64,000 nucleotides of DNA, from contig JBCBUK010000007.1 in NCBI GenBank assembly GCA_039818205.1, positions 64,001-128,000 on the forward strand. The letters are read 5' to 3'. The notes beneath the pieces are model-generated. The model did no database searches. It saw nothing but the letters and a program-made list of their open reading frames with translations, and was not told where the DNA came from. Below are positions 1-64,000 of this stretch, piece by piece. Source of the stretch: Verrucomicrobiota bacterium (GTDB lineage: Bacteria > Verrucomicrobiota > Verrucomicrobiia > Opitutales > Cerasicoccaceae). The position numbers were made by a program, and so were the translations under genes. Position 1 is the first letter of the stretch. Every line of letters starts with the position of its first letter.

Positions 1-1
1 G

Positions 2-457
2 GACGCGGGCGAGATCGGATCCGGCCACTCAGTCACTGCCCTTTACGAAATCATCCCCGTTGGTATCGAATCGGATTTTTCCACGAGCACGGTTGACAAA
101 CTCAAGTATGGCGAAAACTCGTTGAGCGCACCCGCAACATCCGACTCGGAATTCGCCAATGAGCTGATGACCGTAAAACTTCGCTACAAGCTGCCGGATG
201 AAGATACCTCTACCTTACTATCCACAGTGATAAACAAACTGGACGGATCGACCGCAACCTCAGCGGATCTTCAATTCGCGTCTGCCGTTGCGGAATTCGG
301 CATGCTCCTGCGCGATTCCCAGTTCAAGGGCAACTCAGACTGGGATTCGTTAATTCAGCGCGCTCGTCAATCAATTGGAAAGGATCCATCTGGAATCCGT
401 TTGGAGTTCATCGACCTCGCTCGGCGTGCGCAAGGAATTGCGGAGCAGAACCAATAG
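2..457 (+). CDS. 3' end of YfbK-like vWA / DUF3520 domain protein (partial, runs off the left edge)
   Basis: Frame is open from nt 2: DAGEIGSGHSVTALYEI...VKLRYKLP...FASAVAEFGMLLRDS, typical of the YfbK/DUF3520 C-terminus. Confidence 0.85.
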   Translation, partial: DAGEIGSGHSVTALYEIIPVGIESDFSTSTVDKLKYGENSLSAPATSDSEFANELMTVKLRYKLPDEDTSTLLSTVINKLDGSTATSADLQFASAVAEFGMLLRDSQFKGNSDWDSLIQRARQSIGKDPSGIRLEFIDLARRAQGIAEQNQ

Positions 458-548
458 CGAAGACCCATTACTAATCAGAGTAAAGCGATCGTCTAGTGGC
501 GGCCTCGGCAGTGATACGGGGCCGCCTTTATAATCCTTATTTACCAAC

Positions 549-1874
549 TCAACTGTCATTGTCCAACTCGATCACCGCACCGTTTGCGATTACCGAACCA
601 ACCCGTAACCCGCAGACATCATCCAGAAAAACCGGAGTCCGACAATCGGATTCAATCGACTCGATCACGACGTTTTCCAAGGAGACCCCATCCACGTGTC
701 GCAAATAAAGGCCGTAGCTCGGCAACTGTTTGAGGCAATAGAACTCTGGCCAATGGTCTTTCACAACATCCAGTGTAAACTCGTTAACCTCACGTTGTTC
801 CGCCATTGCTCGCGTTCCTCCGCCTGCGACAACAAAATGAACATCCCGAAGGGTGATGTCTGAAATTGAGTATCCCGGAAAACCGCTGATAAAAATTGCT
901 GAGTGCACATCCCCCACTCGGTTATCGATCATCAGGTTGCAAAACGAAAAATGGTGCATCGTCGCCAGGGGCTCAAGAACACCCTCCGGCACCTCACGAC
1001 TCGCTCGTTGTTGACTAAAAGTCATGAAAATTGGCCGCGGTACATTTCGCATCACCAGATTCGAGAAGACCATATTTCGCATCTCGCCACCTTCACATTG
1101 CTGAATCTTGATACCGGCATCATCGATGTCGTGAAATGTGCAATTGCTGACGGCGACCGAATGGATGTCGCCACGCGAGAGCAATCCGATGCGCAGGCCC
1201 GCCCATTGCGTTGAAAAGATGCAGTTAGAAATCACGATATCCCGACAGGGATACTCCGGGCGGGAAGCCTGTAAACAAATGCTATCGTCACTGTTATCGA
1301 AGTTGCAATTGGTGACGCGGACATTGGTGCAACCGTCGAAGTCCAACCCATCGCCATTCAGGTTCACGCGGCTCGAAATCGTGATTCCCACCACTGATAT
1401 ATCATCGCAATACAAGAAGGCAGTCGTCCAAGCCGCCGGGTTGCTCAGACTAATGTTGTTCAACCGCATCTTTCTGCACCGCAGGAGTCTTAGCAACATG
1501 GGCCGTTCGTGAGGGAAATTCTCCTGGTGCCCATTTCCGTCAATCACTCCTTCGCCTTCGATGGCCACCGACTCCAAGTCTTCACCGTAGATCAGGCAGC
1601 GATCCAAACAGTCGGAATCTTTATACAAAAGCTTATACGTGTCGGTCGCATAGTCATCGACCAAGGGGCTTCCCAACAACGTCGTCCCGGGTTCAACTCT
1701 TAGGGTCACGAAACTCTTTAGGCGCAGGGTGCCGGTCAAATAGGCACCGCCGCCGCCAACAACAACGATGCCACCGCCCTGCGCCGAGCAAGTATCAATC
1801 GCTTGCTGAATCAATGGAGCGTTGTTGGTCACTCTATCGTTCTTGGCTCCGAAATCCTTTATATCGTATTGCAT
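549..1874 (-). CDS. Glycoside hydrolase family 28 (polygalacturonase-like beta-helix)
   Basis: YDIKDFGAK...IQQAID N-terminus; NGDGLD, DDSI and G-I-K-I motifs; start placed at ATG 1874. Confidence 0.85.
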   Translation of the reverse strand: MQYDIKDFGAKNDRVTNNAPLIQQAIDTCSAQGGGIVVVGGGGAYLTGTLRLKSFVTLRVEPGTTLLGSPLVDDYATDTYKLLYKDSDCLDRCLIYGEDLESVAIEGEGVIDGNGHQENFPHERPMLLRLLRCRKMRLNNISLSNPAAWTTAFLYCDDISVVGITISSRVNLNGDGLDFDGCTNVRVTNCNFDNSDDSICLQASRPEYPCRDIVISNCIFSTQWAGLRIGLLSRGDIHSVAVSNCTFHDIDDAGIKIQQCEGGEMRNMVFSNLVMRNVPRPIFMTFSQQRASREVPEGVLEPLATMHHFSFCNLMIDNRVGDVHSAIFISGFPGYSISDITLRDVHFVVAGGGTRAMAEQREVNEFTLDVVKDHWPEFYCLKQLPSYGLYLRHVDGVSLENVVIESIESDCRTPVFLDDVCGLRVGSVIANGAVIELDNDS

Positions 1875-1925
1875 GGTCCTTTGGGGAAACGGAATAGCCA
1901 AAGGGTGCCCAGAAGTCCAGTTCTC

Positions 1926-2372
1926 TCAACGCTCTGCTTCACTCAACTGTTTTAACTTCTCCAGCGCATTGGGCCAACATGTCGTGAACATCTCAACGAA
2001 GGCTTCATCCGTTTCAGTTATGACCAACAAATGACATACTCGATCGACCTCCGTAATAGAGTACTCTTCGGTCGACCCAATCCATTTCGTTGCGTCATCG
2101 CTACTGGTATCTTCGGTACCATCGACACCCAGGATTGCAACATGACGAACACACAATTGCTTGTTGGCTTCAACGCATTCAACCAATGCACGCGTTCCAC
2201 CCATGTTTGGATCAACAAAATCAACGGTTTGACCTTCGACCCATTCACCCCAAAATTGCGAATCTGGAGAAAAAGCACTCGCCCAGGTTTGATAGTTTTC
2301 GGGTTCAACCAGAGCTGCCCAAACAGCACTCGCGGGCGCATGGATAACCGTTGTATGAGTCAGTGTTTTCAT
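1926..2372 (-). CDS. SRPBCC/START-like domain protein
   Basis: 148 aa; IHAPASAVWAAL...W...WPNALEKLKQLSE pattern. Confidence 0.8.
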   Translation of the reverse strand: MKTLTHTTVIHAPASAVWAALVEPENYQTWASAFSPDSQFWGEWVEGQTVDFVDPNMGGTRALVECVEANKQLCVRHVAILGVDGTEDTSSDDATKWIGSTEEYSITEVDRVCHLLVITETDEAFVEMFTTCWPNALEKLKQLSEAER

Positions 2373-2448
2373 TAACCAACAAACTTAAATTAAAGATGGA
2401 TAGACTCTATCCGCAATTAACCAAAAAAGCAACGCCTGTCGCGCGAAT

Positions 2449-3234
2449 CTAAACCTGAGCTTTTGTCACAAAAACAACCGATTCTCCGGCTGTAAGCAGT
2501 TCCCCTTCGACATCAAATACATCGCGAAAGAGATCGTTGTTCAGCGTATCATGGATTGGGCCGGAAGCGAAGGTCTTCCCTTCGCTGAGCACTAAACACT
2601 CATCCGCATAAGCCAGAGCCAAATTAAAATCGTGCAGGATGCAGGCCACACCAACTCCGCGCGATGCCATTCGCTTGGCTTCGCGTAAACAGGCGTGTTG
2701 ATGCGCGACATCGAGGTTGTTAGTGGGTTCGTCCAGGAGCAGGTATCGTTGCTCTAACGAGCCCGCCACTGGCCAGATCTGGGCCAGGCAACGCGCCAGG
2801 TGGACTCGTTGTTGTTCACCACCAGACAATGTCATATAATGCCGATCAGCCAATTCATCAACGTCAGCATCCTTCATCGCTTCGTCCACAATTTCTGATT
2901 GCTCACGCGGCTCATAGGAACCGATGTGCGGCAAGCGCCCCATCTCCACGACTTCGCGCACGGTAAAATTGAAACCCAGGTTCGAGCTCTGCGCGAGCAC
3001 AGCGCGTCGGCTGGCCAAGTTCCGTGCCGAGTACTCAGTTAGCGGTTGCCCATCCAACACCACACTTCCGTGCTGTGGCTCCAATCCTCCACCTAACAGG
3101 CGAAACAAAGTCGTCTTCCCGGCACCATTTGGCCCAAGAATCGCCAGCATACGGCCTGGGGATACACTTACCGAGACATCTTCAAGGATCGACTTCGGGC
3201 CGTAAGCAAAACTCAATTTATTCGCGACAAGCAT
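2449..3234 (-). CDS. hmuV: Haem ABC transporter ATP-binding protein
   Basis: GPNGAGKT, LSGGEQQRVHLARCLAQIW, LLLDEPT; operon context. Confidence 0.9.
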   Translation of the reverse strand: MLVANKLSFAYGPKSILEDVSVSVSPGRMLAILGPNGAGKTTLFRLLGGGLEPQHGSVVLDGQPLTEYSARNLASRRAVLAQSSNLGFNFTVREVVEMGRLPHIGSYEPREQSEIVDEAMKDADVDELADRHYMTLSGGEQQRVHLARCLAQIWPVAGSLEQRYLLLDEPTNNLDVAHQHACLREAKRMASRGVGVACILHDFNLALAYADECLVLSEGKTFASGPIHDTLNNDLFRDVFDVEGELLTAGESVVFVTKAQV

Positions 3235-3238
3235 ATCA

Positions 3239-4297
3239 CTAAACAGTCATTTGACGCCGCCCACCCAACAGCAACAACAAGAAAAACGGACCACCAAGTA
3301 AGGCGGTTAAAATTCCGATCTGCAACTCAGCCGGAGCCGCCACCGTCCGGGCAAAGGTATCAGCAATCAACAGCAGTAATCCCCCGCTGAGCGCACTCAC
3401 TGGCAACAGCAAGCGATGGTCCGGCCCTAAGCTAAGACGAACGATATGCGGAGCCACTAAACCAATGAATCCAATGATGCCTGAGAAGGCAACGGTCACG
3501 CCCACCATCAATGCACTCACGACGATGGCCAATTGTTTCACCCGGTTGACGTTTACCCCCAGGTGGTACGCCTCAAGCTCGCCAAGTAGGAATGCGTTCA
3601 ACGCTTGCCCCAGGCGCAAGGCAACGACCAGGCAGGGAGCCAGGATCACCAGAAGAATGCCGACGCTCGTCCAGGTTGCACCCGCCAAGCTTCCGAGAGT
3701 CCAGAACGTCACCGTCCGCAACTGATCGTCATTGGCCACCAAGGTGACGCATAGCCCAATCAACGCACCGGCGATCGCATTGATCGCAATCCCCGTAAGG
3801 AGCATGGACGCAACGTGAATTCGTCCACCAACTCGTGACAGCTGATATACCAGAAAAGTGACCCCAACGCCGCCGGCCATCGCCATCAAAGGGAGCAGCG
3901 CTAAGTCAAAAAAGTAACTGCTTATGCCGAACGCCGGGAACAACACAATTGCGACAACGGCACCCATGGCCGAGCCACTCGAAACACCGATCAAGCCCGG
4001 GTCTGCCAAGGGATTCCGGAACAAGCCTTGCAAAACTGCGCCTGAAACTGCCAGGCCAGCCCCAATCAAAACCGCCAGAATGATCCGTGGTAAACGGATC
4101 TGCCAAATCACGGAACTGGCCACATTGAGCTCCGGATTCTCGCGACCCAGTAACTTCTCAAACAAGACTGAAAGAACTTCGCCCCAACTGAGCTTCATTG
4201 CCCCGGTGCCCAACGAAATCCCCGCGGCCAGAAAAAGAACCGCGATCAGAATAACGTAAACCCACAGACGGCGAGCACCCTTAATACGCAAAGGCAT
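3239..4297 (-). CDS. hmuU: Haem ABC transporter permease (FecCD family)
   Basis: IRLPRIILA, FRNPLADPGLIGVSSG, GIIGFIGLVAPHIVR. Confidence 0.9.
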   Translation of the reverse strand: MPLRIKGARRLWVYVILIAVLFLAAGISLGTGAMKLSWGEVLSVLFEKLLGRENPELNVASSVIWQIRLPRIILAVLIGAGLAVSGAVLQGLFRNPLADPGLIGVSSGSAMGAVVAIVLFPAFGISSYFFDLALLPLMAMAGGVGVTFLVYQLSRVGGRIHVASMLLTGIAINAIAGALIGLCVTLVANDDQLRTVTFWTLGSLAGATWTSVGILLVILAPCLVVALRLGQALNAFLLGELEAYHLGVNVNRVKQLAIVVSALMVGVTVAFSGIIGFIGLVAPHIVRLSLGPDHRLLLPVSALSGGLLLLIADTFARTVAAPAELQIGILTALLGGPFFLLLLLGGRRQMTV

Positions 4298-4332
4298 CGG
4301 CTAAACAAAGAAGCGTGTTGAGATGAGAACGA

Positions 4333-5208
4333 CTATTGGCTAACCGAAGCAAAGAGCTGGTTCCAACGCGCAATAGACTCGGCCAGCCGCGGGCCGAAAG
4401 CAAGATCATCCATGGGCACGCCATGAACTGCGCCCGCTTGCACTGCTGCAAGCGAGCCCAGCATCGGCATTGAACGGAGAGCGTCAACCGTCGCCTGAGA
4501 TGCTCCGTGTTGATCCGAAATGCCAACCAGAATGATGTCTGGGTTGATCTCAATCAAACTTTCGAGTGAAAGGGTTTTGAATCCGTCAAACCCCGCCGCT
4601 CCATTCTTTCCGCCGGCCAACGAGATCAATGAATCCGAACGCGTTGCTTCGCCACCCGCGGTTCCGGGCGCTCCCAATGAGGGAGGTCGCAGAAAGAAAA
4701 CGACTACCGGCTTGCGGTCCCATGACGAACTCTCCGTACGCGCATCGCCTTCCGCTTCGCGAACCCGTCGGATGATGCCCTCTGCCTGGTCATCTCGATC
4801 CAGCTTCTTCGCAATCGCCTCCACCGATTGTTCCAATGCCTCAATGCTATTGGGCTCCGGACACCAAACCGTGGGAATCGCCAACTGCTTGAGGATCTTT
4901 TTTGCCGCCGGCGGGCCAAGCGATTCGGTTGTCACGACCAAGTCGGGGTCCATCGACAAGATTCCCTCTGGGGAAATATTTCTAATGTATCCAACCTGCG
5001 GCAAATCCTGCGTCGACTCCGGGTAAGTACTGCTAAGATCCACGGCAACCACCTGATCTCCAGCGCCCAACGCGTAGACGATCTCCGTTGCCGCTCCACC
5101 GACCGTCACAATGCGGTCGTAACGAGCACCCGAGGCAAGCTGGGAACACACCAATGGCATAAGAATCGAGACGATCGCGGTGAATTTTACATATTGATAT
5201 TGAGACAT
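4333..5208 (-). CDS. hmuT: Periplasmic haem-binding protein
   Basis: Signal peptide; RIVTVGGAATEIVYALG, VAVDLSSTYP, VGYIRNISPEGILS (haem-ligating Tyr region); start uncertain. Confidence 0.88.
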   Translation of the reverse strand: MSQYQYVKFTAIVSILMPLVCSQLASGARYDRIVTVGGAATEIVYALGAGDQVVAVDLSSTYPESTQDLPQVGYIRNISPEGILSMDPDLVVTTESLGPPAAKKILKQLAIPTVWCPEPNSIEALEQSVEAIAKKLDRDDQAEGIIRRVREAEGDARTESSSWDRKPVVVFFLRPPSLGAPGTAGGEATRSDSLISLAGGKNGAAGFDGFKTLSLESLIEINPDIILVGISDQHGASQATVDALRSMPMLGSLAAVQAGAVHGVPMDDLAFGPRLAESIARWNQLFASVSQ

Positions 5209-5275
5209 AATTTCAAAAAGTTGCAATTTTCAGTTGACCCTCGCAAGCTTTTATTGTTCTTGAGTTCCATTCTCA
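5200..5275. promoter_or_regulatory. Two Fur-box-like 7-1-7 inverted repeats in the hmuT/hmuS divergent promoter
   Basis: TTGAGACATAATTTCAA (5200-5216) and TGAGTTCCATTCTCA (5261-5275) resemble TGAGAAT-N-ATTCTCA. Confidence 0.55.
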
Positions 5276-5297
5276 CTTACAAAACTAGCAAAACAGC

Positions 5298-6341
5298 ATG
5301 TCGAAACTACTTTCCTCTCCAATCAATGAGCGCTACCGCGATTTGATGAATTCCACTAAAGGCCTACGGCAACGCGACGCTGCTGAGCGTCTCAATGCCA
5401 CCGAAGCCGAACTTGTTGCCGCAAACTGCGGATGCGAATCCACCCAGCTCGATGTCAGCGACTGGATCTCATTTATTAAGGAGCTCAAGCTCCTCGGACG
5501 TGTGATGGTGCTAACTCGTAACGATCACTGCGTCCACGAACGAAAGGGTTGCTACGAATCCATTATTGGGCACGGGAAGCGTATTGGCCTCGTTACTGGC
5601 AAAGACATCGACCTGCGCCTCTTTTTTGAGGCATGGCAGTATGCGTTCGCGGTTACAGCGCCGGGTCGCGGTGGCAAAGCCCTGCAGTCCATCCAGTTTT
5701 TCGATCGCTACGGCAACGCCGTTCACAAGGCATACCCGCAGGAGAGCGATCGCCAAGGAGAATACGAAAGCCTCGTCGAGCGCTTCCGCGCAGCGGAGCA
5801 ATCGGATTCGATTCTCATTGATGCCAAGCCAGCGAAAACATCCCACCCGTCCCTTGAGGAGTCACAACAAGCAACATTCCTTGACGAGTGGGAGAAGCTA
5901 CAGGATACGCATGATTTCTTCCCACTTCTTGGCCGTTACGATGTTGGTCGGCTGCAAGCCATGGAGATTGCCGAGGGACGGTTTACCCGTCGCCTCGACA
6001 CTCAGGCGGCCCGGACCGTGCTTGAGCAAGCGCGTGATCAGGAAGTCTCGATCATGGTCTTCGTGGGCAATGATTCCGCAATTCAGATTCATACCGGACC
6101 GGTGCAAAAATTAGCCATCTCCGGAGAATGGTTCAACGTATTAGACCCCGATTTCAATCTACACCTCAACGAAACGGGCATCGCCAGTGCCTGGCACGTC
6201 ACCAAGCCCACCAAGGACGGCGACGTAAACTCACTGGAGCTCTACGACGCCGATGGTGAGATCATCGCGCAGTTCTTTGGAGCACGAAAGCCAGGAATTC
6301 CGGAGCGATCGGATTGGCGGCAAATCTGCGACGGTCTCTAG
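5298..6341 (+). CDS. hmuS: HmuS/HemS/ChuS-family haem-degrading or trafficking protein
   Basis: LTRNDHCVHERKG, IDLRLFF, SIQFFD..G.AVHK, DTHDFF, IMVFVGN..IQIHTG, FGARKPG. Confidence 0.93.
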   Translation: MSKLLSSPINERYRDLMNSTKGLRQRDAAERLNATEAELVAANCGCESTQLDVSDWISFIKELKLLGRVMVLTRNDHCVHERKGCYESIIGHGKRIGLVTGKDIDLRLFFEAWQYAFAVTAPGRGGKALQSIQFFDRYGNAVHKAYPQESDRQGEYESLVERFRAAEQSDSILIDAKPAKTSHPSLEESQQATFLDEWEKLQDTHDFFPLLGRYDVGRLQAMEIAEGRFTRRLDTQAARTVLEQARDQEVSIMVFVGNDSAIQIHTGPVQKLAISGEWFNVLDPDFNLHLNETGIASAWHVTKPTKDGDVNSLELYDADGEIIAQFFGARKPGIPERSDWRQICDGL

Positions 6342-6421
6342 GAGACCAACGCAGGCCCTTCACGGTCATCATGCTCCCAAATCTTTGACTCACACTCATC
6401 ACCACCAATCACTATTGAGAC

Positions 6422-6436
6422 TGAGACACTTTCTCT
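6422..6436. promoter_or_regulatory. Fur-box-like site upstream of the PEP-CTERM gene
   Basis: TGAGACACTTTCTCT, preceded by an extra TTGAGAC; same pattern as the 5200/5261 boxes. Confidence 0.45.
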
Positions 6437-6448
6437 AAAATAGCTTTT

Positions 6449-7153
6449 ATGGAAAACAAAACAACCATATCCCTCTTGGCTTTGCTGTCAGGATCGACTG
6501 CCTTTGCGACGCTTAACATTGGACTGCCCAATGGCTCGACCACTGAATCGTGGTCGGATCTAAACAGCACCAACTACACCGTCGAAGACGGCTACAACAC
6601 AATCGGCAATTTCGATGCCGGTTGGTCAACGGCAATCGCTTCGGACACCGGAACCGCCACGTTTGACAAACTCGCGGGTACCAACGGCTATCCGGCGAGC
6701 AGCTCAATATACAACTTCGAAGACTTTGCCCCACCCTTTTCGGAACCGGGCGTCTACTTCATCACCGAAGCTTCGCCGATCGCCGGATTGGAAACAGTCG
6801 TATTTCAAACCGACACGGTATTCTCGGATCCCTTCCCACAGCTTCCCGTGTTGAGCTATAACGGTGGCAGCCAAGAGTTGTCGGCAGATCTCACTGATAC
6901 AACGGTGGGTGGATTCAACTTTGCCGGTGACCAATCTCAGAATCTCTCTTTTCAGTGGGACCTCAGCAGCGTGGGCGAAAGCATCACCGATTTTGTTATC
7001 CAATGGCAGTCGCCGAACCACACGGCCAACTTTCAGATGCAATTGGATCAAGGCGACACGTTCGTTGGCGTGATTCCAGAACCATCGCACTATGTTCTTT
7101 TGACCAGCCTATGCGCTGGAACGCTATTGATGCTTCGCAGAAAGAGGTGTTAG
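6449..7153 (+). CDS. PEP-CTERM protein, haem-locus associated (candidate haemophore)
   Basis: Signal peptide; VIPEPS + hydrophobic helix + RRKR; core domain paralogous to the N-terminus of 7217..8521. Confidence 0.85.
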   Translation: MENKTTISLLALLSGSTAFATLNIGLPNGSTTESWSDLNSTNYTVEDGYNTIGNFDAGWSTAIASDTGTATFDKLAGTNGYPASSSIYNFEDFAPPFSEPGVYFITEASPIAGLETVVFQTDTVFSDPFPQLPVLSYNGGSQELSADLTDTTVGGFNFAGDQSQNLSFQWDLSSVGESITDFVIQWQSPNHTANFQMQLDQGDTFVGVIPEPSHYVLLTSLCAGTLLMLRRKRC

Positions 7154-7165
7154 TCGAATAATGCG

Positions 7166-7197
7166 CCTGCTGGCGGAAGTCAGCCACCGCCAGCAGG
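7166..7197 (+). other. Intergenic GC-rich stem-loop without a U-tract
   Basis: CCTGCTGGCGG (7166-7176) / CCGCCAGCAGG (7187-7197), perfect 11-bp stem. Confidence 0.7.
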
Positions 7198-7216
7198 TAC
7201 CAATTCCTACCATACC

Positions 7217-8521
7217 ATGAAATCAGAAATCGCGACCTTAATCGCGGGCCTCGTCACTGCCCAATCGCTTTGCGCGCAGTTCATTACCCCGGACTACCGT
7301 GAGGACGACTTCGACGAGAACTTTGCCTACTGGGTTGGGTTTGATGTCGCCTATACGCCCGAGCAACCGCCCTACACTGGACTGGGTTTTGACGATGTGA
7401 ATATTCCGTTTGCCGGCGGCAATCAAAATGCCCGTCTCGCCCAAGACGAAGCCGATGCTGCGATCATTACCTCGACCGGCGGAATCTACAGTTTCCAAGA
7501 GGGCTCGACCAGTTACAAGGTCTACGACAATCCTGACTACAGCCCAGGAAGTATATTGTTCCAGACCGCGACGCTTACAGGTAGCCAATCCCTGCCCGAC
7601 CTTTCAAGCGCGAAGCTATTCTACCGCACATCGAGCAGTGGCCCTTGGGTCGAGGCAGATATTCCGATCGCAGCAGCACTGGAAAGTTCAAATTCTACTG
7701 GTGACCAATTCACCGTTTGGGAATGGGACACGAGCAGCCTGCTGATCGCCGACTACTACATACAATTTTCCTATTCGCTGAACCATTCCAGCTTCATTGA
7801 AGCTCAGCTCGACACCCATGAATCCTATGAGCAACAGCTCGACGGTTTCAGCATCAATGTGGATACAAACATTCCATTTGGCCTCCTCTTTGGGGTCATT
7901 GATCGGAGCCCAGAAAAGCTCATCTATAACGCGGGCGAAAGCGTAACGCTCGAAGTCGTGACGAACAGCAGTTTTCAATTTGTGAAGTGGATCGGAGACT
8001 TTGGCGAATCGACTGATAACCCAATGACGATTACGATCGACGACAACTTGGAACTTCAGGCGATCCTTGCTCCAGTGAACTATCAGGTCTGGCGCCAGAT
8101 TGCCTTTCCTGCTGCGCACGGGTCGGGCGCCGACCTCGGCGAAGACTGGGCATCCGATTTCGACTTTGATTTGGACGGGCGTATCAACCTGATTGAGTAT
8201 GCGTTTGGCGGAACTCCGGTTGCTTCAGATTTGGAGACTAAGCAGATCGAACTCCGCGTCATCGAGCTAGAAGGGAAACGCTACCCTGCAATCGAGTTTG
8301 CACAACAAGTTGCTGCCAATGATTTGACCTACGACGTTGCCAGCTCATCTGATCTTCAAAGCTGGCAAACCAACAATGACCCAGGCGCTCCCTTTGTTTC
8401 CGATCCGGAAATCATCTCGCTGAATAACGATGGAACCAAACAAGTCCTTGTACGTTCATTGACTCCCTTGGATTCAGAGAACCAACGCCCGTTCCTACAA
8501 CTGCTCATCCTGGCTGACTAA
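7217..8521 (+). CDS. Secreted protein: haem-locus domain + InlB B-repeat/Flg_new-like domain + C-terminal putative sorting domain
   Basis: Signal peptide; YNAGESVTL...FVKW.GD...NPMTITID repeat; DFDLDGRINLIEYAFGGTP and SSSDLQSW...FLQL tail. Confidence 0.75.
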   Translation: MKSEIATLIAGLVTAQSLCAQFITPDYREDDFDENFAYWVGFDVAYTPEQPPYTGLGFDDVNIPFAGGNQNARLAQDEADAAIITSTGGIYSFQEGSTSYKVYDNPDYSPGSILFQTATLTGSQSLPDLSSAKLFYRTSSSGPWVEADIPIAAALESSNSTGDQFTVWEWDTSSLLIADYYIQFSYSLNHSSFIEAQLDTHESYEQQLDGFSINVDTNIPFGLLFGVIDRSPEKLIYNAGESVTLEVVTNSSFQFVKWIGDFGESTDNPMTITIDDNLELQAILAPVNYQVWRQIAFPAAHGSGADLGEDWASDFDFDLDGRINLIEYAFGGTPVASDLETKQIELRVIELEGKRYPAIEFAQQVAANDLTYDVASSSDLQSWQTNNDPGAPFVSDPEIISLNNDGTKQVLVRSLTPLDSENQRPFLQLLILAD

Positions 8522-8556
8522 CTCTTTTGAGCGAGGCGTTCAAATGCGGTTACATT

Positions 8557-9387
8557 CTAGCTCGGGATGGGCTTGCGCTTTGTAAAGAGCAGGCCGATCA
8601 CCAGCGCAAATAAGGCAATGGGAGCCAGGCTCAACCAACTGAAAGTATTGATCCCCTCCAAGCGGATATCTTCGATACTGCGGCTGATCGCGCCACCGCG
8701 CCCAAACACGCAGAGGCGATAAGGACGAGAAAGGTTTAAGGTCGGGCCATCACCAAAAGCAACCAATTGATCATCAAGCCAATACTCCCACTGGTCGGGC
8801 TTGACTATAACCCGGATACGATGAGTCCCTTCGGTAGGCCCTCCCCGGTAGAGCCGCAATTGCTCCTCTCCGTTCCGTACCAACAATCCCGCATCCATGC
8901 GATTCTGCACGATTCGGAAAACTAAGCAGTCGGGAGTTGGCTCGTTGGCGAATTCAACCTGATTCGTAAATCTCAACGACAATCCATTTTTGAGGTCTCT
9001 CGGACTAACTTGATCAGCTGCAAGCAATCCGATCTCGAACTGATTTGCGTTAAAGTCGTCAACCCGATCCGTAGAAACCGATGCCTCAAGAAGAAACCCA
9101 TCCTCACTAACAAAGGCACTATTGGTGAACCAGTATGCGCGCGGCCCCGGAAGTTGGCTTTCTTGAAAGTATTCAAGTTTTCCATCCAGTTCGCGCCAGG
9201 AGCCCTTCTGGTTGGACCACTGATGAGCGCGAATCTCGTGCACCAGACCAAAGCCCATTTCGCTATTATCCTCCAAGTTCGATTCGCCAATGAAATCGTT
9301 CTCGTACAGCACTCGTCCCATCAACATCTGGGGAGAGGTCGCAAGAAGAGTCAAAAAAAACGCGCAAATGAACTTCAGGTTCATCAT
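8557..9387 (-). CDS. Exported, C-terminally membrane-anchored hypothetical protein (possible ConA/LamG-like sandwich)
   Basis: Signal peptide, beta-rich body, C-terminal TM + KRK; its ATG overlaps the kinase stop (ATGA). Confidence 0.7.
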   Translation of the reverse strand: MMNLKFICAFFLTLLATSPQMLMGRVLYENDFIGESNLEDNSEMGFGLVHEIRAHQWSNQKGSWRELDGKLEYFQESQLPGPRAYWFTNSAFVSEDGFLLEASVSTDRVDDFNANQFEIGLLAADQVSPRDLKNGLSLRFTNQVEFANEPTPDCLVFRIVQNRMDAGLLVRNGEEQLRLYRGGPTEGTHRIRVIVKPDQWEYWLDDQLVAFGDGPTLNLSRPYRLCVFGRGGAISRSIEDIRLEGINTFSWLSLAPIALFALVIGLLFTKRKPIPS

Positions 9388-11405
9388 TGATATTTGACCT
9401 CTACCCAATTTGGGATTTTCTGCCAATCCTCAGCTGACAATTGGCCATCTCGAACAATCAAGGTCTCGAGATGGTGCATGGATTCGATTCCGCTAAGGTT
9501 GCACTTCGGTGTCTCTGAAATATCGAGAACCGAAAAATCAAGATTGGCCAGTTTCTTCAGAGAGAACCAAGAATCGGGAACAATTACCTTCACCGAACGT
9601 AGCGGCAATAAACTGAGAAATGGTGACTCCTTGCCTCCGGGAGCGCGGGCGTGCATCACGCTCAATCCCGTTCCGCCGATCACTAGATGTTGGCTGACGG
9701 GATCGTAATTGAAGATACCAGATAACCATTCCTGATTATAGTGTTCAAGCAGTGCCTGAACAACTGGCCCATAGCCTGATTTGTCCTCGCGATGGGCCGC
9801 GTCGAAATAGACCATTTTGGAGAACAAGCCCAGGAAGTTGCTATCCATCAATTTGGCATGTTGAGCACAGGCGATTACTTCATCCAGGCTCGGGCGTACA
9901 GTCTGATTAAATCGGTAATCTTTAAAGCGACTGGCAAGTTCAATAAACTGCGGGTTTACCTCCAAGCCCTGTTGCAGCGCAGTTTCATTGGCGATCTTAA
10001 AGTTCATGCGAATCATTTCGAAATAGAATCGCTGCCGCCAGTACTCCTCCGCATCTGGAAATAGTGTGACATGCTGATCATAGGCTTCCAACAGCGTTCC
10101 CATGACCCAACCGGGGTCGGTGTAAAACATACGATCTCGCACCCTCGCGTAAGTTGCCAAGGTGCCATCAGATAGCTGAGTCAGTGAATCAATCTCGTCC
10201 TGCGCCGTTTCCTTGTAGGTGTCCAGTAGCTGATACTGCGTCTCCGCGCGGCGCTTCTGCTCTTCGACTGCACGAGATAAGGTGTGGCTCGTGAAGGCGA
10301 CAATGGTCGCTGCCATAAACAAGACGCAACACAGCAGTACGTTGCGCTGGACCAAGAGAACCAATCGCTCCCAGAGAAACGGGCTGTCCGCATAGGTTGG
10401 AATGTGGCCCTTGTATCGTTGGATATCCTCCTGCAGACTCTTTACTGATGAATAGCGCTTCTCGGGGTCCGGTGACATTGCTCGCTTGACGATGGCCTTC
10501 AAACCTTTGGTCAAACCAGAGTCTGAATGTTTGATCCGACCGACCTCGATCACCACTCCCTTACGGGTTTTCTCAATCATTTTCTCGATGGACAATCCCT
10601 CCATCGGTGCCGATCGCGTCAAGATACTATAGAGGATGGCTCCAAGGGCGTAGACATCGGTTCGGGCGTCCTTCTCCCCACCTGAGACCACTTGTTCTGG
10701 GGCCATATAGCCTGGTGTTCCTTTAATCTCCCCCAGCAGCGACTTACCGGTGTATCCTTCGAGGTCAATCTCGACTTCGTCAGCCAACTCATGAAAGAGC
10801 TTCGACTCATTCACAACTTTCGCCAAACCCCAATCGCAAACGATCACCTCACCGAAATCATTTACATAGATATTGGCGGGTTTGAGATCGAGGTGAATGA
10901 CGCCTTCACCATGGGCATACGCCACCGCATCACAGATCTTCAGAAAGATATCAAGGTAGTCATTTAACTTAAGTTCATCTCCCTTTGGATTCTCTTTAAA
11001 TACGCGGTCCTCGACCAATTCCTCTAGCGTCGAGCCTCGCATGAGGTCCATGGAAAAAAATGGCCGTCCACCTGGTTCCACGCCAATGTCGTGGATATTA
11101 ATAATATTGGGGTGACTCAATGAAGCGGTCAGCTGCGCCTCCAACAGAAACGGCTCATAGAACACTTTATCCAATCGCTCGTGCAGCCGCCCGATTGCAA
11201 CCTGGCGTTTGGTCTTCGTATCAAAGGCGCGGAAAATCTGTTTCGACCCACCCTCAGCAATAAAAGCCGGGTCTAGATACCGGTCACCCTCGTTAAGCAA
11301 ATCGGCATACGCCGGCGAGAGGTCTTCGGCATTCGGGTCTCCATCGGATGCCAAATCATAGAGAAAACCGAGATCTCGATCCAGGTTATACTCATCCTCA
11401 GTCAT
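9384..11405 (-). CDS. Membrane Ser/Thr protein kinase with WNK-like lysine placement
   Basis: HLDLKPAN, DWGLAK, GTPGYMAPEQ, DVYALG; one TM then a C-terminal domain; beta3 reads VAIG, with Lys in GGSK. Confidence 0.92.
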   Translation of the reverse strand: MTEDEYNLDRDLGFLYDLASDGDPNAEDLSPAYADLLNEGDRYLDPAFIAEGGSKQIFRAFDTKTKRQVAIGRLHERLDKVFYEPFLLEAQLTASLSHPNIINIHDIGVEPGGRPFFSMDLMRGSTLEELVEDRVFKENPKGDELKLNDYLDIFLKICDAVAYAHGEGVIHLDLKPANIYVNDFGEVIVCDWGLAKVVNESKLFHELADEVEIDLEGYTGKSLLGEIKGTPGYMAPEQVVSGGEKDARTDVYALGAILYSILTRSAPMEGLSIEKMIEKTRKGVVIEVGRIKHSDSGLTKGLKAIVKRAMSPDPEKRYSSVKSLQEDIQRYKGHIPTYADSPFLWERLVLLVQRNVLLCCVLFMAATIVAFTSHTLSRAVEEQKRRAETQYQLLDTYKETAQDEIDSLTQLSDGTLATYARVRDRMFYTDPGWVMGTLLEAYDQHVTLFPDAEEYWRQRFYFEMIRMNFKIANETALQQGLEVNPQFIELASRFKDYRFNQTVRPSLDEVIACAQHAKLMDSNFLGLFSKMVYFDAAHREDKSGYGPVVQALLEHYNQEWLSGIFNYDPVSQHLVIGGTGLSVMHARAPGGKESPFLSLLPLRSVKVIVPDSWFSLKKLANLDFSVLDISETPKCNLSGIESMHHLETLIVRDGQLSAEDWQKIPNWVEVKYQ

Positions 11406-11986
11406 TCCAAATTTGTTTTCAGATTCTGAACCTCCTTCAACAAGCGGCTCTTCACACGACGCTTCAACGTATAGACAGTATTGACCGTAACTCCAAGCTC
11501 TTCAGCAATGGCCTCAACCTTCATCCCCTTAATGCTCATTTTGAATACTTGAATCGCATTGCCGCGATAAACCTTCTCGACGTTCGTCATCGCAAGGTTC
11601 GAAAGGTAAATCCCCCACTCCTTATTGACCATTTCTTCAAACTCATCGGTCGCCAAATCGGCTGCCGTTGCTTCAAGGTGATCTTTCTCCGTAGTTGTGA
11701 CTAGTTTATCTCGGCGAATTCGCTTTGCCAGATAGCGACCAGCCTGGTGCCGCACAATCGCACTCAACCAGGTTCGAAACTTCGCCTTCTCTTTTTTATA
11801 GGTCGGCAGGCTTTTCCAAAGCTCGATCAGAATATCCTGTGATAAGTCATCGATATCATCGGGGCGCACGCCAATGCGGTTTAGCAGGTAAAAAATAAAC
11901 CGCCGGTAGTAAAACACGAACTCATCCCAGGCTTCATTGTTTCCGGGCTGGCATGCGCGTTCCAAGAGTGTGTGCCTGGTTTCCAT
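11402..11986 (-). CDS. ECF RNA polymerase sigma-70 factor (PVC, kinase-associated type)
   Basis: TRHTLLERA, AWDEF...Y, KFRTWL, IAEELGVTVNTVY; ATGA overlap with the kinase. Confidence 0.92.
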   Translation of the reverse strand: METRHTLLERACQPGNNEAWDEFVFYYRRFIFYLLNRIGVRPDDIDDLSQDILIELWKSLPTYKKEKAKFRTWLSAIVRHQAGRYLAKRIRRDKLVTTTEKDHLEATAADLATDEFEEMVNKEWGIYLSNLAMTNVEKVYRGNAIQVFKMSIKGMKVEAIAEELGVTVNTVYTLKRRVKSRLLKEVQNLKTNLE

Positions 11987-12368
11987 CTAAGGTCTTGAGT
12001 GGATGCGTTCACGTTCCAGTTCCGAAACACGGTCTGCAACGGTTAGAAATCTAAGGTTAGGAACGTTTTTGACGATCGGATTGTCACTGTAAATATCGGA
12101 ATAGAAGAGCCCATCGTTAAGAATTCTTACTGAGCAACGTATCAATTGTCGAGTCGGTTTGAGGGAACAACCGAGCCCAGAATTGCAGGAAACACTTCAA
12201 TATTCGATAAAGTATCTGATCGAGTGTACAAAACGTCAACAGGTCAAACAATGTATTGATAGCCATGTTTCGCTTAGCGCGGTAACGCAAGGCTAACCGT
12301 TTCATTTCAATACACTTCCGGCGACCAAAATTTCGCTGTAACAAACCTCAATATACATTCAATCACCC

Positions 12369-13013
12369 ATGACAGAATATCTTCGAAAAGCCAAGCCGGC
12401 AAGCGCCCTCTTAGCCGGGATGCTGCTCTGCCCGCTGGCAAATGCTGAACTAATCACCTTTGACTGGGCCGCTGGCTTCCAGAGCAACGTACCGACCACA
12501 ACGTTCTTTGATGTGGATGGTTCTGGCATTGACGTTGAGGTGTCCTTTTCAACGTTCACCCAGGGCAATGGAGCTAACAACCCAGCCAGCAACGGTGGCG
12601 TCGATGGAACCGCTGGCGGATTCCTGGATACCACCGCCGCCACCGGAAGCATCAATTTCGACTCTGATGTTCTGATCTCCCAGTTCTACTGGCGCCCAGC
12701 AAGTGCAGCTGATGCCGCGCCAGTAACCCTTGTTGGTTCGCTCTTGGGAATCGAGCAATGGAGCATCAGCACCATTGTCCCTATTACCGGCGATGCCGAA
12801 CTGATCAATTCAGATCTCCAACTCACAACCGGAAGCTTCGCGAGCGCAATTGACTCAATCAGCTTCAGTCAATCGGTTCTGACGAATTCCAACCGTTTGG
12901 ATGATATCACTTTCACCGTCGCAACGATACCGGAACCAAGCACGTTTGCTCTGATCGGAAGCCTGCTTGCCTTCGGTGCGGTCGTTGTCCGTCGAAGAAA
13001 GAACAATAGCTAA
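12369..13013 (+). CDS. PEP-CTERM protein
   Basis: Signal peptide; TIPEPSTFALIG...VRRRK. Confidence 0.9.
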   Translation: MTEYLRKAKPASALLAGMLLCPLANAELITFDWAAGFQSNVPTTTFFDVDGSGIDVEVSFSTFTQGNGANNPASNGGVDGTAGGFLDTTAATGSINFDSDVLISQFYWRPASAADAAPVTLVGSLLGIEQWSISTIVPITGDAELINSDLQLTTGSFASAIDSISFSQSVLTNSNRLDDITFTVATIPEPSTFALIGSLLAFGAVVVRRRKNNS

Positions 13014-13041
13014 ATATTACAGTAGGAATATTTAGGGGGTA

Positions 13042-13076
13042 GTCAGGCCAAGGTGAGGACCTTGGCCTGACATTTT
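13042..13076 (+). terminator. Rho-independent terminator
   Basis: GTCAGGCCAAGGT-GAGG-ACCTTGGCCTGAC followed by ATTTT. Confidence 0.7.
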
Positions 13077-13167
13077 CTCTAAGGTTCCACTGGCTCAAAG
13101 ATAATCCAACGACTGAAAGAGTTCCATTTCGCGCTTTTAATGGCGCCTCGTTGTCATAAGCTGAAGT

Positions 13168-14661
13168 ATGCTTCGATTAATCCCCAACCTCCTTATCGCA
13201 TTAGGAATTACCGTTAGCCTGCCAGGCAACGCCCAAGCACAATCCAAGGACCAACGACCAAACGTCCTGATTATCATGGCCGACGACCTCGGCTACGCCG
13301 ATGTCGGATTCAATGGATCGACCGCTGTGGAAACACCGGTTCTGGACAGTCTCGCCCAGCAAGGTGTGATCTGTGAGAACGGCTACGTCACGCATCCCTA
13401 TTGTGGCCCTTCCCGGGCAGGCTTCATTACCGGCCGTTATCAGGCCCGGTTTGGGATGGAGATCAACGTCACCTACTCCCCCTACGATCAATACTCGGGA
13501 TTACCACTGGACCAGAAAACATTTGGCGACCGCCTCCAGGCGCTTGGTTACCACACCGGCGTCATTGGCAAATGGCACCTCGGTGCGTCACCACCATTTC
13601 ACCCCAACAATCGGGGATTTGATTATTTTTATGGATTCCTGTCCGGAGGCCATTGCTACTTCCCAAGCGGGGTTACTACCAACCATCCCTTGACCCTACC
13701 CAACGGTCAGCCCCACTACAGTGCCAATGAAGGCGGATTCCTTCCCCTCATTCGCAACAACCAAGCCGCCGAGTTCAACGAGTATCTCACATATGCCCTC
13801 AGCCGAGATGCCGCAAAATTCGTCAAAGAATCCGAGAAACCATTTTGTTTATTCCTCGCCTACAACGCGCCACACGGCCCACTAGAAGCGCCGCGGGATT
13901 TGATGGCGAAGTATTCCCACGTCAAGCCATGGCAGCGACAAGCCTACCTTGCGATGATCGACGCGATGGATCAAGGCATTGGCATGGTCGTCGACGCACT
14001 CAAGGAATCCGACAAATTCGACAATACGCTTATTTTCTTTCTTTCAGATAATGGCGGCGTGCAATCCAAGCCAGGCTACGAGAACGAAACCTGGGCGGAC
14101 AATGGACCACTCCGTAATGGCAAAGGCAGCATGCGCGAAGGCGGAAGTCATGTTCCATTTATAGCCCACTGGCCCGATGGAATTCCTAGCGGTGAGCGCT
14201 ACTCCTATCCAGTGTCTTCACTCGACATTACGGCAACCGCCGTCGCACTCGCTGGCAGCAAGGTACAAGATCCTGAGCTGGATGGCGTCAATTTGATCCC
14301 CTACTTCAATGGGAAGAAAACCGGCCCGCCTCACAACGCGATTTTCTGGCGAATCCGGGATGGATCTGCCTGGTGCGTTCGCACGCCGGATGCAAAGTAT
14401 TTGTTTGAGAACCGAGGCGCACCGGGCCCAGAACTCTACGACATGGTCAACGACCCTTTTGAGTCCACCAATCTAATTGAAAAGCGCCCGGAACAACGCC
14501 AACAACTGGCTGCGCTCTGGAATGATTGGAATGCCGACAATCACGCAAATGTTTTACTTCAATCTGGAGAGTATCAAAAGCGACGCCTTCGGATGTATAA
14601 AGAATTGTTTGAAGATCTCGAAGCCAAGGCTGACAAGCGAAAGCCAACCGTGATCGAGTAG
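13168..14661 (+). CDS. Cys-type S1 sulfatase, secreted
   Basis: Signal peptide; ADDLGY, CGPSRAG (formylglycine motif), GKWHLG, SDNGG. Confidence 0.95.
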   Translation: MLRLIPNLLIALGITVSLPGNAQAQSKDQRPNVLIIMADDLGYADVGFNGSTAVETPVLDSLAQQGVICENGYVTHPYCGPSRAGFITGRYQARFGMEINVTYSPYDQYSGLPLDQKTFGDRLQALGYHTGVIGKWHLGASPPFHPNNRGFDYFYGFLSGGHCYFPSGVTTNHPLTLPNGQPHYSANEGGFLPLIRNNQAAEFNEYLTYALSRDAAKFVKESEKPFCLFLAYNAPHGPLEAPRDLMAKYSHVKPWQRQAYLAMIDAMDQGIGMVVDALKESDKFDNTLIFFLSDNGGVQSKPGYENETWADNGPLRNGKGSMREGGSHVPFIAHWPDGIPSGERYSYPVSSLDITATAVALAGSKVQDPELDGVNLIPYFNGKKTGPPHNAIFWRIRDGSAWCVRTPDAKYLFENRGAPGPELYDMVNDPFESTNLIEKRPEQRQQLAALWNDWNADNHANVLLQSGEYQKRRLRMYKELFEDLEAKADKRKPTVIE

Positions 14662-14746
14662 CCCGTTTCAACCGCCATCTACTTTAGGAAAGCATCCCGT
14701 TAAAGATGCCGAAAATGTTTACCTTAACCCTAAACATCTCTCAATA

Positions 14747-17700
14747 ATGTTACATTGTATCCGGTTTTTCTCTTGGTTAGCTGTCTGCTGGGTGACGCAA
14801 GCGGCGTCCGCACAGAACATCGTCGTTAGCTCAACCAAACCAACCGGGGACTACGCTATTGATGAGCTAGGACTCGAGGGAGACCCAAAGTCGACGCCCA
14901 TCCGACGCATCGATGATGTTGGCAATGCCCGTGTCTTGGGGCACACGATCAAGGAATCCACGGGGTTTGATCTTGAAAGTTTTATCCTGGTTAGTGCTTC
15001 GAATATCAGTTTCGGAACGACTACTGATATTCGACTGGCGATTCTCGAGGATACCAATAACAGCGATCGTGGCGACACGGTTGTTTACAATGAACTCTTC
15101 GATCTGAATGGCCTGTCTTTTTCTGATGGTGACTACGTCGAATTTCTCCTCGGTAGTGACTTAGCGATCAAAGCCAACACGACTTATGAGATTCAATTCG
15201 CCTACTCTGATCCCGGCTCGACGCATACTAATTTTCTTTTCCGCCGTTCAGAAAATGGCCTCAACAACTATCCTACAGGGACACTTTTGGACGAAAACTC
15301 TTTCCACTTCAACAATCGTGGATTTCCAGTAACCGACGGTTCTCTCGCGTTAAGCGGGCTGGATCGCGATCTATTTTTCGGCCTGACTAAGCCCTCAGCG
15401 GACCCGGACCCCGACCCAGATCCAACTCCGATTCCAACCGACCGCCCCAATATCATCCTTATCTTTACCGATGACCTCGGCTGGGGAGACATCTCACTTC
15501 ACGGCAATACATCCATTAGCACACCTCAAATTGATCGACTCGCTACGGAGGGCGTTCGTTTTACTAACGGATACGTAACTCATGCCTACTGCGGCCCTTC
15601 GCGTGCGGGCATAATGGCCGGTCGCTATCAGCAACGCTTCGGTTTTGAGGCTAACCCGGCCAAGACCGATGACGACATGCTGCTGGGCATCGCCCCCTCG
15701 GAAATCCTTATGCCTCAAGCGCTGCAAAGCGCTGGATATCGGACCGCCTGCATCGGCAAATGGCACCTGGGAGCAACCCCGATTCACCACCCACTCAATC
15801 GCGGCTTCGATGAGTTCTACGGCTTTCTCGATGGTGACGCCAACTACTGGGATGTCGAACAAGGTGGCCGAATCCATAACATATCGCGCGAATACGACTG
15901 GGTTAACGATGTGGGCTACCTCACCGATAATTTCACAGATGCGACGCTCGACTTCATCGATCGGAATCGCCACGACCGCTTCTTCGTCTACCTGTCGCTA
16001 AACGCAGTTCACGGCCCCTTCCAAGCCACGTCTTACTACCAAAGCCTCGTAAACGATCCGAACTTGGATAATTTGCGAAAAGTTCAACTGGCTATGGTGC
16101 TGTCCGTCGAAGAGACCGTAAAGCGCATCCGCCAGAAACTGGCAGACCTCAACCTAACCGAAGATACGCTGATCGTCTTTACGAACGACAACGGGGGCCA
16201 CACCGGAGACAATGGCATGAATTTGCCCCTACGCGGGCACAAGGGCACCCATTTCGAAGGCGGGCTTCGTGTTCCGTTTTTCATGATCTGGCCTGGAAAG
16301 ATACCAGCTGGGACGGTCGTCGACGATCCAGTCATCACTCTTGATTTATATGCCACGTTTGCCAACGCCGCTGGTGTTCAGCCAGAAGACCGTAACCCCA
16401 ACTTAGATGGTGTCGATCTCCTGCCCTATATTCTCGGCCACGAAACCGGCCCGCCCCACGATGCACTCTACTGGCGCGACGGCACTGGTTGGCAATTTAC
16501 GGTCCGACAAGGCAACTATAAATTAAAGGGCGGCGCCGATTCAAATCGCTTTCCACCTTCGATATTTGATGTGGTCAACGATCCCTACGAAACGACTAAC
16601 CTCTACAACTCTCGCCCGGATCTTGCCGCAAGCCTTCGAAGCACCTACAATCAGTGGAACGCGACCTTACCCAGACAAGACTTCGGAAACAATCAAACGT
16701 TCCCCAACCCGATCAGCGGTGGAATCAACTCGCCGGCAACTGCCACGGCCAATGCATCTGGCAACCCGGCCACGATATCGTTCACGACAAACTATGTTGA
16801 TTCCAGTGGCGGCAGTCTCAACTATATTTGGCAAGTCGAGGGAGAGGGAAAAAGCTTCATCCACACACCAACCGGAGCAAGTTCAGTCATCGAATTCAAC
16901 AACTCGGGAAGCTATGAAGTCCGAGTTACGGTGAACAATGGTCGTTTCCTTAAAGAGGATCTAGTAACCGTGAATGTATCCGGTGCGCCATCGGTTCCAG
17001 TTTCCGATATTCCGACCCTCGGACAGACAGTCTGGATCGAATCGATTGCCTCCGGGAAACGGCTGCTCGTCAACAACGACGGTGGCGAGCAGGTTCTTGC
17101 CGACGCCGATCCAATTTATGGCTCCGATCTCAAGCCAGGGATTGGCAGTCAATGGGGCGTTCTCCGAGCGCCAAATGGATATCTATCACTCGTCTCCATT
17201 AAAACCGGGAAACTCATGAAAGTCGGGCCAGCACCCGACTTCGTAATCGCCGCAACCGAAGAACCCAGCGAAACACCGACTGATAGCGCGCAGTTTCAAT
17301 TCCAATCCGAACCAAATAGCCGCTTCTCAATCGTGCCCAAAGTTGCGCCAAGCAGTCGCGTTTCGGTCGACACGGGAGTTGCGCGCAACCCGGCTAGCGC
17401 AACCGGTACCGCCGGCAACTCGAACACGCAATTTACTTTTGGCGCCCTCAAACATGATGTCCCCTACACCATCGAAGTCTCCTCACTCGAAGGACAATCG
17501 TCGGCAACCGCCGTTCAAGAAGGCTGGTTCACTGTCTTTCTGCAACCCTCACTAACACCCGAGATCAATGTCGTCTGGGTGGAAGAACGCTTCCCCGCCG
17601 ATTGGACGGTAGAAGTTCGCAGCATGAGCCACGGCGGAACTTTTGATGCCCAAAACAAAGTCATCAGCTGGGGGCCATTTTTCGGAACATTCCCCAACCT

Positions 17701-18193
17701 CTCGTATGAGCTACGGCTAGACTCCAGCAATGTCGGTGGCTTCAACTTCAGTGGAGACCTTGCCGTTAATTCAATGGCATATCCATCGACTGGAACACGT
17801 CACTTGGCCCCAAAGCAAACGGAGTCACTCACCGATTGGCTATCACGGATCGCGCCAGGGAGCCTTGCCTCCGACCTCCTGCCTAATTCAACCATCACCT
17901 ACGAGATGGCCTATGCCCTGGGCATCGAAGACCCATCAGAGTTTGCTGCCAAAGCGCCTGACATATTCAACCTTCAATCGGACAACGCAATGCCTGAGCT
18001 CGTATTCAAATTTACCCGCTCAAAAACAGATGCTTCCAACTTTGCTCTCGAGCACTCCTCGAATCTTTCGACCTGGGATCCTGTGCCGTTTAGCGAAATC
18101 GACCTGGTGGCTGAGGACGCAATCTCTTGGTGCTACCAGACCACGATCGACCCTGCCCAAGGTCCAAGCTTCTATCGAATCTTTGTCGACTAA
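14747..18193 (+). CDS. Multimodular secreted S1 sulfatase (N-terminal unknown domain, DP linker, sulfatase, PKD/Ig-like, beta-trefoil-like, C-terminal sorting-like domain)
   Basis: TDDLGW, CGPSRAG, GKWHLG, NDNGG; DPDPDPDPTP linker; tail LEHSSNLSTW...FYRI. Confidence 0.9.
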   Translation: MLHCIRFFSWLAVCWVTQAASAQNIVVSSTKPTGDYAIDELGLEGDPKSTPIRRIDDVGNARVLGHTIKESTGFDLESFILVSASNISFGTTTDIRLAILEDTNNSDRGDTVVYNELFDLNGLSFSDGDYVEFLLGSDLAIKANTTYEIQFAYSDPGSTHTNFLFRRSENGLNNYPTGTLLDENSFHFNNRGFPVTDGSLALSGLDRDLFFGLTKPSADPDPDPDPTPIPTDRPNIILIFTDDLGWGDISLHGNTSISTPQIDRLATEGVRFTNGYVTHAYCGPSRAGIMAGRYQQRFGFEANPAKTDDDMLLGIAPSEILMPQALQSAGYRTACIGKWHLGATPIHHPLNRGFDEFYGFLDGDANYWDVEQGGRIHNISREYDWVNDVGYLTDNFTDATLDFIDRNRHDRFFVYLSLNAVHGPFQATSYYQSLVNDPNLDNLRKVQLAMVLSVEETVKRIRQKLADLNLTEDTLIVFTNDNGGHTGDNGMNLPLRGHKGTHFEGGLRVPFFMIWPGKIPAGTVVDDPVITLDLYATFANAAGVQPEDRNPNLDGVDLLPYILGHETGPPHDALYWRDGTGWQFTVRQGNYKLKGGADSNRFPPSIFDVVNDPYETTNLYNSRPDLAASLRSTYNQWNATLPRQDFGNNQTFPNPISGGINSPATATANASGNPATISFTTNYVDSSGGSLNYIWQVEGEGKSFIHTPTGASSVIEFNNSGSYEVRVTVNNGRFLKEDLVTVNVSGAPSVPVSDIPTLGQTVWIESIASGKRLLVNNDGGEQVLADADPIYGSDLKPGIGSQWGVLRAPNGYLSLVSIKTGKLMKVGPAPDFVIAATEEPSETPTDSAQFQFQSEPNSRFSIVPKVAPSSRVSVDTGVARNPASATGTAGNSNTQFTFGALKHDVPYTIEVSSLEGQSSATAVQEGWFTVFLQPSLTPEINVVWVEERFPADWTVEVRSMSHGGTFDAQNKVISWGPFFGTFPNLSYELRLDSSNVGGFNFSGDLAVNSMAYPSTGTRHLAPKQTESLTDWLSRIAPGSLASDLLPNSTITYEMAYALGIEDPSEFAAKAPDIFNLQSDNAMPELVFKFTRSKTDASNFALEHSSNLSTWDPVPFSEIDLVAEDAISWCYQTTIDPAQGPSFYRIFVD

Positions 18194-18294
18194 GCGCCAG
18201 GATAAGCAGCAAAGGAATCGACTGCGGGCGACATCACCGGTCGACCCGCAAGCCATTCGACGGATTGATTCGAGCTTGAACGATAGACTAACTA

Positions 18295-20394
18295 TCAAAC
18301 GCCTCGAAGATAAACCACGCGGGAGTTGTGGACACCAAGCTCAACGGGAATATCCTGCGTCCATACCTTGTTCCCAATCGAGAATACCAGGGTGACGCTT
18401 TCAAGAGACTCCAGCAAGGCCTGATACTCTGACTCACTAAGATCCGTGCGCTCCTCTGAGATCAAGTTGAAGCGATCGATCATGAGTCGAAATGAAACCC
18501 GATCATTACGGAACTTTCGAAACACGAGCCGCCGGATGCCGGATTCTCGGCTGAAGTAATTATACAACCAGGAACTCGTTCGAGCCAAACCTGCCGATAT
18601 TTCCTGTGTCCAGATCGTATACTGCTTGAGCGAGTCATCTTCATTTGGATTGTTTGCCATCAGGTTGACGGTCACCTCCTCATCGGCGGGAATTTCAAAA
18701 TCGACTCCCTCATCGAGCTCTCCGGAGATGGCGACGCGATCGCGGTCTTGAATGCGGCTATTCACATACCCAGTCAAACGGCATAGGCGCACATTCATCC
18801 CGTTGATTACCTCAGCAACCTGAACGATCTGCATCATGCCAAGCTCTTCATGATCGAGCAGGTGGCAATGCGCCACAAACTTGCCTACGAAGTCTTCAAA
18901 GCGGGTTCGGAACTTGATACTTCCACCACCAGTCACCGTAAAGGTATCATACCAAACGGGAGTATCTAAAGTCTCTCCATTGACCTCAATCAGCATGTAG
19001 GGGTTCTGGTGAATATGAAAATTGTGATCTTCGTCTGCGCTATTTGTAATCGTCCATTCTTCAACGGCACCCAACTGAATAATATGATCGATACGGCTTG
19101 GGTCCAACAGGCGACCATCCATCTGAAACTCGAGCCCGTTGATTTCGTCATCGACCGTGTTTAGATCAACCGTCCGGGTATTCTCGACCTCACTCGCATC
19201 AATATTGGTTACCTGGACCGGCAGAGTCTCGGGAAGAGGCATGTCGACCGGATCACCCTCGACAATGACTTTCACAAGATTGAGTGCATCCCAAGTCGGT
19301 TCATCATCCGTTGTTGAACGAGGTGCATACGCACCTTTTTGCAAGTAATAGGTTCCCGGTGTATCTGACTTCCAGAGAATCTCGATTCTCTGGCCTGGAG
19401 AAAGCAGGTAATCAGTTTCTTCACGCGGCTCCGCAAACGTGATATTGTCAGTCGCAATCGCGTAGTAGGTTAGATTCTCCGAGCCATCTTCGTTGGTCAT
19501 GTTGATCGGAACAAAGAGCGTTCCCGCCGCATTCGCAATTCGCCAACGAACTAACTCACCGGGTTGCACCGTAATCTCTTGGACACTATCCTCGTCATAC
19601 CCCTGAGTGCAATCCGTCGTTCCAGTCATCGCGGTTTGCCCGTTCACCAAGAGCGCATTGACGCAGGTCGGGAAGGCAGCTTCCGGATCATCGGTGTCGG
19701 TAACCGGTTCCTCAACTTCCCAACGTGCGTTGTCATCGTCGTAGGTCAACTCGAGCACCTGCAAGATCAAAGGGATCTCCCGAGCCGCGGCAACCTCCGG
19801 CACATCGTCGAGCGGCCCGGTGATGATGATCGCGCTAGCCATGCCGCTTCTGACCTGCTGGAAAACGCCCCCATGTTTGTGGGGGTGATACCACGCGATG
19901 CCGCCAGGATGATCCTCGGGAATATGAATATTATATTGGAAAGTAGACCCTGGGTTTATCCGGGTAAATACGTTGTCGCCATTACCCAGCGGCGAGACAT
20001 GCATGCCGTGGGTATGAACATTCGTCGTGTTCCATTGGTGTGGTCGATTCGGATTGGTAACCGTTTCACCATCAGTGTTCGGCGGAAGTTGGTTGCGCAA
20101 CAGAAACTCGATCGTATCGCCGGGGTTCACCTTCCATATCGGCCCAGGAATCATCCCCTCAAACGTGCGCGTATAGATCGTGCCTAAGTTCGCTAAAGTA
20201 TTTTCGGCAAACACCACGTTCAAGTCGCCGCCCAGAACGCCATCAACACTTTCCCAAGTCTGCGGGATAATCAGTGGAGGATTGGTAGAAACTACAGCTT
20301 GTCCCAAAAGACGAGTCGGCATATTCAAGCCAACGTATCCAACGCCAACGGCTTTGATAAATGATCGCCGCGAAACACTAGAATTAATATCCAT
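18295..20394 (-). CDS. Tat-exported multicopper oxidase with C-terminal extension
   Basis: SRRSFIK Tat motif; HTHG, WYHPH, HNFHIH, HCHLLDHEELGMM copper ligands. Confidence 0.92.
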   Translation of the reverse strand: MDINSSVSRRSFIKAVGVGYVGLNMPTRLLGQAVVSTNPPLIIPQTWESVDGVLGGDLNVVFAENTLANLGTIYTRTFEGMIPGPIWKVNPGDTIEFLLRNQLPPNTDGETVTNPNRPHQWNTTNVHTHGMHVSPLGNGDNVFTRINPGSTFQYNIHIPEDHPGGIAWYHPHKHGGVFQQVRSGMASAIIITGPLDDVPEVAAAREIPLILQVLELTYDDDNARWEVEEPVTDTDDPEAAFPTCVNALLVNGQTAMTGTTDCTQGYDEDSVQEITVQPGELVRWRIANAAGTLFVPINMTNEDGSENLTYYAIATDNITFAEPREETDYLLSPGQRIEILWKSDTPGTYYLQKGAYAPRSTTDDEPTWDALNLVKVIVEGDPVDMPLPETLPVQVTNIDASEVENTRTVDLNTVDDEINGLEFQMDGRLLDPSRIDHIIQLGAVEEWTITNSADEDHNFHIHQNPYMLIEVNGETLDTPVWYDTFTVTGGGSIKFRTRFEDFVGKFVAHCHLLDHEELGMMQIVQVAEVINGMNVRLCRLTGYVNSRIQDRDRVAISGELDEGVDFEIPADEEVTVNLMANNPNEDDSLKQYTIWTQEISAGLARTSSWLYNYFSRESGIRRLVFRKFRNDRVSFRLMIDRFNLISEERTDLSESEYQALLESLESVTLVFSIGNKVWTQDIPVELGVHNSRVVYLRGV

Positions 20395-20676
20395 TTACTC
20401 TACAATTTTAATTAGATATGAAGCCGCAATCACTACAGCTTTAGGGGGTTAAACGCCACAAATAGAGTGGCTCTCTCTTTAGAGATATTTCACCGATTGA
20501 TACTTATGAAGGCAATATCAAACAACGTAAAAATCATACAAAAATCGACCTAAATCACCTACTGTAAGCTACTTACACCACACCAAGATTAACATTACTT
20601 AATACAATTGAGAAACAGAGCCATCAAGCGGCAGAGTCCACAGGGGTAATCTCCAACTTGAGCCAATTCGCGGACT

Positions 20677-20935
20677 GGTTCGGAGTTTATCGAAAAAAAG
20701 CTGGGCCATTGGCTCAAGCAGAAGAATACCGATGCGCTCTACCTCGAACCAGGCATTCCTTGTCAACATGGCTCAATCGAATCCTTCAATTCCGGCTTGA
20801 GTGAAGCGTGCCTCAATCGCGAACGGCTCTACAGGCTTACTGAAGTCCGAGTAAAAATTGAAGACTAGGGCCGGAAATACAATCACATCGGCCCCATCGA
20901 TCACTATGGCTGCCTCACGCCACTTGAACTCTCAA
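20677..20935 (+). pseudogene. IS3-family transposase (integrase core) relic
   Basis: Manual translation GSEFIEKKLGHWLKQKNTDALYLEPGIPCQHGSIESFNSGLSEACLNRE...VKIED*GRKYNHIGP matches the IS3 OrfB pattern GPEF...[26 protein letters not shown]...W...YN..RP; internal stop; not in the ORF track. Confidence 0.8.
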
Positions 20936-21348
20936 AAATCGAAATTTTCCAGCCAGATCAAATTGAACAGTGGAACAGTTTGGGTAACTCGATCCCATTG
21001 GTAACTCTCCGATCCGAAGTGAACGAATTACCTAGGGCCGGTTCATTAAGTTTTCTTAGAATGGCCCCAAAAAGATTACTTTTCAGATACTAGAATCCTG
21101 ATCTTGAGCGATCATTTAAATTGTCCCTTCACCATCAATTTTCCCTAGGTGATATCGATAACCTATTATATTATTTTCCGTTTAGATTTTTTAAATTTTG
21201 TTAATAACTTATAGTTGCTATTAAAACTGACTTAGCGATTTTGAAGGCTCCTCCACTACACTACGATCACTCCAGCAGTGCTGTTGATTGAGTGTATAAT
21301 CAAGATGAACTTCTGTGGTTCATCTAAAACCAAAGAATAAGAAATCAA

Positions 21349-22311
21349 ATGTCACTCAACTGGATTACCAAAAGCATGTACGACGGTGACGTCGCAACAT
21401 TCACCTTCAACGAGCCAATCGATTCTTACTTTGTAGCCATTCGCGGCTATCAACTCGCATTTAGCGGGCACGATCATCACGTAAAGGATATCGAGGTCTC
21501 AATGGCACCCAGCAAAATTTCCGAAACCCAAGTGCAGGTACGCGCTTCGCTTAACCTCGATGATAGTAGCGGCAACAGCGGATACCGCGACTATACCTGG
21601 GCATTTGTTACCGTTGTTGCGCTAGGCAAGCAAAGTTCATCCGCGGGTAATTTGGAACAAATCACCAGTCTTTGCGCGGGTCCGGCTAGTACCCAAATGA
21701 GCTCAACCGTTGAGGCTGCAGCCTCTGCCCTCGGATCCTTTAAATACGCTTTCAGCAAGGACCATCACGTCCAAAAGACCAGTGCATCGGTCTCTTCCAA
21801 AGCTAGCGATCAGATCGTTACTACGCAAGGAAGCGTCATGATGGAAGATAAGTCCGATAACAGCGCAGATTGCAAAAAACTGGAAGCTGGTTTGATCGCA
21901 ACCTTCCTGAACCAACCCGGTTTCGAGATCCGTTTTGCGGATTTCAACCTCGGTTCGACTAACTACGGCAAGGACAACAACAAGACCACCGTAACCTTTG
22001 AACACGATGTTCGGGATGCCGTCGCCCTATTGGCTTCCTATAAGATGAGCTATGGGTCGAAGGACCATCACCTGAAGGGCATCAAAGCCGGAAACATGAA
22101 GTATGATTCCGGGAATAATAGCTACTCGACCAGCGGCGCGATCGAAATCAACGGAAAGGATGTCACCGTCATCAATAACGAAACGATGCATGACAATAGC
22201 AGTCACCAATCCAATGATAATCAAGCAACGTTTCTCGTAATCGCGGCAACCGACTCAGACACTGGAGAACTCAAGGATCTTGGCGGACTCAGAGCTTCAA
22301 CGATCGAATAA
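21349..22311 (+). CDS. Hypothetical protein with three internal DHH(V/L) repeats (possibly H-type-lectin-like)
   Basis: GYQLAFSGHDHHVK, SFKYAFSKDHHVQ, SYKMSYGSKDHHLK, each followed by a DxSxN/H motif; no signal peptide. Confidence 0.8.
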   Translation: MSLNWITKSMYDGDVATFTFNEPIDSYFVAIRGYQLAFSGHDHHVKDIEVSMAPSKISETQVQVRASLNLDDSSGNSGYRDYTWAFVTVVALGKQSSSAGNLEQITSLCAGPASTQMSSTVEAAASALGSFKYAFSKDHHVQKTSASVSSKASDQIVTTQGSVMMEDKSDNSADCKKLEAGLIATFLNQPGFEIRFADFNLGSTNYGKDNNKTTVTFEHDVRDAVALLASYKMSYGSKDHHLKGIKAGNMKYDSGNNSYSTSGAIEINGKDVTVINNETMHDNSSHQSNDNQATFLVIAATDSDTGELKDLGGLRASTIE

Positions 22312-22327
22312 TCTCTCCCGCTAGTGA

Positions 22328-22415
22328 AAACGGGCGCGGCCCCAACCGGCCGCGGCCGTTTATCCATACGGATGTTACTGAGCCACACCTTGGCAGTTTT
22401 GGTGCGGTGTGGCTT
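22328..22415 (+). other. Two intergenic hairpins between the DHH-repeat gene and the RHS gene
   Basis: AAACGG.CGCGGCC/GGCCGCG.CCGTTT (~22328-22361) and AGCCACACC/GGTGTGGCT (~22381-22414). Confidence 0.5.
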
Positions 22416-22495
22416 GGTATCCATCTTTTGCTGAGCAACCCACACATCCATCACGCACTGACTACAATCTCAACACACTACTATTCATATCCGCC

Positions 22496-25400
22496 ATGAG
22501 CAGCTCCGGTTCCAACCCATCCATTCCTGCAATTCGATATTTTCAAATGGGAGACAGCCAGTCTCCGTTCAAGGACAGTGTTAACCTCTTTCGGGGCGAT
22601 ATTAACTGGAGCCTCAATGTGGTATCCATGCCTGCACGTAAGAGCGTGGGCGACCTCGGGGTCAACATCTCCGCGGCCTACCAAAGTCACGTTACCGACG
22701 AAGTGGAGCTCGTAAACCTTACCAATCCAACGAGCCCACTTGGCGTGGGCTGGTCGATGCCGGAAGACAAAATTTCACTCACGTCCGATGCCTCCCTTGC
22801 GATCGCCGCGCGCCAGTATTCCATGGAGAGTAATTCTACTTCGGGTACGCTGATCCTGACCAAGGTTGATGGTGCCTGCTACTACTATCAGCTTTCCAAC
22901 TACCAACCTTGGCTCATTGTTTACGATGCCGATGCAAATCAGTGGACGGTTACCCACGAAGATGGACTCGTCTACATTTATGGGGGTGGCGTTGACCAAA
23001 CCGGTGACGGCTACAACACCAGTGCGGGCAACAGTATCGCTTGGGGTGTCCGCTATGGGAACTGGACTGGAAGCACCAGCCTGACCCCTGCTCTATCCGC
23101 ATCTGCCAAGCCGGAGCAGTTTGCGCAAGAATGGCATTTGGTGCGTATCGAAAACCCTTGGGCCGATACCGTTACCTACGAATACAACAACTTTGAACGC
23201 ACCGGCGACGGTCTCCTTAAAGATGTCGAACAGTTCGTCGGCGACCCGTCAGGTCTTCCCTACACCAAAGCCGTTTACTTAACTGGGGTTACTGATGTAT
23301 TTGGACGGAAGGCGACGTTCCACTACGAAGAAAAGACCTTCGACGATAGTTCTGACGAGGCCCCCAAGGAATTCCAGGCGAGTCATACTGCCACTCCCAA
23401 TAACACCGATCCGAATGCCTACCAGGATCGCTATCAGACCAAGTACCTCGACCGCATTGAACTCGTCGATACCGATGGAGAACCCAATGGTTCCGTCAAG
23501 TTTGACTACTATCCGTTGCAAAATCTTACGACTGAGACCGGGCTCCAGAAAGGCGCGACTTACAAGCGCTACCTCAAATCGATCACCCATAAAACTCCGG
23601 CGGGCATACCCATGCCGGGCTATACTTTTACCTACGGGTGGGATGGCCAAGGAGCAGCGAACAATCCGGGAGCAATCTCAACTATTACCAGCGCAGCGGG
23701 CGGCGTCGCGGGCTACAGCTATGGCGAACAATCACTCGATATATGCAAGCGCGATTTCAAAGTCGATCCACCATCAGATGCCATCATCGGTTCGGGAGAT
23801 CCCATTCCGCGCGTTTGGTTTGGTAACGACTATGCGATCGTAACCTGGTTCAACCCACTGAACAGCAAAGTTTGGCTCGGTGCCTATACTTGGGTTGGCT
23901 ACTGGAAGGAGTGGACGCCCGAAAACCCAATCATATCCGAAGGCGTTTCAACGCTTGATCTCGACAGCATGATCGCATTGCCCGAGTCACAGTGCTTCGG
24001 CTTTTCGTTCAACGACACCAATTCAACCTCCTTATTCTTGTTCAGCCGAGACCCACGGGTGACCGGAGGGTGGAAGGCATGCCCTCAAAACACGCAGGGG
24101 GCCCTATCCTTCAACACCACAGCCGTCAGCTATGCCGCAGGCAATACCTTCATTCTGGCCAGCGCCACTGACCAAAGAAACAATCAAACTAGCCTGACGC
24201 GGATCAATTGGGACTGGGCGCAAGACGATTGGCAGATTGACCAAGACTTCAAGCAAACCGGCGACTTGGTATCGATCGCTGGCTCTGGCGAATACTACGC
24301 GATCACGCAGTGGAATCGTCAGCAAACGACAACCTTTGAGCTATCCTATCATACCCGAGACGCCGCTGGTGCGGTAGTCTGGAATACTTCTGCGGGCCCG
24401 TCGATCGAGAACACTGTTCCGAGCGACCACAAGACTATCCAGTTGGCAACGGGTAGCTCGACGCTGGCAGTCGTCATTCCCACCAGTACAACGAATCAGT
24501 CCACGACCCTAGGCTTATGGATCTACCAATGGGATGAAACCTACACCCTCAGCCAAACCTACCAGGATTCGATCGCTCAGAACCATACACCGAATGGCGC
24601 GGTTCCCTATGGACTCAGCCCACACGTCATCGACAACACTACGGTCGCCTCAGGCGGATTCCTGTTTCGCTACAATGGCGAATCGTGGTTGAAGAACCAA
24701 GAATTTGTCGTCAACAATCCATCAGACAAGAACCTCTACTGGATGGCATATGGTCCCGACTACACCATTCAAACCGTGAATGGCCCGTCGGGCATTACCG
24801 TGAACCTCCTGGCATTTGATCCCGATGACCAGGCGCAAATTGTCTCGTGGGATAACGACCCAATCCAACCGTTACCACTACCAACAACCCCACCTGAACA
24901 GCCGCAGCAGAAGTATCACCCAAGTGCCGGGGGCGGCGACTACTTCACGTCCGGCAATGCCATCTATTTTCGTGGAACGGCAAGCGACTGGGTTTCCTCA
25001 ACCCAAGCTCCCATATTTACGATTGCAGAGGACATCAACACGACGTCGATCATCGACCAGGCGCCAGGTTTTCTCGTCTACCTCATGCCCGATCCGCTGG
25101 ACTACTCCAAGACAAAGACCGTACTGCTCGTTTTGAATAACCAGCAAGTGGTGGGTCTAGGTACCGTCCTAGATGGGACAACCTACAGTCTGCAGGGCAG
25201 TTCGGGCACGGCTTCTAGCGGCACGAATGCCTTCTTCACATTTCCAGCAGCGGGCTCCTATGGCAACCTCGATAAAGCCTCGTCCATCACGCTCTATCGC
25301 TTCGCCGGTGACGATATTATGGGGCCAATCGAACACAACCCGGTTGAGACACTTTCCATTGATAACGGCTACGGTGAAACCCAACCAATCAGCTACTTCT

Positions 25401-28400
25401 TTGATCCGGCCAGTGCAGCCTGTGACGTAACCGGCAAGGTGGTTCAATACTATACATCGACCGAATTTCCAGGATCGGCGACCGTAAATCAGGCTCCTTA
25501 TGGGTCTCGGGTGACCTACTATCTCAATAGCCAAAATAACGATCAGGCCATTGATTACTATATCAACGGCTCGCCCATCACCTCCCAGCTGCTGGATCCA
25601 GCGCTCAACGGTCTGCAGCAGAAAGTGATCACCAAAGATGCCAATGACCAAACCCTCTCCAGCAAGGAATACACTTGGGGGATCTATACCATCCGCAACT
25701 CGAGCCCGACCACACCCGATGCGACACCAGAAAACCTCTTCGGCAGCTATTCCCAACAGCAAGTCGTTACCACCACTCAAGACGGTGTCGCCTCTACAAC
25801 AACCTACGACTACATACCCATCGGTTTCCCGGCTCCCTATTCCGGGCAACCAATTACGCAGTCCGAAACGAACTTCAATGGTCAAGGCGAGCCACAGAAT
25901 TTCGTAACGGCTTATCGCTACGGCTATGAAATCTATCCGGAATTTGCGGCTGGAAACGCACTGAAAACGGTTGTTCAAACGACACAGACGGTCAGCACGG
26001 ATGGCGGTCCGCCCGTCACCATCAGTGTAACCGTCTCTACCTGGAAGAACCATGGTGGAACCAAATGGGCCACTTATCAAAGTATCTCCTGGAACGGTGC
26101 GAGCGACATCAATTTCCCGTTCCCGACAAACGATTCGGTGCCTGCAGGCTGGATCCAGAACAATGCCAACACCCAAGTCAGTGCCAAGGGGCAACCGATT
26201 GAAATGGTCGACACGCAAGGTCGTCCCAACTCTGTTGTGTTTGACGCCAACCTCGAATACACGACCGCTCAGTTTCAGAATGCTTCTGTCGCTGGCGAAG
26301 AGGCCAACTATTGGGGATTTGAATCCAATGAATCCAACCCAGGATGGACACTCGACGATCCGGCAACGATCGTTTCCGACAACGGCTACACTGGTTACCG
26401 TAGCCTCCAAATCAATCAAGGCGGATCGATTGCTCGCACATTTACTCCGAGCAATCAGGACCGAGACTACGTCTACGGTGTCTGGTATAAAACACCAAGC
26501 AGCTACGAAGAATCAGCGGCATCCGCAATCACCTTATCCATTGAGGGCGGTAGCCAACCGACCTCGGTCACCGCTCCGTTTGTTGCAACAGATAACACTT
26601 GGCAACTCCTCTATGTTGTCATGCCACTTTCCTCACTCAATGACGAAGCACCGTTGACAATCAATGCCTCTGCCACCAACGCGGCAAGCCAGCCCGTCTA
26701 CATCGATAGCATTCGCTTTCTGCCGGAGGGCATTAACTTCTCTAGCTACACTTACGAACTCGCACAAGGACAGGTTCTCACTCAAACTGCTAACGGCAAA
26801 CAAGTCGACCGCGTGATCTATGACCAGTTCGGTCAAAACCTGGCAACCGGCGGCTCCTACGAGGATAACTTTAACACCGCAAATCCCAAATTCTCCTCGC
26901 GCCAAATCAATGGAACCTTCGACCCAGCGGAGCCGAATGCGCAGATTCGTATTCAACCACTTAGCGGGGGCAAATCCAATACGTTCTTTGACAACGACAC
27001 CTGGAAATCCACTTGGACCGGCTCCAATGCAGATACGAATTTCGTTGCCGGTGGTGGCCTACTTCAGCACACGAGCGCGACTGAAAGCGATACCCTCACC
27101 CTAAACGATGCGTCGGGAGTCGCGCATAGTACGCTGCTCTTCGAGTTAGCGGGGCCGACCCCCGTTGATGCCTTCGCACCGACCACACCGCTAGGCATTG
27201 CAATCGGCGAAGATACGCAGATGATGTGGGATCCATCGTCGTCTGCCTGGTCATTCACAGTCGCTGGCCAGCCGGTCGTTCCACTCCATGCAGACTCCGC
27301 AACACCGCTTACTTGGTGTTTGGTAGCGCTCGCGAGTAGCGTTCACCTATTCATCAATGGACGCCTATTACTGAGCTACGATTTACCATCGCCACTCACT
27401 GGCGACTTGAAGATTGTTACTGGCGAGAATCGTTTCGCGTTCCGGTCGTTGTCCTACGGCCTCAAACCACAGCTCGCCGTCAACTACAGCGACGGCCAAA
27501 AACAAGATCGGCAAAGCCAATCACTGGTTGAAGGCAACACCCAAGTATTTCAGTCCATCAATGATGCCGCTGGACAGCAAGTAGCTGTCACCAAAACCGC
27601 GCCTGCACGTTTTAACAACGCCACAGATACCTTGCCCTTACTGGCCTACATCGAGGGGTTCGTCGATGTGACTACGTTCCTCGGAAACCTCGACGGAAGT
27701 GGCGTCATGGACGGCTACGTGAGCGACTACTTTGATGGCTCACATGACAACAGCAACGACCAAGGCTACCCGTATAAGCGCACACGATTTGAAGCGGCTC
27801 CAGACGGGCGCCCCATTGAGCAAGGTCTCCCGGGTAAGGATTATGCAATCATCGATTCCGGAACAACCGACCCATCGTCACGCCCAACAGTTCAATTCGT
27901 GTACTCCAACAACTCGGCAACGACCGTTGCCTCTGCCTCAAGTTTGCCAGGTGGATCCTACACGGTAGTTACGCGTATCGATGAAATGAAAAACTCGCTG
28001 CAAAGCCTAGCCGATCAACAAGGTGACACGGTTTTCAAGGGCGCCGGATCCGCAGCAGAAATATTCTCTCGGCAGGTCACGCTCTTTACTGACACCGGGC
28101 GAACAACGCAGTTATTTCAACCCAATTACAATGACTCCGACCTAACGAACAAAGACCAATTCGTTTCATACAAACGCTACGACCACCTCAGCAACCTCAT
28201 TGAGAGCCAGACTCCCGATCGCGGGAAAACGGAGTTCGTTACCACCGACTCCGGCAAGATCCGCTTCATTCTGGACGGCAATGGCACGGCTCAAGGCTAC
28301 TACGTTTACATCAAGTATGATGGCTTGGATAATGTCATCGAGAAGGGGATCATCAATGGCAGTTGGGATCGAAGCCAGTTACAGTCGGTCGCAAACGATG

Positions 28401-34354: not shown

Positions 34355-37300
34355 TTATTCTGAAGCGGCTGCTTTGAATTTGATGGCTTTAGTTGCCGCA
34401 GAGCGACAGCACGTGATAAAGATGGCTGGAGTCACTCCGAGCCCAAGTAGAGTGGAGCTAATCAAACCACCAACGATAACGATGGCGATGGGGTTGAGGA
34501 TTTCCTTGCCAGGCTCGTTGACGGCCAGGATCAGTGGCACCAAAGCGAGCCCCGCTGATACCGATGTCATCAGCACCGGCACCAGTCTCTCTTCGGTCCC
34601 GCGTTGAACCATCTGCCTGGTGAAACGTTCGCCCTCATGACGCATGAGATGCAAGTAATGCGAAATCAGCATGATGTTATTGCGGGCAGCGATACCGCTT
34701 ACGGCAATAAAGCCAACCAATGTAGCAATGCTGATGTTATTTAGCGTTAGCGCGGTGTAATAGATTCCGCCGATCAGTGAGAGCGGAACAATAGTGAAGA
34801 CCACGAAAACAAAAGTGAGTGTTTTGAAGTAGCTATAGAGCAGGAACGAAATCACTAGCAGCACAATGATTGAGGTGATCAGGATGGTTCGCTTCGCCTC
34901 AGCTTGTGCCTGGTATTCACCCTCGAAACTGATGCTATAGCCATCGGGCAAACTGACCCCATTGGCGACCTTCGCTTGAAGCTCTTCCACCACCGTATTC
35001 AGGTCGCTGGTGGTTGGGTTGATCGAAACAACGAACCGCCGCAGCGTGTTTTCCCGCAAGATGTTATTAGGACCAGTTGCTTGGCGAATGTCCGCAATGT
35101 AACTGAGCGGGATTTGTTGATCGATTTGAGTGTCCACATACAGATTGGCTAGCTTCTCTGGCGACTCACGCCAAGTTTCTGGCAAACGGATCACCAGATC
35201 GTAGATGCGCTGACCTTCATAGACCTCCACCAATGCTTCACCGCCCATCATGGAGGCCAACTGCCCGTTTAGCTCACCAGGGGTGATGCCATAGGCCATT
35301 GCTCGCAATCGATCAATCTCGATTCGCAACTGAGGTATGGGTGATTGCTGTTCGATCCTGGTTTCTTCCAGGCCTGGAATCGCTCGTGCAATTTCAGCCA
35401 CTTCGGTTCCCAGGCGTCGCAGCTCATGAAGGTCCGGCCCATAAATTTTGATCGCAACTTTGGCAGAGACGCCACTGAGCATATGTCCGATCCGATCGGC
35501 TAACGGTGTGCTAAGGGCGCTAAATGTTCCTGGAATGGTTCGCATCGTTGTGCGTATCTCTTCAATGACTGCGTCCAATGGACGGTCGAACGACTCTTTG
35601 AACTCAATATCAAATTCAACAGTCGAAACGGGCACCACATGATCCCCGCGTTCCGCTCGACCAACACGATAACCAACGGTTTCCACTTCTGGAATCTGCA
35701 AGAGCAAATCTTGCGCGATGTTAGCAACTTGAGTTGTTTGGCTTAGTGACGTACCCGGAGCCATGGTCGTTGCCACAAGAACTGTCGGTTCTCGAAACGC
35801 CGGCAGGAAATTTCCTCCCATTCGGGACATCGCAAAGTAGGCAATGACCCCCAAAAGCATCGTGATGAATAGCACCAACAAGGGCTGAGACAACGACAGT
35901 CGAAGCCACGTGTGACGAAACAACCATTTTACGCTCTTGATGATCGGGTTGTCCCGATGCGCTTTGTTGGGATCAGGCCGCAAAAGGTAAGAGCATAGAA
36001 CAGGAATAATGGTGAGCGACACAACAAAGGACGCTGCCATGCTCACAATCGTTGCTATGGCAATTGGCGTGAACAGCCGCCCCTCGACACCGCTTAACGC
36101 CATGAGCGGAAGGAACACCAAGATGATCAAAACGGTTGCGTATAGAATCGAAGAACGTACTTCTGCGGAAGCGCGCGCGATTACCTCCAAACGCGGCAAC
36201 GGATTCTCCGACGATGCGTTTTCACGTAGGCGCCGGTAAACATTCTCCACGTCCACGATCGCATCATCGACCACCATTCCAATGGCGACCGCCAACCCGC
36301 CCAATGTCATCGAATTAACACTGAGTCCAAACCAGTGAAATACGATCACGGTAATTCCAAGCGAAAGCGGAATCGCGGTTAGGGTAATGAGTGTCACCCG
36401 CAAGTTGAGTAGAAACAGCAATAGGATGACAGCTACCATGATCGCGCCATCGCGTAAGGCTTCCACAAGATTGCCAACGGCCAACTCGATGAAGTCTGCC
36501 TGCCGGTAGACTGTAACAAGCTCAACGCCAGCTGGCAACGTCGTCTGTATCTCGGCGAGGGTCTGCTCAACCTTTTCAGTCAATGTCAGTGTGTCGAAGC
36601 CGGGCGATTTCGTGACGCTGAGAATGACGCCCGGGTAGCCTCGCGTTGGTATGTTGTTGCCTTCGTCAATCGTCTTACTTCCAAGGCCCGCATCACCGCG
36701 CATCGGCTCAACATCCCAAACAACGTCAGCAACATCTTTCAGTCGGATAGGACGATCGTGGGCATGAGTCACCGTCGTGTTTCCAATCGCCTCCAATTCG
36801 GTCGTCATCGCGAGATTGCGAACCATGACTTCCTTGGCCTCACCGGTAAGAAAACCTCCCGTGCTATTGCTAACGGCTTCTTGCGCCGCTTGACGGACCT
36901 CATCGTAGCTGATTCCCAGTGCCAACATCCGCTCAGGATCAGGCTGCACCTGGATTTGCTTCACGCCGCCTCCCATTGCCAGCACTTCCGCGACCCCGGG
37001 GATCGCCTGCAATCGGCGGGCGACTTCCCAATCCGCGAGGGTGCGCAGATCGCGCGGCGACGTTCCCGCTGAGGGGTCGACCAATCCAACCAACATGATG
37101 TTACCCATGAGAGAAGCCACAGGTGTCATGTAAGGACTGGCGCCTTCCGGTAGCGTTTCGGTCGTGCCCGTCAGTCTTTCCTGCACAAACTGGCGAGCCT
37201 GGTAGATGTCCGTACCCCAATCAAACTCGAGAAAAATCAAGGAGAGGCTAACATCATTGATCGAGCGCAGTCGGGTTACGCCGGTTACGCCCATGAGCGC

Positions 37301-37513
37301 GTTCTCCAACGGAATGGTGACCAGCGTTTCAACCTCTTCAGGCGAGAATCCCGGCGCTTCGGTCAGGATCGTCACAGTTGGTTTCGTTAAGTCCGGCAGC
37401 ACCTCCACTGGCAGTTCCCGGATCGTCTTGATTCCGAGCACGATAATCACCAAAGCAAAGGCAATGATGAGTTGGCGTTGGGCCAGCGAATAACGTATCA
37501 ACTTATTCAACAT
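34355..37513 (-). CDS. Heavy-metal efflux RND permease (CusA/CzcA family)
   Basis: LPVEVLPDL, EVETLVTIPLE, AIGMVVDDAIVDVEN, ERLVPVLMT; start ATG 37513. Confidence 0.93.
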   Translation of the reverse strand: MLNKLIRYSLAQRQLIIAFALVIIVLGIKTIRELPVEVLPDLTKPTVTILTEAPGFSPEEVETLVTIPLENALMGVTGVTRLRSINDVSLSLIFLEFDWGTDIYQARQFVQERLTGTTETLPEGASPYMTPVASLMGNIMLVGLVDPSAGTSPRDLRTLADWEVARRLQAIPGVAEVLAMGGGVKQIQVQPDPERMLALGISYDEVRQAAQEAVSNSTGGFLTGEAKEVMVRNLAMTTELEAIGNTTVTHAHDRPIRLKDVADVVWDVEPMRGDAGLGSKTIDEGNNIPTRGYPGVILSVTKSPGFDTLTLTEKVEQTLAEIQTTLPAGVELVTVYRQADFIELAVGNLVEALRDGAIMVAVILLLFLLNLRVTLITLTAIPLSLGITVIVFHWFGLSVNSMTLGGLAVAIGMVVDDAIVDVENVYRRLRENASSENPLPRLEVIARASAEVRSSILYATVLIILVFLPLMALSGVEGRLFTPIAIATIVSMAASFVVSLTIIPVLCSYLLRPDPNKAHRDNPIIKSVKWLFRHTWLRLSLSQPLLVLFITMLLGVIAYFAMSRMGGNFLPAFREPTVLVATTMAPGTSLSQTTQVANIAQDLLLQIPEVETVGYRVGRAERGDHVVPVSTVEFDIEFKESFDRPLDAVIEEIRTTMRTIPGTFSALSTPLADRIGHMLSGVSAKVAIKIYGPDLHELRRLGTEVAEIARAIPGLEETRIEQQSPIPQLRIEIDRLRAMAYGITPGELNGQLASMMGGEALVEVYEGQRIYDLVIRLPETWRESPEKLANLYVDTQIDQQIPLSYIADIRQATGPNNILRENTLRRFVVSINPTTSDLNTVVEELQAKVANGVSLPDGYSISFEGEYQAQAEAKRTILITSIIVLLVISFLLYSYFKTLTFVFVVFTIVPLSLIGGIYYTALTLNNISIATLVGFIAVSGIAARNNIMLISHYLHLMRHEGERFTRQMVQRGTEERLVPVLMTSVSAGLALVPLILAVNEPGKEILNPIAIVIVGGLISSTLLGLGVTPAIFITCCRSAATKAIKFKAAASE

Positions 37514-38648
37514 CTCGACCCTGGCTGGAATTTCGGCGACGCCACAATTGCTGACACGCAATGAGGAGTAACGCAGTGACAACGAGTGCGTAGACCAACA
37601 GGGGAATCTCAAGTTCGCCGGTTTCCCCATGTCCGCCGGCTTCATCATGCTTATGCCTTTCGCGCTCGGCCCGTTGTTCCGACGTTATCTCCGAGCCATC
37701 TTCATTGTGCTCATGCCCGTGAGCGGCATCCAAAGCTTCTTTGAGCGACATGCCACTATTGCCGCCAACAAAACTCAGCGCATACGATCCGTTCGTCACC
37801 ACTTCATCGCCTGGGAAAACGCCGCTGACGATCTCAACGTACTGGTCATTTTGCTCACCGAGTATAACCGGACACCGCACAAACGCATTCAGCAGCTCGA
37901 AATCTTTAACGAAAACAAATCGGTTCGCTGGATCACCTTGTACCGCTTCTCGCGGAACCGCCATAACGCCTTCGCGCAAGCGGGTAATAATCGAGAACTC
38001 AGCGCGCATACCAGGTCGGAGTTTCCCCGTGGAGTTATCTAGCTCGAAGATACCCTCGATAGTCCCAGCATCTCGGTCCGCTTGAACACCGAAACGAGTT
38101 AATTTGGCTTCAAAGACTTCATCCCCAAATGCGGGGATACGAATGCGCGCACGGCTTCCAATGTCGATAAATGCGGCTTCCCTCTCGGGAATTCTCGCAA
38201 CCGCCCAGAGCTTAGAATAATCGGCAATGTCCAACAACTCCTGAGCAGGCTCAACGGGTTGGCCTAAGCGCACATGGGAATCAACGATCAGTCCTTGCTG
38301 AGGAGCTCGTAGCGAGATCGTCGGCGGTGGGTCGCCAAGTTGGCGGCTCTCCACCTTGGCCAAGGCTTGATCTTGTTCGACGACATCGCCAACAAACACA
38401 TTCAGCTCGATAACACGTCCGGCAATGCGAGAAGACAATACGGATCGATTCGCCGGTATCTCTTCAATTCGGCCAATCGCAAAAACCGTCGTTTCGAAAT
38501 CTTGCTCAACGACCTCAGCCAATTCGAGACGCAAGTTCTCGACCCCACTGTCATTGAGGATAACAGTGTTCGATGAACGGTCGGACTGCGCTAGGGTTTG
38601 AGCGCTGATTAACAGGCCAATAGGAATAAAAAGACTACTCAGTCTCAT
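37503..38648 (-). CDS. RND periplasmic adaptor (CzcB/CusB-like) with His-rich tail and extra C-terminal TM
   Basis: SRIAGRVIEL...GDVV, LRPGM, AVPREAV, GDEVVTNG; AAHGHEHNEDG; start could be 38663. Confidence 0.88.
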   Translation of the reverse strand: MRLSSLFIPIGLLISAQTLAQSDRSSNTVILNDSGVENLRLELAEVVEQDFETTVFAIGRIEEIPANRSVLSSRIAGRVIELNVFVGDVVEQDQALAKVESRQLGDPPPTISLRAPQQGLIVDSHVRLGQPVEPAQELLDIADYSKLWAVARIPEREAAFIDIGSRARIRIPAFGDEVFEAKLTRFGVQADRDAGTIEGIFELDNSTGKLRPGMRAEFSIITRLREGVMAVPREAVQGDPANRFVFVKDFELLNAFVRCPVILGEQNDQYVEIVSGVFPGDEVVTNGSYALSFVGGNSGMSLKEALDAAHGHEHNEDGSEITSEQRAERERHKHDEAGGHGETGELEIPLLVYALVVTALLLIACQQLWRRRNSSQGRDVE

Positions 38649-39939
38649 CGATCGTTTCCTCATTTAATCGGTTATTGTAAAGACTAGTCGCGGTTGCGGC
38701 TCGCCATTCGACTAGGGCGAGTTCGTAGTCACGTAAAAGATTCAACTGTGAGCTACGAATGTTTAGGGATTGCTCCTGCACCCGAAAGAGGGTCGTTAAA
38801 TCAACCTGGCCGGCACGGTAGGCGTTGTTGATGTCCTCAACATTTTGCTCCACTAATCGCGTCACATTATTCCGGTAGTCAGACGCTTGCTCGTATAGCC
38901 GCTGAACCCGGCTGTTGTAGAGCTTAACCTGATTTCTTATGCGCAACTGTGCGGCGTCCAACTCGTATCCCAGTTGCCTACGATAGGCCCGGCTGGCTTT
39001 GATTTCGCCGTGGTTCAGATTGTGAATTGGCAGCGGAATCGAAACCCCAACGCCAATTAGCTGGTCGTCTTTTAAACCAATGGGATCATCAAAACTGCGA
39101 TCTTCCTCAAAGAAAATCTCAACGGCGATGTCGGCCCAACGTTCGGCCCGTGCCAGCGAAACGCGTTTGTCCGCAACCGCATAGAGTAGCTGCTTGAGCT
39201 GTATCTGGGGGTGCTGTTCTAAAACACGTTGGCTTGGTTCCAATAGCGTAGGCGCTTGCTCGGGCAGGAATAACTCTGACCGAAACTCTAGCGCACTTCC
39301 CATCGGCAAACCCATCAGAGTATTGAGCGAGGCGAGTAGCTCCGCGCGGGCGATGCCCAACTGACGGACCTCCTGCTCAAGGGCGTAAAGTGCTACCTTG
39401 ATCTGATTAACATCAATCGTCGAGGCTTCGCCAGTCTCCACTCTCGAGGAGAGAAATTGCGCAAAACGCTCGTTGAGTTCAATCTGCTCCTGGCGCGTGC
39501 GAATCTGCTCATCAATGGCAATATTCTGAACAACCAACTTTTCAACTTCCAAGGCAATGCGACGTTGCTGATCGCGAATCTCCGCCTCCGCCAGTTCGAT
39601 CTCAATTGCCGCAATGTTCTTGAGGATGGACAGTCGATTGGTGATCGGAAACTGCTGTTCCAAGCCGATGGCATAGGCATACTGCCCTTCATCCGTCAGA
39701 CCCCGGTCGGTTGCGAATTCCAGATTAAGCACTGGGTTTTCAAGCGAGCCAGCGTCGCCGTAAAATCCTTTCGCTTGGGCTACTGTCGTTTGCGCTGCAG
39801 CTAGCGTAAGATTGTGCGCCAAGGCGAATTCAACTGCCTGTTGACGGGTAAAAACTTGCCCTTGTTGAGTTGTCGCCAACCCCTCAGTCAGGAATATTAA
39901 GTAGAATACCGAAAATATTTGATAATTGAATCTGTGCAT
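38635..39939 (-). CDS. TolC/CzcC-family outer-membrane efflux protein
   Basis: AVEFALAHNLTLAAA, GVGVSIPLPI, AYRAGQVDL; operon context. Confidence 0.88.
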   Translation of the reverse strand: MHRFNYQIFSVFYLIFLTEGLATTQQGQVFTRQQAVEFALAHNLTLAAAQTTVAQAKGFYGDAGSLENPVLNLEFATDRGLTDEGQYAYAIGLEQQFPITNRLSILKNIAAIEIELAEAEIRDQQRRIALEVEKLVVQNIAIDEQIRTRQEQIELNERFAQFLSSRVETGEASTIDVNQIKVALYALEQEVRQLGIARAELLASLNTLMGLPMGSALEFRSELFLPEQAPTLLEPSQRVLEQHPQIQLKQLLYAVADKRVSLARAERWADIAVEIFFEEDRSFDDPIGLKDDQLIGVGVSIPLPIHNLNHGEIKASRAYRRQLGYELDAAQLRIRNQVKLYNSRVQRLYEQASDYRNNVTRLVEQNVEDINNAYRAGQVDLTTLFRVQEQSLNIRSSQLNLLRDYELALVEWRAATATSLYNNRLNEETIDETE

Positions 39940-40033
39940 AGAAAAACCTGATTAGAATGAATGCACCTCGATTTGATCGATGCGCACGAAACAACGACGG
40001 GACCTCCCCATCGGTTTTCACCTAAACAGGCTA

Positions 40034-40489
40034 TCAGAGCCTCAGAACCGTCTTCTGAACGCTTGGCAAATGAGAATATGCTACACCAGGAGGACCGCAT
40101 CCTGGCGGTTTAATCACCCAAGTATCGGAAACTGGCTGGTATGCAATAAATGGATCCGGCTGGAAATGCTCATTAACAAGTAGCTTCGGTAAACTGCTAA
40201 CTGAACCATATCGGGTAAAGTCATCGTCAGAAGCATCCAGCAATAAATCGATGCAATCACCATCGCCATAGGTCGCTAAGGGATGCTCGTGGTCCAAGTC
40301 AACGTCGTCACAATCCGGTTCATTAGAACAAGGATGCTCGTCCCCGCAATGGTCGCCATGCGCTCCACCAACGTGCAACGGGCCATCTTCATGCACACAC
40401 AAGTAAAGAAACCCCGAACTTCCCAAAAGCGCGGTCCAGCCAGCCAGCAAACAAGAAAAGACGACAACGACTGTATTCCAACGAACCAT
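40034..40489 (-). CDS. His/Cys-rich exported protein at the head of the efflux operon (CzcI-like position)
   Basis: LCVHEDGPLH..HGDHCGDEHPC...HEH...CIDL. Confidence 0.7.
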   Translation of the reverse strand: MVRWNTVVVVFSCLLAGWTALLGSSGFLYLCVHEDGPLHVGGAHGDHCGDEHPCSNEPDCDDVDLDHEHPLATYGDGDCIDLLLDASDDDFTRYGSVSSLPKLLVNEHFQPDPFIAYQPVSDTWVIKPPGCGPPGVAYSHLPSVQKTVLRL

Positions 40490-40891
40490 TTTTTCAATTA
40501 CACTACATCAGAGTACAGAGCTGACAAGCATATAGGAATCAGGTCTATCCAACATCATCTCCGATAAAACGGGCAATCTACATCACAGCAGGAATCGAGC
40601 GAAAACACCCTACCCGGCATCGAGTAGTAGAATCCGACACAGAGCTATTCGAAACGAAACAAATAGCATCTTCTCCCTTAAGCTACCGATATAGCTCAGC
40701 CACCGCCCAACCTTGACAAGAAGACTGAGCATAGCGAATCCGTTGTGTAACCCAAACGCGTAACCTGACAGTATGAATTGAGCAATCTCGAGAGGACTTG
40801 GGCAAAAGCTTGAAGGCCAAAAACCTTTTAAACGTGCGGCCTGACGGCTCGTGATGATTCATGCAAAAACCTGATAATCAGGCGTTTCGCG

Positions 40892-40931
40892 TTAGAAAAC
40901 CGCTGCTCTATCCATTGAGCTAATCCCCCAA
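40892..40931. repeat. Second att core: 5' fragment of tRNA-Arg
   Basis: TTAGAAAACCGCTGCTCTATCCATTGAGCTAATCCCCCAA; similarity stops at the anticodon loop. Confidence 0.92.
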
Positions 40932-41037
40932 CAAAATATTCCGAAACAATCAGTTACTTTTCGCGCCAGATTTTGACCATTGCAACCCAATTGTGTATCG
41001 CGACACATTTCGCAACGACCAGACGGTCGAGCAATCT

Positions 41038-41200
41038 AAATCCGCAGTGTTAAAGGCTACCGTGGCCTGCCTCAGCTAGAAATAATGGAATACAACTTAA
41101 ACTGTACGGTGCCAAAACCAAGGAAGTCCCGCGCTCCATAAAGACAAACGGCAGAAAACTAGTGGATCGACGTTTGTAACTCTTTAGAAAATGAATTGCA
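41038..41200 (+). pseudogene. Heavily decayed second copy of the island integrase N-terminus
   Basis: From 41120 reads KEVPRSIKTNGRKLVDRRL*LFRK*I, versus KQIRRSLKTRDRKLAERRLRDFKEQI; upstream VACL versus VAECL. Confidence 0.7.
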
Positions 41201-41612
41201 GACAGGTCTTCCTGTTTGGCAAGTCTTGATTTTTGAGCACGTCGCGACAGCACTTCCAGCCTCGCCAGCAACTAAATAGCCATCTCCGCTGCTGACGAAG
41301 CGAACAGACCGAACCCAATCTCGACCCACAACACCCCGGAGAACACATTCATCGGACCCGGGATTAATAACCCAGTATGCGATTCTGACCCAATACCGGT
41401 GACCTTGCCCCAACAGATCCTATCCAGCTCTACCAGATAAGGGAATTAACCCCAGCCCCTCCAAGGTCCAAACACCATTCAAAATTAAGTATTACAATTT
41501 ATTTTTTTATAAATGCTTTTACTTCCATTAAGATCAATATAATTATTCAAAACTAGTGCCCTATCACGGATCCATCCAACCAAGGCACCAAAACCCTTAG
41601 CAACCCGAAAAA

Positions 41613-44600
41613 ATGATAAAATGTTTTTTTATTGTAACATTTGTTACATCGCTAATAATGACTGCCAACGCATCGGCGAGCCAGGAGCTACCGAGACTCA
41701 ACTGGCCAACGGATTCGTCGGACACCACGAATCCGACCCCGATCACCGATAGCTGGCTCAACGTAAAGACCGACCTTACGGGTCTGGGATACTCGGCGAA
41801 TGCCGCCGGAGACGGAAGCACGGATGATACTGACGCATTGCAGGACGCGTTTAGCGAGTTATTCCAGGATACCAGAAACTCGACAGATGAGGTTCGCGTC
41901 ATCTATCTCCCAGAAGGAGACTACATCATTAAGGACACGATTGAGGTCAACTTCCCGAATGCCGGAAAAGATGCTGGAAATGTTATTGTCGGCACCGGAC
42001 GGGGAACGAAGCTCATTTGGGACGGTGCAGCTGGAGAGCCGATGATTGTCTTTAACGGTCTAAAACGAAGCCGGATCGTTGGAATCGATTTTGTCGCTAA
42101 AACAGCAACCGGCAATGCAGCCGGTGTCGGGATCGACCACCGTCCGGTCAGTCCACAATACCAAACTCACGTAACCCATGAGCACCTCGGCTTCAGCCAT
42201 TTCAGTATCGCTGGAATCCGCGGTGGCTACAACACCCTCAAAAACACTTCCGAAGTTCGGATCGTAAACTGTCTTTTTAAATACTGCCAAAAAGGCATCA
42301 GCCTACTAACCGCAAACTACTATAACTACAGCATCAACAAATGTGAGTTCATTTCCTGCCCAACCGGCATCTACGCCGAGAAGGGCAACATTTACTTGAG
42401 AAACTCCCATTTCGAGAACTCAACCGAACGAGATATTTACATAAGGCCTCAGTCGCACTCGATCCGACGCTGCACCTCAGTCGGTTCAAAAATGTTTATC
42501 GATACCGGCGTAGGGGTTTCAAATAGTTTATCCTTTGTGGTTGAAGACTGCATCATTTCCGGTTGGACCGGTGGCAATGATGATGAGGCCATCCGTGCTG
42601 TCGACCGTGGCCCCATAACTCTGCTCAATACTCAGTTTATCAACGGTCCAGTTAGCGGAAATCCGCCTGTCTTGCTTGCCAGCCCGACCTATACTCAAAC
42701 CTGCTTATTCTCCAACTGCATACCGGCAACCCAGGCGGCATTGATCGATTCGGGTGTCCACGGAAGCGTAACCGAGATTCCGGCGGGCGAGCGGGATGGA
42801 TTGGTCCCAAGCGAAAACTACAGCGGTTTTCAATCAGAAGTCTATCTGCCTGATGCCGTGATCCATGTTGTCGACGATCACGCTGGAGATATTCAGGCCG
42901 CCATCAATGAAGCAATCGCGGCCGATGAGATGTCAGTTGTATACATCCCAGCTGGAATCTACAACATCTCGAGCACGATCAATATTAACGGTGGCAATTT
43001 CTACATGCTCGGAGATGGCTTCTCTACCATCCTCAAATGGACCGGAACCAACGGGCCAACCATCGAGATTGTCGACCCCGAGAACCTCACGATTCAAGGT
43101 ATGTTGCTCCAGGAGAATGCTAACGATTATCAAATCGTTCAGACATCGAACAATGCAGTGCCAAGTTATGCCCGCTATATCGACGTTCACTGTCGCACAC
43201 GGAGTGAATTGCTAAATATGCAACTCAAGGATCTTCCACGTGAGGCAACGGTTCATGTCGAAAACGTTATCGCAAAGTTAGATGTGGATGGAAGTTCTGA
43301 AGCGAAAATTTTTGGCGACTTCAACCACGGAGGCATATTCGTCTCCGGAGCAACTCCGAAAACCGGATTCCTGGGGGTCGATCTTCAAAACGTCGCCTTA
43401 AGCCCTTACGGATCTCTTGCTATTACCTTACCCGATTACGCCGTGTCGGTTGAGGACAACCAAAACCTGACCATCGGAAATCTCTACGTTGAGCAAACGT
43501 TGAAGCACATCGAACTCGTTGGGGACACCGGGTCACTCCCTCCTGGGACAGTCCTAACACCCGGAGAGGTTACCATTTTTGGAACCAAAGCGCACTCCTT
43601 CATCTACAATAGTGTCGATATCAACAACTACAACGGTGAGCTTTTCTACGGAATGGGTAGCTACCTCTGCCACGACAACTACGATGGCGATGGTCAGGTT
43701 TACGACAGCAACTACGAGATTACCCACTCTGGAACTGAGCCCTTTGACATCATTTTTGCTGGAACCAGCTTTCTCTATGAACCTCCAGTGTTTATCGAAA
43801 ATGGATCCGGTATGTCTCAAACCTTGATCGGGAATATCGTTCCTCTTTTCAATACAAACCAAACTGGCAACAACAATATTCCGAATTCAACTGTTGCCGA
43901 CACGGGCTCAGCAAGCGCTGCCACGGCAGGATTCGACCGGATCGCACTCCTCGGTGAGTACGACCTTTATCGTGGTTCCGACATTAGTCGTCTCGCGATC
44001 TGGAATATGCAACAGGCAGTTGGAGGCGAAATCTTTGATGCCAGCGGCAAAGACAACCACGGAACGATCGTCAATGAAACCGCGATTGTAAACGACGACG
44101 AAATGGGACTCGTCGCAGAGTTTGATGGCGTCAACGACTACATCACAACCAGCATCAATCGAACATTTGAAGAGCTGACGTTTGCCGCGTGGGTGAAGGC
44201 ACCTAACGACGAAGCAAATTTCATTCTTAATGATTCAGCCAATGACTTGATTGTTTTCAAAACCCATTCCAACGGCAAAGTGTACCTCCTACTCGGTGGC
44301 CAGAAACACAATGAAAACGGCATCATCAGCCTCACCTCTATTCCCCACAATGAGTGGGCTCACATTGCCGCAACCTGGCATCACGAAGAGGGATTTAGGG
44401 TCTATATCAACGGTGTTCTAGACCGCAGCGGGAATACCAACATCGATGAGATTGCCTTCACGGATATCTTGATCGGAAAGCGTAACAACACGTTCCACTC
44501 GATCTACGAAGGCCGGATGGATGATCTCGGAATCTGGGATCGAGCTTTATCCGGAAGCGAAATCGAAGGCATCTACGAAGCATCCAATCAGTTCGGTTTC

Positions 44601-45239
44601 TGGACGATGAGCGACTATGATTCCACCAACGGCATTATTGGCGATTCAAGCCCCAAAGCCTATCACGCAACAACCCAAGGAGATATTACCGTTGTTGACG
44701 ACACCCGAGGAGCGGTTGCCTACTTGGACGGTTCTGGCGACTACATCGACACTCATATCACCAAGGAATTCACTGAGTTGACCTTTGCCTCGTGGGTGAA
44801 AGTGCCAAACACGGTCCAACACACGATTATCGGCGACACGATCAGCCTAGACAAAGTGTTCTACATAAAGAACGGGTTGCTACACCTTGCTCTTGGCGGT
44901 TGGAATGATGGACAAGATGCAATCAGGGGTATCGGATTTACTGGGACAATTCCCGTTGATGAGTGGGTGCACCTTGCAGTCACATGGCATCACCAGAACG
45001 GATTCACTTCCTACGTAAACGGTGAAGTTGTTGACACTGCGGCAACGACAAAAACCAGCATCAAGTTCGACGACATGGTAATTGGGGTTCGCCGCCCGCC
45101 TTATCCTCACAATTGGTTTGAAGGCCATATCGACGACGTCGGAATCTGGAGCAAAGAGCTGACAACCGATCAGATCAAATTGCTTGCCCAAGATGCGCTC
45201 TTCATCGACCCGACATACTCATTCATGGACCTGCGCTAA
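41613..45239 (+). CDS. Secreted pectate-lyase-superfamily (GH55-like double beta-helix) protein with two C-terminal LamG domains
   Basis: AAGDGSTDDTDALQDA, IYLPEGDY, second DIQAAI...VYIPAGIY; two FDGVNDY/LDGSGDY...TFA.WVK...W.H.A.TW...DD.GIW modules. Confidence 0.85.
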   Translation: MIKCFFIVTFVTSLIMTANASASQELPRLNWPTDSSDTTNPTPITDSWLNVKTDLTGLGYSANAAGDGSTDDTDALQDAFSELFQDTRNSTDEVRVIYLPEGDYIIKDTIEVNFPNAGKDAGNVIVGTGRGTKLIWDGAAGEPMIVFNGLKRSRIVGIDFVAKTATGNAAGVGIDHRPVSPQYQTHVTHEHLGFSHFSIAGIRGGYNTLKNTSEVRIVNCLFKYCQKGISLLTANYYNYSINKCEFISCPTGIYAEKGNIYLRNSHFENSTERDIYIRPQSHSIRRCTSVGSKMFIDTGVGVSNSLSFVVEDCIISGWTGGNDDEAIRAVDRGPITLLNTQFINGPVSGNPPVLLASPTYTQTCLFSNCIPATQAALIDSGVHGSVTEIPAGERDGLVPSENYSGFQSEVYLPDAVIHVVDDHAGDIQAAINEAIAADEMSVVYIPAGIYNISSTININGGNFYMLGDGFSTILKWTGTNGPTIEIVDPENLTIQGMLLQENANDYQIVQTSNNAVPSYARYIDVHCRTRSELLNMQLKDLPREATVHVENVIAKLDVDGSSEAKIFGDFNHGGIFVSGATPKTGFLGVDLQNVALSPYGSLAITLPDYAVSVEDNQNLTIGNLYVEQTLKHIELVGDTGSLPPGTVLTPGEVTIFGTKAHSFIYNSVDINNYNGELFYGMGSYLCHDNYDGDGQVYDSNYEITHSGTEPFDIIFAGTSFLYEPPVFIENGSGMSQTLIGNIVPLFNTNQTGNNNIPNSTVADTGSASAATAGFDRIALLGEYDLYRGSDISRLAIWNMQQAVGGEIFDASGKDNHGTIVNETAIVNDDEMGLVAEFDGVNDYITTSINRTFEELTFAAWVKAPNDEANFILNDSANDLIVFKTHSNGKVYLLLGGQKHNENGIISLTSIPHNEWAHIAATWHHEEGFRVYINGVLDRSGNTNIDEIAFTDILIGKRNNTFHSIYEGRMDDLGIWDRALSGSEIEGIYEASNQFGFWTMSDYDSTNGIIGDSSPKAYHATTQGDITVVDDTRGAVAYLDGSGDYIDTHITKEFTELTFASWVKVPNTVQHTIIGDTISLDKVFYIKNGLLHLALGGWNDGQDAIRGIGFTGTIPVDEWVHLAVTWHHQNGFTSYVNGEVVDTAATTKTSIKFDDMVIGVRRPPYPHNWFEGHIDDVGIWSKELTTDQIKLLAQDALFIDPTYSFMDLR

Positions 45240-45265
45240 CGCATAGGTATGCTATTCAGTTAACG

Positions 45266-45303
45266 ATGCGCCGGATTCCGCGGGGAATCCGGCGCATTTT
45301 TTT
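45266..45303 (+). terminator. Rho-independent terminator
   Basis: ATGCGCCGGATTCC-GCGG-GGAATCCGGCGCAT followed by a T run. Confidence 0.9.
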
Positions 45304-45409
45304 GGTTCCAAGGTTCCCAATCAAAACTTACCAATTCGGACAGCGACATTCTCTGGTTCGCAGTCTAATGAATCCCCTTCAGCCTAAAAACCGACATTCC
45401 ACTTAGAAA

Positions 45410-45805
45410 ATGACGACACCACCGATAACCCGAATCGCAATGTATGTCCGGGACATGGAGAAGGTATCTGCGTTCTATGCGCGGCATTTCGGCTTCCAAG
45501 AACTCGGCCCAAAAGCAGAAGGAAAGATAACCTTAACCCAAGGCACTGGTGGCTGTTCAATCGTCTTGCTCCAAGCGAGCAAAGGACACAAGGCAGGACA
45601 GTCCATTGTAAAGCTGGTTTTCGATGTAGAAGATGTACCAGCGTTCAAAGAGGAGAAACAAAAAGAAGGCCTAGAATTTGGAGTTATTCATAAAGGTCCA
45701 GGATACGAATTCTCCAATGCACGAGACCCGGCAAAAAATTTGATCCAGATATCTAGCAGCTATTTGATGGACGATGCCGAATCAGTCGAATCCACCGAAG
45801 CCTAG
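45410..45805 (+). CDS. VOC/glyoxalase-family protein
   Basis: IAMYVRDMEKVSAFY..HFGF...KLVFDVEDV...RDPAKNLIQI. Confidence 0.85.
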   Translation: MTTPPITRIAMYVRDMEKVSAFYARHFGFQELGPKAEGKITLTQGTGGCSIVLLQASKGHKAGQSIVKLVFDVEDVPAFKEEKQKEGLEFGVIHKGPGYEFSNARDPAKNLIQISSSYLMDDAESVESTEA

Positions 45806-45931
45806 GTCTCCCGTAAGGCACTGGAATGCAAAAGAAATCTGCCATTCGAAATCAAATTTTTCCGTCACACCAAACCGATGTACTCATTTTAGACTTTAAG
45901 AATTCATCTATTTACGGATATAAGCGACGCC

Positions 45932-46963
45932 ATGATTCATTTTAAAACCCTATCACCCTTGGCTATTTTTTTTGCGGTCTCGGCCGCCAGCATAGCCACC
46001 GCAAGCACGGCCGACTATCCAGAAGGCATGTATGCAGAAATTGAGACCTCGAAGGGCCTGATCGTCACCGAACTCGAATTCGAGAAAACACCATTAACGG
46101 TAGCGAACTTTGTCGGTTTGGCGGAAGGCACAAAGTCGTCCAACAAACCAGCTGGCGAGCCCTTCTACGACGGACTCACCTTTCACCGAGTGATTCCGAA
46201 TTTCATGATCCAGGGTGGTGATCCACAGGGCAACGGAATGGGCGGCCCGGGTTACAAGTTCGAAGATGAGATTGTCCCAAGCCTCAAACACTCCGGACCG
46301 GGCATTCTCTCAATGGCAAATTCGGGTCCCGCAACTAACGGTAGCCAATTTTTCATTACCCATAACGCAACCTCTTGGCTCGACGGCAAACACACCGTCT
46401 TCGGCAAAGTGATCGAGGGCCAGGATGTCGTCGATGCAATCGAGCAAGGCGACAATATTGAGACGGTGAAGATCGTTCGCGTTGGTGATGACGCAAAATC
46501 GTTCAAGACCGATCAAGCAGCTTTCGAAAAACTGGCTAATGCGATCGTCCAAGAGAAGAAGAAGGCAGCGGAAGAAGCAGCGAAAAAAGCCGAAGCTGAA
46601 ATTAACGAGAAGTGGCCAGACCTTGTAAAAACGGAATCCGGCCTCCGCTACAAAGTTCTTCGGGAACCTGAGAACAATGACAAGCCAGCGCGTGGAGCGA
46701 CAGTTTCTGCCCACTACAAGGGCACGCTCGTAAATGGGAAACTATTCGATAGCTCCTACGACCGTGGTCAGCCTATTCAATTTCCAGTGGGCACGGGTCG
46801 CGTAATCCCAGGATGGGACGAAGCGTTGATGGATATGAGCAAGGGCGAGAAGCGCTTACTGGTGATTCCGCCGAACCTGGCTTATGGACCGCGCGGTCGC
46901 CCTCCGGTAATTCCGCCAAGCGCCACCTTAGTCTTCGAAGTTGAGTTGATCGACTTCAAATAG
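45932..46963 (+). CDS. Exported dual cyclophilin-FKBP peptidyl-prolyl isomerase
   Basis: [33 protein letters not shown] (cyclophilin); [29 protein letters not shown] (FKBP). Confidence 0.95.
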
Positions 46964-46979
46964 CCGCCGACCAAGTTTC

Positions 46980-47009
46980 CGGGTTCCCTTTCGAGGGAAC
47001 CCGCTTTTT
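46980..47009 (+). terminator. Rho-independent terminator
   Basis: CGGGTTCCCT-TTCG-AGGGAACCCG-CTTTTT. Confidence 0.85.
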
Positions 47010-47101
47010 ATTCCGATCGCCTTTTCGGTGATAGCTCGATGACAACCGCCGCAGGCAGAATTCCCGGAGCCGGCCCCAATATTAAGCACCTGCGCCCGGG
47101 A

Positions 47102-48304
47102 CTACTCGCCCTTGAGATTTATGTCCTTGAAAGCCTTACGGCGAGACTCGATCACTTTCTTGATCGACTCACTATCGATTGCATCAGGGTGTTCAGCCAA
47201 AGCCTTGATATCACTGCCAAGTTCGGCCGTCTTTGTGGCAAATTCCTCTTCGGGTTCCGGTTCCGGGATTGATTCTTCCGGCACTAGTTCTTGAGGCGCT
47301 TGAATATCCTCCGCAGAATTCTCCTGGGGAATTGAAATTCGAGACTGAGAAACGGTCATTGAGGAAGTACCTGCAGCCTCCAAAGGCTCAACTTCCTGAC
47401 GCTGACTTTTTTTCGCATTCATCCGCATAAAGACGAAAGCAATCAAGCCCATTCCAATGCCAATGCCTAAAGCTACGGATGCAGCGAGCACAATTAAGGA
47501 CTCGCTACCGTTAGCACTTGAGCTTCCACCGCCAGTCTCTGGCGCCGAAGTAGACGGGAACACGACCGGATTCTCGGCAACCGGTTGGCCCTCAGCAGAC
47601 GCAGGCTGCGTTGCTGCCTGAGTCTTCGTAACCGGAACATCCATGACTTGGTCCGACAGGCCAAACGCAACATCGCGTTTGATGTCTTCTTCGGGCTGCC
47701 AAGGGTCGATAGTCGGGTAGCGCGACGGGTCACGAGCATCCTCCCAAAATTCGGCGCGGTAGGCTGTTCCCCCACGATGCGCGTCATCGAAATGATGGGT
47801 CAATAATACAGGAAACGCTTTGCGAGAATCCTCATACATTGCGTCATACCACCACGTGATTCCATAACGCTTTCCAGCCAAGATCGGCACCTCTGACGAC
47901 AGCGTGAACACTGCGTTGGTCTTTCCGCTATAGCTAACGCCACTCAAGGGAAACTCCTCCCGATGCAACACTGTCGCGTTCGAACCATTCAATTGAACGA
48001 TGGCCAAGTCGATCATCGGCGCATTGGCACCAGTCGCAAACTTTACCGGAGTCTTTGCGTCGATCCCCAGGACAATTGTGCGCAGATCGAAATCCCGCAT
48101 CGAAGTAAAAGACTGACCTTTGATCGCCTGCAAACCGCGATCCCAGACCACACTTGCGCTGCGTTCAAAGCCTTTGGAGAAATCCAAGGTGCTGATATTG
48201 TATTCATCACCAAACGGATCCTCTTTGGTAAAGGTCAGCGACCCGGCTACCAAACAATGTGTAGCGATGAAAAGAAGCAGAAACGGGGCAGTTCGGATGT
48301 TCAT
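47102..48304 (-). CDS. Single-pass membrane protein: exported unknown domain, P/S/T linker, TM, acidic cytoplasmic tail
   Basis: Signal peptide from ATG 48304; N-terminal domain similar to the N-terminus of sulfatase 14747..18193. Confidence 0.75.
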   Translation of the reverse strand: MNIRTAPFLLLFIATHCLVAGSLTFTKEDPFGDEYNISTLDFSKGFERSASVVWDRGLQAIKGQSFTSMRDFDLRTIVLGIDAKTPVKFATGANAPMIDLAIVQLNGSNATVLHREEFPLSGVSYSGKTNAVFTLSSEVPILAGKRYGITWWYDAMYEDSRKAFPVLLTHHFDDAHRGGTAYRAEFWEDARDPSRYPTIDPWQPEEDIKRDVAFGLSDQVMDVPVTKTQAATQPASAEGQPVAENPVVFPSTSAPETGGGSSSANGSESLIVLAASVALGIGIGMGLIAFVFMRMNAKKSQRQEVEPLEAAGTSSMTVSQSRISIPQENSAEDIQAPQELVPEESIPEPEPEEEFATKTAELGSDIKALAEHPDAIDSESIKKVIESRRKAFKDINLKGE

Positions 48305-48568
48305 TTTAGGGAATTGATTATCAATAAGACACGACTGTTTAGACACTGTTCATCGAAGTTGCGGGTCGCAGGTCATTCAACGCCAGGAATGTCCAACTAA
48401 TCTATCGACCACGAGCCCATCAACCTAAGCATAGATCAGACCAATTAGTTCCTAAAAATACAAACTTTTCCCATCAAAGATAGGTCCTATACCTTATTTT
48501 CAGAGAAACAAAGCGATTTGGAAGAGAAAAAATCAGCCGTAGTGAGAGCATTTGGTCGATACCCGCTC

Positions 48569-50377
48569 CTATTTCGGCACGACATCGATGTAGTAAGCCC
48601 CGCGGTCAACGTTCTGGCTATCAACAAAATTTGAGAGGACACGGTAGAGTCCCGTGCCTAACTCTACAATAAACGAAATGAAGGCTGAATCGTCCTCAAC
48701 CTCGGATTCCGCCACAAAGACAATTTCGCGGTTTTGGACGTTTTCGACCGAGAGCCTGGCCGTCCGAATATCCAACCGAATGCCAGGCTCAAAGTCCGAA
48801 ACAAACGGTACGCCCGTTCGCCCCGGGATTCCCGCACGGATGGGTTGATCAATCTCTTTCGGCCAGCGTCGAAGGCGGAACTCAAACAGGCCTGCTCGTT
48901 CCACTTCAACCAAAAGGAAACCATTGTGGACTTCGCCCGCTCGGCAATGGAACTGCGCGTAGATACCGTCCCGTTCAGTGATGCTGTGCCAAGCATGGGC
49001 GGTCATGGTGACAGGCTCATCGCTCAAATAAAATGGCCAGATTTGGTCAAACGTCTGGCCGATATCAAACCACCACCGTTCGTAAACATCTTTGAGCGCT
49101 TCAACGATGTCGGGCCGCGCATTCAATAGATTGTTACGTTGGCCGGGATCGTTCTGGCTATTGGTTAGTTCTAGCGCCCCTTCGCCCCACTCGGTGCTTT
49201 GGGCCAAACGCCAATCCTCAGTCAGCACTTCGAAGTCTTTGTATTTTACCGGGTTGTCCTTTTGTTGGTTGTGGACAACAAGGCTGCGACCGCTCTCGTA
49301 AGCCGATTCATCACCGCGTAAAACACCCGCGAGCGACCAACCATCAAACTCCGGACCAGAGGCCCCCGAATCAACCGTAGACGGATCGATTTCGCAGAGG
49401 TCGAGCAGGGTTGGCAACAAATCGATATGCGCCGTCAAACGGTCAACATCCTGTTGGACGCCCAGGTTGCCCTCGGGCCAACGAATCAAACAGAGATTGC
49501 GATGGCCACCGTCATAGGCCCAACACTTTTTCCCGCGCATACCCGCATTGTAACCCGCGGTTACGTGCCCGGCCTCATCCAAGCTTGCGCCCATATCGGT
49601 TCCGTTATCGCCCATAAACAGAACGATCGTATTGTCAGCAATCCCTTTGGCCTGAAGAAATCGATCCAAACGCCCGAAGTTCTCATCGATGTTCGTGATC
49701 ATGCCGAAGAAATTCGCCCGGGCTGGCGGGAGTCCCGCCTCTAGGTATTGGCGGGTATATTTCTCATGGACGTCGTGTGGCCAATGCGGAGCATTTGTCG
49801 CTAAATAACAAAAGAACGGTTGATGCGGGTTTGCCCTAGTCTGCCGATCAATGAATCCGATCGTTTCGTCAAACCAAACGTCTGTGCAATAGCGATCGTT
49901 AAATTGCTCGGGCTGACCATTGCGCATAAAGGTCGCATTAAAGTAGTCGTTGTCCCAGTAGTCAGGCATTTCACCGATGACTCCACCGCCATGGTAAAGG
50001 GCTTCATCGAAGCCGCGGTCCTGAGGCAGATAGCGAGTCGAATCACCCATGTGCCACTTCCCAAACATGCCCGTCCGGTAGCCCGCTGATCGAAAAAAAT
50101 CAGCCATCGTTGGCAGGTCTCGGTTCAGAAAGTAGCGCCCAGAAAGCGTACTCCAAACGCCGGCTTTGGCAGAGTATTTTCCGGTCAGCAATGCGGCCCG
50201 GCTCGGCGCACACATCGGGTCGAGGTGAAAGTCGTGCATGCGCACACTTTGCGCGTACAACTCATCGAGATGGGGTGTCTTTAACCAGGGATTGCCGGTG
50301 CAGCCAAAGTCGCCGTAGCCTTGGTCATCGGTGAGGATCAACAAGACATTGGGTCGGGGTTTGGAACGATCCGCCAT
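48569..50377 (-). CDS. Arylsulfatase (Cys-type S1), no obvious signal peptide
   Basis: [27 protein letters not shown]. Confidence 0.93.
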
Positions 50378-50393
50378 AAGCGTCCGAGTTCGA

Positions 50394-51788
50394 TTAATCA
50401 GCGGGCACGATCCGAATCAACTGATCCGGCGAATTGACCACCAGGTAAATGGCTCCGTCGGGCCCAGAAACGACATCGCGAATGCGTCCATGATCCTCGA
50501 GGACGATGGTATCCGATTTAACTTCGCCATCTTCGATCTCGAGCAAATGTAACTCCTCCTGACGCAATGAACCGACGAGCAAGTGATTCTTCCAACTGCT
50601 AAACGCATAGCCCTGGTAAAAATCAATTCCACTCACCGCAATCGACGGCGTCCAATAGTGCTTCGGTTGCTCCATACCCGGACGCTCAGTCTCACTCGTG
50701 ATGGGCGTACCATTGTAGTTCATCCCGTAGGTAATTACCGGCCAACCGTAGTTCTTTCCGCGCTCAATCAGATTGATCTCGTCTCCACCTCGTGGGCCAT
50801 GCTCGGACTCCCAAAGCTCGTTAGTTACCGGGTGCATCGCCAAGCCCTGTGCATTGCGGTTGCCATAGCTCCAAACCGTGGGGAACCCATCATCGCGGAA
50901 CGGATTATCCATGGGAATAGAACCGTCGGTGTTAATCCGATGGATCTTACCATTGGGACGGTTGATGTCCTGGGCTTCGTTCTGGCGGCCGCGATCACCT
51001 ATGCTGAAGAACAAGTGCCCCTCACCGTCGAAAACGATCTGCGTTCCAAAATGCTGACCCGTTGGTGAGTAAAATTTCTCGGGTGCCTCAAAAAGCGTCT
51101 CTTCTTCCCGCCATTCGTTACCTTCAACCTTCCCCCGAACAACCTTGGTTAAGCCGACTTCCTCGCCCTTGCGCTTTTGCTTATCGCTAAAGCCCAAATA
51201 AATCCATCCGTTGCTCGCGTAGTCCGGATCCACGGCGACCTCGAGCATGCCCCCCTGCCCTTTCGCAAACACTTCGGGCGTACCAACAATCGGTTTGTTT
51301 ACGGTGCCATCGGCCTCGACAATGCGAACGGTGCCCGGGCGCTCCGTCACAATATAGCGTCCGTCCGGAAGAAAATCGACACCCCAAGGAATTTTGAAAC
51401 CGCTGGCAACGGTCTCCACTCGAAACTTTTCTCCAGCGACGTTGAATACCCCCGTGGACTCCTCCGGTTTCGGTGGTGGTGCCGCGAGGGCGGCTTTTTC
51501 CTTTTCGCGGATGAAGATAACCAAAGCCCGAATCTCGGCGTCAGAAAGCACGCCCTCGAATCCAGGCATGCCTAACTCTGGTTGCCCTTTCTTCAACACC
51601 TTGGTAAGGAATTCACGGCTTCCGTCACCGCGCCATTGGCCATCGACCAAGGAGGCCCCGATCCCGCCTTTCAAATCAGCCCCGTGGCAGATCTTACAGT
51701 GCTGGTCATAGAGCTCACCAACCTTGGCACCAAATGCCGTAGAAACCACGAGAGACAACGAGATCGAGCATAGCCATTTATTAAGCAT
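50394..51788 (-). CDS. PQQ-dependent glucose/sorbosone dehydrogenase-family protein with N-terminal cytochrome c
   Basis: Signal peptide; [39 protein letters not shown]. Confidence 0.92.
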
Positions 51789-51877
51789 AATATTTTGTAT
51801 AGTAAAAATTCACCGAACAGCAACCTTGCGTTGAGAATACCATCGCCAGGTTAGCGCAAGCGACCAAACTTGGAATT

Positions 51878-53449
51878 GTGAAAACCGCTGAATCCGCACA
51901 AGAGTTTCTCACCTTCGCCGCCGACTTCCAACTGGGTGGGTTGACAACTGAGCAGCCGCATCCAATCACCGCCCAGCTCTCCGAAGCGTGTATCGACGAC
52001 CTCCCGCAGGCAATCCAGTTGCTCAAACAAGTCGACATCGATGCTTTTGCCCAACTTTCGACCAAGATGGAGCCAGCAGAGCAGCTCGTCTCCGAGATCC
52101 GGACTTGCTGGGCCAACGGTGGTCGAGTGTTCCTCGCAGGTTGCGGGGCCACTGGGCGTCTATCGCTTGCCCTTGAGGTCTTCTGTCGAGATGGATTGGT
52201 CCCGATCGAGCTCCAAGAAAACGTAATCGGATTCATGGCTGGCGGGGATGCGGCATTGATTCGTTCCATCGAGGGTTTTGAAGACTTTCCAGAATACGGA
52301 GCCCAGCAATTAAAGGAACTAGACTTTCGACCAGTTGATCTGCTCATTGCATCGACCGAAGGCGGCGAGACGCCCTGGGTCATTGGAGCGACCCTAGCCG
52401 CAGCCGAAATTAGCCAGCAGTCGCCCTGGTTTTGCTACTGCAATCCCGATGATGAGCTCCACCAGAAGGTGGAACGTTCGCGCCGCGTATTGGACAACCC
52501 TGGCATCAATAAATGGAACCTTGCGGTTGGCCCAATGGGAATCGCCGGAAGCACGCGCATGCAGGCTAGTACCGTTCTACAATATGCCATCGGGCTCGCC
52601 CTCGAATCTGCCGGACAAACCACGTATCAACCAATGAGCATTAGGCAACGAGTCGTAGACTTCGCCTCGACCCTTAGCGGTAGTGATTGGAAATTTCTGG
52701 CAGAGTTCATTGAGCGCGAAAGTGAAATCTATGAGCAGGACGACCACGTGCTTTACGTGACGGATGAGCTCGGTGTAAGCGTGTTGACCGATACCACCGA
52801 ACGCTCACCAACCTTCTCGCTTCCGATCTTTGAGAACTATCAGCAGGGTTCGACGAATGACCCACGCAGTCTTTGCTATCTCTGCCTGCCCAACGAACCA
52901 GCGTCTCACCTCGCGTGGAAACGTCTACTCCGCCGCGAGCCCCGCTGCCTCGACTGGCCCGCGGATCTTCCCGTCACCAGATTGCAACAACTCATCGGCT
53001 ATGACATTAGTTCGCAGGCTGCGCACAATCGCGCCGTCTCGTGCGGTGAAGCCAGACATCATTGTTTTGCCATCGACGTCGTCGATGACGCCATCGTCTG
53101 GAGTCTGGGCCGCCTTGCTGCCGAGGCCGTTCCCTCCAAACTCCCTTTCTTGGAATCGCAAATGCTGCTTAAAATGTTACTCAACACCCATTCGACGATT
53201 CTGATGGGACGCATGGGTCGCTACGAAGGCAACCTGATGACTTACGTCAAACCGAGTAACAATAAGCTCATTGATCGGGCGATTCGCTACATTCGAATGC
53301 TCTTCGAGCGTAAAACCGGAACAACTATCGACTACGATGCTGTCTGCCATGAATTGTTCCGACAACGCGAATTGCTGGCACCCGCTGAGCCAATTGTGTT
53401 GAAGACGCTCGAGCAATTTCTGCCGAAAAAGCCCATTGACGCTGGTTGA
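51878..53449 (+). CDS. SIS-domain protein related to MurQ etherase / glucokinase regulatory protein
   Basis: LTTEQPHP, GCGATGRL, MAGGD.AL, EGFED, GSTRMQA, LLNTHST..MGR, SNNKLIDRA. Confidence 0.75.
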   Translation: MKTAESAQEFLTFAADFQLGGLTTEQPHPITAQLSEACIDDLPQAIQLLKQVDIDAFAQLSTKMEPAEQLVSEIRTCWANGGRVFLAGCGATGRLSLALEVFCRDGLVPIELQENVIGFMAGGDAALIRSIEGFEDFPEYGAQQLKELDFRPVDLLIASTEGGETPWVIGATLAAAEISQQSPWFCYCNPDDELHQKVERSRRVLDNPGINKWNLAVGPMGIAGSTRMQASTVLQYAIGLALESAGQTTYQPMSIRQRVVDFASTLSGSDWKFLAEFIERESEIYEQDDHVLYVTDELGVSVLTDTTERSPTFSLPIFENYQQGSTNDPRSLCYLCLPNEPASHLAWKRLLRREPRCLDWPADLPVTRLQQLIGYDISSQAAHNRAVSCGEARHHCFAIDVVDDAIVWSLGRLAAEAVPSKLPFLESQMLLKMLLNTHSTILMGRMGRYEGNLMTYVKPSNNKLIDRAIRYIRMLFERKTGTTIDYDAVCHELFRQRELLAPAEPIVLKTLEQFLPKKPIDAG

Positions 53450-53477
53450 TACGCAAGACAGAACCGAACGACCTACC

Positions 53478-55178
53478 ATGCAGCTCATACCAGAACCCAA
53501 AAAAGTTAAGTCAACCGCCGGAAACTGCCCGATCGATATCGAGGCACAGATCCTAATTGGCGAAGGCGACCTTCCCAGCGAAGGCTATCAGCTGACGATA
53601 AGCCCGGACGCGATCACCATCGAAGCACGCGATCCGGCAGGCGCTTTTTATGGCACCCAAACCCTCGAACAACTGCGCGAGCTAAGCGACGGAACCCAAC
53701 TGGATTGCCAGAAGATTTCCGACCATCCGGATTTCCCAGTTCGCGGCTACATGCTCGATATCTCGAGGGATCGCGTCCCCACCATGGATCACCTCAGGCG
53801 ACTGATCGATATGTTGGCCAAGCTTCGCTACAACCAGTTGCAACTCTACACCGAGCATACCTTTGCTTACGCTGGCCACGAAACGGTTTGGGGCATGGCC
53901 TCACCCATGACGGCCGATGAGATTGAGTCCCTCGACGCCTATTGCCAGGAACGGCATATCGAGCTCGTCGCGAATCAAAACTCCTTTGGCCACATGGAAC
54001 GCTGGCTCAAGCACCCGGAATACCAGCACCTAGCCGAGTGTCCTGATGGCTTCGACCACCCCAGTGGCGAGCGCCGCACGGCTGGGAGCGTCCTGCGCCC
54101 CAACGAGCAGAGCCTACAGTTTCTCGGTGAGCTCTATGCGGAACTGCTCCCCCACTTTAGTAGCCACAAGATCAATATCGGAGGTGACGAGCCTTGGGAG
54201 CTTGGTCTTGGCTGGAGTGCGCCCCTTGTGGAGGTCGAAGGCAAGCATACCGTCTACGTCCGATTCCTTCGCCGGATATGTGAGCTCGCCGAACAACACG
54301 GTGCCCAGGCGCTATGCTGGGCCGACATTCTCCTGGAGCATCCGGAGTTCATCGACGAGCTGCCCAAGACGGTCACCCCCATCATTTGGGGCTATGAGCC
54401 GAATCACGCCTTCGACCGCCAATGCGAAGTATTTTCCGAAGCCGACCACCCATTCTACGTCGCACCGGGAGACTCGACCTGGAACAGCTTTACCGGCCGT
54501 TTTCGCAGCATGATCGAGAACGTGCGCTCCGCAACGCGCCACGCCCTGCGGCACAAAGCCAAGGGAGTCTTGATGACCCATTGGGGCGACAATGGACACC
54601 AGCAACCGTGGCCCACCGCATTTCCTGGTATGGTCGCCTGCGGCCTCTTTTCCTGGAACGGTGATGCGCCCAGCAACCTCGACATTAAGCGGCAAATCAA
54701 CCATCTCTTCTTTCGGGACGAAAATGATACTGCTGCCGGTATTCTGTTGGAGTTGAGCGATCTCGACCACCCCATTCCGGTAAAGCTTCCCAACCAAAGC
54801 TTCCTGTCCGCCAGTGTTCGCATGAATCCGCCTGAACTAAAAGCGAAACTAGAAGACTGCCCAGACACTCCGCTGAACGATCTCATTACGCAAACCTGGG
54901 AATGGGAAGCGGCCCTGAGTAAGTGCAAGCTTGAGGCTCCCGACGCGCCTTGGCTTATCGAGGAGCTTAGTTGGATGATTGCGATGAGCCGGTGGGCCGC
55001 GCAGCGCTGTCTTGCAATCAAGACCGCGCCCTCGATCGAAAACTTCTCGTTGTCTTCGTCTTTGAAGTCCGACTTGAGCCACCTAATCGGAGTATTCGAA
55101 ACTACCTGGGTGTGCCGGAGCCGGGTTGGCGGTCTCGTTGAAAGCTCCGGGAGACTCCGCACACTCCTCGCTGAATAG
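53478..55178 (+). CDS. GH20 beta-N-acetylhexosaminidase
   Basis: DHPDFPVRGYMLDISR, NSFGHM, NIGGDEP catalytic DE pair; start ATG 53478. Confidence 0.88.
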   Translation: MQLIPEPKKVKSTAGNCPIDIEAQILIGEGDLPSEGYQLTISPDAITIEARDPAGAFYGTQTLEQLRELSDGTQLDCQKISDHPDFPVRGYMLDISRDRVPTMDHLRRLIDMLAKLRYNQLQLYTEHTFAYAGHETVWGMASPMTADEIESLDAYCQERHIELVANQNSFGHMERWLKHPEYQHLAECPDGFDHPSGERRTAGSVLRPNEQSLQFLGELYAELLPHFSSHKINIGGDEPWELGLGWSAPLVEVEGKHTVYVRFLRRICELAEQHGAQALCWADILLEHPEFIDELPKTVTPIIWGYEPNHAFDRQCEVFSEADHPFYVAPGDSTWNSFTGRFRSMIENVRSATRHALRHKAKGVLMTHWGDNGHQQPWPTAFPGMVACGLFSWNGDAPSNLDIKRQINHLFFRDENDTAAGILLELSDLDHPIPVKLPNQSFLSASVRMNPPELKAKLEDCPDTPLNDLITQTWEWEAALSKCKLEAPDAPWLIEELSWMIAMSRWAAQRCLAIKTAPSIENFSLSSSLKSDLSHLIGVFETTWVCRSRVGGLVESSGRLRTLLAE

Positions 55179-55245
55179 ACGAGACAGGAATTCCCGAGCC
55201 GATTTGCTGAACTCTACAATTGACGCCTTCCCGCGGCTCACGAGC

Positions 55246-64000: not shown

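Follow-up and report, generated by a model that had tools for sequence, protein, structure and literature searches.

In Gram-positive bacteria, the Tyr-based haem modules of the NEAT (Isd) and HtaA/ChtA types occur in tandem, are carried on several anchors and relay haem to an ABC transporter, and the haem motif of NEAT is YxxxY. In HasA, which has an alpha+beta fold, the haem ligands are a Tyr and a His, on loops that clamp the haem. In the parts of the cited accounts drawn on here, HasA is described as a small protein (about 19 kDa) that is exported and hands haem to an outer-membrane receptor (PMC6449446), HmuY as an all-beta, surface-located haemophore-like protein whose gene stands beside that of a TonB receptor (PMC8911585, PMC6200708), and binding of both haemoglobin and haem is reported for gingipain HA2 (PMC12094164). 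Uptake involving pilus components is described as well: in a PilQ mutant of Neisseria, haem can enter via the secretin in a PilT-dependent manner (PMC6449446), and in Akkermansiaceae the pilin-like MUL2 locus has been linked to the attachment and uptake of substrates (PMC13174399). Here we compare with these systems a verrucomicrobial haem locus in which two genes for putatively exported proteins follow hmuS.

The hmu locus and its shared domain

In the window, that is, the whole stretch of 64,000 nucleotides that was analysed, hmuV, hmuU and hmuT are on the minus strand (2449-5226), and hemS (5298-6341), followed by genes A and B, is transcribed divergently. The features are as follows.

2449..3234, minus strand: hmuV, haem ABC transporter ATPase (NF010068, a curated haem-ABC model, 295 bits vs. 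a cut-off of 261)
3239..4297, minus strand: hmuU, FecCD-family permease (PF01032, E 2e-91)
4333..5226, minus strand: hmuT-like periplasmic binding protein (PF01497; GYxR motif in 9/11 locus orthologues)
5200..5216, no strand: Fur-like palindrome in the divergent hmuT/hmuS region, 1 mismatch to TTGAGA-N5-TCTCAA
5260..5276, no strand: second Fur-like box, 2 mismatches, upstream of hmuS
5298..6341, plus strand: hemS/hmuS, two HemS domains (PF05171, E 1.6e-77)
6421..6437, no strand: Fur-like box, 2 mismatches, 11 bp ahead of gene A
6449..7153, plus strand: gene A (P0001), 234 aa, with predicted signal peptide, shared domain and PEP-CTERM
6509..7072, plus strand: copy A of the shared domain (aa 21-208), a predicted jelly-roll (model pLDDT 94.8)
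6710-6712 and 7019-7021, plus strand: Tyr88 and His191 of copy A
7073..7147, plus strand: PEP-CTERM sorting signal of gene A (TIGR02595, above cut-off)
7165..7198, plus strand: 12-bp perfect hairpin between genes A and B, without a U-tail (-25.7 kcal/mol, z -5.1, 0/200 shuffles)
7217..8521, plus strand: gene B (P0002), 434 aa, with predicted signal peptide, shared domain, InlB B-repeat and verrucomicrobial C-terminal domain
7277..7837, plus strand: copy B of the shared domain (about aa 21-207; hhalign 97.7%, fold matches common to copy A)
7487-7489 and 7784-7786, plus strand: Tyr91 and His190 of copy B
7925..8062, plus strand: divergent InlB B-repeat of gene B (PF18998, E 1.6e-4, just under cut-off)
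8075..8518, plus strand: C-terminal domain of gene B with a D-x-D-x-D-G-like motif, putative anchor or sorting domain (11 paralogues, E<0.01)

The Tyr of the GYxR motif in the hmuT-like protein is presumably the haem ligand of HmuT. The intergenic hairpin is possibly an mRNA stabiliser; the sigma-70 promoter and terminator scan gave nothing better than chance.

A preliminary description of the window had proposed that genes A and B share a domain of about 190 aa belonging to a candidate new family. Both ORFs lie where that description places them, and every sequence block quoted for the domain is present in their translations. Direct BLASTP of gene A vs. gene B was weak (36% over 39 aa, E 0.002), as were phmmer searches of the two against the ORFs of the genome (E 0.64-0.73); the original alignment alone was therefore no proof of homology, and profiles were needed. 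The profiles were built from 13 and then 109 proteins for family A and from 15 of 18 matches for the B domain, the phmmer matches P0024, P0029 and P0032 having been discarded as repeat or unrelated ones. When the two were compared by hhalign, 192 columns aligned with 97.7% probability (E 2e-12) and with the IY and H positions in register, which bears out the proposed sharing and shows that the domain, about 185 aa long, is real. The merged profile missed several divergent copies, and an iterated profile used in its place found exactly three copies in the source genome.

The proposal of a new family agreed with searches of Pfam, NCBIfam and PDB sequences, in which the domain had no named-family match. 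At E<=0.1, the Pfam matches were limited to fn3 in copy A (E 0.011, below the cut-off) and to the B-repeat in copy B; nor did the ESM Atlas put a name to the family, its feature score of 0.76 being at lead level only. A full-text literature search, outside which most subscription journals lie, listed no account of the domain or of a prepilin (see below) in haem loci. In other genomes the domain is found in two or three tandem copies and also ahead of passenger-associated repeats that form long stalks, which makes it a mobile module. Among the named carriers are Cerasicoccus, Rubellicoccus, Blastopirellula marina, Singulisphaera and Pelomonas.

The two tails differ as described. The signal peptide of gene A was read by eye, and its signal region contains no Cys; the PEP-CTERM end, a type of signal made up of a PEP motif, a membrane helix and a basic tail, scored 19.9 bits on TIGR02595 vs. 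a cut-off of 16, and exosortase homologues are present in the genome (E 3e-20 to 1e-6). The B-repeat of gene B, likely a stalk, scored 22 bits, just under the Pfam cut-off of 23.6, and was above it in 7/11 relatives. The C-terminal domain of gene B, which 11 other ORFs in the genome match at E<0.01, is of a type common among the exported proteins of this genome, and we infer that it is an anchor. Surface exposure of both proteins is assumed from these tails; PEP-CTERM proteins could also stay periplasmic, and in the part of one Akkermansia study cited here they were more abundant in intracellular than in outer-membrane fractions (PMC4960237). For most PEP-CTERM protein families, the function is not known.

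Haem-gene neighbourhoods, candidate iron boxes and a prepilin partner

The co-location with haem genes seen in the window recurred in 27/54 loci of other genomes, in Verrucomicrobiota and Betaproteobacteria, while the other 27/54 had no haem gene within the fetched 7-18 kb. The haem-type partners were interchangeable, comprising HemS, HugZ, haem oxygenase, a HutW-like radical SAM protein, ChaN, HmuTUV and a haem-type TonB receptor. These loci came from two sources. In a class sample of 301 genomes, profile A1 matched 25, including the source genome and one tail-only false match (locus L057 of G112), which was excluded; HemS occurred in 12/23 other real carriers vs. 8/277 remaining genomes, and a haem gene was found in 17/25 real loci. 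Six later carriers, found via the prepilin, all lacked HemS, giving 12/29 domain genomes with HemS in total. When GTDB species were screened separately, 34 loci were obtained, spread over Verrucomicrobiota, Planctomycetota, Armatimonadetes and Betaproteobacteria, of which L088, L090, L105, L109 and L113 were repeats and were left out before counting; haem genes were found in 10 of the remaining 29, where 100/124 selected neighbours of unannotated loci were scanned and more were added later. Related genomes are not independent, so P values from these comparisons overstate the association.

The neighbourhoods differed among lineages. In Pelomonas/Roseateles loci, two or three domain copies lie around a receptor that has TIGR01785 as its best-scoring family; in the betaproteobacterial loci L101, L104 and L107 the score was 245-277 bits, below the cut-off of 317. 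The Planctomycetota and Armatimonadetes loci of the GTDB scan had no haem gene nearby. One of them, L102, carries an Fe3+ ABC transporter and an imelysin near the domain. In the six prepilin-found carriers, the domain was accompanied by Kelch, DUF4198, PQQ-propeller and AraC proteins with no haem gene nearby, and in one of them (L074) by bacterioferritin and Bfd; three of the six copies lack the conserved His discussed below, and some members may therefore bind iron in a different form. Within the source genome, the third copy (C7:223426-224100) has an Fe3+ ABC transporter on one side and a flavodoxin, a HemS-like gene and Fur on the other. Of the 65 PEP-CTERM-like genes, only 2 have a haem gene within 5 kb, and both belong to the domain family.

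A Fur-like box had been reported ahead of the gene pair, and the palindrome at 6421-6437 is indeed present; the better-matching box at 5200 and that at 5260 lie between hmuT and hmuS. The search pattern was picked after the sites of the window had been seen. Sites with <=1 mismatch numbered 11 in the 4.85-Mb genome, two of which are the hmuT/hmuS site and one ahead of the third domain copy. Two-mismatch sites numbered 168, so the box at 6421 is weak alone. In 26 loci of other genomes, 32 box sites were counted vs. 12.9 expected, with a box within about 60 bp of a domain ORF boundary in 7/26. The box core, TGA-N9-TCA, is one that we take to fit both Fur and RirA-type boxes, and Fur-family genes adjoin two iron loci in the source genome. 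Haemophores as a class are encoded in iron-repressed loci for haem uptake; haem-gene surroundings of that kind were seen at both loci here and at 27/54 elsewhere, and the excess of box sites is in keeping with putative repression.

The most constant neighbour of the domain is a single orthologous prepilin family of about 275 aa. Its N-terminal methylation motif was recognized by PF07963 and TIGR02532 above cut-off, and its C-terminus has an H/Y/F-x9-DG motif in 18/18 rows, with TIGR04294 unmatched at E<=1e-5 in the two members scanned. The prepilin occurs in 33/301 genomes, nearly always in single copy, and in 19/23 other carriers, 17 loci from these genomes having built its profile. All four real carriers without it (G061, G188, G208 and G245) have a receptor of at least 280 bits on TIGR01785, and 15/15 carriers without a TIGR01785 match at E<=1e-30, the source genome included, have the prepilin. 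By locus, the prepilin was present in 31/54 and a haem-type receptor in 9/54, while none had both (about 5 expected); the exclusion had a P of 1.5e-4, or 5e-4 for PVC loci only, with both values inflated by kinship and some contigs ending close by. At the genome level the exclusion is not strict, as G142, G143 and G275 carry both prepilin and receptor. Among 13 prepilin genomes without an A1 match, which were out-of-sample, the domain lay near the prepilin in 6; a further 5 carried haem genes, their PEP-CTERM partner being a different one or none that could be seen, and the last 2 showed neither feature. The prepilin thus goes along with haem use and not just with the domain. Since it tracks haem use and is dispensable where a receptor exists, a role in import would fit better than one in export of the domain.

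In the source genome the prepilin gene (C3:12912-13832) lies beside Fur, ChaN and a FecA-like receptor, away from the locus in the window, and homologues of PilB, PilT and the secretin are present. The window examined in the preliminary description could not show this most conserved partner. The same description had noted no TonB-dependent haem receptor there, and no TonB-dependent receptor was found on the whole contig. The source genome has three TonB receptors, none clearly haem-type; one of them (C3:254622-257405), which carries a FRAP motif and scores weakly on the haem-receptor models (107-109 bits; cut-offs 317-324), may be a divergent haem receptor. In other genomes, receptors adjoining the domain are of the haem type at 9 loci, and a single locus, L076, has a siderophore-like one.

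Conserved residues and the predicted fold

In family 1, Tyr88 is present in 107/108 sequences and His191 in 87/108, and in family 2 the His is found in 5/12. Across 63 loci, the Tyr occurs in 89/89 copies and the His in 66/89, two further long His-bearing copies being uncounted. Both residues had been described as conserved; this holds for the Tyr, whereas the His is common but absent from 23/89 copies, which rules out its strict conservation. About one copy in four has Ser, Thr or Phe in its place, so a fixed HasA-like two-ligand His/Tyr site is unlikely to be general. A His-bearing copy was present in 28/30 loci with haem genes vs. 24/33 other loci (the two long copies included), suggesting that the His-less subfamily may bind something else.

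The further invariant residues W35, F119, Q120, L135, W170 and D171 look structural. The covariation pairs S86-F195 and E91-N190, from a shallow alignment (Neff 130), weakly suggest that the strands of the Tyr and the His run antiparallel side by side and that the two side chains point to the same face. Such an arrangement would favour, again weakly, ligation by the Tyr with the His hydrogen-bonded to it over a pair of axial ligands on opposite sides.

The AlphaFold2 model of copy A, built on 108 sequences, had a pLDDT of 94.8 and was all-beta, with no helix of >=4 residues. The preliminary description had not recognized a fold, but the model resembles a CBM/Eph-type, galactose-binding-like jelly-roll. 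The best match was 8x8h_A (Z 9.2, rmsd 2.9, 118 aligned), and most top rows were CBM or Eph ligand-binding jelly-rolls, the Z being middling and the model a predicted one. Foldseek returned nothing at E<=0.001. The 50 matches listed per fold search included no known haemophore other than gingipain adhesin domains, in weak rows. The full-length model of gene B had a pLDDT of 70.5; its residues 32-206 share several fold matches with copy A, and its C-terminal domain had Ig-like structural matches with Z of at most 7.6. No CAZyme was linked to the domain in the scanned fusions, nor was any recurrent among the neighbours.

Candidate function, alternatives and known systems

We consider it probable, at about 0.65, that the pair are iron-repressed, exported haem-capture proteins feeding HmuTUV/HemS, with haem likely bound by the jelly-roll domain through its Tyr. 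The haem-capture reading proposed earlier is supported in part, by the co-location in two phyla, the near-invariant Tyr, the iron-type box and the lack of a known family. Under iron shortage, a Fur-family repressor would leave the boxes at 5200, 5260 and 6421. Both proteins would be exported by Sec, copy A being handled by exosortase and copy B standing on its B-repeat stalk, held by the C-terminal domain. Ferric haem would be ligated by the Tyr, to which the His (or Ser) nearby would form a hydrogen bond unless it serves as a second ligand, and the two differently tethered copies may work as a relay. A haem-type TonB receptor would carry haem across the outer membrane in some lineages; without one, as here, crossing would likely take a route involving the conserved prepilin. 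HmuT, HmuUV and HemS would complete uptake and iron release. A more specific and much less probable proposal is that PVC bacteria import haem without a TonB receptor, by means of a surface jelly-roll haemophore and a haem-dedicated prepilin in a retractile type IV/type II filament, via the secretin to HmuTUV.

The fold itself raises another explanation, namely that the domain is an adhesin or lectin under iron control, which keeps haemoproteins or particles rich in haem at the cell without ligating haem. CBMs and Eph ligand-binding domains are the best structural matches (Z 8-9), the 2-3 tandem copies and the long passenger-repeat stalks are like those of binding modules, and the weak Foldseek rows include gingipain K1/K2 adhesin domains (E 0.011-0.015), the HA2 domain being reported to bind haemoglobin in the part of the account cited (PMC12094164). 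We nevertheless regard such an adhesin as unlikely, because the domain has one Tyr that is almost invariant, with a His close by, and no run of conserved exposed aromatics, and its neighbours are haem genes, not glycoside hydrolases. Slightly less likely again is a domain that binds iron or an iron chelate in general (siderophore, organic iron), haem loci being one iron-starvation context of several. The Fe3+ ABC transporter beside the third paralogue, the Fe3+ transporter and imelysin of L102, the bacterioferritin and Bfd of L074 and the half of the loci without haem genes all point that way; the bias of adjoining receptors towards the haem type and the enrichment of His-bearing copies at haem-gene loci argue against it.

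The least probable of these explanations is that the proteins bind haem but store or detoxify it at the surface or in the periplasm and do not donate it to the importer. It would suit the intracellular bias reported for Akkermansia PEP-CTERM proteins in the cited part of that study (PMC4960237) and a transfer partner that is only putative, but the iron-repression-type box and the operon position by a receptor or hmuT favour scavenging under scarcity over detoxification. If the haem-capture reading is true, the domain would be a new haem-binding fold among few haemophore families and would provide a ligand for a PEP-CTERM family, and haemophore-type scavenging would be found in free-living marine, freshwater and soil bacteria and in two uncultured Akkermansia bins (L084 and L091). 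If pilus-linked import is true as well, haem would become the first cargo assigned to the H-X9-DG-type prepilins, a large family in PVC bacteria, and the system would serve as a model of PVC substrate uptake without SusCD-like receptors. The prepilin/receptor exclusion makes the role of many PVC prepilin-like proteins testable with a small coloured substrate and bears on outer-membrane cargo transfer in cells with few receptors.

Compared with HasA/HasR of Serratia and Pseudomonas, the domain is similar in being part of a small exported protein, with its gene beside a haem-type receptor in 9 loci. It differs in having no profile match, Pfam presumably including a HasA model, in its predicted all-beta model, which argues against the alpha+beta fold of HasA (HasA was not among the fold matches listed), and in its Sec signal and C-terminal tether vs. 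type I secretion; the gene-by-receptor arrangement, absent from this contig, was seen in 9/54 other loci. In contrast to NEAT, the domain reads Y-N-F-E-D or Y-S-F-Q-E with no conserved Tyr at +4 and has no Pfam match, and it likewise lacks a Pfam or NCBIfam match to the HtaA conserved region; its hosts are diderm, and an exosortase signal replaces the sortase signal. It shares with HmuY of the Bacteroidota HmuY/HmuR system an all-beta structure, here a predicted one, but has no profile match, no lipoprotein Cys and a different predicted fold. The gingipain cleaved adhesin domain HA2, which we take to be K2, is also a jelly-roll module with weak Foldseek rows; at 12-13% identity and a TM of about 0.31, outside the top 50 by Z, the fold searches gave no sign of common ancestry with it.

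As to the filament-linked systems, the Neisseria PilQ case concerns a point mutant, while MUL2 of Akkermansia concerns glycans and a different pilin, and neither account, in the parts cited, has a dedicated prepilin in native haem loci. By sequence the domain is not a HasA, NEAT, HtaA or HmuY protein; in function the locus most likely resembles a haemophore relay. The most surprising part of the comparison is the locus-level swap of prepilin for receptor, which could reflect a pilus-linked import route.

Features around genes A and B in the window

Between genes A and B, the two window genes that carry the domain, lies a perfect hairpin that could set unequal mRNA levels of the two. The minus-strand gene group downstream of gene B is apparently without relation to the haem locus; another PEP-CTERM gene is divergent from it.

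7165-7198, perfect hairpin of 12 bp that lacks a U-tail
8557-13013, minus strand, group of ECF sigma factor, Ser/Thr kinase and unannotated exported protein genes
9384-11405, minus strand, Ser/Thr kinase
11402-11986, minus strand, ECF sigma factor
18295-20394, Tat-type, multicopper-oxidase-like ORF with an additional C-terminal region (read by eye)

Third paralogue and pilus genes

The third domain copy of the source genome (G000) shares its block with genes for flavodoxin, Fur and an Fe3+ ABC transporter, and with a HemS-like gene. The block also includes a cluster of pilin genes that contains a PilT-family ATPase and, as read by eye, integrase-like and replication-like ORFs. Elsewhere in this genome, a PilB/GspE-like ATPase gene nearly abuts a short, divergent hugZ/hutZ-like gene. 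In locus L083 the domain genes are directly followed by PilB and PilT. Both adjacencies may be due to chance.

L001:774-20000 (G000:C7:214000-233999), third-paralogue block
L061:7352-10448 (G000:C3:217351-220447), divergent hugZ/hutZ-like and PilB/GspE-like ATPase genes

Recurrent neighbours of the domain in other loci

A second recurrent cassette, found in L063, L066 and L073-L076, comprises the prepilin, the domain, AraC, a Kelch propeller, DUF4198 and a PQQ-type propeller, with bacterioferritin and Bfd added in L074. The prepilin/domain operon is often accompanied by a divergent orthologous AraC regulator (L034, L035, L038, L048, L049, L051, L055, L084, L087 and others), of which no clear orthologue was found in the source genome.

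DUF6607 repeatedly adjoins the domain, as assigned by a PF20311 match in L054, L085, L086 and L097, and by position and likeness only in L099. Not named anywhere in the full-text literature searched, it has a haem-type receptor as a neighbour in three of these loci (L054, L097 and L099), and is a candidate further haem-uptake protein.

Other exported families, DNRLRE-like or of a 'WxYPF' type, replace the domain or stand alongside it in haem loci (L065:9056-9832, L067:7307-8356, L046:8657-9463 and L099:10995-11837). Several of these proteins carry PEP-CTERM, and in proteins P0027, P0031 and P0133 the domain is fused to the 'WxYPF' module.
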